Below, piece after piece: positions 1 to 60,816 of a stretch of 60,816 nt of DNA. The stretch comes from a virus (taxonomy: Duplodnaviria; Caudoviricetes): IMG/VR virus record IMGVR_UViG_3300037882_001949, positions 1-60,816 of that record, one strand, 5' to 3'. Position numbers and translations under genes: made by a program. Numbering within the stretch: the stretch's first letter is position 1; each line of letters begins with the position of its first letter. The notes under the pieces are model-generated. The model saw nothing but the letters and a program-made list of their open reading frames with translations. It had not been told where the DNA came from and made no database searches.

Positions 1-130
1 TACAATTATTACATATTATTTTAACTTTAGATTTTGCATTTATATAAGTTACTAAAGAATAATCATATTTATCATTATGTACAATTTTTGCTTTTTCAAT
101 AAATTGTTTTGTTGTTAAACGTTTTTTCAT
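1..130 (-). CDS. Partial gene running off the window start; DUF723/zinc-ribbon-repeat homing endonuclease-like protein
   Basis: Manual translation from ATG at 130: MKKRLTTKQFIEKAKIVHNDKYDYSLVTYINAKSKVKIICNNC, matching the 'FIEKAK.VHGDKYDYS...Y.N...KV.IIC' repeat of phage HEG-like proteins. Confidence 0.65.
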   Translation of the reverse strand, partial: MKKRLTTKQFIEKAKIVHNDKYDYSLVTYINAKSKVKIICNNC

Positions 131-134
131 AATA

Positions 135-166
135 CAAAGATAGTGAATAGTTCTGTAAATACCAAA
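135..166 (-). promoter_or_regulatory. Bacteroidota-type primary sigma promoter
   Basis: Minus strand TTTGG-N19-TATCTTTG (consensus TTTG...TAnnTTTG) just upstream of the ATG at 130. Confidence 0.6.
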
Positions 167-192
167 TTATTTAACAAATATTTTAATAAAAA

Positions 193-678
193 ATGAAAAT
201 AACAATAACGGATAATCCAGATACAACTTCAAATGATGCTTTATTAGCTAATAATATATCTTTTGATGAGTTTTGGCAAAAACACATTTGTCCAAATACT
301 GAATATGAAGAATTAGAATTTTTTGATGAACCAACAGGAATAAGAACTTTTAATTCTATTTATATCAAAACACCTTTTTTAGTAGAAGATATAATAAAAA
401 TTGTATGTAGTTTTGAAAGAGGTGAAGATGATTATGATATTATAGCTAATGCAGGATATGGACAAACATCATCTATGACAAGAAGAAGTATAGTTGGTAA
501 AAAGGGTATATATAGAGTATCTCCAGATTGCATTGAAGATATAAGCATAAAACCTTTAAAAGAATTTTCTAAAGATTATCCTAAATTTAATCGTAAAATT
601 TATGAAACTCTTATGAATGCTGTGGATGATTTTTATGATAATTTAAGAAAAAATATTAATAATGAAAACAAGAATTAG
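193..678 (+). CDS. Hypothetical protein
   Basis: 161-aa ORF with A-rich leader; overlaps the next ORF. Confidence 0.6.
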   Translation: MKITITDNPDTTSNDALLANNISFDEFWQKHICPNTEYEELEFFDEPTGIRTFNSIYIKTPFLVEDIIKIVCSFERGEDDYDIIANAGYGQTSSMTRRSIVGKKGIYRVSPDCIEDISIKPLKEFSKDYPKFNRKIYETLMNAVDDFYDNLRKNINNENKN

Positions 679-2078
679 ACAATTAACAGAACAAGAAAAA
701 CGTTCAAAAGGTGAACAACAAATGATTACTGATTGGTTGAAGATATTCCCTAAAGGTATTCTTTCTATTGTATCAGATACATTTGATCTTTGGAAACTAA
801 TTACTGAATATTTACCAGCTAATAAAGAAGCTATTATGAAAAGAGAAGGTAAATTAGTAATTAGACCTGATTGCTATTCAGAAGATACTTTGTTTTTAAC
901 CAATTATGGTTGGAAAAATATTGATGCTATAAAACAAGGGGCATTAGTAGCACAAGTAGAAGAAGATGGAAGCTATACTTTTGTACAACCAAGTAGAATT
1001 ATAGATGAACCGTATGAAGGTGAAATGTATAAATATACAGATTTTCATGGTAAAATGGATTTACTTGTTACGCCTAATCATAGAATGGTTTATAAACAAT
1101 TTGATAATTGGAAAGTAGATTATGCTGAAAACTGTAAACCTAATAATTATACAAAACAATTTATTAGAAGTGCGAAGGCGGTAAATAAAGGTAGAAAACT
1201 TTCTTTTATAGAAAGATTGAATATTGCTTTTCAAGCTGATGGTAGTTACCAAACAGGCGTTACTTCATCAATTAGATTTAGTTTTTCTAAAATAAGAAAA
1301 ATCCAAAGATTAGAAAATTTACTTAGAGAAAATAATATTGAATATACTACTTATAATCTAGGTGACGGTAAAACTGAATTTAATATTAAAATAGATAAAT
1401 CACAAGTAAGTAAAGATTTTAACTGGGTAAATATTAATAATTTATGCTCTAACTGGTGTCAAGAATTTATAGAAGAACTTTCACATTGGGATTCATCTAT
1501 TAGAAATGATGGAAGAATAAAGTTTGATACTACAAATACTGCTGTAATTTACACTGTTGAACTTATTGCTTTATCTTCTGGATATGGTTGTTTGATTTCT
1601 GAATATGAAGATGAAAGAAGTGAACTTTTTTCTAAAGTCTATACTGCTAATATTTTAATAGAAAATAAACTTGGAGGTCAATCTGTACAAGTAGAAAAAA
1701 CAACTTATAAAGGAAATATAGTTTGTGTTACTGTACCTACAGGTAGAGTTGTTGTTAAAAGAAACAGATGTACAATGGTTTGTGGTAATAGTGGGGATCC
1801 TGTTGATATTATTTGTGGGACTTCTGTAGGTTTAAAAGGTAAACCCTATGAAAAAGGAGTAATTGAATTACTCTGGGACATCTTTGGTGGCACTGTCAAT
1901 GAGCAAGGATATAAAGTTCTTGATCCTCATATTGGAGCAATCTATGGTGATAGTATTACGACTGAACGTCAAGTACAAATATATGAAAGATTGGCAGCTA
2001 AAGGTTTTGCAGCTACTAATATTGTATTAGGTGTAGGTAGTTTTACTTAACAATATAATACAAGAGATACATTAGGGT
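662..2078 (+). CDS. nadV: Nicotinamide phosphoribosyltransferase (NAMPT), exon 1 of a C-terminal portion; contains an intein and an in-frame TAA at 2048-2050
   Basis: Motifs GILSIVSDTFD, LVIRPD|SGDP, HIGAIYGDSIT and NIVLGVGSFT*QYNTRDTLG. Confidence 0.9.
872..1789 (+). mobile_element. Intein (306 aa) with LAGLIDADG-type endonuclease domain
   Basis: Starts CYSEDT after RPD; block B LLVTPNHRM; endonuclease-like AFQADGS; ends CVTVPTG...VCGN followed by Ser+1, so removal restores RPDSGDP. Confidence 0.92.
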
Positions 2079-3261
2079 TGAGTTTTCACAACTGCGAGCC
2101 CCCTTATACAGTGATGTATATTGAATAATTGGAAGAATTGCTGGGAAGTGTTTAAAATCATTATCAGCAGCCGAGTCTCATGGAAGTATGAGGAAGGTTC
2201 AGAGACTAGGGACACTATGGTGAGCCCACAGCATCCAACTACTTGTAAATCAAGTAGATGATATAGTCCAATAAAATTTAACAATAATTTAACATTAAAA
2301 AGTTGCAACCTTAAGATAAATGTCGTAATTTTATACTAAATTAAAAGTATAAATATGAGAAATTGGAATAAATGGACAGAAGAAGATGTAGAATATCTTA
2401 AAGAAATCTATCCTAATGGAGAATCTAAAGGTTGTATCAAGTTACATGATAAATTTACTTTATCCGCAATTAAATATAAAGCAATTAAGTTAGGTATTAA
2501 ATCTAATAATTTTACAAAATGGTCTTTAGAAGAAAAATCTTTACTAATAGAATCTTGGAAAAAAGATACAATGAAAGAATTATTAAATAAATTTCCTAAT
2601 AGAAATTATAATCAACTAATCCATAAAGCTAGTCAATTAGAAGTAAAGTCTGAAACTAATAGAGCTAGAAAAGGAAGTTTAGAATTTTTAAATGAATTAA
2701 ATCTTAAAAGTTGTTATTGGTGGGGATTTATAATAGCTGATGGTCATATATCACATAAAGGAGAATTGGCAATAACTTTATCAAATTTAGATAAAGAACA
2801 CTTGTTAAAATTATCTAATATTTTAGATTGTAATATTTCTGAAAAAGGAAATTTTGTACATCTTAGAATAGGAGATAAATCTTTTGGTGAAAAATGGCTT
2901 AATACACTATCTATAAACGCACCTAAAACATATTTTCCTCCAGATTTATCAATATTCTACACAAAAGAATATTTATTACCTTTTGTTATAGGATTAATTG
3001 ATGGTGATGGGTGTATATGGGAAAGTAAAAATTGGTTAAATTTAAGAATAGAACTGCACGGCAAGTGGTTAAATACTTTACAATTAATATCTGATAAATT
3101 AAAAGAATTTTATGATATTAATTGTAAAATAAAAACTAGTAAACGTGGTTTTTCTCAACTTAATATTAATACTAAAAAGGATTTAAAAATTCTTAAAGAT
3201 TATATTTGTAATGTTGATTATTTAGAAAGAAAATGGAACAAACTAAGCAACCTATAAAGTG
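2079..3261 (+). mobile_element. Group I self-splicing intron in NAMPT
   Basis: 5' exon ends in U (GGGT) and intron ends in G; core elements AATTGCTGGGAA, ATCAGCAGCC, GTTCAGAGACTAG and ATGATATAGTCC; IGS CTGCGAGCCC (2092-2101) pairs with the ligated exons GGGT|TCGCAG; splicing restores TLGFAAKGAWFE. Confidence 0.93.
2355..3257 (+). CDS. Intron-encoded double-motif LAGLIDADG homing endonuclease with N-terminal Myb/SANT-like repeats
   Basis: YWWGFIIADG and FVIGLIDGDG motifs; KWTEED/KWSLEE repeats. Confidence 0.9.
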   Translation: MRNWNKWTEEDVEYLKEIYPNGESKGCIKLHDKFTLSAIKYKAIKLGIKSNNFTKWSLEEKSLLIESWKKDTMKELLNKFPNRNYNQLIHKASQLEVKSETNRARKGSLEFLNELNLKSCYWWGFIIADGHISHKGELAITLSNLDKEHLLKLSNILDCNISEKGNFVHLRIGDKSFGEKWLNTLSINAPKTYFPPDLSIFYTKEYLLPFVIGLIDGDGCIWESKNWLNLRIELHGKWLNTLQLISDKLKEFYDINCKIKTSKRGFSQLNINTKKDLKILKDYICNVDYLERKWNKLSNL

Positions 3262-3611
3262 TCGCAGCTAAAGGAGCTTGGTTTGAAGTACAATCTAATA
3301 AACTAGCAGGACATGGAGATTGTGGAACAAATTGTGTAAATGAGGATTGTAAATCAGATGATTGTCGTCATTCATATAATATCTACAAAGACCCAATTAC
3401 TGATGATGGTACTAAAAAATCTTTGAAAGGATTATTGTGTGTAAGCAGACATAATGGACCTAAAAATGATATTCTTGATGAAGGAGAAATTTATGTTATT
3501 CAAGAATGTTCTTCACAAGGAGAAGATAAAGGTTTATTACAAATAATCTATGAAGATGGTAAATTTTATAATTTTCAAACACTAGAAGAAATAAGAAATA
3601 AATTAAGATAA
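3262..3611 (+). CDS. nadV: NAMPT exon 2 (C-terminus)
   Basis: In-frame FAAKGAWFE...IYKDPITDDGTKKSLKGLL...TLEEIRNKLR*; the listed 3423 ORF is its tail. Confidence 0.9.
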
Positions 3612-3620
3612 ATTTAATTA

Positions 3621-3757
3621 TTGTACCAACAACCTCTGACTCAAGGTCAAGTGTTGAGTTCCCTAGATATGTAACGTTCTAACTCTAGGTAGCTATATAA
3701 GAATGTTTAGTACAAGGCTTATATTAATCCAGAGAGCTAAAGTCGTCTGGTATTTTT
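3621..3757 (+). ncRNA. Candidate structured intergenic RNA, ending in a terminator-like hairpin
   Basis: Helices TTGTAC/GTACAA, ACTCAA/TTGAGT, CCTAGA/TCTAGG, ATATAAG/CTTATAT and CCAGA/TCTGG plus a T-tract. Confidence 0.35.
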
Positions 3758-3777
3758 AAACTAAATAATTAAAACTT

Positions 3778-4023
3778 ATGAAAAAATTACTTTTAATATT
3801 ATCAATAATAACAATTACATTAACTAATTGTACTGAGAATCAAAGAGCTAGAAATTTTGGAGGAAAAGAGAAGCTTTCATTACCAACAAATCATGTATTA
3901 ATTACTTGTTGTTGGAAACAAGATGATTTATGGCTTTTAACAAAAGATACTATAACAAATACTTATTATTGTAGAGAAAAATCATCGTGGGGTATTTGGA
4001 ATGGTGAAATTATAATCAAATAA
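3778..4023 (+). CDS. Small phage lipoprotein
   Basis: Signal peptide with lipobox LTNC followed by TENQRARNFGG. Confidence 0.7.
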   Translation: MKKLLLILSIITITLTNCTENQRARNFGGKEKLSLPTNHVLITCCWKQDDLWLLTKDTITNTYYCREKSSWGIWNGEIIIK

Positions 4024-4051
4024 CAATAAATAATAAACAAATATATAACAA

Positions 4052-4243
4052 ATGAAAAAACAAGTAAAAAACACAACTAAAACATCTCAATCTATTAGTA
4101 CTCATACCAAAGTAAGTAAAGGTATTTATAAACAAGTAAGTGGTAAATATGCAGTAAGACCAACAGTAAATGGTAAACGTTTACATGTTACTTTTACAAG
4201 TATTAAAGCTGCTAAAGCTTATTTAAAAGGTATTAATGGTTAA
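4052..4243 (+). CDS. Small basic protein, possibly AP2/arm-type DNA-binding
   Basis: KGIYKQ.SGKYAVR..VNGKR...TF.SIKAA pattern. Confidence 0.5.
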   Translation: MKKQVKNTTKTSQSISTHTKVSKGIYKQVSGKYAVRPTVNGKRLHVTFTSIKAAKAYLKGING

Positions 4244-4249
4244 TTAATT

Positions 4250-4278
4250 TACAGGGGATTAATTTCCCCTGTATTTTT
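4250..4278 (+). terminator. Intrinsic terminator
   Basis: TACAGGGGA-ttaatt-TCCCCTGTA followed by TTTTTT. Confidence 0.8.
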
Positions 4279-4301
4279 TAAAATTATTTAAATTAAATTA
4301 T

Positions 4302-4817
4302 ATGAAAATATTAAAAATAAGTGAAGATAAAGCATTAAATTTATATAAAGATGCTTCTAAAGAATTAAAAGAAATATTAGAAGATTCTTTTGGTAAAGAA
4401 TTTTTTAAACCTAAATCAATTACTGATAGAATTAAAACTATTGAAGATGTGTTTGAAGAATTAGGTGAGGATTATAATGATTATATACCACCTTTTCCAA
4501 AAGCTAAAACAAAAGAAGAAAAATCATGTAATGCTCAAATGTTATTGTTTAAAATAGCTAAAGTTTATAATGAAGGAACTATTTTAGATTGGAAAGATTC
4601 AAATCAACCTAAATATTTTAATTATAAGTATTTTTCTGGCGGTTCTTGTTTGGTTGATTCTCTTAGTTGGAATACTTATTGTAGTTATTCGGCTGGTTTA
4701 TTTTATAAAAGTAAATCATTAAGTGAAGATTCTTATAATAAATTTAAAAATATTTATAACGATTATTACCTCTTGGTAAAAAATAAATACTTAAAAAGGA
4801 TTTTAGTAAATAATTGA
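4302..4817 (+). CDS. Hypothetical protein resembling Bacteroidota-phage DGR target proteins
   Basis: ITDRIKT.ED...IAKVYNEG...DW...NQPKY...SGGS...FYKS..L pattern; Ser/Gly/Tyr-rich C-terminal segment built from NNT codons. Confidence 0.6.
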   Translation: MKILKISEDKALNLYKDASKELKEILEDSFGKEFFKPKSITDRIKTIEDVFEELGEDYNDYIPPFPKAKTKEEKSCNAQMLLFKIAKVYNEGTILDWKDSNQPKYFNYKYFSGGSCLVDSLSWNTYCSYSAGLFYKSKSLSEDSYNKFKNIYNDYYLLVKNKYLKRILVNN

Positions 4818-4844
4818 AAGATTCCTGATGAAAGTAAATAAACT

Positions 4845-4882
4845 AAAACCCCCAATTACAATTAAGTAATTGGGGGTTTTTT
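4845..4882. terminator. Bidirectional terminator at the convergence of the two modules
   Basis: AAAACCCCCAATTAC-aattaa-GTAATTGGGGGTTTTTT between convergent genes. Confidence 0.88.
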
Positions 4883-4905
4883 ATTAATACCGTTATTTAT
4901 AAATA

Positions 4906-7900
4906 TTATTTTTTAATATAACTATCTTTATTCCATAATCTAGCAACATCAACTACAGGTTTAACTACAGGTATTACTGAAAGTAAACTACCTACAAATT
5001 TATTTTCATCTTTTTTACTACCTCTCTTAAATTTATCACCAGTAATTATACTAGGTGAATATTGTATAACCTTAAACAAATCCTGCATAGTTTTAAGCAT
5101 TGGTATACTTAATTTAGCAGGGTCTGTTAAAGCTTTAGGATTATAAAAGTATAATAAATCACCACTAATTTGATTTAATTGATTTATCATAAATTTATAA
5201 CTAGGGTCTTTACGTTTTTTATCATCTTCAAAACCAACACCTGCTAATATTGTAGCTAATATTAAAGTTAATTCAGTATAATTCTTACGCATATTATATA
5301 AATCAGTTTCATTAAAAGTATATTTTTCAATAGATTCTATATCACTTTGTAATTTAGCAATCATTAATTTAAATCCTTTAACATAAGTTCTATATCTACC
5401 TTCAATAGTCATATCTAATCTTTCATCAAACCTTTCACTACCAAATCTACTTTCAATAGCAGCAGGTATCCACTTTTTAAATTGAAAAACAGATCTAAAT
5501 AAACTATATTGTTGTAATATTGCAGAATCTTTAGCTGAATATCTACCATGAATCATCTGATTAATTCTATGAATTTTATTAGTAGTTTTAAATATAGTAT
5601 TATCATCAAGTTTCTCACCCATTAATTCTACTTTCCATTCACCTTTTTCATCAAAAGCATCCCACATATTAATAATATTACCATCTTTAGTTTTAACCTT
5701 AGTATGTAATAATAATGCTATCATAGTACTAGTTTGCATTTGTTTTTCACCCATTCTTTGAGGTAAATACATTAAAGATTTAATTTTATCTTTATATTCA
5801 TTAGAACCAACATTAATCTTTTCTAGGTTGGTATAATCTTCCAACTCCATTAAAGGATTAAATAATGCTGATATTTTATTTAACTTAGAATCTTCAACCA
5901 TGTTTTCAGCACTGAATATCTTAATTGCTTTTAAATAATCTTTAGTGTTAAAATGTTTACCGCCAATAGCTTCAATTAAGTTACCTATATTACCTATAAC
6001 AGCATTTGTAATAGCATTAAAAGGATTTAAACCTATTCTAAGTAGTGAGGTATACTTAAGCATAAAATCAATATGTGGAGCATATTTTTCTTCTTTCTTA
6101 GATTCACCTAATACTTGCATTTTAATAAATCCATCAACAATTTTATTTAAATTACTCTCTTCACCATTAATAGTTCTATTTTTATTAGTACTTTTAATGA
6201 AATCCTGTTCTTTAATTACCTCTTGAAATAACCTTGTTTTAGGTAATATTTCAGTCATTTGTTCATAAGAGTTAGTAAAATACATAAACTTTAATAAAGA
6301 TGAACCTAAGTCTTTAGATTTGACTTCTGAGCTTATTTTACCAACATACTTAACTGGTACTTCATCTTTAATTAATTCTTCATCTAAAAGCAATCCTGAC
6401 TGTTTACCTTCACTAATTTCTAACATATAGTTAATACTATCTTTCATTTTACCAGTAATATTCTTATCAGATTTTAATATATCTAATAGTGATTGTTCAA
6501 CTATATTAGGTATAAAATCACTAGATATTTTATCAGAATATTGTTTAGGTAATTTACTTTTAATTTCATTAATTTCCCTTTGAAAGAAATCATAAAACTC
6601 TTTTAACTCTTTAGTATTTTGTATTATTTTATAGTTATTATTAACATATTTACTATCTCTTGGTTTAAATTGTCTATTAATAGAATCATAAGTAGCTATT
6701 TTATTTCTAAAAGCTTTACCTTCATCAGGTTTCATTTTAAAACTCTTACTAATTTCATTATAAAATTCAGTAGTGTAAGGTTTAGTAAGCGTTAAAGTAC
6801 CATTATATTCTTGTATAAATGTGTCATATATACTATCACCTTTTAATCCTTTAGAATTCTGATAAGTAGTTAATTTATCAACAGCCTCTTTAACCTTAGT
6901 AAAAGACTTCTTATTATTAATCTCAATTATATTCTGAGCTTTTTTAATTAATAAACCTATAGTTTTAGCTAAATAATTCTTAATATCAGCTAAAGTACTA
7001 AAATTAGCTTCTAAAGCTGAAATATCAGTATCAACAGTATTAAATATAGTTTCATCAAACTCTTTACCAGTAACACTATTCATCTCATCTAAAATATATG
7101 TTTTAGCATATTTCATAGTTATTTCTAATAAACCTGAAACTCTATCTTTAACACCTACAAGATTCTCTAAAGTATGTAATACTTTAACAGTTTTATCAAT
7201 ATTATTAACATTTGGTTTATTACCACTATTAATAACTTGCTCTAAACCATCTAAATAACTTTCAATTTCATCTAAAGTTTCATTAGCTAAATTTAATAAA
7301 GCTTGTTTATTATTATTTTCTAATAATTCTTTTAAACTTGATTCTATTTTTTCAATTTTAGCTTTAGTTTCATCATATTCTTTACTATCTACAGTTAATT
7401 TTTTTAAAGTATTCTTTAATTTACCTGATAATTGACTATAATAAACATATTCTGGTCTTATTTTCTTATCTAAAACCTTAGTTTTATTATCTAAACTATA
7501 TAAAGTAAGGTTTAAACTATCAACTTCATTAATCTTTTTACCAGTTAATATATAATTAGATAATTGTTTACTTAAACTATCTAATTCATTTTCTATATTA
7601 GAATTAGGGTTAAAAAGCTTTATAAAGGCTTTTAAGAGGTTTTTAATAGTTTCCCATAACTTTATACCATCTTCACTATTTAATTCATTAGGAAGCATTG
7701 TATTAGCTATTTGTTTAGCTATTAATTTACCTAAGAATTCGTGTTTTAATAGATTATCATCATTATTATAAGCATCAACATACTCTTTACCTAATATCTC
7801 TTTATAATTTAATCTTGAAATAAGATTTAAAGACCTTTTAACCAATATATGTTCATCACCTAAAGCTAAAGTTAAATGATGCGCTAATTCTTCTGGAAAA

Positions 7901-8421
7901 GTCTCTAAATCAGCTTTATTAATATTAATCTTAATAACTCTACTAACACTATCCCATAATGCTACAGGGTCTAATTCATTAATAGCTGTTTCAAAGAATT
8001 CAACTTTAATATTATTAACCTTAGCATAATCATCTAAAAGAGTCTTGATTCTTGATGATAATTCATTTTTTTTATTTACCGTTTCTTCAGATAAACTAAA
8101 CATAGTAGTTTGAGTACCATATTTCTTCTCATAAGCATCAATTAACTTACTAGGTATAGTAATATCTACAATAGTACCATTAGGATTACTATTATTATCA
8201 ATTTGTACTAGACTACCATAAAATTTAGCTTGAAAAGTATTATCCAAATCTTTCTTAACTCTTCTAGCCCATTCATTAGTTTGGTCTTTAGTTTTAAGTT
8301 TTTCACTACCTATAGGTAATATTATCTTATTAGGTTTAAGTAAAGAAGCTGATGTTTTACCAACATTATAGGCTTCTATTATTTTATCTCTTATTTCATT
8401 TATAGCACAATTCCTATTCAT
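4906..8421 (-). CDS. Large virion cargo (ejection) protein with zincin-like motif
   Basis: 1171 aa, helical; FPEELAHH motif; directly follows the vRNAP gene. Confidence 0.65.
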   Translation of the reverse strand: MNRNCAINEIRDKIIEAYNVGKTSASLLKPNKIILPIGSEKLKTKDQTNEWARRVKKDLDNTFQAKFYGSLVQIDNNSNPNGTIVDITIPSKLIDAYEKKYGTQTTMFSLSEETVNKKNELSSRIKTLLDDYAKVNNIKVEFFETAINELDPVALWDSVSRVIKININKADLETFPEELAHHLTLALGDEHILVKRSLNLISRLNYKEILGKEYVDAYNNDDNLLKHEFLGKLIAKQIANTMLPNELNSEDGIKLWETIKNLLKAFIKLFNPNSNIENELDSLSKQLSNYILTGKKINEVDSLNLTLYSLDNKTKVLDKKIRPEYVYYSQLSGKLKNTLKKLTVDSKEYDETKAKIEKIESSLKELLENNNKQALLNLANETLDEIESYLDGLEQVINSGNKPNVNNIDKTVKVLHTLENLVGVKDRVSGLLEITMKYAKTYILDEMNSVTGKEFDETIFNTVDTDISALEANFSTLADIKNYLAKTIGLLIKKAQNIIEINNKKSFTKVKEAVDKLTTYQNSKGLKGDSIYDTFIQEYNGTLTLTKPYTTEFYNEISKSFKMKPDEGKAFRNKIATYDSINRQFKPRDSKYVNNNYKIIQNTKELKEFYDFFQREINEIKSKLPKQYSDKISSDFIPNIVEQSLLDILKSDKNITGKMKDSINYMLEISEGKQSGLLLDEELIKDEVPVKYVGKISSEVKSKDLGSSLLKFMYFTNSYEQMTEILPKTRLFQEVIKEQDFIKSTNKNRTINGEESNLNKIVDGFIKMQVLGESKKEEKYAPHIDFMLKYTSLLRIGLNPFNAITNAVIGNIGNLIEAIGGKHFNTKDYLKAIKIFSAENMVEDSKLNKISALFNPLMELEDYTNLEKINVGSNEYKDKIKSLMYLPQRMGEKQMQTSTMIALLLHTKVKTKDGNIINMWDAFDEKGEWKVELMGEKLDDNTIFKTTNKIHRINQMIHGRYSAKDSAILQQYSLFRSVFQFKKWIPAAIESRFGSERFDERLDMTIEGRYRTYVKGFKLMIAKLQSDIESIEKYTFNETDLYNMRKNYTELTLILATILAGVGFEDDKKRKDPSYKFMINQLNQISGDLLYFYNPKALTDPAKLSIPMLKTMQDLFKVIQYSPSIITGDKFKRGSKKDENKFVGSLLSVIPVVKPVVDVARLWNKDSYIKK

Positions 8422-11400
8422 TATTCACAATTATTTTCTAAATTAGGTAAATCCTTTGTATTATCAATCATTTTTTGTAAATCTTCAGCTTCTTTATCAG
8501 CAATATAATCCAATTCTTCTTGAGTTGTGGTATTATAAAATTCATTAATATCAAATGCTGGTTTATTTAAATCTTCAACTTTAACATCTGAATCTTCTTT
8601 AGAATTATTAAACTTTAAATATGATTTTTCAATATCTAAAGTAGGATTTATTTCTAAAACTGAAGCATTTTTACCTAACATAGTTATTTTTTCATATTTT
8701 AAAAAATCTATTTTCTTGTATAATTCTGGTTTTTTTGAAAATTTATCATAAACACTAATATACATAGGACTGTTAAATTCAATACCATCTTCAGTATAAA
8801 CTTTCCAAATCATATCATTATTTCTATTGCTAGAATCAACTAAGTCTTTATCTGTACTAATAGTACTAGGTAATGGTTTATCTTTTGTTAAACCAAACGT
8901 TTCTAAATCAAAAGTTTTAGTATAATTTCTAACATTGTTTCTAATTAATTGGTCTATTAGTCTTAACTTATTATCAATAATGACAGTTTTATCTTTAAAA
9001 CCATTAACTAAATCCTTCCTAACATTATTATAACCCAACTCTTTAGTTATTTCAGGACTAATTAATGTTGAATAACTGTTAATACCTTTAAAGAATCCTG
9101 TAGTTAAAAATGAATGTTTAATTAAATCAATAGCTAATTGTTTAGTATTATTATTTTTATATAATGCTGTAAACGATTGTATTATATTATTTTTAGTTTC
9201 CAAATCTAATCTATTACCTTTTAACCTTATTGTTGATATTTTATTTTGTTTATCAAAAACAACTTTTAATTGTCTTATAAATAAGTTATTTCTTATTTGA
9301 TTATAAGTTAAATTGTTTAATTTACTTTCTGAATTTATAGGACTATTAATACTATTAATTAAATTAGGTAATTCAATTAATAAATTATCATAATTATCAC
9401 TAATAGTATTTAATTCATTACTATAATAATCAGTATATGTTCTTATAAAATTATTAATATATTGTCTTTCTTCAACAGGTATCTCATATAATGATTTATT
9501 TGTTTGTAAAGATAATAATAATTTTTTAATATCAACATATTCTTTAGTAGAATAAGGAAAATATTGTTCAAACCACGATAAAGCTTCTTCGTGAATTTTC
9601 CATACAGATTTTAAACTAGGAATATTATTCAAATTAAAACCTTTTAATATATTTAAATTTGTAATATCACTTAATATCTCTTTTTTAGATAGTATATCTT
9701 CAATATTAGGACCAACTTCTTTATTTACAGCAAAGAACTTATTAACTTTATTTAATTCTTTAGCTATAGATTCTATATTCTTAAACTGATTTAATATTCT
9801 AACCTGATATGAATAATATTTTAATAATTCTTCAGGATTAGCTTTTTTAAATCTTAATTTATCTTTACCTTCAACAATATGACCTTTATATATATTATTA
9901 TCTTCAACTAAATATGTTTCTAAATATTCTAACATATCTGAAGATTTAATGTCTAACATATCAGGTGAACTATCATACATAGCTGTTATAAAGCTTTTAT
10001 ATTCAGGATTATCATTATCTTTAATATTATTAAGATTTTCATTAGCTAATTGAGTATAAGATTTTATTAAATTATCAACAGTATACCAACCTTCATTTCT
10101 ATCTTTAATTTTATTTTTATTACCTGATAATAACCTACTTAAATGTTTAATTGATGGTTGAGAAGTAAACATCAAAGCTGTTTCTATATCAACACCAGAC
10201 CTTATTATTGTTGCTAATACATCAATAGTATAATTATTAATACCTAATGGTTCTAATAAAGGATTCTTAATATCATCAAGAATAGCAGCCATTATACTAG
10301 CTAATTCATCAGCTATTAAATTACCGTTATCTGTATATAAACCACTAAAATTAGTTCTATTCTTACCATTAATATTAATACTTTTAGTTAAATCTAAAGA
10401 ACCATCTTCTAAGTAATCAGTACTATCTAAATTAGTTAATACACCATAAGAGTGTCCTGATACGTGTAAAGCAGCTTGACCTTTTAAAGCAATACCAATA
10501 TGATTTCTTTCTTTAAAATCTCTTTGTGTAATTGAACTAAAGAAATTTCTTTTGTTAAAATTACTAAAATACTTTTCTTTAAAATTTTCAATAACACTAA
10601 ATCCTGAAGGTGAAACAATTAAATTTAAATTGTTTAAACTTGTTAATAATTTTAAATAATTATCAACAATATTATTATTTCTACCAGATCTTGTATTCTG
10701 TTCATCAATAGTTAATTCTTGGAAATCTTCAAATGATATTCTATCCTTATTAGAAACTGTCTGACTATATTGGTAATACCTATCTCTAATAGCTTGGATA
10801 TTAGATTCTTCATTATATTTATAAAATATAAATTGATTATTTTCATCCTTAAAGAATTCCTTACCAAAGAAATATATTTTATCAAAGTCAAAGTCAGCAC
10901 CTAATTGTGTTGTAACTTCATAAGGTAATAATATAAAATTACCCATTGTTTCAGGTAAGAATTTAACTACCTTAATAGGTAACATACTATGTAAACCTTC
11001 TGTAGGAATACGATAAGCTATTAACACTCTTAATTCCTCAGGTATGTCATTAATATTAATTAAAGTACCATCTTTATTAAAGAATTGTTTAGTCCAACTA
11101 GGCATAGCACATTCAGCATATTCAATAGTACCATTTTCTTGATTAGGTTTAATCCACTTAAGTTCTTGTTGTAACAACTTAGCATCATTAGTTAAATTAA
11201 CTTGTTGTTCTTCTAAATTTCTAAATTTAAGACCTAAACTAGTAGCTTGTATTGCTGAACCACCAATATTAAATGATTGTTTAATAGCATTATTAGTATA
11301 AATACTACTAATCATATTCTCTATTTGTGTAGATAAAGTACCAGTATCTAAAGCATATTCAAAATCACCATTTTCAATATTTAAAGATTCTTGTACATTA

Positions 11401-14400
11401 ATAGTAGCTCCTCTTTTAGTAATCATATCTTTAATAAAATGAATAAAATTAACATTATTTTTAATATTCATCTTATCTTTTAATTCATTTAAAGATTGTT
11501 CATAGTTAATACTTTCCATTTTCATAATAGTATTAATTATATCAGAACCTTTAACATTATTATATTCTTTAGATTTATCAACAGAACCTAATATAAGCAT
11601 TTTTAATTGTCTCATAGAATCATTACCTTCATCCATATGGTCAGGATTATCTACTTGTACACCAAAATTATCAGTATTTAAGTCTAGTATCTGATATTCC
11701 GAGTTATTAGTAATATCATTTCTAAAACCAATAGCCGCTTTAAATGATGATTCATGAGCTAACATGTCAACATTAACTAATCTCATTTCTTCAAGTTTAT
11801 TCTTAAGTAATGGATTAATATCAACGTATTGCTTAAATAAAGGTAACATAGCGCACTTAACTTGTTCAAATCTTTGAATATTAAGTTCATTATCAAATCT
11901 ATTACCAAAGTAATATGGTTTAATACCACCTAATAATCTATGTAAAGATTCTTTAATATTACCTGTTTTAATACCCTCAGCAATATCATATGCTTCCTGC
12001 ATATCATTATTCCAAGTACCTCTGGCTACGTGTATTCTTTTGTATAATTCAGGAGTTATATATACTTGAGCATCAGTAACATTTATACCACTTTTATATT
12101 TACCAGCAATCTTTTCAATATCTTCATCATTAAAATCTTGTTGCTTTAAGGTTTCAACTAAACTGTCATATATTTCTGAACTAACCTCAACGTCTTTTAC
12201 AACAATAGTTTTAATAATTTTATTAGTAAAATTACCAAATACAGTCATTGCTTGACTTTGGTAAGTTCTTTTTTGTAAATCATTAGGTTTATATTGTGCA
12301 AAATCACCATTAAATATATTACTAAATTCAATGTTATGTAAATAAGTATTAGCACTAAAGTTAGCTATTAAACTAACTATTTGTCTATGTTCTAACTCAG
12401 GTGTATTAGTAATAATTGTTTCAACACCATCAACAGTTTCAATAATATTATCTAACTGTAATAATTTATTAACATATAGACCAGTATTATTATCTTTATA
12501 TATTAAACCTTTATCTTCTAATTCATTTAATGTATCTTTAAAATCTTTATTAATATCGTTATATAAAGCTGTTATAATACTTATTCTTTTATTTTCAAAT
12601 TGTTTTTCTAATTCTTCTATAGACATTTCAGTTTTAAGTATTTCTGAAAATTCATCTAGCATCTTATTATTAAAACCTATTGAAAAGTTATTAAATCTAT
12701 AAGCATTACCATCAAACATATTACTTATAGTATACCAATCATTATCAGTTAATTCATCTTTATTAATTAAATCTTTAAGTTTACCGTAATTCTTTTTAGA
12801 TACATGATAATGTTCAAGAAGCTGATTTAAGTTATACTTACCTTCTCCCTTATTAGTTAATATATCATTCTTAATAGAATTAGCTTTATTTATTCTAATA
12901 GCTTCACTTAAGAATACATTGTAAAACTTATTAAATATATCAGATTTACCAACATGAATATCAGTACCTTTCTCAGTAATACCTACAGTATATTTACTAG
13001 CATCAATTATAACACACATTGTTTTATCAGATGGTGTTAAATATATATATTTATTAGTTGCTCTTTTAATTGTTTTTTGTGAATCAGCTTTATTTTGAAA
13101 TAAAGATATTTGCATAGCCATAAAATCTTTAGGAGTCATATTGGTGAAAGTTGAACCTTCACCTGAACCTCTAAAATCTTTAAAACTATCAAGATATGTA
13201 ACTTTAAAATTATTCCTATAATCAATATTTTCAAGTTCTGATAATAAATTAGAATATTTATAAAAACCATCTTCAAGCATTTCTTTTTTATAATCTAAAA
13301 ATTTAGCTTTATTTTTAAATTTATTAACAGTTTTACTTATAAATGAAGGTAATTGAACTGTATATATATTTTTACCTTCACCATTTATAAAAGATGAAGT
13401 ATATTTATCAGTTAAAAAGTTAACTTCTTCATTAGATATATAAGATAAAGATTTTCTACCAGATTGTTCTAAATTTAAAGATAAACCTGAAGAATAATAC
13501 TTTAATAAAGTTGTTACATTATTTTTCCAAATATTACTATTATTTTTAATAATATTATCTAAAACAGAAGGTGAGTATTCTATACCAATTTTACTTAATA
13601 AAGGTATTAAAACCTTTTTATCGAGAGGTTTATTACTTTTAATAATGTTTTCCCAATCATTATATAACTTCTTAGCTTTATCGGTATTAATTATTTTATT
13701 ACCTTCAGAATCATACTTACCAATATTATCTTTAGATTCATCATAAACATTCTGTTCAAATTGATTATAAATTTCTCTTGATATAGTAGCTCTATTAGAA
13801 TCAATAATTTCATAAGTTACTTTACCTGTAGAACTATCAGTATTAAACTTAACCAAACTATAAGCTAGTTGTTGTTTACTAAAATTAGTTTTAAAATCAT
13901 TTCTGATGAGTTCAAATTGCTCATCTGTAATAAGAGATGATTTATTATTTAAAGTATCTATAACTTGCTCTAATGCATTATTATAAGGTATTAATTCCTT
14001 AAGAGTATCTAATTGTTCAGATAATTCATACTTATCTACTAAATTTCTTTCTATATAGTAATATAAAGATGTAAAATCATGATATAAAGGTATATTTAAA
14101 TTATCATGTACTTGTTTACCATCTTTAACAATAGGTATTGAAGATAAAAATAACTTTAACCTATTACTAGTAGAATTTAAACCACTAATACTTGTCCATT
14201 CACCTAAACCTTTAACAGTTTTAGATTCTAAACTATATATTTCATTATCCTCTATAACATCCTGATTTAAATTAGTTTCATATTCTAAAATACCTTCAGT
14301 TTGTATTTCAATCTCTTCTTTTATTTTATTATAACCTAATACTAAACCACTATTAACATTTCTATAAGAAAGAAACTTTTTAACTTCATCCCATAAATCA

Positions 14401-17400
14401 GGGAAATTAACAATTATTAAACCAGCTTCTTTTTCACTATTAGCATCTAATTTACCAGAAATTAATTGTTCTTTATAATGTTTTTGTATATTCTTTAGAA
14501 TACTATAAGAATCTGTTTTTAGATTGTTAAATGTATTTTGTTGATGTAAAGCTAAGAACCTATTACCTATTGTATTAACAATTCTTGTTTTATTAGAAAC
14601 ACCAAATTTACTATCTAACTTTTTAGAATAAGCATACTCATTGTATAAAGACTTGTTAGTTACAGAGTTAGATTTACTGTTTAATGTAGCTAACTTACCT
14701 TTATTAATATTTGAAAATAAATTATTTATGGTTGTGGTATCATTTGATTTAAATATTCTATATAAGTTGAATATTTTATTAAATAAATCTTTAATTTTAT
14801 TACCAAGTTTTGTCCAAAAAGTATTATCGTTTCTGTCATATGCATATTTTGCAAAATCATCTGCAAGTTGTTCTTCATAATATAAGTATGTTAATTGTTC
14901 TTTACTATATGTATTCTTTAAATCTTTCTGTAAATTATTTAAGTATTCTTCAGTAGGTTCAGGATATTTACTAACAGATTCATTAATTAAATCTTCACGC
15001 TGTTTAATTGTTAATAAGTTTCTAAATACACCATGAAATGACTCATGATAAGCTGTTTTCATACCAGCTCCTTCAAATAAATAAATTGTACTATCTCTAA
15101 ATAAACCAAAAGCATCTATTAAAGTATCTTGTAATTGATAAATACTTTTTACATCTGATAGTTTTAATTGAGGTAATTTATTATTAAGCCATTTATTAAA
15201 TTTAGTTCTATCTAATAAAGTTTTATCAAAACTTTGTGATAAAGCATCATTCTGATTTAAAGGTGTATCTAAATCAAGACTATTTAATTTATTTTTAACT
15301 TTCTCATCTAAAGAATTAACAGATTCATTTTCTGGTTGAATGGAAGTTAAATCTAATTTTTCTTTCTCAGTAATAACAGCAACTCCTAATGGTACATAAT
15401 TATTTTGTGTATATTCAACATAAGGTTGTACAAAATACTCACCTTCAAATGTTGTTGTATTTGTTAACAAAGTATTACGTTCAACTAATTGTTTTTGTAC
15501 ATCAACATTATTAATATTATTTTGACCAGTAATATTAATATTTTGTTTTAAAGATTTTAAACCATTTAAGAATATATTTCTCTTGTTAGTTTTAGATTCA
15601 AAATCATCCAATGTAATATTATTACCATTAGCCCAAAATTTAAGTTTACCATCTTCAAATTTAACAGTTAATGCAGCACCTCTTTTAGATTGTGAAGCAT
15701 ATATATAAGGTTGTAATAAAGATACAATTTCATTTAAAGGTGTATCATTAGTTAAACTTAATATAATTTTTGATATTTTATCAACAGTTATGTCTTCAAT
15801 ATTATTAGGATAAACTGGAATAGGACTCCATTCATTATTTAAATCTTTAACTAATTGAAATACTTTACCAGATTTACTAGTATAGTTATTTAATACACTT
15901 AATCTTTCATTTAAAGCGTTTATAGAAGCTTCTGATATATCAATGATAGGTAATGTTAATTTACCTTCAACATTACTATAAACAAAAATTAATTGATTTT
16001 CTAATTTATCTTTATCTCTAACATTAATTAAAGGATTAAACTGTAAATCAACTCTACCATCTTTGGTTAATTTAGTATATAAATTACCAGTACCTTTATT
16101 CAGAACTTTTTCTTCAACAATTTCATTATTATCAAGTTTATTAATAACAGCTTTCCTATAAAAAATTAAACCTTCTCTTATTCTTTTAGATAATTCAGGA
16201 TTTTTAGAATTATTATCTATAAGATGAGGTTGTTGTACAAAACCTATAAGTTGATTATTACGATAAATACCTATATGTTTACCATCAAAATCTTTTAAGT
16301 TAGTATATAAGTCATTAATTTCTTTAGATACTTCAACAAACTTAAGTTGTAAAACATCACCTTTATTTAATCTGTTTAGTGTGTTAATATTCAAATTAGA
16401 ATTATTATCCAATTTAGGATAACCTTCTTCATTTCTTACAAATTTAAAAATACCATCTTCTATAACATGTGAAAATAAATGAGTCATTAAAACATTATTC
16501 TTAAGATTTAATGTCTTATTTTCAATATTATTGTTAGTAATTTCAGAATTAGTTATTAATTGATTATTTTCAGATATGATATCTTGTAAATTATCAGCTT
16601 CAACATTATAAATAGTACCTAACAACTCTGATAGTTTAGGTAATTTATTTTTAGAATCTTCAATAGATTTAAGTTCTTTAATTCTATCTTCAATATGTTT
16701 TTGATTGTTTATAAAGAATTGTTGTTCACTATCATCTTTAAATGATGTGTTACCTGATTTAATATTATCGGCAAATAAATTTATCAAATCATTTAATTCT
16801 TTATTTTTTAATTTTAAAGATTCTTTTTGTTCTTTATTTAAGTAAGGATTATCTTTTAAACTATTATTTATAGTATTAAACTCATCAAGTGTATTAGTAT
16901 CTAAAGCAGCTACTAAATCAGTATTAACTTCATCGCTAATTTCAGATTCAGCAATTTGTTCTTTGGTTATAGTTTCAGGTTCATTAGCCTTTAATCTATC
17001 TTGTATATCTTTTTCTATAGATTTTTTATTATTAACAAAAGAAGTTAATGCTTCAATTTGTTTATCGGTATCCTTTAATGAATTATATTTATCTTTAGAT
17101 TCATCAAGTAATTTATATAAACCATCAATTTGTTTTTGATATTTAGTTATTTGTATTTGATTTTGAGGAATATCATTAAATATTACAGAGTTGTATTTAG
17201 ATAACTTATTATTTAAATCTTGTATTTGCTCTTTGTAAAATACTTGTTTAGATACTTCTTGAAAAGCAGCATTAAACATTTTATCAAGGTATTCTTCATA
17301 ACCTTTTATGCCTTCTAAAGATTTAACAGATTCAAATTCACTAACAATACTCATAGTATCATTATATAAATCTAATAATTGTTTAGCTTTCTGTTTTTTT

Positions 17401-18962
17401 TCAGTTATAAATTTATTTTCTTCAGATTTATCTGTATTATTTATTTTTTCAGAAACCTCACTAGATTTATCTATTTTATCATTAAGTATTTCTAAACCAA
17501 CATCACCTAATTTAAAAAAGGGTATAGCTGACCTTGTAAATATTTTATTATCTAAATAATTATATAATATTTCATTATCATCTAAAGCTGATAAATCTCT
17601 TATCTTGCTTTCTGTAATTTCATTTATAAAATCTTCAGTAGATTCTCTTAACTTAGTAGGGTTGATATTAGTTTGTACATCATTATCATCTCTATCATAT
17701 ATTTCATTATCAACACTAAATCCTTCAAAATTATCTTTTATAAGTTGAGATATAATATTAAAATTCTTAGTACGATATTCCTGTTTAGCTTGTCTTTCTT
17801 TATATTCACCAGAAACACCACCTATACTACCTAACACAGAACCTAGAACAATTGATTTAAGACCATCTGTAGTATTCAAAGTATTAAGATATTCATTAGC
17901 TACACCTTCAATAAAACCTAATTCAGTTTTACCTAAAGATTTATTAACCTCATAATTTTCAATAGATGTTTGACCACCTTCTTCAATTAATCCCTCAGAT
18001 ACAGATGAACCCAATATTGATTTAGAATAATCTCTAAGAGTATTTTTCTTAATAACAGGATTCTCCATTAACTTACCTGAAGCATCTTTAAATTCATCAA
18101 GCATTGATTTATCAGCATTATATCTACCTAATAAGTTTTTATTCATTACTGCATTAGGTAATATTAACAAAGCCATATTACTATAAAAAGTTTCTTTTGA
18201 AGCTCTAGCTATTTCTTCAGGAGAAGCTCCTTCAGATTTAAGTCTATCTCCAACACCTTTAGCTTCAGCTAATGATTCAATAGAAGTATTTAAAAGAGTT
18301 TGTGAGCCTAATTCTATATTATTAGCTGTCTCAGCACCTAAACCTAATTTAGATATCTTAGAAGCCATATTTAAGCTTTTTAAAGCTATTCCTGGACCCA
18401 TCATACCTAATAAATAACCAACACCATCTGCTCCATCACTAGACCAGAAAGAAGTACTTGATATATTATCTAATATACCACCTGTACCTGCTTTATAAGA
18501 TTTATAAACAGGTAATTCAGTTTTAATATTTTCATCAAATGATTCAAGACTATTTAACCAAACATTGTCTAAAGCTTCATTTAAAGTAATACCTTCACCA
18601 TCTTTACTAATATTATCTAAAGACCATTCACCTAATGAATATAAGTAAGCAGGTGTTTTAGCAAATTCAATACCTGCTTTCTCAGTAGCTCTTAATACAC
18701 CTAAACCAAGTTGTGTTAATCCTGATTGTTTTTCACCTCTTATATATTCATATTTACCTGAAGAAATATCTTCAGATTGTGTTTTACCAACCTCATCATA
18801 TTTAGAATCACCAAAGTCTGTATTACCAAATTGATTTTGTATAGGAGAACTTACTAAATCCTGATTAGCAGAATTTTCTAAACCTTTATAAGGCTTAACA
18901 GGTAAGTTATAATAACTTGGTAAACCATCAATTTTTATTTCTTTATCTTTATTATCTGGCAT
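8421..18962 (-). CDS. Giant virion-packaged RNA polymerase polyprotein (crAss-like vRNAP)
   Basis: 3513 aa; catalytic QLGADFDFDK (~10880-10900) preceded by YRIPTEG; NVTDAQVYITP; zincin AYHESFHGVF; Gly/Ala-rich hydrophobic N-terminal helices. Confidence 0.9.
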   Translation of the reverse strand: MPDNKDKEIKIDGLPSYYNLPVKPYKGLENSANQDLVSSPIQNQFGNTDFGDSKYDEVGKTQSEDISSGKYEYIRGEKQSGLTQLGLGVLRATEKAGIEFAKTPAYLYSLGEWSLDNISKDGEGITLNEALDNVWLNSLESFDENIKTELPVYKSYKAGTGGILDNISSTSFWSSDGADGVGYLLGMMGPGIALKSLNMASKISKLGLGAETANNIELGSQTLLNTSIESLAEAKGVGDRLKSEGASPEEIARASKETFYSNMALLILPNAVMNKNLLGRYNADKSMLDEFKDASGKLMENPVIKKNTLRDYSKSILGSSVSEGLIEEGGQTSIENYEVNKSLGKTELGFIEGVANEYLNTLNTTDGLKSIVLGSVLGSIGGVSGEYKERQAKQEYRTKNFNIISQLIKDNFEGFSVDNEIYDRDDNDVQTNINPTKLRESTEDFINEITESKIRDLSALDDNEILYNYLDNKIFTRSAIPFFKLGDVGLEILNDKIDKSSEVSEKINNTDKSEENKFITEKKQKAKQLLDLYNDTMSIVSEFESVKSLEGIKGYEEYLDKMFNAAFQEVSKQVFYKEQIQDLNNKLSKYNSVIFNDIPQNQIQITKYQKQIDGLYKLLDESKDKYNSLKDTDKQIEALTSFVNNKKSIEKDIQDRLKANEPETITKEQIAESEISDEVNTDLVAALDTNTLDEFNTINNSLKDNPYLNKEQKESLKLKNKELNDLINLFADNIKSGNTSFKDDSEQQFFINNQKHIEDRIKELKSIEDSKNKLPKLSELLGTIYNVEADNLQDIISENNQLITNSEITNNNIENKTLNLKNNVLMTHLFSHVIEDGIFKFVRNEEGYPKLDNNSNLNINTLNRLNKGDVLQLKFVEVSKEINDLYTNLKDFDGKHIGIYRNNQLIGFVQQPHLIDNNSKNPELSKRIREGLIFYRKAVINKLDNNEIVEEKVLNKGTGNLYTKLTKDGRVDLQFNPLINVRDKDKLENQLIFVYSNVEGKLTLPIIDISEASINALNERLSVLNNYTSKSGKVFQLVKDLNNEWSPIPVYPNNIEDITVDKISKIILSLTNDTPLNEIVSLLQPYIYASQSKRGAALTVKFEDGKLKFWANGNNITLDDFESKTNKRNIFLNGLKSLKQNINITGQNNINNVDVQKQLVERNTLLTNTTTFEGEYFVQPYVEYTQNNYVPLGVAVITEKEKLDLTSIQPENESVNSLDEKVKNKLNSLDLDTPLNQNDALSQSFDKTLLDRTKFNKWLNNKLPQLKLSDVKSIYQLQDTLIDAFGLFRDSTIYLFEGAGMKTAYHESFHGVFRNLLTIKQREDLINESVSKYPEPTEEYLNNLQKDLKNTYSKEQLTYLYYEEQLADDFAKYAYDRNDNTFWTKLGNKIKDLFNKIFNLYRIFKSNDTTTINNLFSNINKGKLATLNSKSNSVTNKSLYNEYAYSKKLDSKFGVSNKTRIVNTIGNRFLALHQQNTFNNLKTDSYSILKNIQKHYKEQLISGKLDANSEKEAGLIIVNFPDLWDEVKKFLSYRNVNSGLVLGYNKIKEEIEIQTEGILEYETNLNQDVIEDNEIYSLESKTVKGLGEWTSISGLNSTSNRLKLFLSSIPIVKDGKQVHDNLNIPLYHDFTSLYYYIERNLVDKYELSEQLDTLKELIPYNNALEQVIDTLNNKSSLITDEQFELIRNDFKTNFSKQQLAYSLVKFNTDSSTGKVTYEIIDSNRATISREIYNQFEQNVYDESKDNIGKYDSEGNKIINTDKAKKLYNDWENIIKSNKPLDKKVLIPLLSKIGIEYSPSVLDNIIKNNSNIWKNNVTTLLKYYSSGLSLNLEQSGRKSLSYISNEEVNFLTDKYTSSFINGEGKNIYTVQLPSFISKTVNKFKNKAKFLDYKKEMLEDGFYKYSNLLSELENIDYRNNFKVTYLDSFKDFRGSGEGSTFTNMTPKDFMAMQISLFQNKADSQKTIKRATNKYIYLTPSDKTMCVIIDASKYTVGITEKGTDIHVGKSDIFNKFYNVFLSEAIRINKANSIKNDILTNKGEGKYNLNQLLEHYHVSKKNYGKLKDLINKDELTDNDWYTISNMFDGNAYRFNNFSIGFNNKMLDEFSEILKTEMSIEELEKQFENKRISIITALYNDINKDFKDTLNELEDKGLIYKDNNTGLYVNKLLQLDNIIETVDGVETIITNTPELEHRQIVSLIANFSANTYLHNIEFSNIFNGDFAQYKPNDLQKRTYQSQAMTVFGNFTNKIIKTIVVKDVEVSSEIYDSLVETLKQQDFNDEDIEKIAGKYKSGINVTDAQVYITPELYKRIHVARGTWNNDMQEAYDIAEGIKTGNIKESLHRLLGGIKPYYFGNRFDNELNIQRFEQVKCAMLPLFKQYVDINPLLKNKLEEMRLVNVDMLAHESSFKAAIGFRNDITNNSEYQILDLNTDNFGVQVDNPDHMDEGNDSMRQLKMLILGSVDKSKEYNNVKGSDIINTIMKMESINYEQSLNELKDKMNIKNNVNFIHFIKDMITKRGATINVQESLNIENGDFEYALDTGTLSTQIENMISSIYTNNAIKQSFNIGGSAIQATSLGLKFRNLEEQQVNLTNDAKLLQQELKWIKPNQENGTIEYAECAMPSWTKQFFNKDGTLININDIPEELRVLIAYRIPTEGLHSMLPIKVVKFLPETMGNFILLPYEVTTQLGADFDFDKIYFFGKEFFKDENNQFIFYKYNEESNIQAIRDRYYQYSQTVSNKDRISFEDFQELTIDEQNTRSGRNNNIVDNYLKLLTSLNNLNLIVSPSGFSVIENFKEKYFSNFNKRNFFSSITQRDFKERNHIGIALKGQAALHVSGHSYGVLTNLDSTDYLEDGSLDLTKSININGKNRTNFSGLYTDNGNLIADELASIMAAILDDIKNPLLEPLGINNYTIDVLATIIRSGVDIETALMFTSQPSIKHLSRLLSGNKNKIKDRNEGWYTVDNLIKSYTQLANENLNNIKDNDNPEYKSFITAMYDSSPDMLDIKSSDMLEYLETYLVEDNNIYKGHIVEGKDKLRFKKANPEELLKYYSYQVRILNQFKNIESIAKELNKVNKFFAVNKEVGPNIEDILSKKEILSDITNLNILKGFNLNNIPSLKSVWKIHEEALSWFEQYFPYSTKEYVDIKKLLLSLQTNKSLYEIPVEERQYINNFIRTYTDYYSNELNTISDNYDNLLIELPNLINSINSPINSESKLNNLTYNQIRNNLFIRQLKVVFDKQNKISTIRLKGNRLDLETKNNIIQSFTALYKNNNTKQLAIDLIKHSFLTTGFFKGINSYSTLISPEITKELGYNNVRKDLVNGFKDKTVIIDNKLRLIDQLIRNNVRNYTKTFDLETFGLTKDKPLPSTISTDKDLVDSSNRNNDMIWKVYTEDGIEFNSPMYISVYDKFSKKPELYKKIDFLKYEKITMLGKNASVLEINPTLDIEKSYLKFNNSKEDSDVKVEDLNKPAFDINEFYNTTTQEELDYIADKEAEDLQKMIDNTKDLPNLENNCE

Positions 18963-20812
18963 TATTCTTCTGTTAAATTTTCATAATTTGTTTTCTTAGG
19001 AGCTATTGAACTAGCTTGTCCCTTACCTTGATTAGTACTAAACCATTCTTTATTTAAAACTTCCATCATCTGAGCCATATTACTAAACTCTTCTCTTTCA
19101 CCTGTTTTAGGATTAAATAGTTCATATTTTTGTTCTAATCTGTTATTTTTATCACCTAAAGTTAAAGCAAGTTTACCATTAGGTAATATTACTGCTGATA
19201 TAGGTTTTAAACCTGAATAACCTGGTTTATTAAAACCATATTTTTCATTTAAATCTTTAACCTCTTTTGTATCAGCAGGTTTACCTGTTTTATAGAAATT
19301 TAAACCATCTTCTTGAATTTTAGCAACACCATTGTGATAATTCTTATCTTCTACTGCTAATGGTTGAGCATACATCTTTTTAGGAGTATCTCCTTCCATA
19401 TATTCAACTTCAATCATTGCTTGACCATTTTTATAAACTCTTCTACCAACTTTTAAGTTGTCTTTAGTTAAAGGATTTTTTTCATCTGTAGGTCTATCAA
19501 CAATAGGTTTACCTTTATCATCAGTATAACTATAATGGTCTGGATATTCAATTATATCATTTTTAACTACTTGTTGTTCATTAGGAATCATTTTATAATC
19601 AAAAGATACTGATTTAGCGCCTTCCATATATTTAGTTAATATATCATTATAATTATCAGATTTAATTTGATCTTTATATCCTATTGATTTTGCAGCATCT
19701 ATTATAAACTTAGCTAAATCTTTATGATTTTTTTCATTACTAGATTTAGAAGCACTCATGTTTCCAGCAGTACCCATAGTATATGGTGAACCAGAAGCTC
19801 CTTCAATTTTAATACCACCACCTAATTTAGTAAAATCAATATTAACTTTACCATCTTTAGTAGTAATAGCACTTTTAATAGATTCTGGTAATTCATCTGT
19901 TAGATTATAAACAGCAGACCCTGGTTGTGCTTGACCTAATCCTGGCATGTTATCTTCTGTTTCAGGTTTTCTAACATCTTTAGGAGCATATTTAAAATCT
20001 TTACCAGATTTAACTTTACTCATAATTTGATTCTGTCCAGCATTATATAAATAATCTTCCGAAGCTTTTAATAATTGTTCTTCATTCATTTTAGGATTAT
20101 AATAACTAACCATTTTAGCAAAATCCTGACCTTCTTTAGTAGCTAAGAAAGATTGTGATTTATCCTGAGCTAATTGTCTAATTCTATTAGAAGCTATTTC
20201 CTCTTTACCACCTTTAACACCAATTATGTTACCTGATTGGTCTAATTTAAAAGTATCATATTCATTAGCAAATGAACCAACTTTATCCATTTGTTTTCTA
20301 GCTTCTTCAGAATGATTTTGAATTTCACCCATACCTGTATACCTATAAGCATTAGGACCTTCTTTACCTTCACCTTTAAAGCCTAAGTAATTGTCATACC
20401 ACTCACCGTACTTATCACCCTTTTTAATCTTATCTTTCTGATATTCCTGATAATTACTATATGAATTTTCAAGTTCTTGTCTTGTAGGGTCATATTTAAA
20501 TTCTCTAACAAGATTATCAAGTTTTAATTTAGTATTATAATCTGTTGGATTTTTAATAAATTCTTCAGCTAGTTTCTCAACTCTTGGTTTATAAGATTCA
20601 ATTAATTGTTTCTTATATCCTTGATGTTTATCAACAGCATTAATTTTTAAGAATTCATCCTGAGCTTTATCAATATCAGAAACACCCTGTTTATATTTAT
20701 CAGAATAATTTTTAGCTAGATTGGTTAAAGCTTCTAATGGCATACCTACGTATTTTTGAGGTACGTAAGTACTTACATATTGTTGATTAGTATTTTCGTC
20801 AAAACGATTCAT
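18962..20812 (-). CDS. Virion cargo/ejection protein
   Basis: 616 aa; N-terminal YVSTYVP...MP; position in the cargo cluster. Confidence 0.6.
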   Translation of the reverse strand: MNRFDENTNQQYVSTYVPQKYVGMPLEALTNLAKNYSDKYKQGVSDIDKAQDEFLKINAVDKHQGYKKQLIESYKPRVEKLAEEFIKNPTDYNTKLKLDNLVREFKYDPTRQELENSYSNYQEYQKDKIKKGDKYGEWYDNYLGFKGEGKEGPNAYRYTGMGEIQNHSEEARKQMDKVGSFANEYDTFKLDQSGNIIGVKGGKEEIASNRIRQLAQDKSQSFLATKEGQDFAKMVSYYNPKMNEEQLLKASEDYLYNAGQNQIMSKVKSGKDFKYAPKDVRKPETEDNMPGLGQAQPGSAVYNLTDELPESIKSAITTKDGKVNIDFTKLGGGIKIEGASGSPYTMGTAGNMSASKSSNEKNHKDLAKFIIDAAKSIGYKDQIKSDNYNDILTKYMEGAKSVSFDYKMIPNEQQVVKNDIIEYPDHYSYTDDKGKPIVDRPTDEKNPLTKDNLKVGRRVYKNGQAMIEVEYMEGDTPKKMYAQPLAVEDKNYHNGVAKIQEDGLNFYKTGKPADTKEVKDLNEKYGFNKPGYSGLKPISAVILPNGKLALTLGDKNNRLEQKYELFNPKTGEREEFSNMAQMMEVLNKEWFSTNQGKGQASSIAPKKTNYENLTEE

Positions 20813-20895
20813 CTTTTAGTTTAAAAAATAAAAGCTTTTAACTATTATGATAAAAGCTTTACAAAGTTAATAATTATTTTATTATGTTGTATATA

Positions 20896-22434
20896 TTATT
20901 TGTATAATTTTGCTAATTCAGGGTCTTTCATTATCTCAGGATACCTTGAAGCTATAGTTTGTAAATACTGTTTATCTCTATCAGACATTTGTTTATTATA
21001 AGTATCATTTGATTTCTGAGCATTATAATCTCTTGTTTGACCCATTATATTCTGACCTATATTACTTATAGCAGCACCTTTTAAATTCCTAGCTTGAGCT
21101 TGATTTTGCATATTAGCAATAGTTTCCCTATCACCTGCTCCAGCATTATAATATTTAGCTTGATTAGAAATATTAGCATTTTGATTTTGATACTGCTGTC
21201 TAATATTAGAATTAGCCATCATTTGATTAATTGCTAAGTCTTTTCTATTTTGTAAATATGTAGAACTATTACCAACAGAAGCATTCTTTATATTTTCAGA
21301 AGCTAATCTACCCTGCATATCGTTATATCTTAAAGCTGCTGAAGAATCTAATAGTTCAGGAGTTACTCTATTATAAGTTTCTTTATCAACATTCATAGAC
21401 CTTTTTAAATCATATATATTACCTGCATTTTGAGCCAAACCTAAACCTAATTGTTTAGCTATTTGACCATAAGCAGGATTAATACCAGAATTACCAGAAT
21501 TATAATAAGGATTCTCACCTTGACCTTGAACATCCCAGTGAGATGTTTGACCAGCTTGACCCATTAAATTCTGATATTCTTGTTGACCTAATAATTCTTT
21601 ATAACCTATACTAGGGTCTTCTTCAAACATTGATGGTAACATTTCACCACCATCAGGATATTTGTTAATACCACCATATTTAAAATTACCTGACATACCT
21701 AATTTCTTAGCGTAATTATCAACTTTAGATTGTTTTAAGGCTTCTTGTTCTTCAAATAATGATTTAGATTGTCTTAATTTAGCTTCTTTCATTAATTGAG
21801 CAGTAACTTTTTGTAAGTTATTTGATTTTTTATCTTCAATTAATTTATCTTCTTTAGAACTATTAAATTTCTTATTAAGTTCAGCAAATGTTTTAGTAGA
21901 ACCTTTAGGTTTAAGCCTATCACTAAAAATTATCTCACCCTGTTCTAAATTAGTTTTAATACCACCTGCTTCATGAGTAGGACCATTATATTGTGTAAAC
22001 TCACCATTTGGTGATATACTATTTTCTTGTTTTTCAACCTCAGCATTAGGTGTAATATTAACACCACCATTAGTAAACATCATACCTTGGTTTTTATAAA
22101 CTTGTTCTTGAGGCTGTGAATTTTGAGGATTAAATTGACCTAAAACACTTAAACCAGCTTTAGTTACTGGTGCTGGTACACCCACTGCTTGTAAAGCAAA
22201 AGGTAAAGCTGCTTGACCTACTTTACCAGCTATATTACCATATTTAATAAATTTATCAGAAGAATTACCTTTGTAAGCATCATCTTTAATTACATTAGAT
22301 AAACCTAACATACTTAATGGGGTATCCACATAAGTTTTAGCCATATTACCTATAAATTGTCCAGTAGGATTTTCATTAAAAAAACCACCTTCAGGATATT
22401 TATTAATTTTAGGTTTAATTTTATTTTTTTTCAT
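20896..22434 (-). CDS. Virion cargo protein
   Basis: 512 aa; AEVEKQE...GPTHEAGGI...IFSD motif, repeated KYxxGG, Gln/Asn-rich C-terminus. Confidence 0.65.
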   Translation of the reverse strand: MKKNKIKPKINKYPEGGFFNENPTGQFIGNMAKTYVDTPLSMLGLSNVIKDDAYKGNSSDKFIKYGNIAGKVGQAALPFALQAVGVPAPVTKAGLSVLGQFNPQNSQPQEQVYKNQGMMFTNGGVNITPNAEVEKQENSISPNGEFTQYNGPTHEAGGIKTNLEQGEIIFSDRLKPKGSTKTFAELNKKFNSSKEDKLIEDKKSNNLQKVTAQLMKEAKLRQSKSLFEEQEALKQSKVDNYAKKLGMSGNFKYGGINKYPDGGEMLPSMFEEDPSIGYKELLGQQEYQNLMGQAGQTSHWDVQGQGENPYYNSGNSGINPAYGQIAKQLGLGLAQNAGNIYDLKRSMNVDKETYNRVTPELLDSSAALRYNDMQGRLASENIKNASVGNSSTYLQNRKDLAINQMMANSNIRQQYQNQNANISNQAKYYNAGAGDRETIANMQNQAQARNLKGAAISNIGQNIMGQTRDYNAQKSNDTYNKQMSDRDKQYLQTIASRYPEIMKDPELAKLYK

Positions 22435-22457
22435 ATTATTGTTTAAATGTAACTATT

Positions 22458-22490
22458 ATTAATATAATGTTTTAGAAAATAATATCCAAA
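22458..22490 (-). promoter_or_regulatory. Putative late promoter, TTTGG-N19-TATATTAAT
   Basis: Motif recurs at 40460-40491, 48941-48973 and 49300-49331. Confidence 0.55.
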
Positions 22491-22522
22491 TATTATCTTT
22501 GTTATTAGATAATAAATAGATG

Positions 22523-25500
22523 TTATCTATCTGAAATTCTAAATTTTGTATTAGTATTATTTATTATAAATCTATTATTATTTATATTATCATACTCTAA
22601 ATCAATAATTATATATTTATCCCTAATTCTATCACCAAACAGTGTTTTTGTTAATACTGAAGGATTAAATATTGAATATGTTGATATAGCATTTGAATCT
22701 AAATTTACCTTATTTCTAGGTATTTGCACATTCCAACCTTGTTCAACCTTCTTTAAATTTGTTGAATTTAATTCTACAAAATCAGTATTTTGGTATTCAT
22801 TATAAACCCTAATCCTGTTTATAGTATCTTTTAAATTATTAACATTATCTGAATATGTAATATTATCTAAAATATCATCATAAGAAGTCCTATTATCTTT
22901 TATAGATTCAGTATTTATAGTTATATTATCAAAGATTTTTGTTTTAACTGGATTATTATTTACTATAAATTTCAAAGAACTTTTTTCTATATTATCATAA
23001 AACTTACCATATTCTCCAACATCATGTAAATATAGTTTAGTTGATAACCCATTAGAATAGTCTCTGGGAGAAAATATTTTAAAATGATTGTTTATATAAA
23101 TATAAGGTGTAAAACTATAGAATCCTGAAAAACTATTTATTAAATCTGAATAAACTAAAGTATATTTTTCAGGAAAAAAATCTTCACCTAAAACTGATAA
23201 ATTTAAAAAAGTATATAAAAATTCATTATTAAAGTAATCATAAGTTGTTAATATGCCTTTACCTATTATAGGATTATCATTAATTAAAATATAATCATGT
23301 AATAATTTATTTAATACACCTCTATTACCACTTTTATCACTTATACAATCTATAGTTTGGCCATTAAATAAGTATATTTTTTTACGTATTACATCTGTAA
23401 ATGTTATAGCATCATTAGATTTACTAATAGACCATTTATGATTAGTACCTATATCAACAGAGTGATATAAATGTTTATCTAAAGTACCTGAACTACCAAG
23501 ATTTAAAGGTTGATTATTACCATCTGTAATTACAGAAACAGGATTTATCATTAACATTGCTAAAGCATTTGACTGAATAGCATACATGTTATTTTTAAGA
23601 TTTATCAAACCTGTTATTGAACCATAACTACCATCTAAATCATAATAATTATTAGCAGGAAGTATACTCCAAGAATCATCTGGTTCACCATTTATTTTAA
23701 CATTAGACCAATATATTCTATTACCAAATTCATTTGTTTCATTAAAATTTGACGGTTTAGGTAAATATTTATATAAACTATTACTCATAGAATAACCTTT
23801 ATTATAAAAATATTGGTCATAAAAATCTGCTGAAGATCCTGATATATTTAAATCTGAATTTACTTTATTTCCACTTCTTAAATCTATATTATAAACAGAT
23901 TGTGTTGGGAAAAACCAAGCTTGAGAATGTGTTGTACCATCTGAAGGTAATGGTCTTCCAGAACCTGAGTAGTTTTTTAACGCTTTGTGTATATCTAAAA
24001 TACCATGAAACATATCACCACCAAAAACATTAATATTTTTTGAACCAGCAAAATCTATTCTATAATATGAACCTGTACTAATATATTCACTATTATCTCT
24101 TGATAAAGCTGTTCTACCACCATATTGAGATATTAAATTGGAAGGTTTAAAATGAATAGCTAATAATTTTGAATTACTATCTGAAGAACCAGAAACTGCT
24201 ACATTATTCCCACCAGAATTATAATCTGACCATATTATAGTATTAGTATTATCTAAAACCATTGCTATCTTTGGAGAACCTAAAGAATATGTTTGATTTA
24301 AAAAATTTCTATCAAAATTATTTATTGTTAAACCATCAATAATTTTAGTCCCACCTAAAGGTATATAATCTGAAGCTTTTACTTTCTTAATAGAGCTTGA
24401 TGAAAAACTAGGATTATTATATATAAAAGCATTAAAATCATAATATTTATTATTATAATAATAAGATTCAAAAGAACCTCCTGGTCCAGAACTAGAAAAA
24501 GGCCAAACAGCATTATTTATAGTTCTAATATATTTTTCAGTAATTATTAATTTATCATCTTTATCTATATTACTAGTTTCATCAACTAAATATGAAAAAG
24601 GATGAAAAGCTATCATTTTAGGATTTGCTCCTCCAGATAATGTAGAACTAACAGGATTCATAGAATCTGTACCATTAGGTCTCAAATAATGAGATATTGG
24701 TAAAAAACCATTATCACCATTAAAATTCATTATCTGATTAATTAAACCATGTTCACAAACTGTTCTATCTTGAATTTTTCTTTCAACTCTAACAATTTCA
24801 AAACCTGATATTAGTTTACTAAACTCTTCTGGTATATTTACCTCAAAGTTTATATATGGTAAAACAGAATATGCGCCACTACTATCATAAAACATACTTC
24901 TAAAATCAGGACACTTATTACCTAAAGTTGTAGAGCCTCTCATAGTTGAATCACAACTATCACTGTAATTTGGAAATTTTATATCAGCTATAAATTTTGA
25001 AAAACTACTATTCCCTGTTTTAGATTTAAATACTATTGCAAATCTATATATTTCATTATGTTGATAACTTTTATAATCTGCTCCAAAATACTCTAAGCCC
25101 ATTGTATTAAAAGCTACATCATTACCTGAAGCATAATATTTTTGAAAAGGTGCGTTGTTAGTTTTAAAAGGTGAAAAGTTTTGTGAATTACCACCAGCCA
25201 TTCTATAACCATTTTTATAAACTTGAGATGAAGAATTATTATCTCTGGTAGTACCTTGTGAAGAATCACCTAAAGAAGCTTGATTAGGTAATGTTGGAAC
25301 CATATCTGTTCTTAACAAAACTGTACCAAATTTAAATTTTATATTAGGACCTTCACCACCAATTATACTACTGTTTTTTAAATATTTAAAATTATTATTG
25401 TATAAAACATCATCTGAAACATCCATACCTAAATTTAATAAAGGTATATTATCATCATTGATATTTATTAAGTTGTAATCAGAATCATCATATGTACTAT

Positions 25501-27010
25501 ATGTATTATCTGATTCAAATTTTTTAACTCTTATTTCATTACTATTAAGATTAAATCTAAAAGCTCTTGCATCATAAGTATCTAAATAGTTAGATAAACT
25601 ATTTTTAACATTACCATAAAAAAGTCTATTATCTTTTTGCTCAATAGTACCACAGTGAGTAAAAGATATATTTTCAATTAAAAATTCAGACAATGATATT
25701 TCTATCATATTATCTGTATCATTTGTAAATTTAGTTCTTAATGTTTCTTTACCATTTATACTTAATGTTTGATATTTAAAAACAGTATAAAATCCAGGAG
25801 TATTATAATCTTGAATTATAATAAAAAACTCTATAGTATCATAAGAAGTATCAATACCATTAATTTCCCATTCTATAGCTTTATTAACAGAAGCTGTACC
25901 ACCTTCTAAAGATGAAAAATTAGGTTGTGGTGATATAAAATTTGAAGTAGGTTGAGGTATTAAATTAATCATATTTGAACATACAGAATAATTTGTTATC
26001 TCTGTATTGTTTTTAATTAATCTATATGAACATTGATAACTATTAGAACATATTAAATTATTTGTAGCCTGACCATCATGTATTTGATAAATTGTTGGTA
26101 TAGACATCTTAATTGATGCTCTTAGATTTAAAAAATCAGGTTCTATAGCAAACACATTATTATCCTTAACATTAATAGATCTTACATAATTATTATTATC
26201 TGACCAATATATTCTTTGAATACTGGGTATTTCATACCTACCTTGAAAAGCTATTGGTGGTATTGGAAAATCTTTATTAAGAGTTATATAATTATTATAT
26301 AATAATTTAAGTGTACTAGACTTAATTAATTCATTATATGTTAATTCCCAAAGTTGACCTGTTTTATTACTATTATTATCATGACAAGTTAACATATAAA
26401 TATTATTATTTATATATGTAGAACCTATTATAACTAAAGGGTTTGAAGAACTATAACTAGTAATATAAGGAACATTACTATTTGAAACAGTACCTGTAGA
26501 ATCTATATATTGTAGTTTTGAACCAGCCTGTACAGTTGTTATTGAAATAACAGGGTTTGCTGAATTAATTGAATTACAGAGTTTATATTCAGGATTTTGA
26601 TATATATAAATATAATCATTGTTAAATGATGTTGTAAAAGTATAATTAACACTATATATTCCATTATAACAATTTGGTAATTTTTTAATATAACTAATTA
26701 TATCTGAAGTTTTTGTATTTTCATAAATGTTTATATCAGCAGTTGTTTGACCATTAATATTTATATTTATTATACCTTTTTGAAATACATTACTTGAATC
26801 ATATACTTTAAGTATTTTAAATTTGTAAACTTCCCTTATAATAGGAAACGTAATTTCACAATTATTACCTTTAATATTTGTTAAAGAACCATTACCTGAA
26901 CCTAAATTACTAGTAGGTCTTAGATTTAAAGCTTTTAAGTATTTATCGTTATTTTCTAAATGTTTAGAAATATCACTATTCATACCTATAAATAAATTAT
27001 TTGTATCCAT
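22523..27010 (-). CDS. Tail stabilization/muzzle protein (P22 gp10-like, crAss family)
   Basis: 1495 aa; GMNSDISK, RIYWSD, KDNRLFYGN, EIYRFAIVF, RIYWSNVKINGE..DSW and RIRDKY motifs. Confidence 0.8.
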   Translation of the reverse strand: MDTNNLFIGMNSDISKHLENNDKYLKALNLRPTSNLGSGNGSLTNIKGNNCEITFPIIREVYKFKILKVYDSSNVFQKGIINININGQTTADINIYENTKTSDIISYIKKLPNCYNGIYSVNYTFTTSFNNDYIYIYQNPEYKLCNSINSANPVISITTVQAGSKLQYIDSTGTVSNSNVPYITSYSSSNPLVIIGSTYINNNIYMLTCHDNNSNKTGQLWELTYNELIKSSTLKLLYNNYITLNKDFPIPPIAFQGRYEIPSIQRIYWSDNNNYVRSINVKDNNVFAIEPDFLNLRASIKMSIPTIYQIHDGQATNNLICSNSYQCSYRLIKNNTEITNYSVCSNMINLIPQPTSNFISPQPNFSSLEGGTASVNKAIEWEINGIDTSYDTIEFFIIIQDYNTPGFYTVFKYQTLSINGKETLRTKFTNDTDNMIEISLSEFLIENISFTHCGTIEQKDNRLFYGNVKNSLSNYLDTYDARAFRFNLNSNEIRVKKFESDNTYSTYDDSDYNLININDDNIPLLNLGMDVSDDVLYNNNFKYLKNSSIIGGEGPNIKFKFGTVLLRTDMVPTLPNQASLGDSSQGTTRDNNSSSQVYKNGYRMAGGNSQNFSPFKTNNAPFQKYYASGNDVAFNTMGLEYFGADYKSYQHNEIYRFAIVFKSKTGNSSFSKFIADIKFPNYSDSCDSTMRGSTTLGNKCPDFRSMFYDSSGAYSVLPYINFEVNIPEEFSKLISGFEIVRVERKIQDRTVCEHGLINQIMNFNGDNGFLPISHYLRPNGTDSMNPVSSTLSGGANPKMIAFHPFSYLVDETSNIDKDDKLIITEKYIRTINNAVWPFSSSGPGGSFESYYYNNKYYDFNAFIYNNPSFSSSSIKKVKASDYIPLGGTKIIDGLTINNFDRNFLNQTYSLGSPKIAMVLDNTNTIIWSDYNSGGNNVAVSGSSDSNSKLLAIHFKPSNLISQYGGRTALSRDNSEYISTGSYYRIDFAGSKNINVFGGDMFHGILDIHKALKNYSGSGRPLPSDGTTHSQAWFFPTQSVYNIDLRSGNKVNSDLNISGSSADFYDQYFYNKGYSMSNSLYKYLPKPSNFNETNEFGNRIYWSNVKINGEPDDSWSILPANNYYDLDGSYGSITGLINLKNNMYAIQSNALAMLMINPVSVITDGNNQPLNLGSSGTLDKHLYHSVDIGTNHKWSISKSNDAITFTDVIRKKIYLFNGQTIDCISDKSGNRGVLNKLLHDYILINDNPIIGKGILTTYDYFNNEFLYTFLNLSVLGEDFFPEKYTLVYSDLINSFSGFYSFTPYIYINNHFKIFSPRDYSNGLSTKLYLHDVGEYGKFYDNIEKSSLKFIVNNNPVKTKIFDNITINTESIKDNRTSYDDILDNITYSDNVNNLKDTINRIRVYNEYQNTDFVELNSTNLKKVEQGWNVQIPRNKVNLDSNAISTYSIFNPSVLTKTLFGDRIRDKYIIIDLEYDNINNNRFIINNTNTKFRISDR

Positions 27011-27708
27011 TAATGTCTAAATTTTCTTTCTTGTTCACCAAGATTTTTAAAATTATCTTTAAATTCATTATGTTGAGGTAATAATCTAACCCAAATATTC
27101 TTAAGTCTTTCCATTTGATGAATATTTAAAGAATTAGCATCACCTTTAGCTTGTGTAATATACCATAAATATTCTTCTTCAGATTTATCTAAAACTTTAT
27201 CAGGAACATTACCCTTTCTCCATTCTCTGTAATCTAACATATAAGTTATATATTTAGAACAAGCCTCTAAAAATGAAGTTAATTCTGGTATTAAAGGATA
27301 ACCATCATCATCTAATACCATACCTAAATATGTTAAACTAATACAATCATTATTTTTTATATCTGTTATAATAAAACTATTATTAATATAAAAATAATTA
27401 TCTGTACAACATGTTGGTACTTTGCAATTATCTGAAGCATAATGTAATTTATTACTTGTAGACCATGATAAAGGTTTATTATTATATGTAACATATATTA
27501 ACTTATCAAAGTTTATAGGTAATTCAGCCTTACCATCTCTTAATTCTATTTGTTTTGTAATTTCTTCATATTGATAATATGAACCTATTTTATCTAAACA
27601 TTCAGAAATCCAACTTATTACATGAGATTCATTAATCTCAGTAGTTAAATTTAAATCTCTATATAGTTTATTTAAAACATATTTATAAGAAACATATTTG
27701 TAAATCAT
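27010..27708 (-). CDS. Tail ring/tubular protein
   Basis: 232 aa; WISECLDKIG and DDDGYPLIP motifs; adjacent to the stabilization gene. Confidence 0.65.
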   Translation of the reverse strand: MIYKYVSYKYVLNKLYRDLNLTTEINESHVISWISECLDKIGSYYQYEEITKQIELRDGKAELPINFDKLIYVTYNNKPLSWSTSNKLHYASDNCKVPTCCTDNYFYINNSFIITDIKNNDCISLTYLGMVLDDDGYPLIPELTSFLEACSKYITYMLDYREWRKGNVPDKVLDKSEEEYLWYITQAKGDANSLNIHQMERLKNIWVRLLPQHNEFKDNFKNLGEQERKFRH

Positions 27709-27722
27709 ATTAGTATTTTATA

Positions 27723-28172
27723 TTATTGATTGTAATAATCTAATTTTTTATTATTTATAGCATCAGCTATCATTCTTGAAGCTTTTCTACAAGGTTTAAA
27801 AGTATAATATCTTTTACCTTTTACAACACATGTTTTTTTATACCATTGCCACTTATAACCATAAGGTGAACCAAAATACACTGTAATACCTTGTTCTTTA
27901 GTTTTTTTAAAATCTATTAACCATGTTTTTTTATTTTCTTCAGTATAAGACACTTCAAATTTTCTAATATATAAAGTACCTAATCTATAAGGCATTGCAA
28001 ATATAGCACTGTTGTATATTACTTTATCTCTAACTCTATTATTAAAATCTCTTAATAATTTAGCATATTCCTTATAAGGTCTTGGTTTAAGATTTTTATC
28101 AATACATTTCTTTTCATAAAAAGCATAAAAATCTTTTAAACTAACGTGTTTTGTAAAAGTAGCTTTAGCCAT
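27723..28172 (-). CDS. IHF/HU-like protein of the crAss structural module
   Basis: FAMPYRLGTLYIRK, IDFKKTK, YTFKPCR motifs. Confidence 0.65.
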   Translation of the reverse strand: MAKATFTKHVSLKDFYAFYEKKCIDKNLKPRPYKEYAKLLRDFNNRVRDKVIYNSAIFAMPYRLGTLYIRKFEVSYTEENKKTWLIDFKKTKEQGITVYFGSPYGYKWQWYKKTCVVKGKRYYTFKPCRKASRMIADAINNKKLDYYNQ

Positions 28173-28173
28173 A

Positions 28174-28851
28174 TTATTTTAAAGGTTGTTTAGATTCATT
28201 ATTTGAATCATTAGTATTATCAGCAGGATATTGAAGATAAGGATAAACTTTTGTTTTTAATATAATGTTTGTTATATCCTCAGCCATTTTTAAGCTACAA
28301 GGATACTCTGAATTATAACTAAAACATGTTGAACCATTACATGCTGTATAAGCTATTAAATCATTAGGATTTTCAAATAAACCTGTAATGTTAATATTTT
28401 CAATTGATGTGTTACCAATTAAGTATATATAATTATTTTTAAAATACCATCTCAGTTTATTTCTTGAAAATCTATCAAATTCAGAATATTTACTTTCAAA
28501 AGGTGTTGTTTTAGATATAATCTCACCTATTGGTGTTTCAACCCTGATAATTAAATTATCATTATTAAATTCAATCGTATTAGGTATTTTTCTAACAGTT
28601 CTTAATATTTTGCAATTTGTTGTTATTTCACAACATTCTGATTTATCAACATCTGATAATTGTAAACAATTTATTTGTTGTAACCATATATCAGATATGT
28701 CTTTTCTTTTCTGTAAATCCTGAGATATTAATTTACTTCTTATTTGATTAACCCAAAATAATATTTGAGAATCTTCAATTTTAAAATCTATAGGATTAGA
28801 ACCACTTGTTGATATATTTCTTATATCAGCTATTATTTGTTTTGTTGTCAT
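28174..28851 (-). CDS. Tail ring-type structural protein (probable start MTTKQ at 28851)
   Basis: QILFWVNQIRSKLI, NNYIYL, ITGLFENP motifs. Confidence 0.6.
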   Translation of the reverse strand: MTTKQIIADIRNISTSGSNPIDFKIEDSQILFWVNQIRSKLISQDLQKRKDISDIWLQQINCLQLSDVDKSECCEITTNCKILRTVRKIPNTIEFNNDNLIIRVETPIGEIISKTTPFESKYSEFDRFSRNKLRWYFKNNYIYLIGNTSIENINITGLFENPNDLIAYTACNGSTCFSYNSEYPCSLKMAEDITNIILKTKVYPYLQYPADNTNDSNNESKQPLK

Positions 28852-28859
28852 ATTTAAAT

Positions 28860-28882
28860 AAAAAAGGGTAGCTAAACTACCC
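28860..28882 (-). terminator. Intrinsic terminator after the lysis cassette
   Basis: Minus strand GGGTAG-tttag-CTACCC followed by TTTTTT. Confidence 0.65.
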
Positions 28883-28940
28883 AACATTAATATATAGTAT
28901 TATTCAATATAATAAAAATATATAACATAACAACAAAATG

Positions 28941-29489
28941 TTATCTTTTATTAAATATTGTGTATTTATATCCTAAATTAGGTCTTTTGTTTATTAAATC
29001 ATAACCTAAGTAAAAACCATTATTTCTAATAATTAATCCTAAACTAGGAGTAATATCATTAAAATTAGTATTTAATCCTAAATTAATTTGATATTTAATA
29101 TTATTATTTCTTATAATAGTAGTACTATCATATATTTTCAAAGGAACTAATAATTTATAATTAAGATTTCTTGAAGTTAGATAACCTAATATTGTATCAT
29201 GTAAGTATATTACAACATTACTATCTCTAACAGTATCATTATATACTCTATATTTAGGTATAATTTTATATTTATTAGTATCTATATTCTTATAAACTAT
29301 AATAGGTTCAAAAACAGTGTTTTCTTTAATTTTAAAGATGGTTGTAGTATCTCTAATAGTAGTAACAGTATGTTTTATTAAAGTGTCTCCAGAAGTATTT
29401 AAATCAATTTTAGGAGTATTACATTGTTTTATTGATAAAACTAATATAACAACTAATAATGCAGCAATAATATAATTTTTATATTTCAT
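28941..29489 (-). CDS. Membrane-anchored protein, spanin-like candidate
   Basis: N-terminal TM segment, DT repeats, beta-rich C-terminus; sits in the lysis cassette. Confidence 0.5.
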   Translation of the reverse strand: MKYKNYIIAALLVVILVLSIKQCNTPKIDLNTSGDTLIKHTVTTIRDTTTIFKIKENTVFEPIIVYKNIDTNKYKIIPKYRVYNDTVRDSNVVIYLHDTILGYLTSRNLNYKLLVPLKIYDSTTIIRNNNIKYQINLGLNTNFNDITPSLGLIIRNNGFYLGYDLINKRPNLGYKYTIFNKR

Positions 29490-29676
29490 TATTATTTTTA
29501 ATTTCAGTTATATGACCACCAACTATAGGTAAAACTATTGCTCCAAATACTTTTAAATAAGTACTAGGTAATGAAAAATCAAGTTTATCAATATCTAATA
29601 CTAATAATGAATTATATAAAGCTAATATATAACCAGCAATTGTTGCTTTTGTATTTTTATTTAAAAAATTTATCAT
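29479..29676 (-). CDS. Putative holin
   Basis: 65 aa with two hydrophobic segments, next to the endolysin. Confidence 0.55.
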   Translation of the reverse strand: MINFLNKNTKATIAGYILALYNSLLVLDIDKLDFSLPSTYLKVFGAIVLPIVGGHITEIKNNNEI

Positions 29677-29677
29677 A

Positions 29678-30193
29678 TTATGTAAAATATAAATTTGCTT
29701 CAGCTGTTCTACGTCTAATTAAACCTTCTAATTTTAATTTTTCACCTATTTCATCAATTAAACCATCACCATCATCATCTTTAGAATTACGTGTACCATC
29801 ACCACCAAATACCCAAAGTAAAAAGTTATTTTTTATTGTTGGGTCATTACGATTAGTGTTTACTTTTTTTAATAAACTACTTGTTTTTAAAGCATTTGCA
29901 CCTAAATTATAAGTAAAACTTACTAAAGCATTAAATTGATTTTGTGTTAAATTATCATTACATAATGAGTCTACAGCTTTTTCATAAAAGCTAATATCAT
30001 TTTTTAAAAATATTAACGCTTGTTCTTTAGTTATAGCAGTATCTTTTAAACTTACTTTAATTCCAGTAGGATATCTTGTAGTACCATAACCTATTGTTGG
30101 AACATTAGCTGGACATAAATATGGTTTAGACCTAAATCCTTCAAAAGAAGTAATTAGTTCAATTCCTTTATTATCTATTTTAGTTATTTTCAT
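29678..30193 (-). CDS. Endolysin, GH24 lysozyme
   Basis: FEG-FRSKPYLCPANVPTIGYG, QNQFNALVSFTYNLG, GLIRRRTAEA. Confidence 0.95.
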   Translation of the reverse strand: MKITKIDNKGIELITSFEGFRSKPYLCPANVPTIGYGTTRYPTGIKVSLKDTAITKEQALIFLKNDISFYEKAVDSLCNDNLTQNQFNALVSFTYNLGANALKTSSLLKKVNTNRNDPTIKNNFLLWVFGGDGTRNSKDDDGDGLIDEIGEKLKLEGLIRRRTAEANLYFT

Positions 30194-30465
30194 TATTCTA
30201 CTTCTATTCTGGTTTCTTTAGGTAAAATAGCATTAAATTTAAAAAAATTATCTCTATTTTTACCATTTACTAAATTATTACTTACTATATAATTATCAAT
30301 TTTTGATATAATTTGTTCATCAGTTTTTTCAAGTTTTATAATTCTTTTTTCATGGTCTTTAAAACCAGAATTTATTGTACTTATACCATAAATAAAAGAT
30401 GTTAATGCTCCTATAATATATATAACTTCTTTAGTATTAAAAGTTAAATCAAAAAATTTACCCAT
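30193..30465 (-). CDS. Small membrane/coiled-coil protein (holin or antiholin candidate)
   Basis: One TM segment then HEKRIIKLE coil, upstream of the lysozyme. Confidence 0.45.
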   Translation of the reverse strand: MGKFFDLTFNTKEVIYIIGALTSFIYGISTINSGFKDHEKRIIKLEKTDEQIISKIDNYIVSNNLVNGKNRDNFFKFNAILPKETRIEVE

Positions 30466-30469
30466 ACCA

Positions 30470-30703
30470 TTAATCTTTTAATTTGAAATATTGAAATATT
30501 TGTATATTATTATTTAAAAAATTACCACTAATTTCTAAAGTAACATTATGTTTTTTTAAAAAATCTTTCATAATGTTATTATATTCATTAGTTATATTTT
30601 CTAATTTTAAATTATTACTAAGCTCTATAAGTTTTTTAGCTTTTTCAAGATTATTATCTTCAATTATATTTTTTAATTCTTCTTTATTTTCTGTATTTTC
30701 CAT
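30470..30703 (-). CDS. Hypothetical coiled-coil protein (possible fibre chaperone)
   Basis: 77-aa ORF in the operon. Confidence 0.5.
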   Translation of the reverse strand: MENTENKEELKNIIEDNNLEKAKKLIELSNNLKLENITNEYNNIMKDFLKKHNVTLEISGNFLNNNIQIFQYFKLKD

Positions 30704-30712
30704 AATATATAA

Positions 30713-31129
30713 TTAATCAAATTTACTTCCACCAATTTCAGAGGCACGAAATAGAGTAGTTTCTAAAATTAAGCCCCAGTAATTCTGTCCGCTTAAAATT
30801 AAATTATTAAAATGAGTGAATTGACCATCTGCATTTTCATAACCTTCGTCCCCAACGTTTAAAACCTTCATTTCGCTGTTGATTTTTATTTCGTCAGTAG
30901 CGGTTAAATTTCTCTCGTATTTTTGCAATGCAATTGAGTTGTTTATCCTATTCCCATGTTCATCTAAATAATACACATCCCATTTTAAAACTATTTGCTT
31001 TTGCGTTGGGAACGTTTCAATTCCCCTATCTAAAACTAACAATCTTTTAATGTTTGGAATTAAAGGATGCGGGTGGATTTCAATCTCTCCCTTAGTAGCT
31101 AGTCTGTTTATTAAATCTTGTTTTGTCAT
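30713..31129 (-). CDS. Hypothetical protein, possible tail-fibre assembly partner
   Basis: 138 aa directly downstream of the fibre gene and sharing its atypical composition. Confidence 0.5.
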   Translation of the reverse strand: MTKQDLINRLATKGEIEIHPHPLIPNIKRLLVLDRGIETFPTQKQIVLKWDVYYLDEHGNRINNSIALQKYERNLTATDEIKINSEMKVLNVGDEGYENADGQFTHFNNLILSGQNYWGLILETTLFRASEIGGSKFD

Positions 31130-31130
31130 G

Positions 31131-32282
31131 TTATACCAAAGTGAATGTTTTTGTTACCCCATTAACCCTTGCCTTATAGTCAGTTCCATCGAACCACACA
31201 TCTCCATTTATAGGTGAGGATGGAGCTACACCGATAGGGACATTAAGCGAAGCTCTGCCAGAAGTGCTTGCTGATAACGTTGCCTTGCCGTTAACAAAAT
31301 TAAAATAACCAATTGATGAATTCATGTGAGCTTCTATAAACATAGATGTGCTTGCGTTTAATCGTGAAGAAAAACTACTTGTTCCTGTGGCCGTTCCAGC
31401 AAATCCAAACTCAAAGGCTGCTATAGCTCCACTTGGTAAAGATGGAGACGCCGTGTTGTAAAATGCAAAAGATTCACTAGCTGGTCCTATTCTATATCTT
31501 GATGTGGAAATTGCTCCGCTGGCACCCTGTCCTACTGATAATATTGTGCCATTGTAAGCTAAATTACCAGAATCAATAGCTCTACCGTTTGTGGTCGTAA
31601 AGACAATTCTGCCACTTGTTAACGGTGTGTCGGCTAATACAAAATCTTTACGCGAATTTCCGCTAGTTATTACACCAGTGAATTTATCTCCAAAGAAATT
31701 AATCTTACCGGCAATAGCCGTGTCAGGTGCTGCGCTGGTTAATTGTATTACATTTCCTACTGAAAGAATATTGTTAGTAAAAGTTAAATTAGGAGAACTA
31801 ACTATTTTTTCATTAACATTACCAAAACCAATTTCTGTATTTTTTAATTTTATATTAATATTTTCTAAATCTAAAATATTATTAATATTTAAATTTTGAT
31901 AATCTTTAGCTTGTATTTTTAATATATAAATTAAAGCAACAGGATAACTACTTGGAGTACCAGTGAGCACAAAATCCCCCAACGTATTAAAACTGGTGAC
32001 ATCCACATCAACTCCACCACTTGTTTTTGGAAAAATACCCGCAGGTTGTCCGTTTTGGATTGTACTAACGTAGGCATCAATCCCTCCGAAGAATTGGTCA
32101 ACAAGAATTGTTGAGTTTGTGGGTTTTGTAATTGTTCCCGTTGAATTGTTAATTTCTGTAAAATATGTGATTTTATATTCATTTTCTTCAAGATAGGTTA
32201 CTCTTTCATCTAATAAAGGGTCTATCCCAGATGAAGCCAAGCTCCATATTCTACGAGGTTCCTTAATTAAACTTTGACCCAT
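31131..32282 (-). CDS. Tail fibre / receptor-binding protein
   Basis: Gly/Ser/Thr-rich beta repeats; C-terminal GVAPSSPINGDVWFDGT motif. Confidence 0.7.
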   Translation of the reverse strand: MGQSLIKEPRRIWSLASSGIDPLLDERVTYLEENEYKITYFTEINNSTGTITKPTNSTILVDQFFGGIDAYVSTIQNGQPAGIFPKTSGGVDVDVTSFNTLGDFVLTGTPSSYPVALIYILKIQAKDYQNLNINNILDLENINIKLKNTEIGFGNVNEKIVSSPNLTFTNNILSVGNVIQLTSAAPDTAIAGKINFFGDKFTGVITSGNSRKDFVLADTPLTSGRIVFTTTNGRAIDSGNLAYNGTILSVGQGASGAISTSRYRIGPASESFAFYNTASPSLPSGAIAAFEFGFAGTATGTSSFSSRLNASTSMFIEAHMNSSIGYFNFVNGKATLSASTSGRASLNVPIGVAPSSPINGDVWFDGTDYKARVNGVTKTFTLV

Positions 32283-32284
32283 AA

Positions 32285-32629
32285 TTATTTATAATATTGT
32301 ACGTGTAAAATTGTAATTCCTGATTGTACTCTTGTAATCCTAAAATTAATAAGATTTTGATAACCTACTATATCTATAACATCTAAAGAATTTAAACCTA
32401 TACCATCTGTTGTTGTTGGTTGAGTACCTGAACTACCTAATAAAAGGTGTCTTGAAGCAATTCCTGTATCTAAAGATTCAAGTTTCAATTCTGCATATTT
32501 AACACCATTAGGTACTGTTAAAGATTTAACTGTACCATCAACTGTTAATTTTTGATAAGCACAAGCTACTAATACTTTTTTATTTAAATTTATTAATTCT
32601 TGTAAATATGATTTTGATTGGTCTGACAT
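32285..32629 (-). CDS. Small beta-rich structural protein
   Basis: 114 aa; GTQPTTTDGIGL motif. Confidence 0.55.
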   Translation of the reverse strand: MSDQSKSYLQELINLNKKVLVACAYQKLTVDGTVKSLTVPNGVKYAELKLESLDTGIASRHLLLGSSGTQPTTTDGIGLNSLDVIDIVGYQNLINFRITRVQSGITILHVQYYK

Positions 32630-32640
32630 TTTATTATATT

Positions 32641-32916
32641 TTATTCACAATTACATAATTCACAATAAGTAATTGCTCTGTTATAAATTTTATTGAACTC
32701 TGTTTTACTTAGACAATTAATACTATTTTCTGTTGTATTATATTTAAGTAATAATTCTATAGTGTCGTTTAATATTAAAATATCATTAAAAACGTCTTTA
32801 TAATTTTTATTACTATATAGTTTATTTGTTACTAAAAAATTAGTTTTATTTGAAGAACAACATTTGAGTCTTTGAATATTCAAAGACAAATCTTCAATAT
32901 TTGTTAATAGACTCAT
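32641..32916 (-). CDS. Cys-rich small structural protein (tail hub-like)
   Basis: 91 aa; NCLS..E...I....C..CNC pattern. Confidence 0.5.
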   Translation of the reverse strand: MSLLTNIEDLSLNIQRLKCCSSNKTNFLVTNKLYSNKNYKDVFNDILILNDTIELLLKYNTTENSINCLSKTEFNKIYNRAITYCELCNCE

Positions 32917-32922
32917 ATATTA

Positions 32923-33741
32923 TTAAGGTAATGTTGCTAAGTAAGCTTTTAGATCAACAGCTGTTATAAATTCATACCCTGTATCAGTACTATTTCTTAT
33001 TAATATAGAATATGCACCATTACCTTCAGCAGGTATTAAGTTACCATCTGTTGTTTCGTACATAAAAGAATCAGCTCCTTTAACACCTCCTGGTGAAACA
33101 ATTGAGGGTGGTTGTAATATAGGAGTATTACCTGTATATTGTAAATCTAAAACTTCAATAATTGTACCGCTAACTATACTTGTAATCTTGTAATAACCAG
33201 AATTTTCTATATATAATATTTGACCTACACCCATCCATGATGTTCTAACAACAACTAATTCATAAATATCACCTCCCAGAGGTGTTGATGATACTATTGT
33301 TGTATAAGCATTTATACCATTAGGTCCAGGAGATCCTGTTGAGCCAGTTGCTCCTGTAGCTCCAGCACTACCTGTTTGACCAACTTCTCCACATATTGAT
33401 ATAGTCCAATCATTATGTGTTCCAGAACCTTTAGTATAATCTATATTAACTGTTATTAAATTTCCTGAAATAGCTGTTATAGGACCTTCTAAAACTTTAC
33501 TTCCATCATTAGATGAAAATCTTATTCTTTGACCTAAAGTATATGTTAAAGAAAGATTAGATGTAAAATTTTTAGAGCCAGTAGTTAGAAATTGAGGGGT
33601 TGTTGAAGAGCCTATTATTAAAGGTGATGTACCATTAGTACCATTAGTACCAGCAGAACCTTGAGGCCCTTGTGGGCCAACTGGACCTTGTGGACCAGAA
33701 AATATTGTTGTTGAATTTAAATTATCGTTACAGTCACACAT
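32923..33741 (-). CDS. Collagen-repeat fibre protein
   Basis: GPQGPVGPQGPQG and GATGATGSTG Gly-X-Y tracts. Confidence 0.8.
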   Translation of the reverse strand: MCDCNDNLNSTTIFSGPQGPVGPQGPQGSAGTNGTNGTSPLIIGSSTTPQFLTTGSKNFTSNLSLTYTLGQRIRFSSNDGSKVLEGPITAISGNLITVNIDYTKGSGTHNDWTISICGEVGQTGSAGATGATGSTGSPGPNGINAYTTIVSSTPLGGDIYELVVVRTSWMGVGQILYIENSGYYKITSIVSGTIIEVLDLQYTGNTPILQPPSIVSPGGVKGADSFMYETTDGNLIPAEGNGAYSILIRNSTDTGYEFITAVDLKAYLATLP

Positions 33742-33748
33742 TAGTATA

Positions 33749-34333
33749 TTAATTACAAGTATTACAATTTATATTTTTACAAAGTTTGTTTATTTCTTTT
33801 TTAATATTATTAAAGTTATTTTCATTAAAACATTCTGCTGAGTTTATTAAAGATGCTAATAATACTTTAACTTGTGTATAAGTATCCATTTTTTCTTTAT
33901 TTTCTTTTTTAAATAGATTATCTGTTAAATCTATTTTAGATAACATTTTATCAGCACAACATTTTGAATTACAATAAAAATAATAAGATATATTATAGGT
34001 AAATGTATTATTATTATCATCTAACAAAGTATACATAAATTCCCAATAACCATCTTCAATAGAAGTTCTTTCTAAATCTTCTAAATTAATAGTGTATTTT
34101 AAATCTTTATTTGTTGTTGGAAAATCTCCTGTACCAAATAAGTCTATTGTATATTCATTATTTGAAGGTGATATTACCTTTAAATTAGCTGATACAAAAT
34201 CATTTATTTCAGGATTAGGTGTTCCATAACCACCTACAGTTGTTTGAGAATTATATATCCCTGTTATATCACTAAAAGTTAAAGTGGTACAATCAGAAGC
34301 TAAACATATTTTTATTTTAGGAGATAAAGCCAT
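33749..34333 (-). CDS. Structural protein (tail hub-like)
   Basis: DITGIY...GGYGTPNP, IEDGYWEF motifs, Cys-rich C-terminus. Confidence 0.55.
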   Translation of the reverse strand: MALSPKIKICLASDCTTLTFSDITGIYNSQTTVGGYGTPNPEINDFVSANLKVISPSNNEYTIDLFGTGDFPTTNKDLKYTINLEDLERTSIEDGYWEFMYTLLDDNNNTFTYNISYYFYCNSKCCADKMLSKIDLTDNLFKKENKEKMDTYTQVKVLLASLINSAECFNENNFNNIKKEINKLCKNINCNTCN

Positions 34334-34349
34334 ATTAATTATTTAAAAA

Positions 34350-34384
34350 CTCTAACCGTAATATTTTACTATTACAGTTAGAGT
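34350..34384 (-). terminator. Terminator hairpin after the 34407 gene
   Basis: ACTCTAAC-CGTAAT...ATTAC-AGTTAGAGT inverted repeat with a T-tract on the minus strand. Confidence 0.5.
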
Positions 34385-34406
34385 ATATAACAAAAGGATA
34401 AAAGTA

Positions 34407-35675
34407 TTATATTGATATATTAGCAAAAGCTCTAGGAGTACTTGTCATCCAAGCATCAAGAATAGCTTTCACATCTGTTCCTGTAGAAGATAGTGTTGTA
34501 TAAGCACCATTAGTATTAATAGCTGGAAAAGCTAAAATAACTGATTTATTAGATATTACAGATACTCCTGTTGGTGTATTAATTGAATCATTGTATTCAA
34601 TAACAACCAAGTCGTATTTATATCTAACTTTAACAGCAGCAGTAGATAAAGCACTTGTTAAAACTGATGTTAAAACAGCTACTGTTGAACTTACAAAATA
34701 TTTAATTTCATAATTAACACCACCTAATTCAACTTTTTCACCTTCTCTAAGTATAGCAGCTACTGATGCACTAAATGTTACTCTATCTTCACCTGAAGTA
34801 CCAGTAACAGTTGGAACAATAGCAGCACTAAGTATAAAGTTACTAGTTGAGCTATAATCCAATACTGGTATAGGCCATAATCTGCGATTTACAACACCTT
34901 CTGTTCCAAATTCAAAATTTTCTATAGTATAAACTTCATCATAAGTACCATTACCATAAGAAAATGCTTGAATCTGTGTACAGGTTGTACTTGTACCAAA
35001 ACCACTAGCATCATTTACATGTGTTGAAAAATAAACCTTATTAGGTGTATAAGTTGTATTTTGAAATTGATTTACATCTTTAGACCATATTTCAACACCA
35101 TAATCAGTTGCTCCAGTTACACCATAAACACCTGTTCCATTACCTACAACAATAGCTGTAATTTGTGATTTAAAAGAGCTGTTATTAATAGTATTTGCTG
35201 TTTGTGTAGCAATGCTTAATTGAGTTGCTGTAGGAGATGATTGAAAATGAAAACTAGGTGCTTCTGGTCTTTCAGAATACAAACCTTTATCATTTTTAAA
35301 TCTGATTATAAAATTATAATCTACATCTGGTGCAACTTCAATACTACCAGAAGCTGATTTACGATTATAACCTATTGACCATACTTCTCTTTGAGAAGGT
35401 TTATAAGAACTACCTTTATAGGTAATTACTGAACTACCATTAATCTTGGTAGATTTTTTAGTATATGATACACCATTACTATCTGTTTTACTTTCAACAA
35501 TAAAAATTGAAGGTTGAGTAGTAATGTTATCATTACCAGCAGGATCTAAAGCTGTCCAATCTGAACCATATATACCAATTTTACCTGTTGTACAAGCAGT
35601 AATCGCTGAGTTATTAGCTGGTAATGCTGTACCATCACTAATAAAAATGTTTCTAACTTTGTGTAAATTATTCAT
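34407..35675 (-). CDS. Conserved crAss structural protein (auxiliary capsid-like)
   Basis: 422 aa, beta-rich, in the capsid gene block. Confidence 0.6.
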   Translation of the reverse strand: MNNLHKVRNIFISDGTALPANNSAITACTTGKIGIYGSDWTALDPAGNDNITTQPSIFIVESKTDSNGVSYTKKSTKINGSSVITYKGSSYKPSQREVWSIGYNRKSASGSIEVAPDVDYNFIIRFKNDKGLYSERPEAPSFHFQSSPTATQLSIATQTANTINNSSFKSQITAIVVGNGTGVYGVTGATDYGVEIWSKDVNQFQNTTYTPNKVYFSTHVNDASGFGTSTTCTQIQAFSYGNGTYDEVYTIENFEFGTEGVVNRRLWPIPVLDYSSTSNFILSAAIVPTVTGTSGEDRVTFSASVAAILREGEKVELGGVNYEIKYFVSSTVAVLTSVLTSALSTAAVKVRYKYDLVVIEYNDSINTPTGVSVISNKSVILAFPAINTNGAYTTLSSTGTDVKAILDAWMTSTPRAFANISI

Positions 35676-35719
35676 TTGTTTTTTAAGTTTGTAATTTTAT
35701 TTTTAATTTATTTAATTAA

Positions 35720-36178
35720 TTATGATAATATTGTAAATGATATTTTTAATGTTCCTGCTAAAGCATTTGATGTATGAATATTCATTATATTCAGAACAAA
35801 ACTTCCTGAACTAGGAGTTACATTCAATAGTATTGGATATCCATTAGTTAAAAGAGTTCCTGAATAACCTGTAATTGTTGCTAATATAACACTATTAGAT
35901 TTTACAGAATTGTTGGTTACAGTGAAAGCTGTAGCAGTACCACCTGCTAAAGTTGAGCTAACAGTTGTAATTGTACCAGAAGCTTTATTTAAAGTAACAC
36001 CTGTTGTAATTGATGTTATTTGAGTAACAACACCTGTAGATAATGTTAATTTACCTTCGGTATCTGTAATTGAATTTAACCTTGTTATAATTTCATCTAT
36101 TTTACTAGAATAAATCCTAGCATTTGTAATTAATGTACCTAAAAAATATTTAGGATTTATTTTTGCTAATACGCTCAT
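35720..36178 (-). CDS. Head fibre/decoration protein
   Basis: VTQITSITTGVTLNKASGTITT motif. Confidence 0.6.
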   Translation of the reverse strand: MSVLAKINPKYFLGTLITNARIYSSKIDEIITRLNSITDTEGKLTLSTGVVTQITSITTGVTLNKASGTITTVSSTLAGGTATAFTVTNNSVKSNSVILATITGYSGTLLTNGYPILLNVTPSSGSFVLNIMNIHTSNALAGTLKISFTILS

Positions 36179-36194
36179 TTATTTAAATTTTTTA

Positions 36195-36926
36195 TTATTC
36201 GTTAGTGTTAATAATTTTTTGATAAGTACCTAGTCTTTTTGCTTCTATACCTTCTAATGCTATATCTACCATTAAATCTACAATTTCATCATGTGTATGT
36301 TCAGATAATTGAAATGTTTGATTATCTTGTAAACTAACAGTTAATGGTTTACTTATGTATCTAATTGTAAAATAATTTAAAATACAATTATCAGGTAATA
36401 TTAATTCTGCATAATTTTTATACATTAGTCTTAGTATTTTAGTATAATCAGCATTCTTAAAAGGATCTGTTATAATTTTATCTAATTCATAATGTTGTAT
36501 AGGTCTTACTTCAACTCTAATACCATCAGTTATAGTTGATGTTGAAGGTTCTCCAGGAGAGTTGTTAGATATTTTTATTTGTTCATTACAAATATTACAT
36601 ACTATAATAGCTCTTTCATTTATTGTAAAGAAATGATCTTCTGGTAATTGTGCAAATACAGAATTATAATCTATATTTTCAGTACTTTTATTAATTATAG
36701 CTAAAGTTTCATTTTTTAATATGTTCTTTAAATCTTCAGTTCTTTTTTGGTCTTCTTCAAAAGAAGTTCTTTTATTATTGTTAATACCATATCTTTGTTT
36801 AATAAATCTAATTTGAGCTTGATTAGCTATTAAATCTATTTCTTCAGGTTCAAAATTAGGATAATTTAAACTATCCAATTTATCTAACCTAAATTTAAAA
36901 TTAGTATGAACATCAGAGATTGTCAA
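36195..36926 (-). CDS. Head-tail ring/adaptor protein (TTG start)
   Basis: LDKLDS..YPNFEPEEID, FEEDQKRTEDL, HTHDEIVDLMV motifs. Confidence 0.7.
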   Translation of the reverse strand: MTISDVHTNFKFRLDKLDSLNYPNFEPEEIDLIANQAQIRFIKQRYGINNNKRTSFEEDQKRTEDLKNILKNETLAIINKSTENIDYNSVFAQLPEDHFFTINERAIIVCNICNEQIKISNNSPGEPSTSTITDGIRVEVRPIQHYELDKIITDPFKNADYTKILRLMYKNYAELILPDNCILNYFTIRYISKPLTVSLQDNQTFQLSEHTHDEIVDLMVDIALEGIEAKRLGTYQKIINTNE

Positions 36927-36938
36927 GATTATTAATTT

Positions 36939-37742
36939 TTATTTTTTTAATTTTTTAAGTTTAGTTTCTAATGTTAATCTTTCAGTTTGATTTTTAATAT
37001 CATTGAAATATTCAACACCTTCATTAATACTACTTGCTATAGTATCATCACCATATTTAATTGAATTACCTTTTCTAGTTAATAGTTTTTTCTCTAGTAA
37101 TTCATAAATAAAGATTTTAGTTTTAAGTTCTTTATCTGTAATAATGTCAAAAAACTGTTTAGGATTTTTCTTCATTTCTTCCATTAATTGTAGTTGAGCA
37201 ACATCTGTAGTCATTAATTCAGTACTAAACTTATTAAACATTTTTAGAGTTCCTTTAACTTCTTCTGGAGTTAATGATAGTATTTTTTTCATACCTTCTA
37301 ATTCAAAGTTTAGAGATTGTAAACCAGCTTTAGCTTTAGCTTCTTCATCATCAATGAAGAATATAACATTAGGTTTATTTCTTTCAAGTTCTGAATTAGC
37401 AACATCTGAATGAGCTAGAATAACTTTATACTTTAACTCATTTGTAACATTGTCTAAAAATAGTTCTGTTGTTTTAGTAGAATTTAATCTAATTGTATAT
37501 TGAGGTGATGAATTAAAAACTTCATTCCACCAATTACTATGTTTAGATAACTCTCCAGCTTTTAAACCTAGTTTTTCTTCATAATACCTCTCCTCATTTT
37601 CAGTTAAACCAGTGTTATAATGACCTTTACTGTTAAGTTGACAGGTTATAACATATGTTGATTTAGGGTAGGCATATAATCCAAAATATCCAGATTTAGG
37701 ATTCCTTTTAATTTTAATTACTTTAGGTTGTTCAACTTCCAT
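36939..37742 (-). CDS. Conserved crAss virion protein downstream of the MCP
   Basis: TGLTENEERYYEEKLG motif; synteny with the MCP. Confidence 0.65.
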   Translation of the reverse strand: MEVEQPKVIKIKRNPKSGYFGLYAYPKSTYVITCQLNSKGHYNTGLTENEERYYEEKLGLKAGELSKHSNWWNEVFNSSPQYTIRLNSTKTTELFLDNVTNELKYKVILAHSDVANSELERNKPNVIFFIDDEEAKAKAGLQSLNFELEGMKKILSLTPEEVKGTLKMFNKFSTELMTTDVAQLQLMEEMKKNPKQFFDIITDKELKTKIFIYELLEKKLLTRKGNSIKYGDDTIASSINEGVEYFNDIKNQTERLTLETKLKKLKK

Positions 37743-37788
37743 TTTACTTTTATCTTTTTGTTTACTTTTATACTTATGTTTTTAAAAT

Positions 37789-37812
37789 AAAGGGTGTTAA
37801 GGTACACCCTTT
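37789..37812 (-). terminator. Terminator after the major capsid gene
   Basis: AAAGGGTG...CACCCTTT inverted repeat. Confidence 0.7.
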
Positions 37813-37833
37813 AAAACCTTTTAATATATTTTA

Positions 37834-39291
37834 TTAAGACATATTTTCAACGTCCAAAATCATTTGACCTGCGTCTGTAGGGTCTTTAATCATAATACCA
37901 CATTCACTTAACACATGGAATTCATAACCATCTACAGGTGAACTTGAAGTACCATTTTTCTTCATACCAAAAGGTGAACATAATCCTTCAATATAAGTTG
38001 AAGCCATTTCTCTACCGTTATGATATACCTTCATTACATTAGATTCACCATTAGAGTTCATCTTAAAGTTCAAGAAAGTAGCTTTATATGATTCTGCTGG
38101 TTTACCTGTTTGAGGGTGTAATTGTCTATTTCTAACAACATTGTTATATAATGGACATTCTTTTAATGTAATCTTATCACCATTCAAACCAACATAAGTT
38201 TTAAACTGAGCTCCTAAAGTTAATTCCTGACCTGAACCAGTAATAAATTTAGTATCAATCAAGTTAAAATTACTAGCTGAACGTTTCATTGCTTGGTCAA
38301 ACAAATTCATGAATTGACGTCCACAAAGAGCTACATATTCTCTAGGTCCATCTTCGGTGCCATTATAAGACAAATCATCCATGAAATCACGAATAGTTTG
38401 TTCTGTAAGATTTGTATACTTACGTTTATTAGCTGGTGCAATTTGTTCTTCAAGACCTGCTCCTGAATAAATGGGATTTCCTGAAACACCTTTCATGTTA
38501 GTGATACCATTTTTATTAACGTTACCCTTACCATAAATATAAGCAATCTCCATTTCATCCATCCATTGTGCCCAGAATTCCCACTCAGCATACTTAACCC
38601 AAGTGTAAGAAGTTTCTTCACCTTCAGGATTCATAATACCAATTTTAAGAACTTTAGCTTGAGCAGCCCCTGATACAGAATACATTTTTCTAAATGTAGT
38701 CATGTAATTCTCCATCATAAATGGTGTAGCATAGGTTGTATCACCAGATGTTCTTGAATGGTCATGTTCAACAATGTTATAATCTTTTGATAATTCTTTA
38801 CCAACAGCTAATAATGATTGTGGTACATATAAAGTAGGGTCTTTTGTAACTAACTGTAAAGTATATACAAAATCATTACCATCTTGATATGGTTCATCCA
38901 TAACCCTTAATGAATACTGAGTATCATCAGGTACTAAAACGTCACCTAAGCTAAACCATTTCTCAGGTAAACCTACCCTAAAACTTGTTTGTGAAATACC
39001 AGGAGTAGAACCACCATCATTATATGTTGATTGAGCTATTGATATAGGTACAGCTTTTTGACTATCGCCCATTAATGGCCAACGATAAACAATGTTATCT
39101 AATCCTTTAGTTCTACCTGTACCAGATGTTAAGAAGGATAGTGCGTTTTTATAACCATTCATTTTGTTATATACACGTACAATTACTTCAGAAGCCATTG
39201 CTGGTTCAGTTAAAAAGAAATTTGCTAAATGTGTTGCTTCGGTAAGACCTGTATGCCAATTACCTTGACTTATTGCTAATTCTAATTGCAT
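37834..39291 (-). CDS. Major capsid protein (HK97 fold, crAss-like)
   Basis: 485 aa; GLTEATHL, MENYMTTFRK, IYSGAGLEEQI, HPQTGKPAESY, SSPVDGYEFH motifs; portal-scaffold-MCP order. Confidence 0.88.
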   Translation of the reverse strand: MQLELAISQGNWHTGLTEATHLANFFLTEPAMASEVIVRVYNKMNGYKNALSFLTSGTGRTKGLDNIVYRWPLMGDSQKAVPISIAQSTYNDGGSTPGISQTSFRVGLPEKWFSLGDVLVPDDTQYSLRVMDEPYQDGNDFVYTLQLVTKDPTLYVPQSLLAVGKELSKDYNIVEHDHSRTSGDTTYATPFMMENYMTTFRKMYSVSGAAQAKVLKIGIMNPEGEETSYTWVKYAEWEFWAQWMDEMEIAYIYGKGNVNKNGITNMKGVSGNPIYSGAGLEEQIAPANKRKYTNLTEQTIRDFMDDLSYNGTEDGPREYVALCGRQFMNLFDQAMKRSASNFNLIDTKFITGSGQELTLGAQFKTYVGLNGDKITLKECPLYNNVVRNRQLHPQTGKPAESYKATFLNFKMNSNGESNVMKVYHNGREMASTYIEGLCSPFGMKKNGTSSSPVDGYEFHVLSECGIMIKDPTDAGQMILDVENMS

Positions 39292-39323
39292 TTTTAATTT
39301 TTTATTTTAAGTTTATAAATTTA

Positions 39324-40448
39324 TTATTTAGTTATTATTTTTTTGAAACCTGCAAATGGACTATCTTCATCTTTTTCTTCAGTTACTCCACTTGATATTT
39401 TCTCTTTTGATGATTTACTATAATTTTTAAGCATATCACCAAACTTTTTACTTATTTTTGTTTCAACCTGTTTTTCTAATTTTTCCATATTAAAACCCAT
39501 AGCTGATTGTAAAGCAAATAATAATGAAGCTTCTTCATCTTTTTCTAAAGCTTCTTGATAAGCTGTTTTACCAGTCTTTTTATCTACAACAGTTAAATGA
39601 TTCCAAACAGTTTCTTTAATCTTAGGGGTCAATTTAAAACCTTTTATTTCTTCTTTTTTAAAGAAGTTATTTTTAAAATTCTCAAATTCTTCTTTTTCCT
39701 GTTTAATCTTTTTATCTTTTAATTCTTTTTGAGAATTAACTATTTCTGTTTTTTGAGTTACTTCATATTTTTGTAATTTAGTAAGTGCTGATTTAGCTCT
39801 TTTTTCTAAAGTACCATTATCTTTCCATTCAGTAACTATATCTTGAATATCTTCATCTGTTTCACCAGCTAATCTTAAAGATTCTTCAACAGCTAATACT
39901 TGTTTATTTTCATTGTCTATATTAAAGTTTTCCCAAGAGTGATTACCATAATATATATTTAAGAAATCTTTAGGGTTACCACCATTTTGTACAAAGTCAA
40001 GAAACTTACTGTATTCATCAGGTAAAGCTGAAACCCATTTATTAATTCTATTTTCAACAGTTTTAGAAACTAATTTCTCAATACCTTCCTCAGATTCTTC
40101 AAATTCTTCATCTGTATCATCAAAGTCAATAACTCCTTTATTATGTAACACTTTAGTAAACTCTCTTATGCCAGAAGATTCTTTTGAATCATCATTTTCA
40201 TCTTCTTCCTCATCTTCTTTTTCTGATTCATCTTTAGTTTTTTTAGCTATTTTATTAGCTTGTTTTTCTAAAAGCTTATCAGCTTCTAACATTCTTTTCT
40301 TCTCATCAGAATCTTCTTCATCTTTGATTAGGTTTTTATCACCTTCTTCAAAATCATCGTCCTCTGATTTATTTACTACAAATTCACCTTTGATTGGTCT
40401 AAACCCTGCAAAAGGGTCTAAATTCTCTTCTTTTTTACTTTTAGCCAT
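39324..40448 (-). CDS. Acidic scaffold-like protein between portal and MCP
   Basis: 374 aa, very Asp/Glu-rich helical sequence. Confidence 0.7.
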   Translation of the reverse strand: MAKSKKEENLDPFAGFRPIKGEFVVNKSEDDDFEEGDKNLIKDEEDSDEKKRMLEADKLLEKQANKIAKKTKDESEKEDEEEDENDDSKESSGIREFTKVLHNKGVIDFDDTDEEFEESEEGIEKLVSKTVENRINKWVSALPDEYSKFLDFVQNGGNPKDFLNIYYGNHSWENFNIDNENKQVLAVEESLRLAGETDEDIQDIVTEWKDNGTLEKRAKSALTKLQKYEVTQKTEIVNSQKELKDKKIKQEKEEFENFKNNFFKKEEIKGFKLTPKIKETVWNHLTVVDKKTGKTAYQEALEKDEEASLLFALQSAMGFNMEKLEKQVETKISKKFGDMLKNYSKSSKEKISSGVTEEKDEDSPFAGFKKIITK

Positions 40449-40459
40449 GTTGTTATACT

Positions 40460-40491
40460 ATTAATATACTGTTTATTATTTATTTTGCAAA
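40460..40491 (-). promoter_or_regulatory. Putative late promoter
   Basis: TTTGC-N18-TATATTAAT upstream of the ATG at 40448. Confidence 0.55.
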
Positions 40492-40579
40492 TTTATTTAT
40501 GTTGTTTTATGTTTATAGGTTTTAAATCTTATAGCTTTTAATTTTTTGTGTATTATTCAGAAACTTATTTTCTATTCAG

Positions 40580-43117
40580 TTACTTCTTACTTTTAGAGGC
40601 TTTAGCTGCTTTAGCCTTAGCTGCTTGTAATTTTAACTTTTCAATACGTTCTTTAAAAATTAATTCTTTTTCTTTAAGTTTATGGTCTTTTTCTTGCATT
40701 AACTCTTGAGATTTGTTTTGAACCCTAATAGCTTCAATCTTTTTATTCTCAATATCAGCTTTCATTTTAAGTTCTTTATCCTTTAAAGATATTTCTTTAT
40801 CATGCTTATCTTTATCATGTATTAATTTTGATTTTTCACTAAAATATTTAGAATCCAAATCTCTTTCTTCTAATGATAACTTAGCTAATTCTACAGGGTC
40901 AGGAATACCATCACCATCTCGGTCTAAATTCTCTTGTCTTGAATATACACCAATTTCAGCAACCATTATCTTAGTTTCATTATTACTATCAATTTCATAT
41001 TGCTTCAAATCCCTATCAGCTTGTTTATCTTCAACCTGCATTTTAATTTGTTTTTCTTGTGAAACTAATTGTTGTTCTTGCATAGCCTTATCACGTTCAT
41101 ATTTAGACTTCTCACCACGTTGTAATATTCTAATGATATCAGAAGGGTTATCATTGATAATAGTGTCTATGATAGTACTTAAATCAGCTTTATCACTATT
41201 TAATGCCGCTTGAGATAATTGTTTTAAAGTTTCAACAACCATTAAGTCTTTTGAACTATTAGATATAAATACATTAAATTCAGAGTTTTCTAATTCCAAC
41301 TCTTCAATTTCAAGCAGTTCAATACCCATATCATCAAGAACATATTGTACTTTAGCCCCATCTCTAAAAGCTATTTTAGCACATTCTATTAAAGCTGTAT
41401 AAACCCTTCTTTTAACTTCATCATGTGAATCAAATAAATATTCTGTAATTAAAGCTGATTGTTGTACACTACGTTCAACATTACCAACTAATTCTTTATT
41501 ATCAATAGCTCCTAATCTTTGAGGACTAACACCACTAATAAATGCTACTTGTGTTTTAATATAATTTAACGTATCAATATACTGTTGTATTTGATTAGCT
41601 AAAGATAAGTCAATTGATTGAAACTGATTAAAGTTTGAAGTCTTACCTGTCATAGAACCTTTCTTACCCTCTTCATGACTATTAATAAAAGCAATCTTCA
41701 TAGCTTTTAAGTAATACATCCATTTTTCAACGTCCATACCTTCACTTCTAGGTATTTGTGCTAAGTCCATAAGCATTATTTTACCTTGATCACTAGCAAA
41801 TGCTAATTCTAACCTATAAGCTATAATATTATATAAATATTGGTAAGGTTTTATTCTGTCTATTAAAGATACACTAACACTATTAGTAGCATTATATATT
41901 AAACCTACATAACCTAACTTACAATAGTAAGGATTATCCATTCTTCTTCTCTGGTTTTGTTTAGGTTGTACATTAACAAATATACGTTCACCTATTTTAA
42001 TACCTTCCCAAGATTCATTAATCCAAAACTCTTCAACAGTAGCATCTGTAAAAACATCTTTAAAAATACTTAATTTAAAAGATTCATCTACTATTTTTTC
42101 AACAGGTAGTCCATCATCATCTGTATATGTTAAGTGATATAATTTCTTAAAAGATTTCCACTCAACTCTAACAACTCTTATTAATTCTGAATTAAAAGAA
42201 CCAGCAGTTGTGTTAATTGTTGAAAAATTAGACAAACCTGTGTCAACTACCCCACCTGTTTTATCTAAACTGAAAGCAGGATTGTTATTTACAAGATTAT
42301 AACCAGAAGTAAATCTTTTAGATATTGCTTCTATTTCACTTACCTGACTAGATTTTAAATCTTTACCAAATTCATCAAGTATGCTTGAAGGAGCTAACAT
42401 TCTAACTTCTATTACAGCTATAGCATCATCTATATAATCAGTATCACCATCTAATACTACTGTAACATTTAAAGGATTACATCTTCTAAAGTTAACTTCA
42501 TTATTACTAACACCTGTCCAGTATATTTCTTCACCAGCAACTAAAGCATCTTTCCAACCTTTCTTAAATACTTCTTTAGTATTTAATGATTTCTTTAAGT
42601 GTTTTAATATTTTATTAGCTTGAGATTCAATTAAATCTGATATGTTATGTTTTTCATACTTAATTATTTGTTCAGGGGTAGGTAATGGGTTATTAGGATC
42701 TATAGTACTAGGGTCTATCTCAGCCTGTAATTTTTGTTGTAATAATTGTACAATCTTATTTTTAAGATTAGTTTGTTTTCTGTTTATATCATTAGTACTT
42801 TGTGATATAACAATACAGTTATCATTTCTTTTAGTTTCTTCACCTATTAAAAGATTTAAAGGTGGTGATATAATATCATAATGTTGTAAGGTTGCTGGAA
42901 ATTCATTATCGTTTAACCCTAAAGGATTACAGACGTATTCTAAGTCAGCTTTATTAAACCTACCATTATGTAAATCATAATTTATCTTTTTATTGTAATT
43001 AGTAGTTCTATTAGAAGCTACCGAACTATAAGATAATCTCTCATAGTAATTAATTGTATCTCTTTTCCAATCTTCAGTTTTTTTACTGAAGGGTATTTTT
43101 TGAACTGGTAACGACAA
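40580..43117 (-). CDS. Portal protein (TTG start)
   Basis: 845 aa; LPVQKIP..KKTEDW, LLIGEETKR, SLIDRIKPYQYLYN, SGVSPQRLG, LVGNVERSVQQS motifs. Confidence 0.9.
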   Translation of the reverse strand: MSLPVQKIPFSKKTEDWKRDTINYYERLSYSSVASNRTTNYNKKINYDLHNGRFNKADLEYVCNPLGLNDNEFPATLQHYDIISPPLNLLIGEETKRNDNCIVISQSTNDINRKQTNLKNKIVQLLQQKLQAEIDPSTIDPNNPLPTPEQIIKYEKHNISDLIESQANKILKHLKKSLNTKEVFKKGWKDALVAGEEIYWTGVSNNEVNFRRCNPLNVTVVLDGDTDYIDDAIAVIEVRMLAPSSILDEFGKDLKSSQVSEIEAISKRFTSGYNLVNNNPAFSLDKTGGVVDTGLSNFSTINTTAGSFNSELIRVVRVEWKSFKKLYHLTYTDDDGLPVEKIVDESFKLSIFKDVFTDATVEEFWINESWEGIKIGERIFVNVQPKQNQRRRMDNPYYCKLGYVGLIYNATNSVSVSLIDRIKPYQYLYNIIAYRLELAFASDQGKIMLMDLAQIPRSEGMDVEKWMYYLKAMKIAFINSHEEGKKGSMTGKTSNFNQFQSIDLSLANQIQQYIDTLNYIKTQVAFISGVSPQRLGAIDNKELVGNVERSVQQSALITEYLFDSHDEVKRRVYTALIECAKIAFRDGAKVQYVLDDMGIELLEIEELELENSEFNVFISNSSKDLMVVETLKQLSQAALNSDKADLSTIIDTIINDNPSDIIRILQRGEKSKYERDKAMQEQQLVSQEKQIKMQVEDKQADRDLKQYEIDSNNETKIMVAEIGVYSRQENLDRDGDGIPDPVELAKLSLEERDLDSKYFSEKSKLIHDKDKHDKEISLKDKELKMKADIENKKIEAIRVQNKSQELMQEKDHKLKEKELIFKERIEKLKLQAAKAKAAKASKSKK

Positions 43118-43136
43118 TTTGTATATATTTTAATTG

Positions 43137-45194
43137 TTAATATTTAATTTTATTATAAGTGTTTTTTTGAAAAAGTCTTTTAGAAAAAAAAGACTCTGAC
43201 TCTAACATTGTTTTAGGTTGTAATTCTAATAATTGTAGTTTATGCATTTCTTTAGCTTGTAATATACATAACATGAAAGCAACCACTCTATCTGTATTAC
43301 ATTCCCTATCGTAAGCTATTAATTCTTTTAATAAACCTATTGACTTTATAGTATGTAAGTTTAATATCTTAGTATCATCTGGTCCTGTTCTTTCTTCATA
43401 TAACCACTGATGAACATATATTTCACATTGGTCTTTAATACCTGTAGCACTACCAGTACCTCTATTCATATGAATACCATAACCTCTATTAACTTTAGAA
43501 TCTTTAACAATATCTTTAATTATCTGAGGTTGTTCACATAAATAATGTAAGCTATTCTTCATTTCAAAATAAGCTTTTAAACCTTTAAGTTGATTTTCAT
43601 ATAAGGCTTTACCATTATAATAAACACATAATCTTCTACATGTTTCATAGAATTCATCTGCCTTATCTGGTCTACCTGTATATTCAGCAACTATAGTATC
43701 ATAACTAGTACCATTATGTAAAAATCTTTTATATACTACACAAGAACCTAATGAATCACTTGATTCAGCTTTATCTTGGTCAAATGGGTCAATACCTAAT
43801 ATATATAATCCATAAGGAGGATTTTCTATAGGGTCTTCCCAAACAGTAATACAACCTTTTTTAGATTCATCACTACCTAATGGATAGTTAGTTATATCTT
43901 GTAAGTCAGGATTTAATTTAGCTTTTATCTTATTATCATGGTCAAAATATAATTCTACTTTTTTCTTATCATCTCTTAAATAAGAAGTAGTTTCTAAAGT
44001 ACTTAACCATTCTAACATTTCATGTGATGCAAAAACAGCTCCTTTATTCCTTAAAAAAGCTTCTTTCCATGTTGTAGGAAATTGAGTAACTGCTAAATGA
44101 AAAGCTCTTGAATCTAAACCACCCTTAGCTTGCTCTCTGTAATATATAATATCATCATAAGCAGCTTCTTCATTAGAGTTACCATTATCATCAACCATTG
44201 GTTGTTGGTACCATTTAGAATTAGGGTCTTTACAAACACCCCACCTACCCTTAGTAGATGAACTAAAGAATCCTATTATTTTAGTAGGGTCTTCTGGGTC
44301 TTGAAACTCTAACATATTATATTTTCTAGGATTAGTAAACATCTCATAAAAATATTTACTACCAGAATCCATATCTCCAGCAGAACCATATATTATAGCA
44401 ACTCCTGTAAAAGAACTACCATCTTTAATTAAAGGTTCTGTAAATCCCCAAGACTCAGTTATATTAGGAAATAAACCAGCTTCATCTAAAAGAATTATAC
44501 TAGCACTTTTTCCTGCCGCAACAGCAGGTCGGTCCTTAAATGTGAAAACTTCTACGCTTGATTTATAACCAGACCATACTTTAACACCACCAATATCTTT
44601 CTGATGTTGTGACATAAAGTAATCTTTTAAATCTGGATTTCTTATATGACCAAATGGAGTATAACTTGATATATGATTTAAATAACCTATGACCATATTC
44701 ATAGTACCTTGTGAATAAGTACTAAGAAATGCGCCTATAATACTTCTACTTTCTTTTAAGAAAGTGTATTCTTTAGTAACTATAGCAGCTCCTTTATAAG
44801 ACCATCCTTGACGCCTACCCTTAACAGCCTCTAAACCTTTTTCATTAAGTTTACAATAATCAATCATCCAAAAATATTCATAATCTAAATCTACAAATCT
44901 TGGAAAGTTAAAAGATTTCTTTTTTCTTTTAGTTTCCTCATCTTCAGATTGTGATAATATTGGACAGAAGTTTAAATAGAAGAAATTATCCCCTGTAATT
45001 TTTTGACCAACAGAGTTCTCCATACCAAACATACATTTGGCTTTAACATCTTTCCAAAATTCTTTATATTCTTCTTTCTCTTCAGGTATATTACAATAAT
45101 AACCATTCTTAGTAAAATAATCTGCTAAGTAAGTAAATTCTTTAGTATTACTAAAAGATTCTACATGAGGTATATATTTATTATCATTTCTCAT
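43137..45194 (-). CDS. terL: Terminase large subunit
   Basis: Walker A-like KGRRQGWSY, Walker B ILLDEAG, nuclease YILGIDPFD...DSLGS, YENQ, NTDRV. Confidence 0.93.
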   Translation of the reverse strand: MRNDNKYIPHVESFSNTKEFTYLADYFTKNGYYCNIPEEKEEYKEFWKDVKAKCMFGMENSVGQKITGDNFFYLNFCPILSQSEDEETKRKKKSFNFPRFVDLDYEYFWMIDYCKLNEKGLEAVKGRRQGWSYKGAAIVTKEYTFLKESRSIIGAFLSTYSQGTMNMVIGYLNHISSYTPFGHIRNPDLKDYFMSQHQKDIGGVKVWSGYKSSVEVFTFKDRPAVAAGKSASIILLDEAGLFPNITESWGFTEPLIKDGSSFTGVAIIYGSAGDMDSGSKYFYEMFTNPRKYNMLEFQDPEDPTKIIGFFSSSTKGRWGVCKDPNSKWYQQPMVDDNGNSNEEAAYDDIIYYREQAKGGLDSRAFHLAVTQFPTTWKEAFLRNKGAVFASHEMLEWLSTLETTSYLRDDKKKVELYFDHDNKIKAKLNPDLQDITNYPLGSDESKKGCITVWEDPIENPPYGLYILGIDPFDQDKAESSDSLGSCVVYKRFLHNGTSYDTIVAEYTGRPDKADEFYETCRRLCVYYNGKALYENQLKGLKAYFEMKNSLHYLCEQPQIIKDIVKDSKVNRGYGIHMNRGTGSATGIKDQCEIYVHQWLYEERTGPDDTKILNLHTIKSIGLLKELIAYDRECNTDRVVAFMLCILQAKEMHKLQLLELQPKTMLESESFFSKRLFQKNTYNKIKY

Positions 45195-45502
45195 TAAAGC
45201 TCACCACCTTCTAATAAAGATAATTTAACATTACCTCTTATTTTAGATTTATCTTGTTCATCTAATGCAACTTTCTTTTCTAAAATAGCTAAGGTTTCAA
45301 TCCCTTTACCCATTTTTTCAATAATTGTTATAATACTAAGAGCTTTCTTAGAATCATCTTCACCATCATCTTTAGTAAAATCAATATTATTTAAATAATC
45401 CTTAAGCTTAAATAGTGATTCTCTTACAGAATCTAATAGCTCTTGACTTACTGTTTTATTAGCTTCTTTATTTTTACTTTTAACTTCCTTTTGTTTACTC
45501 AT
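45194..45502 (-). CDS. Putative terminase small subunit
   Basis: 102-aa helical protein immediately upstream of TerL, ending ...KIRG. Confidence 0.45.
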   Translation of the reverse strand: MSKQKEVKSKNKEANKTVSQELLDSVRESLFKLKDYLNNIDFTKDDGEDDSKKALSIITIIEKMGKGIETLAILEKKVALDEQDKSKIRGNVKLSLLEGGEL

Positions 45503-45504
45503 AA

Positions 45505-45879
45505 TTATAATCCTCCTTTAATTAAAGTAGAAATTGAATAAGATTTTAAATCTTTACTTTCAAAATCAATCATTCTATGTAATAATTCAAAACAAGCTTC
45601 TAAAAAATGTTCATAAAACATATCTCTAGTATATTCTAATGAAGTATTATATTTTTTCCTCATTAAACAATGTTCTATTTTAATAGAGGAGTTCATTCTT
45701 TCTTTATCTTGACTATAAATCAATCTAAATTCTAATTCACTATTATCAGGTTCATAATCTTCTTCTATTCTTATTGAAGCTCCGCTATAACATTTACTTC
45801 TTACCCCATCTTTTAATAGATTATTAACTGCTGATATATATTTTTCAAAAAATTCTTTATTTAACATACTTCTATCCAT
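45505..45879 (-). CDS. Hypothetical protein
   Basis: 124-aa ORF. Confidence 0.55.
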   Translation of the reverse strand: MDRSMLNKEFFEKYISAVNNLLKDGVRSKCYSGASIRIEEDYEPDNSELEFRLIYSQDKERMNSSIKIEHCLMRKKYNTSLEYTRDMFYEHFLEACFELLHRMIDFESKDLKSYSISTLIKGGL

Positions 45880-45892
45880 TTTTATTTATTTG

Positions 45893-45961
45893 CACACCCA
45901 TAAGGAATCGAACCTTATCCTTTAGTTTTGGAGACTAATTGGTTACCTTAACCTTGAATGT
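45893..45961 (-). tRNA. tRNA-Trp(CCA)
   Basis: Anticodon arm TTAGT-CTCCAAA-ACTAA; T arm TAAGG-TTCGATT-CCTTA; acceptor ACATTCA/TGGGTGT; G73; short D arm. Confidence 0.8.
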
Positions 45962-45966
45962 ATTTG

Positions 45967-46039
45967 TGGAATCTTGTGGTAACGCACCACATCCTCATGC
46001 TCTTCAGGCACACGCTTCTACTTAGTTAGCTTAGATTCC
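45967..46039 (-). tRNA. tRNA-Phe(GAA) with atypical T-loop
   Basis: Acceptor GGAATCT/AGATTCC; anticodon loop CTGAAGA; T arm TGTGG-TGCGTTA-CCACA. Confidence 0.78.
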
Positions 46040-46117
46040 TGCTACAGAGTATCTTTTCAGCAATTTTAATTTATCCACAGTTGCTAGTCCCTCTGTAATG
46101 GAGTGTTATTCTGTTTG

Positions 46118-46190
46118 AGTTCCCTGTAAGAATCGAACTTACTATATCCTCATTACAAGTGAGGTACATCGCCAGCAATGCTTAGGAAAC
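46118..46190 (-). tRNA. tRNA-Thr(TGT)
   Basis: Acceptor GTTTCCT/AGGGAAC; CCTCA-CTTGTAA-TGAGG; T arm GTAAG-TTCGATT-CTTAC. Confidence 0.85.
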
Positions 46191-46271
46191 TAGTTTCCCT
46201 GATTGTCTTTATACTCCACTTCAAGGCTAAAAGAGTTTATAGATTATGTTCACTACCTTATTAGGTTTCCT

Positions 46272-46520
46272 CTATAATATTAATTTAGTATTACCATTTT
46301 CATCTAAATTATCTGGTACTAATATATTAGGTCGTTGTGTTGTATTATACCAATTACTAAAAAACATCATAGCTTCTTCTAAAGCTTGTATTCTAATCTC
46401 TTGTTCTTTATTAATTCTTTCTAATTCCAATAAAGCCAAACTAAGTTTAAATTGTCCATTTGTTGTATGTTTTTCAATTATATTCTTCTCACTTAAATAT
46501 TTTGAATTATCTATTTCCAT
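46272..46520 (-). CDS. Hypothetical coiled-coil protein
   Basis: 82-aa ORF in the operon. Confidence 0.55.
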   Translation of the reverse strand: MEIDNSKYLSEKNIIEKHTTNGQFKLSLALLELERINKEQEIRIQALEEAMMFFSNWYNTTQRPNILVPDNLDENGNTKLIL

Positions 46521-46776
46521 CTTTTTTATCTCTATCTTCTTTTATCCAAAATTCTATTAATTTATTTTCTTCAGGTTTATCAGTTAACATTTCCCTAATT
46601 CCCTGCATTAATGTTCTTCTTGTAGTATCTCCATAAGATATTATAACATTAAAATCTTCATCATATATTGTTACTACATCACAACTATTATTTTGGTGCA
46701 TATAAATAGTTTTAACATCTTCTGAACCATATGCCCCTTCTTCTATATAAGTTGTTTTTCTATATCTATGACTCAT
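46507..46776 (-). CDS. Hypothetical protein
   Basis: 89-aa ORF with coupled overlaps. Confidence 0.55.
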   Translation of the reverse strand: MSHRYRKTTYIEEGAYGSEDVKTIYMHQNNSCDVVTIYDEDFNVIISYGDTTRRTLMQGIREMLTDKPEENKLIEFWIKEDRDKKDGNR

Positions 46777-47027
46777 TATTCTACTATATAAACTTCATCT
46801 TCTTTTACAGATAGATATTTAACTTCATTTAATACAATCTCAATACCTACATGTTTATTAAAATGTACTATATCACCTATAGTAATCTCTTTAACTTCAT
46901 TACCTACTAATATTACTTTACCATTACTAGGTTTATCTTCACTTTTAGGTTGAAGTATAATACCTGATTTAGTTACCTTCTCTATTGGTGTAGGGTCTAT
47001 TAATATTCTTTTACCTATTGATTTCAT
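46776..47027 (-). CDS. groES: Co-chaperonin GroES (probable start MKSIG at 47027)
   Basis: RILIDP...TKSGIIL....KPSNGKVILVG...GDIVHFNKHVG...YLSVKEDEV. Confidence 0.92.
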   Translation of the reverse strand: MKSIGKRILIDPTPIEKVTKSGIILQPKSEDKPSNGKVILVGNEVKEITIGDIVHFNKHVGIEIVLNEVKYLSVKEDEVYIVE

Positions 47028-47311
47028 TAAGCTACCTCCATCCAATCTTCAGCTAATGTATCACTCCCACTAGGAGTCCAAGTTGCAATATCTCCTTGTG
47101 CTGTTTTTAAGGCCCAGTAAGCACGATAAGGTACTAATTCACCTTTAAAATAATCTTTCATTACTTGTGTAGTTGCTGGATAAGCGTTAGCTGGTACAAT
47201 ATATGCAAACATCCCGCTTCCGTTCCATCCTTCTCTAGCAACTTTTTTACCTTTTTTAGCAAATTCAATAGCTTCTCCAAAATTCATTTTAATTCTTACT
47301 TCATTTTTCAT
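47027..47311 (-). CDS. tad2: DUF2829 / Tad2-family anti-defence nucleotide sponge
   Basis: MNFGEAIE..KKGKKVAREGWNG.GMF...W.PS.SD.LAEDW signature. Confidence 0.8.
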   Translation of the reverse strand: MKNEVRIKMNFGEAIEFAKKGKKVAREGWNGSGMFAYIVPANAYPATTQVMKDYFKGELVPYRAYWALKTAQGDIATWTPSGSDTLAEDWMEVA

Positions 47312-47327
47312 TTATCCTTTTATTTCT

Positions 47328-47618
47328 TTATTTACTTGTTTTTATTACTTGATATAAAGCATTACTAAATGAATCTACAAACTTCTCATCTTCAGATAAT
47401 TCTCTATAACCTAAAGATTCTAATATTGCATGAGTAGTTTCATGTAAAAAAGTATGCTCTTTTAATTCTTTTTTTAAATTCTTTCTAAGTTCTAATATTC
47501 CTAAATCAGACTTACATTGTCCTAAAACACTTTCACCATTATTAATTACTTTAGGTAATTGTATTACTTTGTAAGTTCTTGATATTAGATTAAATTGTTT
47601 AGGTATTGTAAATTCCAT
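47328..47618 (-). CDS. Small HExxH metallopeptidase-like protein (ImmA/IrrE-like)
   Basis: TFLHETTHAI...DEKFV motif. Confidence 0.7.
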   Translation of the reverse strand: MEFTIPKQFNLISRTYKVIQLPKVINNGESVLGQCKSDLGILELRKNLKKELKEHTFLHETTHAILESLGYRELSEDEKFVDSFSNALYQVIKTSK

Positions 47619-47905
47619 TATTTATATCTTTTAGACTTATAAGCAAATCCTAATATTGGTATAGACCTGTTTAGTATTATTGTTTTAAGTTCTTCGTAAG
47701 GTTTATTAATCTTTAAGTATGCTTCTCTGTATATTACTTGTGAGTATTTAGTAACAGCTTTACCTGTCTTAGGATTAATATACTGCTCTAAACCTATTTC
47801 ATCTAAATCAAATAATTTCTTAATCTTACCATTCTTAACTAGTATTACAGGTTTAATACTATCTGTAACTATATTACTTATAATTTCAAGCTCCATTTTC
47901 CTCAT
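47618..47905 (-). CDS. Hypothetical protein
   Basis: 95-aa ORF. Confidence 0.55.
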   Translation of the reverse strand: MRKMELEIISNIVTDSIKPVILVKNGKIKKLFDLDEIGLEQYINPKTGKAVTKYSQVIYREAYLKINKPYEELKTIILNRSIPILGFAYKSKRYK

Positions 47906-47912
47906 ACTATTA

Positions 47913-48206
47913 TTAATCTATCCAAGCATTTATCGGACATTTAGAATCTGGTGATTTTGTTTTTTGACTAAGTGGACATCCACAACCTGATTGTATACTA
48001 CCTTTAACCCTTAACTGTTCGTTATAAACAAATGTTTCTTTAACTATTCCTTGTTTATTCCTTGAACATATATTATTAACATTTAAAGGACAATCTGCAC
48101 ATATTTCAGCTCTTTTATCAGCTAGTTCTTTAACATTTTTATTATCAAACCAGTGATTTAACCAACCATCTTTTATTTCTCTTAACTTTCTAATATACTT
48201 GTTCAT
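47913..48206 (-). CDS. Cys-rich zinc-binding protein
   Basis: RAEICADCP...C...GCGCPL..KT....KCP...W. Confidence 0.65.
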   Translation of the reverse strand: MNKYIRKLREIKDGWLNHWFDNKNVKELADKRAEICADCPLNVNNICSRNKQGIVKETFVYNEQLRVKGSIQSGCGCPLSQKTKSPDSKCPINAWID

Positions 48207-48448
48207 TATATCATCTTTTTACTTTGTTGACCATTTCTAAAAATAACCCTACCTTCTTGCATAGCTTTTAGGAATGTTGTAGGTTTAAACTTACCAATAC
48301 CTTTAATATGAACTTCTCTTAAATCTCTATTCTCTATATGTAAAGCTAATACTTTAAACTGAGTATCTATTATTCTTTCTAGTTCATATTTAGTAATATT
48401 ATGAGCTGCTTTCATATCTGATAATATTTCTTCAATTAACGGATTCAT
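48206..48448 (-). CDS. HU/IHF-like DNA-binding protein
   Basis: ERIIDTQF...EVHIKGIGKF motif. Confidence 0.65.
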   Translation of the reverse strand: MNPLIEEILSDMKAAHNITKYELERIIDTQFKVLALHIENRDLREVHIKGIGKFKPTTFLKAMQEGRVIFRNGQQSKKMI

Positions 48449-48594
48449 TTAGTTTTAGTATTTTTAGTTCAATATTATTACCACTATATGTTATTTTAAA
48501 CTTAAAGTCCTTATTATTAGATTCATAATATTTTAAACCATTAAATAAACAATTTAAGAAATCTTCAAAATTTGTTATATTTTCAATCCTATAA

Positions 48595-48927
48595 TTAGTT
48601 ATCATCATGTATAATATAATTATAAGTTATCCAACCATCATTAATTATCTGTAATACTGTTGGGTTTAATATATAAGTTGCTGTTTTATCACCATCTAAT
48701 AAAACACCTTTATTTCTTAGTCTTTTAATATAGTTATTAGTTATTGCTTTATCTTTATCTAAAACCTTTCTTATATGTTCTCTAGTATCAGTATTTACTT
48801 CTAACCTATTACTATTCAGCATAGTAATAATTATATCTACTTCAAATGTAGATAAACTAAAGAATACCATTTTATTTAATATATCTTTATAGTATTCTTT
48901 TCTACTTATTACTTTTTCTAATATCAT
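48595..48927 (-). CDS. Winged-helix DNA-binding protein (RepL-like)
   Basis: NNYIKRLRNKGVL...YILNP. Confidence 0.55.
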   Translation of the reverse strand: MILEKVISRKEYYKDILNKMVFFSLSTFEVDIIITMLNSNRLEVNTDTREHIRKVLDKDKAITNNYIKRLRNKGVLLDGDKTATYILNPTVLQIINDGWITYNYIIHDDN

Positions 48928-48940
48928 TTGTTATTGTATT

Positions 48941-48973
48941 ATTAATATAACATTTATTTGTTATCTTTCCAAA
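48941..48973 (-). promoter_or_regulatory. Putative late promoter
   Basis: TTTGG-N19-TATATTAAT upstream of the ATG at 48927. Confidence 0.55.
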
Positions 48974-49009
48974 TATTAAAGATAATATCTAAATGTTATC
49001 TTTTTAAAA

Positions 49010-49296
49010 AGGACATAAAAATCCCCTTCTAAATTGAGTTTAAATTACTTTAAACCGATTTTAACCTTATAAGTTATTATAGATTAGTATTTAGCCCTAA
49101 TTGTATTTAAACAACCATCTGAGTGCTTTATTCTGTTATTTCAGAAGGATACTTCTTACCTAATGACTCAGCTATCTATTTTTCCTTAATTTAAGGTCTG
49201 TTTTTAGGATACAGGGGACAACTTTCAGCTATTTGCTTATTTAACCCTATGTCTTATCTCTTAATTACTTTTAGCCTTCAGAGATGAACTAGTCCT
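49010..49296 (-). ncRNA. Candidate ~290-nt structured ncRNA
   Basis: ORF-free; begins just after a TATATTAAT promoter; AGGAC/GTCCT end pairing followed by a T-tract; several internal helices. Confidence 0.45.
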
Positions 49297-49337
49297 ATTA
49301 TTAATATAATGTTTTTTTTCAATTATCCTAATTTATT

Positions 49338-49808
49338 TTAAATAATATTTAATTGTTTCATGAGTTTAGAAAGCTCAGATTTGTTTTTAATATTTCCTCT
49401 AAATATAAAGTCAGCTTTATAGTCATATATTTCAATATACCAATATCCATCACCTAAATTATCATGAAGATACATTTGAAATTCATCATCTGTATTAGGA
49501 TTAATAAAAAACCCACTTAATCCTCTTGTTTCACCATCAACCCATCCCAAACTCTCAATATCTTCTTGGTCTAAGTATTTGACTCTAATTGTTTTTTCAA
49601 ATAAGTGAGTTCCTAATTGTGATAATCTAATAGACTTTAAATCATATTTAAATCTGTGCCAATTAGTTCTGATAAACTCTTTTGGAAAATTTGAATATGA
49701 GGCCTCTCTATTATCAAATTTTTCATACTCAAATCCCACATAAAATTCTTCTATTGAAGGAGTATAGTATTTATTATCTTCTTTATTCATTACTAAAATC
49801 ATCCTCAC
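49338..49808 (-). CDS. Hypothetical protein
   Basis: KYYTPSIEEFYVGFEYE...RVKYLDQEDIESLGW...F.G.IKNKSEL pattern. Confidence 0.65.
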   Translation of the reverse strand: MRMILVMNKEDNKYYTPSIEEFYVGFEYEKFDNREASYSNFPKEFIRTNWHRFKYDLKSIRLSQLGTHLFEKTIRVKYLDQEDIESLGWVDGETRGLSGFFINPNTDDEFQMYLHDNLGDGYWYIEIYDYKADFIFRGNIKNKSELSKLMKQLNII

Positions 49809-50010
49809 CCATGATTATTTTTTTAAAATGTTCAGCTTTTTCATAATTAATCATTTCCTGATTAAGTTGTTTAAAGTGTTCACCATCACCTAAATCATCA
49901 TTATAATACTTCTTCTTAACACCTGTTTTAAGGTATAATACTCTTTTACCGTCAATTTCTAACACTCCTCTTATTTGTGAATCATTGAAATTCTGACTAA
50001 TTGTTCTCAT
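49783..50010 (-). CDS. Hypothetical protein
   Basis: 75-aa ORF. Confidence 0.5.
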   Translation of the reverse strand: MRTISQNFNDSQIRGVLEIDGKRVLYLKTGVKKKYYNDDLGDGEHFKQLNQEMINYEKAEHFKKIIMGEDDFSNE

Positions 50011-50021
50011 TTATTGTTGTT

Positions 50022-50258
50022 TTATATATTTTTAAGTTTATCTGAAGTAATATTAAAATGGCTCATATAAGCGTTTTTAACATATTCTTTATAAGCATTA
50101 CCAATTTCAAATTTATCTATTTTTGATAAAAAATCTAATAGTTTAGCTTCTAAGTACATATTTGTTTCTTTAAGATTATCTGTTGTTTCATTAATAATTC
50201 TTTCTATTTCTTTACCTGTAAAATAAGCAAAAGCTGATATTATCTCCTCTTTATTCAT
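50022..50258 (-). CDS. Hypothetical protein
   Basis: 78-aa ORF. Confidence 0.5.
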   Translation of the reverse strand: MNKEEIISAFAYFTGKEIERIINETTDNLKETNMYLEAKLLDFLSKIDKFEIGNAYKEYVKNAYMSHFNITSDKLKNI

Positions 50259-50436
50259 TTATTGTTAATTTTAAATTAAACTTATTCTTAATATTCATAT
50301 CATTTAACTCATTTATAGCCTTTTTAAGACATTCTCCTATATTTTCATAGTATATATCGTCTATAATATAACCATTTCTTATAGGGTTTATAATTAGGTT
50401 TATATCAAATGATTTATCTTCTTTATTCGTATACAA
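50251..50436 (-). CDS. Hypothetical protein
   Basis: 61-aa ORF with coupled overlaps. Confidence 0.45.
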   Translation of the reverse strand: MYTNKEDKSFDINLIINPIRNGYIIDDIYYENIGECLKKAINELNDMNIKNKFNLKLTINE

Positions 50437-50878
50437 AATCTACTGTTGTTATTAATCTTTTAACTTCTAAATCGCTATCTTTTAAATCTTCTAGTTGATT
50501 ATAAATATCTATATCCCATTTATACTCTTTCATATAATCAAAATTATTAAGTAATATATCTAACTTTTCTGGTGAACTAGCAAATCCATAACCTAAATCA
50601 TTTACAATTTCTCTAATCTGTCCTTTATAAATTATTAAAGATTTTATAATAAATTTATACCTAGTTAAATATCCTTCTTCTAACGATGTTACTATACAAG
50701 CATCCCAAGTCCCTAATTTACTTCTAATTTCTTCTAATCTATTAATTTCAATTTGTCTTTTTTCTTTTGTATTAAACCATTTATATTCAACATTAGGTTC
50801 TTTATGAATTTCTAAATTTAAAGGATTCCAAAATCCACCCCATTGATGTAATAAATATTCATATTTTAATTCTTTCAT
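50423..50878 (-). CDS. Hypothetical protein
   Basis: 151-aa ORF. Confidence 0.55.
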   Translation of the reverse strand: MKELKYEYLLHQWGGFWNPLNLEIHKEPNVEYKWFNTKEKRQIEINRLEEIRSKLGTWDACIVTSLEEGYLTRYKFIIKSLIIYKGQIREIVNDLGYGFASSPEKLDILLNNFDYMKEYKWDIDIYNQLEDLKDSDLEVKRLITTVDFVYE

Positions 50879-51066
50879 TATTTAATCATTTTTTCTTTTT
50901 GTTTATTCTTAAATTCTGTATATTCTTTAGCCATAAGTTCATTATAAAATATAGCTACTGTTGGTCCACCACTTACTCTATCTGATTCATAATAATCTAT
51001 TACAGAATAACTAGTTTGAAAACCATCTAGTTTAGGGTGTATGTTTGTAAATACTTTATATACCAT
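50878..51066 (-). CDS. Hypothetical protein (probable start MVYKV)
   Basis: Short ORF coupled to its neighbours. Confidence 0.45.
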   Translation of the reverse strand: MVYKVFTNIHPKLDGFQTSYSVIDYYESDRVSGGPTVAIFYNELMAKEYTEFKNKQKEKMIK

Positions 51067-51403
51067 CTTTATGTTTTTTAATATGTAATTTAAAAGCTGA
51101 TTCAGCACTATAGGTTTCTCCTAATAGTGTAGTTCCATAATAAGCCTTAAACTTCTTAGTTTTACAATTCAATGTTATTTTATAAGGACCATGTTTCTCA
51201 TATAAATTAAATACCCACAAGTGTCTAACTCTACCAAATTGGTATCTTTTATTATTTACTGATATGTGGACATCAATACCCATCATACCAAAATTAAAAT
51301 TTTCATATCCTTGTTGACCAGTAATCATTACATATTCATTACTGGGTTTATTTTTTTCTAATGATTTTAATAAGTCTGTAAAATCTTTCATTGTTTCTCC
51401 CAT
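51056..51403 (-). CDS. Hypothetical protein, first gene of the leftward unit
   Basis: 115-aa ORF after a promoter. Confidence 0.55.
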   Translation of the reverse strand: MGETMKDFTDLLKSLEKNKPSNEYVMITGQQGYENFNFGMMGIDVHISVNNKRYQFGRVRHLWVFNLYEKHGPYKITLNCKTKKFKAYYGTTLLGETYSAESAFKLHIKKHKDGI

Positions 51404-51408
51404 AAGTA

Positions 51409-51440
51409 CAAAATTAAGTATTATATTTCAATCTACCAAA
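51409..51440 (-). promoter_or_regulatory. Bacteroidota-type promoter
   Basis: TTTGG-N19-TAATTTTG. Confidence 0.6.
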
Positions 51441-51595
51441 TTTATTTTATAATTTTTTAAAATTTTTTTATTTTTTTTTTAATTTTTAAAATTTAGTGTA
51501 TATAAATTCTTAACCTACCCCACATCAATCACCCCCTCTTAACTTTGAACTAAAAGTCAAATCTATAACTTAAAAACAACTTAAAACTACATCTT

Positions 51596-51874
51596 ATGAA
51601 CAATCTTAACACAAATCTTGGCGTACCAGCAGGTAAATTAGTAGATTACCTTAAATCTCAAGGAGCTGTAACAGCTAGCCTTGTTAATGGCCCAAATGGT
51701 GACTTTGTTTCAGCTAAGAAGGCTGATGATACAACATTTACCCTACCTGTAGGTAAGAAATCACAAGGTGGTAAACTAAGTGAAATGAATGTTTTACTTG
51801 TACCAACTGATAGTGGTGAAGTAGCTGTTGCCACTATGAATAACTATAGTACTGTTGATACAATAGCTCTATAA
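51596..51874 (+). CDS. Hypothetical protein, first gene of the rightward (early) unit
   Basis: 92 aa with strongly biased codon use; TAACTTTG at 51540-51547 upstream. Confidence 0.7.
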   Translation: MNNLNTNLGVPAGKLVDYLKSQGAVTASLVNGPNGDFVSAKKADDTTFTLPVGKKSQGGKLSEMNVLLVPTDSGEVAVATMNNYSTVDTIAL

Positions 51875-51965
51875 GAGTTACATGTAGTTGGTGTTATGCG
51901 TTAGCATAATGCCTTACTACATGTTATATATAATCAATTTAATTAATCTATTTAACTAATTAATT

Positions 51966-52265
51966 ATGGAAAAAAATAACTTATTAAAACTAGAAGATAA
52001 AATATATGCAGTTAATCTTTCTGGTCTTGCTTATATTAAATCGTCTAAGGGAAACTCATCAAATGTATATTTTACAACAAGTTGTGTTGTAAATACCAAA
52101 GATAATAGTGTTAAAGTTGAATATACTGTTGAAGCATTTGAAAGTGGTTGGGTAGATTATGTATGTTTTAAAACAACTAATTATCAAGAAGCTGTTGATA
52201 AATATAATGAATTAGCTATTAAGTGGAATGGTTACAGAGATATTAACAATAATACTACTCCTTGA
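51966..52265 (+). CDS. Hypothetical protein
   Basis: 99-aa ORF ending within the hairpin AATACTACTCCT/AGGAGTAGTATT. Confidence 0.55.
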   Translation: MEKNNLLKLEDKIYAVNLSGLAYIKSSKGNSSNVYFTTSCVVNTKDNSVKVEYTVEAFESGWVDYVCFKTTNYQEAVDKYNELAIKWNGYRDINNNTTP

Positions 52266-52851
52266 AATATAGGAGTAGTATTTAAATACTAATTAATTAT
52301 GAATGAATTAAACTATAACTCTAATTCACAATATGCTACATTCTATGTTGAAATTAAAGCATGTTATAATGATTTAATACAAGTTTGTACATATAATTTA
52401 GCATTACAAGCTCAATTTAGAAGTGCTGTATCAAACTAATAATACTGTGGGTTTAAACTAATAAACAAGGAGCTAATTATTACGTGCAATAAGTTAGGCT
52501 GTTGTACCCACATCTCATTCATTGACTTCTAGTGCATTAGAAGTATTAAGTTATTACTCATAATGTCTAGCTAGAATTGATGATTATATAACTTATAAAC
52601 AATGATTATAAGTAGATTATACACTGATCATAGTAGTATGGTCTACTTACTTTAACCTTTTAACAATAAATCATATGAAACACTTTATTAGAATATTAAC
52701 GTTTAAAGATAAAGATGATATATTATTATCATTATATTCTTGGTTAGTAATATTAATACTATTAGTCTACATATTACTAGTAAGTATTGTTACAAGTAAC
52801 TTCATTACTGAGCATAAATGCTTGTAATTCAAAGAATTAGTAATATTACAT

Positions 52852-52931
52852 GCTCTCATGGTGAAACTGGTAGACACGCAGGACTTAAAATCCTGTTCTT
52901 ATGAGTATGAGTTCAAATCTCATTGAGAGTA
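52852..52931 (+). tRNA. tRNA-Leu(TAA)
   Basis: Acceptor GCTCTCA/TGAGAGT; CAGGA-CTTAAAA-TCCTG; extended variable region; GTTCAAATC. Confidence 0.88.
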
Positions 52932-53184
52932 CACTATCACAAGTGGTGATTTAATGATGATTCTTGGTTTATTAGGTCTGTAAGACTTGATAAATCAGGA
53001 GTTATTGTTAAGATTGTAGTCATATCAATGATTTCAGATGATTAATTTAATCAATTAGTTGATTTTATTGATGATTTGAAGGTTGATTATGATGCCAAAC
53101 CAATCACATAACATTTACCTATTATCTAACATAACATCAATTTGTTATCTAACCCATATAATATATGGCTTTAAATTAAAAATT

Positions 53185-53574
53185 ATGAAATTAATTAAAT
53201 CATTTAATGAATGGTGTGATGAAGCATTACAACTATTAAAAGGAGCCGAATATTGTTTAATATCATCATTCAACCTTAATTATACAGAAGCATTAAATGA
53301 TAGTGTTTTTGATATATTACAAGCAACATCTAAAATACCTCATAGGATTATTATAGGTATTAGTACATCTCAATGTATTCCAAATTGTCCACATTGTATT
53401 ATTAATAATACTGTTAAATATCAAAATGTAGATAGACTTAAATCTATTACAAATAACTATAGAATAGTACAAGAATTACATATGAAATCATTTATTACTA
53501 ATAATGGTGTTATAATAGGTGGTATGAATATTACGGGTTCTGGATGGATTGATAGATGTATTAGTAGAATATAA
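53185..53574 (+). CDS. PLD-superfamily (HKD-like) nuclease domain protein, possibly truncated
   Basis: LHMKSFITNN.VIIGGMNIT motif; CIPNCPHC insert; probable start MKLIKS at 53185. Confidence 0.6.
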   Translation: MKLIKSFNEWCDEALQLLKGAEYCLISSFNLNYTEALNDSVFDILQATSKIPHRIIIGISTSQCIPNCPHCIINNTVKYQNVDRLKSITNNYRIVQELHMKSFITNNGVIIGGMNITGSGWIDRCISRI

Positions 53575-53776
53575 TAACCAAATATTTGGTAATGGTAAAT
53601 TATTAATAGATTTTACACTTAAAGTAAATCCTAAAGATAATACTATTACAATTAGAAAAATTAAAGATAATTGGAATAGAGAAGAAGTTATCAATCTTAT
53701 TCAAAAATTAGAAACAGATGGTGCTGATTATTTTGGACAAAAATTTTTAGAACAATGGATTGAAAATAATCTTTAA
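53549..53776 (+). pseudogene. C-terminal fragment-like ORF overlapping the PLD gene
   Basis: Only a TTG start inside the previous ORF; LKVNPKDNTITIRKIKDNWNREEV...WIENNL. Confidence 0.4.
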
Positions 53777-53797
53777 AAATATTGTTTAACAGGTAAA

Positions 53798-53871
53798 GCT
53801 CTTGTATCTCAATTGGTTAGAGAGTCAGACTCATAATCTGAAGGTTATAGGTTCGAGACCTATCGAGAGCA
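53798..53871 (+). tRNA. tRNA-CAT (elongator Met or Ile2)
   Basis: Acceptor GCTCTTG/CGAGAGC; TCAGA-CTCATAA-TCTGA; GGTTCGAGACC; lacks initiator features. Confidence 0.88.
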
Positions 53872-54169
53872 CATTAAAATAATTGTATTACTTAATTTAG
53901 TGTGTGTTAAGGACAATTATTTAATACCCTAATTATAAGTTTAATTAGGGTTTAACTTATTACTAACAAATAAAATATAAAAATATGAGTAAATCTTCAA
54001 ACAAGCTTAAAATAGAATGTTTATTAGACTATTTAAAATCATTAAAAAGATAATAAAATACTAATTTTTAAAGTTATGAATTACAAACAAATCAAAACTC
54101 CTTATGGTGGTTACTAGTAATAGTATTTAGGTTAACCTTTATTAACAATAAAACATTTAAAAAACAATT

Positions 54170-54523
54170 ATGAAAAAACAAGAAGTACCTTTAAAAGAAT
54201 TCTTACAATCTCGTGAATACGAAATTATTAATTCTAACATTAAAAGTTTAATAAATAACAATAATGTTATGTTTAATACAGGTTCTAAATTTAGAGATGA
54301 TATTAAATTTACAACAAATTTAATAAATCATAAAGAAATGCAGGAATCTTTTGTTAAATCACCTGAAGAAAGAAATAAATTAAGAGATTTTAAACAATTA
54401 TTTAAAAGTAAATCTTTTGATGTAATTAATCAGTTACTTAAAGCTAAGGAACAAGCAAAAGCTCAAATATTAAGCTATTCATTAAATATGCCTAATAGTA
54501 ATATAGTATTTATAAACAAATAA
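54170..54523 (+). CDS. Hypothetical protein
   Basis: 117-aa ORF with A-rich leader. Confidence 0.55.
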   Translation: MKKQEVPLKEFLQSREYEIINSNIKSLINNNNVMFNTGSKFRDDIKFTTNLINHKEMQESFVKSPEERNKLRDFKQLFKSKSFDVINQLLKAKEQAKAQILSYSLNMPNSNIVFINK

Positions 54524-54598
54524 AAATATTAAAAATGAAATTAATAATATTTGTAATATGCCTGTTTGGCGTATTAGCATATACAATAAAACAAAAAA

Positions 54599-54937
54599 AT
54601 GATGAAGAAGATAATGATGATAATGGTTATTCTACTAGTATTTAGTAGTAAATCACAAACAAAAAATAAAGATGATGATATTGAAATATCATTTAACATA
54701 TATTTAGATAATAAAAAAACTGAAACAGATTCTGTACAAGTTAAATTTGTTTCAAAAAATAACAAATCTCTATATGTTTACCCTACTTATATAACAGATA
54801 GTTTTATAACGTATTTTAAACCTAATAGGGTGTATAATATGGTTATATCACATCCTAAATATAATAATCAAATAGTTAAAATTAATACTTATAAAATTAA
54901 AAATAAAACTATTAATGTATATTTAAATAAGAGTTAA
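54599..54937 (+). CDS. Secreted protein with carboxypeptidase-regulatory-like beta fold
   Basis: Signal peptide; Y.MVISHPKY motif. Confidence 0.5.
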   Translation: MMKKIMMIMVILLVFSSKSQTKNKDDDIEISFNIYLDNKKTETDSVQVKFVSKNNKSLYVYPTYITDSFITYFKPNRVYNMVISHPKYNNQIVKINTYKIKNKTINVYLNKS

Positions 54938-54939
54938 CC

Positions 54940-55101
54940 ATGAAATATTTAAAAGTCTCAATAATATTAATAATAATAATTTTTATAATGTTATTACTAG
55001 TAATGTTAGAAAAACATTATCAACCACTTATATGTTATTACATAATATGTTTTATGTTAGGTTGGAATTTTAGGTCAATATGTAAAAAATTTATAAACTA
55101 A
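54940..55101 (+). CDS. Small two-TM membrane protein
   Basis: Manual translation MKYLKVSIILIIIIFIMLLLVMLEKHYQPLICYYIICFMLGWNF... Confidence 0.45.
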   Translation: MKYLKVSIILIIIIFIMLLLVMLEKHYQPLICYYIICFMLGWNFRSICKKFIN

Positions 55102-55227
55102 AACATTTAAAATTAATAATAAACCACATTAATATCTTTAAAACTATTAAATAGTATTGTGCAGAGTTATCAATTAATTTTAATTAAAAACAAATAAACA
55201 ATAAATAAACAATTAAAAACAACAATT

Positions 55228-55725
55228 ATGAAAAGTACAGTAAAAATTACAAAAAATCCTAACACAAATGAAGTATTCACATTAAATACTAATCCTGATG
55301 GTTCAGCTAAATTGAGTAAAGATGGTCAACGTTGGGGAACTATTAGAGTTGAGCAACTTCAGGTTGTTAAACAAGGTAATATTTTAACTCCTAAACCAGT
55401 TTCAGCTTTAATAAGTATTTCTGAAGAAGGATATAAAAAAGCTAGTTCAATGTTAACAGAAGGTGCTGAATTTGGTGGTCAAATTATTCGTAAAGAAACT
55501 ACTGAAACTCAAAAAGATGGTTCACCTTTATTAGGTTGGAGAGAAAAACGTGCAGGTTCTGATGAAAATGCACCTGTTTGTAAAGTAAATGGTAAAACTA
55601 TTTACCAACAAACAATTCATACCGACGATTTAACTTTAACAGATGAGTTAATAGCTCATGATAATGCTGAAGAAATCAAAGCCTTCCAGGCTAAAACTAA
55701 AGCTGCAATGGCTTTAAACGGTTAA
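55228..55725 (+). CDS. Conserved hypothetical protein, possibly an OB-fold nucleic-acid binder
   Basis: WGTIRVEQ...ALI...GQIIRKE...KRAG...VCKVNG..IY...DELIAHDN; biased codon use. Confidence 0.6.
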   Translation: MKSTVKITKNPNTNEVFTLNTNPDGSAKLSKDGQRWGTIRVEQLQVVKQGNILTPKPVSALISISEEGYKKASSMLTEGAEFGGQIIRKETTETQKDGSPLLGWREKRAGSDENAPVCKVNGKTIYQQTIHTDDLTLTDELIAHDNAEEIKAFQAKTKAAMALNG

Positions 55726-55788
55726 TTTAAGCTGAATATAAACATATACTCTCTAATAGGCTATAATAGCTTATTAGGGGGTATTTAT

Positions 55789-55862
55789 GACCTTATAGCT
55801 CAACTGAATAGAGCAACAGGTTTCTAACCTGTAGGTTTTAGGTTTGATTCCTAATAAGGTCA
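55789..55862 (+). tRNA. tRNA-Arg(TCT)
   Basis: Acceptor GACCTTA/TAAGGTC; ACAGG-TTTCTAA-CCTGT; T-loop TTTGATT (C56 variant). Confidence 0.85.
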
Positions 55863-55894
55863 CTTTAGTTAACAAATTAGTGTATTATACTTAT

Positions 55895-56072
55895 TAAACA
55901 GCTACTGATTAACACTAAACAGTAATATACAAGGCCTTTTATAGTCTCTATCATTACAACAAAGATATAAGATTTGTTTAGGTTAGGTTAATGTATAAAT
56001 TCACTTAGCTCTTGTAATGAGTAAGTTAAGCGTTGAATCAATATACTCCACTTATAGGACAGTAGTTGTTTA
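55895..56072 (+). ncRNA. Candidate 178-nt rod-shaped RNA (6S-like)
   Basis: 13-bp closing stem TAAACAGCTACTG/CAGTAGTTGTTTA; inner 9-bp TCATTACAA/TTGTAATGA; internal bubbles. Confidence 0.5.
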
Positions 56073-56100
56073 TTAAATAAATAAATTAAAATTTAAAAAC

Positions 56101-56439
56101 ATGAAAATATCAATTAATGGTAATATAATAGAAACAGAGGATATTTATAGAATTAGTGAAATTACATCTAAAGATAAAGATCACATTAGTAATTTTTTTA
56201 CAATATATATGTTTAATAATCAAATATTACAAGTTTCTAATTATTCTGGTTGTTATATTGACAACAATTATATTTCTATCAATAATGAAAACACACATAA
56301 CACTAGAGATATAACTAAACTTAAAGAATTATTTGAAAAATTAAATAAAGAATGTTTAAATAAGATAATTAAAACTAGACAAGATATAGTTGATATATGG
56401 TCTAATAATCAAAGTAATATACCAAAATTCGAGTTATAA
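56101..56439 (+). CDS. Hypothetical protein
   Basis: 112-aa ORF. Confidence 0.55.
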   Translation: MKISINGNIIETEDIYRISEITSKDKDHISNFFTIYMFNNQILQVSNYSGCYIDNNYISINNENTHNTRDITKLKELFEKLNKECLNKIIKTRQDIVDIWSNNQSNIPKFEL

Positions 56440-56455
56440 ATTAAAAATAAAAAAT

Positions 56456-56818
56456 ATGAAAAAAATAATGTGCTTAATGATATTAATAAGTCTAATATCA
56501 TGTCAAAAGAAAGATAAACCTATTGAAAAACTGTATAATATTGATATAACAGTATATCAGCAAGATACTAGTGCTATTATACCACAACCTGTTAGAAATG
56601 CTACAGTAATACTACAATCTAATAATTACTATGAGTATAAAGAGGTTATTGAAGGTAATTGTAACTTTAAATTCAATGATTTAAAAGAGAATATATATGA
56701 TTGTACAGTTATTGGTAAAATAACTACAGGTAGTTATAATGGTCAAGTTAGAAATAAAACATTAAAATTATATCTTAAAACTAATTATATTGATACTATA
56801 ATAGTTAAGAAAGAGTAA
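56456..56818 (+). CDS. Lipoprotein (probable start MKKIMC at 56456)
   Basis: Lipobox LISC-QKK; prealbumin-like PVRNATVIL...FKFNDLKENIY. Confidence 0.6.
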   Translation: MKKIMCLMILISLISCQKKDKPIEKLYNIDITVYQQDTSAIIPQPVRNATVILQSNNYYEYKEVIEGNCNFKFNDLKENIYDCTVIGKITTGSYNGQVRNKTLKLYLKTNYIDTIIVKKE

Positions 56819-56826
56819 AGATATTA

Positions 56827-57219
56827 GGGGAGCTGAGTTGGCTATTGACTCTAATATGTAAAGTATAATAAGCAAGTAGTGAGATGTAATCTATCACTTT
56901 AATACATGGTTATAAAGTCTTAATTGACAAAGTGGTAATCACCAACGAAGTAGGGTCACGTGCAGACGTCCTTGCGGTTGTAAAAAACGCTTCTGCAAAA
57001 GTGATTCAATTCACACCTTCTCCTAAAAAAGTAGAGTTAGAGTTAGCAGCCTAATTTAGGGAAATTCCATTTAAGGAGTCTTTGGGTATAAACTAAAATA
57101 TCTCAGATTTTATTTCTGTAAAAAATAAATAGTCTGTATTAGACAATAAACTTATACTAAACTTGTAGAAAATTATATAATACTATTGGAATACAGGGTA
57201 TCGTACACCCTGCTCTCCA
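56827..57219 (+). ncRNA. ssrA: tmRNA
   Basis: Acceptor GGGGAGC/GCTCTCC with G3-U70 and A73; TTGAC after the D-loop; T arm AGGGT-ATCGTAC-ACCCT; resume context TAATT|GAC; tag ORF 56926-57054 ending ELELAA*. Confidence 0.9.
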
Positions 57220-57579
57220 CAGGAGTTTTGTTAAACAAAGTAATAGTTTATTAATATTATGTAAAAATAACTAACATCTAATAAATGTTATACTTGAGAT
57301 GAAACATATCAGGGTGCTGTTGTGAAACATCATAAAATCAGATTAACATAAAACTATCAAAGTTATCATAGTGAGATAGTCTTAATTATATTAGCTAACA
57401 GAGGTAGTAGTTTACTTAAGCTTGCTGAGTAATATAAATTAAGTTTAACATACAGGGATAACCAGTCATGAATGCTGTATGTAGTCACTAGACTTAGTGT
57501 TTCAAGGGTAAAGTATAAAAAGATTAAATGTCTTGATAAAAAAGAGAAGTCTTGAAACTAAGCAATTATTAACCAAATA

Positions 57580-57616
57580 AAAACTAGTTAGGCTGAGGCA
57601 AACCTAGTTTTATTTT
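57580..57616 (+). terminator. Terminator-like hairpin
   Basis: AAAACTAG...CTAGTTTT followed by T-rich sequence. Confidence 0.5.
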
Positions 57617-57628
57617 AAAATTATTAGT

Positions 57629-58757
57629 ATGAAAACATTTAAAATTGAAACATGTTCTTGCGGTTGTGGTAAATCATATCCTGTAGGAAAATCTAAACCA
57701 GCTGGTTGGAAACAAGAAGGTAATTCTGTTATTAGATTATCAGATAATGTAAAATTCTCTAAAGGTGATATTATACAAAGATTTACTGAACAAGGTAAAC
57801 AATATTGTGATATGATTATTAGCGATATTGATTTTTACTATAAAGGAAAAGATAGTAATCTTAGAGATACTTTTTATATAAGAGCTAAAATAGTTGAAAA
57901 TGCTGATATTCCTGAATATGTAAAATGTATTAAACAAATTTATGAAAATGATAATCCTAAAATAGGACAAATTATTAAAGCTGATATAAATGGTAATTTA
58001 CATGGTATATGTATGTATAATTCTATAACTTATAAAGATAATTTTATACCATCAACTAAAGAAGAATATGATGCTCAATTTGTTAAAAAAGATTATGAGA
58101 TATTATCTTTTAAAGTAAATACTTGCAAGTATACGTTAAAAGATAGTCAAAATGTATATAGCAACGGCATATTTAGCTATACATTAGAAAAAATATTATT
58201 TTATTTAACTGCTGTAAATAATCCAAGTGTAATACATAGTGTTAAACGTCTATCAGATGGTGAAATTTTTACTGTTGGTGTTTTGGGTACAACTTATTAT
58301 TTCAGGTGGATGGGAAAGTAATAATACAATATTATCAAAAATAGAAATATTAAATAGTAATGTTATATTTTATATTAATCAAAATGAACATAAAAATTTT
58401 AAATATGAACATGGTATAAATAATTGGAGAAAGTATATTCCTAAACAACCATTATTTAAAACTGAAGATGGTATTGATATTTATGAAGGTGATTCATTTT
58501 ATTGTGTAGATATTGGTCTGGTTAATAATTTTAAACCTTTTCCTAGATATGGTGGAGATGGTTTAGATTATAAATCTATAGAAGTTAAAAGTAGATGTTT
58601 TAAAGAATACAAAGCTGCTGAAAATTACATTAAATGTAATAAACCATGTTTATCATTAACAGAAGTATTAAATAATATTGATGGTTTAAATATATTAAAC
58701 AGAGATAATATTAAAAATAATATAACTAAACTAGTTAAATCTAAGTTAAATTTATAA
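57629..58757 (+). pseudogene. Single hypothetical gene split by a frameshift near 58280 (ORFs 57629-58321 and 58239-58757)
   Basis: SVKRLSDGEIFTVG in one frame continues as WVQLII...PLFKTEDGIDIYEGD...NKPCLSL in the other; possibly a sequencing error. Confidence 0.55.
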
Positions 58758-58760
58758 ATT

Positions 58761-59003
58761 ATGAAAACAATTAAGTTCATATTATGGTTTATATTACATA
58801 GTAATAATCAAGTACATATAATAAAAACATATTATACAGATTTAAAGTATTATGAATATAAAGTATATAAGTGTTATTATATATGTTGTTTAATACCAAT
58901 ATGGATAAAAATTGATAATTTTAATTCTATAAATGATAATAAAAAGTATTCATATTATGTAATGAATAGTAATATAATAACTGAAAATTTAATATACAAA
59001 TAA
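58761..59003 (+). CDS. Hypothetical protein
   Basis: 80-aa ORF. Confidence 0.45.
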   Translation: MKTIKFILWFILHSNNQVHIIKTYYTDLKYYEYKVYKCYYICCLIPIWIKIDNFNSINDNKKYSYYVMNSNIITENLIYK

Positions 59004-59022
59004 CTAAAAATAAATAATAAAA

Positions 59023-59208
59023 ATGGGATTTTTAAGCGGAATGTTTAGTGCTGTGGTAAAAACAGCACTAACACCAGTAGCAATTGTGAAAGATATAGTA
59101 AATATAGCAACTGATGAAGAAGCGGATTCAACAAAATCATTACTTGAAAGTGCTGGTGAAGATGTTATACAAGCAGCAGAAGATGCTGGAGATGGTAACA
59201 TTTTGTAA
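59023..59208 (+). CDS. Small amphipathic/acidic protein
   Basis: MGFLSGMFSAVVKTALTPVAIVKD... Confidence 0.65.
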   Translation: MGFLSGMFSAVVKTALTPVAIVKDIVNIATDEEADSTKSLLESAGEDVIQAAEDAGDGNIL

Positions 59209-59249
59209 TTATAATAATAAATAAAAATTAACAATTAAAAACAATAAAA

Positions 59250-59798
59250 ATGAAAAAAATATTAACTATATCAATAATTTTAGGAGTGTTAATTACAGGA
59301 ATAGTAATTTTATCAGGATTTGTATCATTTTCTAATGAAGAAATTACTTTACGAAGTAGTTTTAAGCAGAAATACGATGAAAGAACAGCTTTTTATGATA
59401 ATATGTGGAAAACATTAAGTCAAAAAGGTCAAATTGCTGTTAAAAATGATAGTTCTTTTAGGAAAAATATAGATATTATCATGAGTGGTCGTAAAGATTC
59501 TCAAGGTTTATTTATGAAATGGGTTACAGAAACAAATCCTAATGCTAACTATTCAGAAGTATCTGATTTATATAAAGATTTAAGTAGAGCTGTTGAAGCT
59601 AAACGTGAACAATTCTTTGTTGAAGAAAAGTATATGCAAGATATAGTCATGCAACATACCAATTTAATACAAAGATTCCCAGGTTCTTTATATAATAGTT
59701 TTTATGGTAGACAGATGCTTATTTATAAACCAATTACATCAACTATTACTGATGAAGTAATGCGTACTGGTAAAGATGATAATGTAAAAATATTTTAA
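59250..59798 (+). CDS. LemA-like membrane-anchored protein
   Basis: N-terminal TM; YDNMWK..SQ, W..E.NPN, VEAKREQF, FPGSL motifs. Confidence 0.65.
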   Translation: MKKILTISIILGVLITGIVILSGFVSFSNEEITLRSSFKQKYDERTAFYDNMWKTLSQKGQIAVKNDSSFRKNIDIIMSGRKDSQGLFMKWVTETNPNANYSEVSDLYKDLSRAVEAKREQFFVEEKYMQDIVMQHTNLIQRFPGSLYNSFYGRQMLIYKPITSTITDEVMRTGKDDNVKIF

Positions 59799-59800
59799 TT

Positions 59801-60816
59801 ATGATTTGGTATGCATTATTAATACCTATTATATTAACAATACTTTCATATGTTATATGGCATAAATTCTTTATTTGGTGGGAGTTATTAATTCCTACAA
59901 GTATTAGTTTATTAGCTATTGTAATATCATATTATTCACTTAAATATGTGGATATGAAAGATGTTGAATATAATGGTTATATTATTACAGAAGCTCGTTA
60001 TTATGAATCCTGGGAAACTTGGGTTCATAAAACATGCTCTTATACTACTTGTACAGGTAGTGGTAAAACTAGACATTGTACAACATATCATTATGATTGT
60101 TCATATTGTGATTATAATTCAGCTTATTGGGTAGCTATAGATAATTTTGGACATCAATTTAGTATTTCAGAAACTAAATATAAATCTTTAATTAAAAAAT
60201 GGTCTGCTACACCTAAATTCAATGAATTACATCGCAGTATTAATCATCATGGTTATTGTGGTAAAGATGGGGATATGTACAGTATTAAATGGGATAATAA
60301 AATAGAAACATCAGAATGTTCTGTTTTAGAAAAACCATTTCAAAATATACTTAAAGTAAATCATTCAGCTTTTCAATATCCTAATATAAGTGATGAACAA
60401 GCTGATAGTTTAAAATTATATCATTATCCTAATTTTTATGATACTTATAAACAACCAGCTATATTAGGTTTAGAATTAACTGGATTATCTAGATTAACTA
60501 GAGATTCTATACAAACTAAATTTGAATATTTAAATGGTAATTTAGGTCCTAAAAATAAAGTTAAAACATTTACACTTATATTTAAGAATAAACCAATTGA
60601 TATAGCTTTTAAACAAGAAGCTTATTGGGATGGTGGTAATCAAAATGAAGTTGTTATATGTATGGGTATAGACAATATTAATAAACTAGAATGGGTTAAA
60701 GTATTTTCTTGGTGTGATAATAAACGTATTATTGTTGATACCAGAGAGGATATAATGGAACTTAAATATTTTAAACCTAATAAGATATATAATATTTATT
60801 ATAATAATATAAATAA
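59801..60816 (+). CDS. Membrane protein partnered with the LemA-like gene (partial, runs off the window end)
   Basis: Manual translation MIWYALLIP... with two TM segments, DVEYNG..ARYYESW, YDCSYCD, AYWDGGNQNEVVIC, VFSWCD; no stop before the window end. Confidence 0.75.
   Translation, partial: MIWYALLIPIILTILSYVIWHKFFIWWELLIPTSISLLAIVISYYSLKYVDMKDVEYNGYIITEARYYESWETWVHKTCSYTTCTGSGKTRHCTTYHYDCSYCDYNSAYWVAIDNFGHQFSISETKYKSLIKKWSATPKFNELHRSINHHGYCGKDGDMYSIKWDNKIETSECSVLEKPFQNILKVNHSAFQYPNISDEQADSLKLYHYPNFYDTYKQPAILGLELTGLSRLTRDSIQTKFEYLNGNLGPKNKVKTFTLIFKNKPIDIAFKQEAYWDGGNQNEVVICMGIDNINKLEWVKVFSWCDNKRIIVDTREDIMELKYFKPNKIYNIYYNNIN

What the first reader, a model, noticed from the sequence alone, without database searches (positions are those of the whole stretch)
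56827..57219. Phage tmRNA with an exceptionally long 42-codon tag reading frame
The tRNA-like domain is intact (G3-U70, A73). From the resume context TAATT|GAC the frame reads (A)DKVVITNEVGSRADVLAVVKNASAKVIQFTPSPKKVELELAA*. Typical bacterial tags are about 10 residues. The C-terminal LAA degron is kept, but about 30 extra residues with protein-like, GC-richer codons are added and take a third of the RNA. The tag may be a functional peptide (adaptor- or protease-modulating, or a means of retargeting stalled products) rather than only a degron. The T-loop is also non-canonical (ATCGTAC), and no smpB is seen in the window.
Basis: partly seen in the sequence, partly recalled or inferred. Interest (0 to 1): 0.8.

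Follow-up and report, generated by a model that had tools for sequence, protein, structure and literature searches.

The report
Phage tmRNA with conserved 42-codon tag
A crAss-like phage carries its own ribosome-rescue RNA (tmRNA) whose peptide tag is about four times the usual length and is kept by selection in related phages, so it is very probably translated, but what the extra peptide does is untested.

Summary
Window 56827-57219 (+) is a 393-nt one-piece tmRNA gene, although ARAGORN and Rfam at its gathering score both miss it.

I collected 17 distinct homologues with a complete tag frame from viral and metagenome contigs. In the 15 complete genes the acceptor stem, T stem, P2, PK1, a P5-like helix and a 3' pseudoknot all show compensatory changes. 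One close homologue, L002, passes Rfam RF00023 at 84 bits over the full model.

All 17 keep a 40-43-codon frame ending in LAA or VAA. Several lines place the resume codon at GAC 56926:
- U-5/A-4 precedes it in 17 of 17.
- It lies 13 nt after PK1.
- Rfam's own alignment of L002 puts the resume codon there.
- dN/dS for the roughly 30 extra codons is 0.33 in frame, against 1.25-1.56 in shifted frames.
- Gaps inside the frame are multiples of three in 4 of 4 events, against 7 of 32 outside.

The peptide matches no real protein. The phages carry no SmpB, ClpP, Lon or ClpS. The role of the extension is unknown.

A review gives 8-35 residues as the range of tag lengths. This is a new variant of a known kind. 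Earlier notes of this scan describe the same family on other DNA.

The parts
56827..57219 (+). one-piece tmRNA gene, 393 nt; CCA is not encoded (A73 is followed by CAG)
   Evidence: Homologous to 15 complete genes in alignment A5. Homologue L002 scores 84.2 bits against RF00023.
56827..56833 (+). acceptor stem, 5' strand GGGGAGC; pairs with 57212-57218, includes G3-U70
   Evidence: 7 of 7 pairs in 15 of 15 complete genes. Positions 4-7 change on both sides.
57212..57219 (+). acceptor stem, 3' strand GCTCTCC, plus discriminator A73
   Evidence: U70-C71-C72-A73 is kept in 14 of 15; L006 deviates.
57195..57211 (+). T arm: 5-bp stem and the 7-nt loop AUCGUAC (A54/U58 in place of T54/A58)
   Evidence: The stem pairs in 15 of 15 with compensatory changes. 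The same loop occurs in L005, L007 and L023.
56850..56856 (+). P2a, 5' strand; pairs with 57184-57190
   Evidence: all 7 pairs show double-sided changes. 75 of 105 cells pair in a rough alignment.
56872..56877 (+). P2 inner helix GCAAGU; pairs with ACUUGU at 57161-57166
   Evidence: 15 of 15 paired at each of 6 pairs. Compensatory changes in L001, L015 and L022.
56878..56912 (+). pseudoknot PK1: stem 1 is 56878-56884 / 56892-56898; stem 2 is 56887-56891 / 56908-56912
   Evidence: Stem 1 has 6 of 7 pairs in 17 of 17, in three sequence versions. Stem 2 has 3 of 5 pairs with double-sided change. L025 keeps the same topology with unrelated sequence (by eye).
56913..56925 (+). 13-nt single-stranded spacer with the frame-setting U-5 A-4 at 56921-56922
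   Evidence: UA at -5/-4 in 17 of 17. The role of these bases is taken from E. coli mutagenesis (PMC2481249, passages).
56926..57051 (+). tag reading frame, 42 codons, from resume codon GAC to ...ELELAA
57052..57054 (+). tag stop codon TAA, in the loop closed by the P5-like helix
56962..56996 (+). helix inside the frame: GCAGA 56962-56966 pairs with UCUGC 56992-56996
   Evidence: the middle pair is A-U in 9 and U-A in 5 of 15, changing at synonymous third positions.
57001..57014 (+). hairpin inside the frame: GUGA 57001-57004 pairs with UCAC 57011-57014
   Evidence: the third pair is G-C in 6, C-G in 6 and U-A in 3 of 15.
57022..57060 (+). P5-like helix: CCUAAA 57022-57027 pairs with UUUAGG 57055-57060, enclosing the last 8 codons and the stop
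   Evidence: At least 5 of 6 pairs in 17 of 17; at least five different 5' strands.
57132..57157 (+). 3' pseudoknot (PK4-like): GUCU 57132-57135 / AGAC 57141-57144, and GUAU 57136-57139 / AUAC 57154-57157
   Evidence: double-sided changes in 2 of 4 and 4 of 4 pairs.

Best explanation
Window 56827-57219 encodes a working phage tmRNA that relies on host factors. It lies on the + strand, 8 nt after the stop of the preceding ORF and downstream of three phage tRNA genes. I infer that it is cut out of a longer transcript by RNase P and 3' processing, and that the host adds CCA, because CCA is not encoded. G3-U70 and A73 should let host AlaRS charge it with alanine (inferred from the identity elements seen). 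Host SmpB must deliver it to stalled ribosomes, because neither this phage nor its near-complete relatives encode SmpB. Translation resumes at GAC 56926. The frame is set by U-5/A-4, 13 nt after PK1. The ribosome reads 42 codons, through two conserved helices and the P5-like helix, to TAA 57052. Rescued proteins would therefore end in alanine plus 42 residues (43 in all) finishing in ...ELELAA. Shown here by comparison: the tmRNA architecture, and selection on the whole frame as a peptide. Inferred: the terminal LAA acts as the usual ClpXP-type degron. My best guess for the conserved extension of about 30 residues (motifs ITNEVG and SAKVI) is a second recognition segment for a host protease, adaptor or chaperone, like the long Lon-directed Mycoplasma tag. 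The confidence given is for the core claim: a real tmRNA whose whole 42-codon frame is translated. The role of the extension is far less certain, about 0.3 for any one version.
For: Homologues:
- The homologue in L001 was reached through a neighbouring gene.
- Further homologues came from a DNA pattern and from peptide patterns.
- This gave 17 distinct sequences with a complete frame, 15 of them complete genes.

Architecture:
- Acceptor stem 7 of 7 pairs in 15 of 15. G3-U70 and A73 in 14 of 15.
- Compensatory changes in the acceptor stem, T stem, P2, PK1, the P5-like helix and the 3' pseudoknot.
- L002, whose frame is 92% identical in DNA to the window's, passes RF00023 at 84.2 bits over model positions 1-374. 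Rfam's alignment puts the model's resume codon on the GAC homologous to 56926.

Resume site:
- UA at -5/-4 in 17 of 17, while positions -3 to -1 vary.
- Upstream of the resume codon a 1-nt indel shifts the frame in the window, L021 and L022 relative to most other sequences.
- At least four sequences (L002, L007, L018, L023) have an in-frame stop 3-4 codons upstream.

Coding signature:
- Extra nucleotide states by codon position are 34/24/59; chi-square p = 2.4e-4.
- Ratio of mean dN to mean dS over 136 pairs is 0.35 in frame, against 0.91 and 1.29 in shifted frames.
- For alignment columns 1-34, the extension alone, it is 0.33 against 1.56 and 1.25.
- In a codon-blind MAFFT alignment, 4 of 4 gap events inside the frame are 3 or 6 nt. 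Outside the frame 7 of 32 are multiples of three.
- There is no conserved start codon: codon 3 is GTG, GTT, CGT, TGT or absent. Ordinary initiation is therefore unlikely.

Other:
- No SmpB in 0 of 6 records, three of them 93-100% complete.
Against: - No tool calls a tmRNA in the window itself. RF00023 reaches only 13 bits there.
- ARAGORN, where it does call homologues (5 of 15 complete genes), proposes tags of 10, 11, 11, 11 and 32 residues, not about 42.
- Part of the frame is also under RNA constraint. Two helices covary at synonymous sites, and the codons for N7 and E8 never vary among the 17. Not all conservation is therefore peptide-level.
- The dN/dS pairs share ancestry, so they give no formal p-value.
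- The T-loop departs from the canonical UUCGA-type loop of the other family members, and charging and tagging are untested.
- The peptide alone gives a low-confidence fold (pLDDT 57.9).
- Expression is not shown. RNA-library contigs of relatives overlap the gene, but such libraries can hold DNA.
Confidence: 0.82

Rival explanations
1. The tag is short. Translation resumes late, near the 5' strand of the P5-like helix as ARAGORN proposes for homologues, or at GCA 56995. The upstream 'codons' would then be an untranslated structured RNA spacer.
For: - ARAGORN gives 10-11-residue tags in L001, L002, L009 and L010.
- The region holds two covarying helices, and some synonymous sites never vary.
- A canonical tag of about 10 codons would fit the loop of the P5-like helix.
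Against: - ARAGORN's start points are not homologous to one another: 10, 11 and 32 residues.
- The codon it uses (GCT in L001 and L002) is TCT in the window.
- Neither that site nor GCA 56995 has UA at -5/-4.
- The extension alone has dN/dS 0.33 in frame, against 1.25-1.56 out of frame.
- All 4 gap events in the frame are multiples of three.
- Third codon positions vary most.
Confidence: 0.06
2. The RNA rescues ribosomes, but the long peptide has no role of its own. The frame grew when an earlier stop was lost, and it is kept only because a stop or frameshift inside it would be harmful or because the RNA must keep its length.
For: - Rfam's low-confidence alignment of L002 puts the model's P5 on the inner helix GCAG/CUGC, which could mark an older frame end.
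- Total gene length (381-412 nt) is typical of tmRNA, while the region after the stop is short and poorly conserved.
- The peptide does not fold with confidence.
Against: - dN/dS of 0.33 and 17 invariant residue columns of 46, 9 of which use more than one codon. This points to selection on the amino acids, not only on an open frame.
- The motifs ITNEVG and SAKVI persist in more distant members found at the protein level.
Confidence: 0.1
3. The gene is a decoy or relic. Its tRNA-like domain titrates host SmpB or AlaRS and no tagging occurs. This is what the authors of PMC4131195 suggest for the TLD-only molecule of mycobacteriophage DS6A.
For: - The T-loop is non-canonical.
- The phage has no SmpB.
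- DS6A is a precedent (PMC4131195, passages).
Against: A decoy would not need PK1, the U-5/A-4 context, a 42-codon frame under purifying selection, or an LAA end with its stop in a conserved loop. All of these are kept across 17 sequences.
Confidence: 0.02

Closest known systems
Canonical one-piece bacterial tmRNA (SsrA, Rfam RF00023), with SmpB
   Same: - Acceptor stem with G3-U70 and A73, T arm, long P2.
- PK1 followed by a short spacer with U-5/A-4.
- A tag frame ending in LAA, with the stop in a hairpin loop.
- A pseudoknot before the 3' strand of P2.
- Homologue L002 passes the Rfam cut-off.
   Different: - The tag has 42 codons. A review gives 8-35 residues as the range (PMC8012679, passage).
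- Earlier notes of this scan give about 9 encoded residues for Bacteroidota; I did not check this.
- The frame contains two conserved helices.
- Only one 3' pseudoknot has covariation support.
- The window's T-loop is AUCGUAC.
- The gene is phage-borne and has no SmpB gene beside it.
Mycoplasma tmRNA with a 27-residue, Lon-directed tag
   Same: A tag much longer than usual whose extra residues carry the protease specificity (PMC8403727, passages). This is the model for my guess about the extension.
   Different: - That tag is cellular and evolved where ClpXP is absent.
- I found no sequence similarity between the two tags in any call.
- The phage tag keeps the LAA end and is 15 residues longer.
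Published phage tmRNAs: mycobacteriophage Bxz1 group, Bacillus phage G, two-piece ssrA of phage Melnitz
   Same: These are phage-encoded ssrA genes. The survey that lists the first two found smpB only on bacterial chromosomes and one plasmid (PMC4131195, passages). Melnitz: PMC9004378, passages.
   Different: - The passages I read describe no long conserved tag.
- Those phages belong to other groups and infect other hosts.
- The window's family has no match among 50,697 GenBank phage records by blastn or tblastn.

Membership tests
tmRNA (SsrA; RF00023) | 7-bp acceptor stem with G3-U70 and discriminator A73 (alanine identity) | tested here: met
   GGGGAGC / GCUCUCC plus A, 7 of 7 pairs. The stem covaries in 15 of 15 homologues.
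tmRNA (SsrA; RF00023) | T arm with a canonical T-loop (UUCGA-type, as in the other family members) | tested here: inconclusive
   The 5-bp stem is present and covaries. The loop is AUCGUAC, with positions 54 and 58 exchanged. The same loop occurs in 4 of 16 family members with a visible T arm; the other 12 have UUCGA-type loops.
tmRNA (SsrA; RF00023) | long P2 helix joining the tRNA-like domain to the rest | tested here: met
   P2a and the inner P2 helix show compensatory changes.
tmRNA (SsrA; RF00023) | pseudoknot PK1 a short distance upstream of the resume codon | tested here: met
   Both stems covary. The spacer is 13 nt.
tmRNA (SsrA; RF00023) | conserved U-5 A-4 before the resume codon | tested here: met
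   17 of 17. Rule taken from PMC2481249 (passages).
tmRNA (SsrA; RF00023) | tag frame without a start codon, ending in hydrophobic or Ala-Ala residues, with the stop in a hairpin (P5) | tested here: met
   ...ELELAA then TAA. The P5-like helix has at least 5 of 6 pairs in 17 of 17.
tmRNA (SsrA; RF00023) | pseudoknots PK2-PK4 | tested here: inconclusive
   One 3' pseudoknot is supported. The 77 nt between the stop and that pseudoknot are poorly conserved, and no PK2 or PK3 was identified.
tmRNA (SsrA; RF00023) | score at or above Rfam's gathering cut-off (47 bits) | tested here: not met
   The window scores 13 bits. L002 scores 84.2 bits. L009 scores 18.5 bits for a part only. L001 gives nothing at E up to 1. 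Only 1 of the 4 members tested passes, which says the curated model fits this clade poorly. Homology to L002 carries the assignment.
tmRNA (SsrA; RF00023) | alanylation, SmpB binding and tagging activity | not testable with these tools
   Needs biochemistry. No SmpB gene in the phage records.

The most novel reading that the evidence does not exclude
The conserved extension of about 30 residues is a phage-specific functional module. It would give every protein rescued by the phage tmRNA a fate different from host ssrA tagging. Examples: delivery to another host protease or chaperone, or a tail that occupies or competes for ClpXP. The phage would then reprogramme host protein quality control during infection, perhaps while its nucleases or host defences create many non-stop messages. 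The family appears to be confined to crAss-like phage contigs.
Probability: 0.3. Interest if true: 0.8.

Novelty: new variant of a known kind. Interest (0 to 1): 0.6.

Why it matters
tmRNA tags are treated as short degrons, and a review gives 8-35 residues as the known range (PMC8012679, passage). Here a whole phage-borne family keeps a 40-43-codon tag under purifying selection. The family is absent from 50,697 GenBank phage records. Its only hit in one genome for each of 185,579 species lies on a phage-like contig.

This gives a concrete, testable case of a virus bringing its own trans-translation RNA with a peptide of its own design. It also shows that standard finders miss most members: ARAGORN finds 5 of 15 complete genes, and Rfam passes 1 of 4 tested. 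Phage tmRNAs are therefore under-counted, and their tags are mis-called where they are found.

Tried and rejected
- An exact 25-nt T-arm pattern in viral contigs found nothing.
- blastn of 56700-57350 and tblastn of the tag against GenBank phages found nothing.
- Sequencing-run search: all 24 runs listed held 0.09 or less of the sampled words. Laying four of them gave only contigs.
  - X3, an RNA library, has a 235-nt contig over 56853-57087 with 5 differences.
  - X7, an RNA library, has a 215-nt contig with 21 differences and an in-frame 3-nt deletion at 57025.
  - X1 and X21 gave short pieces.
  - Such libraries can contain DNA, so I do not count this as expression and draw no habitat from it.
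- AlphaFold2 of the tag with 17 sequences: mean pLDDT 57.9, too weak for a fold search.
- The ESM Atlas gave only unnamed small viral clusters, with scores of 0.85 and 0.83.
- The sigma-70 promoter and terminator scan was uninformative: 23 sites against 15.7 expected, and no terminator.
- Phage-encoded ClpP, Lon or ClpS as a partner of the tag: none in 5 records.
- A family-specific covariance model was not built, because the full alignment (442 columns) exceeds the 400-column limit.
- Supplementary files of papers were closed. Tables of phage tmRNAs in them could bear on the novelty claim.

Full report
**1. The observation.**
The window is one whole virus record of 60,816 bp, estimated 66% complete. 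Its major head protein, portal and large terminase match phage families. The head protein is 38-42% identical to those of crAss-like phages in the top 12 listed of 137 matching records, all of which are below 60%.

- 5' strand GGGGAGC and 3' strand GCTCTCC, 7 of 7 pairs with G3-U70.
- Discriminator A at 57219.
- T arm AGGGT-ATCGTAC-ACCCT.

The frame is open from 56890 to TAA 57052. G+C rises to 0.40-0.43 over the frame, against 0.17-0.31 nearby.

ARAGORN reports four tRNAs and no tmRNA. Rfam at gathering score reports six tRNA matches only. In E-value mode RF00023 reaches 13 bits, against a cut-off of 47, at 56863-57178. The single-sequence fold has z = -2.69, which says little. The window alone therefore does not settle the matter.

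**2. Relatives.**
- A neighbouring ORF (57629-58321) led to one viral contig, L001. There ARAGORN calls a 393-nt tmRNA that aligns with the window along its length.
- A 25-nt pattern from a shared block gave L002.
- Peptide patterns from the tag gave three more viral contigs, L005-L007 (5 of 49 pattern matches confirmed, two of them on contigs already held).
- The same approach gave 16 metagenome loci (16 of 133 confirmed).

I dropped duplicates and one incomplete locus:
- L003, L004 and L008 repeat earlier contigs.
- L012 and L020 have the contig lengths and frames of L005 and L006.
- L017 equals L016, and L019 equals L018, over the region printed.
- L024 has a frame that runs off its locus.

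This leaves 17 distinct sequences with a complete frame. Fifteen of them are complete, uninterrupted genes of 381-412 nt. L023 lacks its 5' end. L021 is interrupted (see section 8).

**3. It is a tmRNA.**
- Acceptor stem: 7 of 7 pairs in 15 of 15. G1-C72, G2-C71 and G3-U70 stay fixed while positions 4-7 change on both sides.
- A73 is present in 14 of 15. L006 has two extra bases at the junction and does not fit cleanly.
- T stem: pairs in 15 of 15, with compensatory changes.
- Inner P2 helix (GCAAGU / ACUUGU): pairs in 15 of 15 at all six pairs. Double changes occur in L001, L015 and L022.
- P2a: all 7 pairs change on both sides.
- PK1 stem 1: 6 of 7 pairs in 17 of 17, in three sequence versions.
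- PK1 stem 2 (UAAUC 56887-56891 with GGUUA 56908-56912): covaries at 3 of 5 pairs.
- P5-like helix (57022-57027 with 57055-57060): encloses the last eight codons and the stop. It has at least 5 of 6 pairs in 17 of 17, with at least five different 5' strands.
- 3' pseudoknot at 57132-57157: covaries.
- L002 passes Rfam RF00023 at 84.2 bits over the whole model. Its frame is 92% identical in DNA to the window's.

The Rfam model fits the clade poorly. L009 reaches 18.5 bits for a part only, and L001 gives nothing at E up to 1.

ARAGORN finds 5 of the 15 complete genes: L001, L002, L009, L010 and L018. It misses the window, L005-L007, L011, L013-L016 and L022. Six of the ten it misses have UUCGA-type T-loops, so the odd loop is not the only cause.

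**4. Where translation resumes.**
In E. coli the five bases before the resume codon (UAGUC) set the frame. A86, at position -4, is nearly invariant and essential, and U85 is highly conserved (PMC2481249, passages read).
- In all 17 sequences U and A stand at -5 and -4 before the codon homologous to 56926, while -3 to -1 vary. L025 fits as well, by eye.
- That codon is GAC, GGC, GGT, GGA or GCA.
- It lies 13 nt after PK1 in the window.
- Rfam's alignment of L002 places the model's resume codon on the same GAC, with moderate posterior probability.
- Upstream of it a 1-nt indel shifts the frame in the window, L021 and L022 relative to most other sequences.
- L002, L007, L018 and L023 have an in-frame stop 3-4 codons upstream.

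ARAGORN's tags (10, 11, 11, 11 and 32 residues) start at non-homologous codons. The codon it uses in L001 and L002 (GCT) is TCT in the window.

**5. The whole frame looks translated.**
- Length: 40-43 codons in 17 of 17.
- Extra nucleotide states by codon position are 34, 24 and 59, which is unequal at p = 2.4e-4.
- Seventeen of 46 alignment columns have one residue only, and 9 of those use more than one codon.
- Nei-Gojobori estimates over 136 pairs give a ratio of mean dN to mean dS of 0.35 in frame, against 0.91 and 1.29 in the two shifted frames.
- For columns 1-34 alone, the extension upstream of the P5-like helix, the ratio is 0.33 against 1.56 and 1.25 (medians agree).
- The pairs share ancestry, so these are descriptive figures and not a test.
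- In the codon-blind alignment A5 all 4 gap events inside the frame are 3 or 6 nt. Outside it 7 of 32 are multiples of three.
- A relative's contig from a soil RNA library has a further in-frame 3-nt deletion.
- There is no conserved start codon, so trans-translation is the only plausible way to read the frame.

Against a purely peptide reading, two helices inside the frame covary at synonymous third positions:
- GCAGA / UCUGC, with A-U in 9 and U-A in 5 of 15 at one pair.
- GUNA / UNAC, with G-C 6, C-G 6 and U-A 3.

In addition, the codons of N7 and E8 never vary among the 17, although L025 has the other Asn codon. RNA and peptide constraints therefore overlap.

**6. What the peptide is.**
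A profile of the 17 tags was searched against 1.84 billion representative proteins and gave 21 hits at E up to 0.001.
- Nineteen are ORFs of 35-73 residues that end with the tag, which means they are mis-called tag frames of further family members.
- Two are repeat proteins that match only 12 profile positions.

No real protein shares the peptide. The motifs ITNEVG and SAKVI, and an end in LAA, LA, or once LAT, persist in these more distant members.

AlphaFold2 gives one helix (residues 12-22) at mean pLDDT 57.9. The Atlas search gave nothing named.

The phages bring no partner. SmpB was found in 0 of 6 records, three of them 93-100% complete. ClpP, Lon_C and ClpS were found in 0 of 5 records.

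**7. Distribution and literature.**
- The family has no match in 50,697 GenBank phage records.
- In one genome for each of 185,579 species, the peptide patterns confirmed one locus (1 of 32 pattern matches). It lies on an 86-kb contig of a Saccharibacteria-labelled MAG that also encodes a crAss-like head protein (41% identity, E 5e-110). That contig is probably a phage contig binned with the MAG.

What I saw in papers:
- A review gives tag lengths of 8-35 residues (PMC8012679, passage).
- The 27-residue M. pneumoniae tag is called unusually long and is read by Lon (PMC8403727, passages).
- Phage tmRNAs are known in mycobacteriophages, Bacillus phage G and Melnitz-like marine phages (PMC4131195 and PMC9004378, passages).

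Searches for tmRNA together with crAss-like, Crassvirales, phage-tmRNA phrases or long tags listed no paper on this family. For most papers I saw only the listing and the start of the abstract. The two crAss-related papers I opened by passage mention tmRNA only as an ARAGORN step in their methods. Supplements were closed.

Earlier AI notes of this scan describe the same family on other DNA (e1-5892745, found by sequence; e1-6010961) and other long-tag phage tmRNAs. I saw those notes after my own analysis, and they agree with it.

**8. Verdict.**
This is a real phage tmRNA of known general kind. Its conserved, very probably translated 42-codon tag lies outside the published length range. Mechanism up to tagging is inferred with good support. 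The purpose of the extension is open.

Side observations are listed under Noticed in passing: group I introns in the T-loop of two homologues, mosaic relationships of the tRNA-like and mRNA-like parts, and others.

Noticed in passing
L021:395-649; L025:3121-4105: Two homologous tmRNA genes are interrupted inside the T-loop. L021 holds a group I intron (RF00028, 81 bits); the 3' half of the T stem and the acceptor strand resume about 430 nt later. L025 has an insertion of about 830 nt with a 187-aa ORF (no Pfam family), and the 3' half follows at 4094. From memory only: a group I intron in a tmRNA T-loop has been described in a Clostridium.
   Followed up: partly
window 56827-56870 and 57195-57219, against 56926-57051: The gene is mosaic. 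The window's tag frame is closest to L002 (0.92 identity), but its tRNA-like domain is closest to L007 (0.66 at the 5' end and 0.80 for the T arm and acceptor) and far from L002 (0.44 and 0.56). The AUCGUAC loop goes with a longer D-loop analogue (GAGUUGGCUAU) in the window, L005 and L007. This suggests exchange of modules between phage tmRNA genes.
   Followed up: partly
window 57629-58321 and 58239-58757 (+): Two overlapping ORFs match consecutive parts of one family: phrog_11079 positions 48-123 and 133-266. This may be a frameshifted or split gene, or a programmed shift.
   Followed up: no
window 662-2050 (+): In this 462-aa ORF only residues 376-461 match NAPRTase (Pfam). Residues 70-377 match unrelated PHROGs (ribonucleotide reductase, PhoH-like, thymidylate synthase). 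That is the pattern expected of an intein or similar insert.
   Followed up: no
window 45893-45961 and 45967-46039 (-): Rfam finds two further tRNA-like genes (38.1 and 39.2 bits) next to tRNA-Thr that ARAGORN does not report.
   Followed up: no
L006:2901-3295: This homologue comes from a 97%-complete phage record. It has two extra bases between the T stem and the acceptor strand, so G3-U70 and A73 are not in register. It could be a functional variant, an inactive copy or an assembly error.
   Followed up: no
window 56941-56955: The bases ACC AAC GAA GTA GG are almost invariant at the nucleotide level across the 17 sequences, synonymous sites included. A possible small hairpin has no covariation. 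The RNA-level constraint is unexplained.
   Followed up: no
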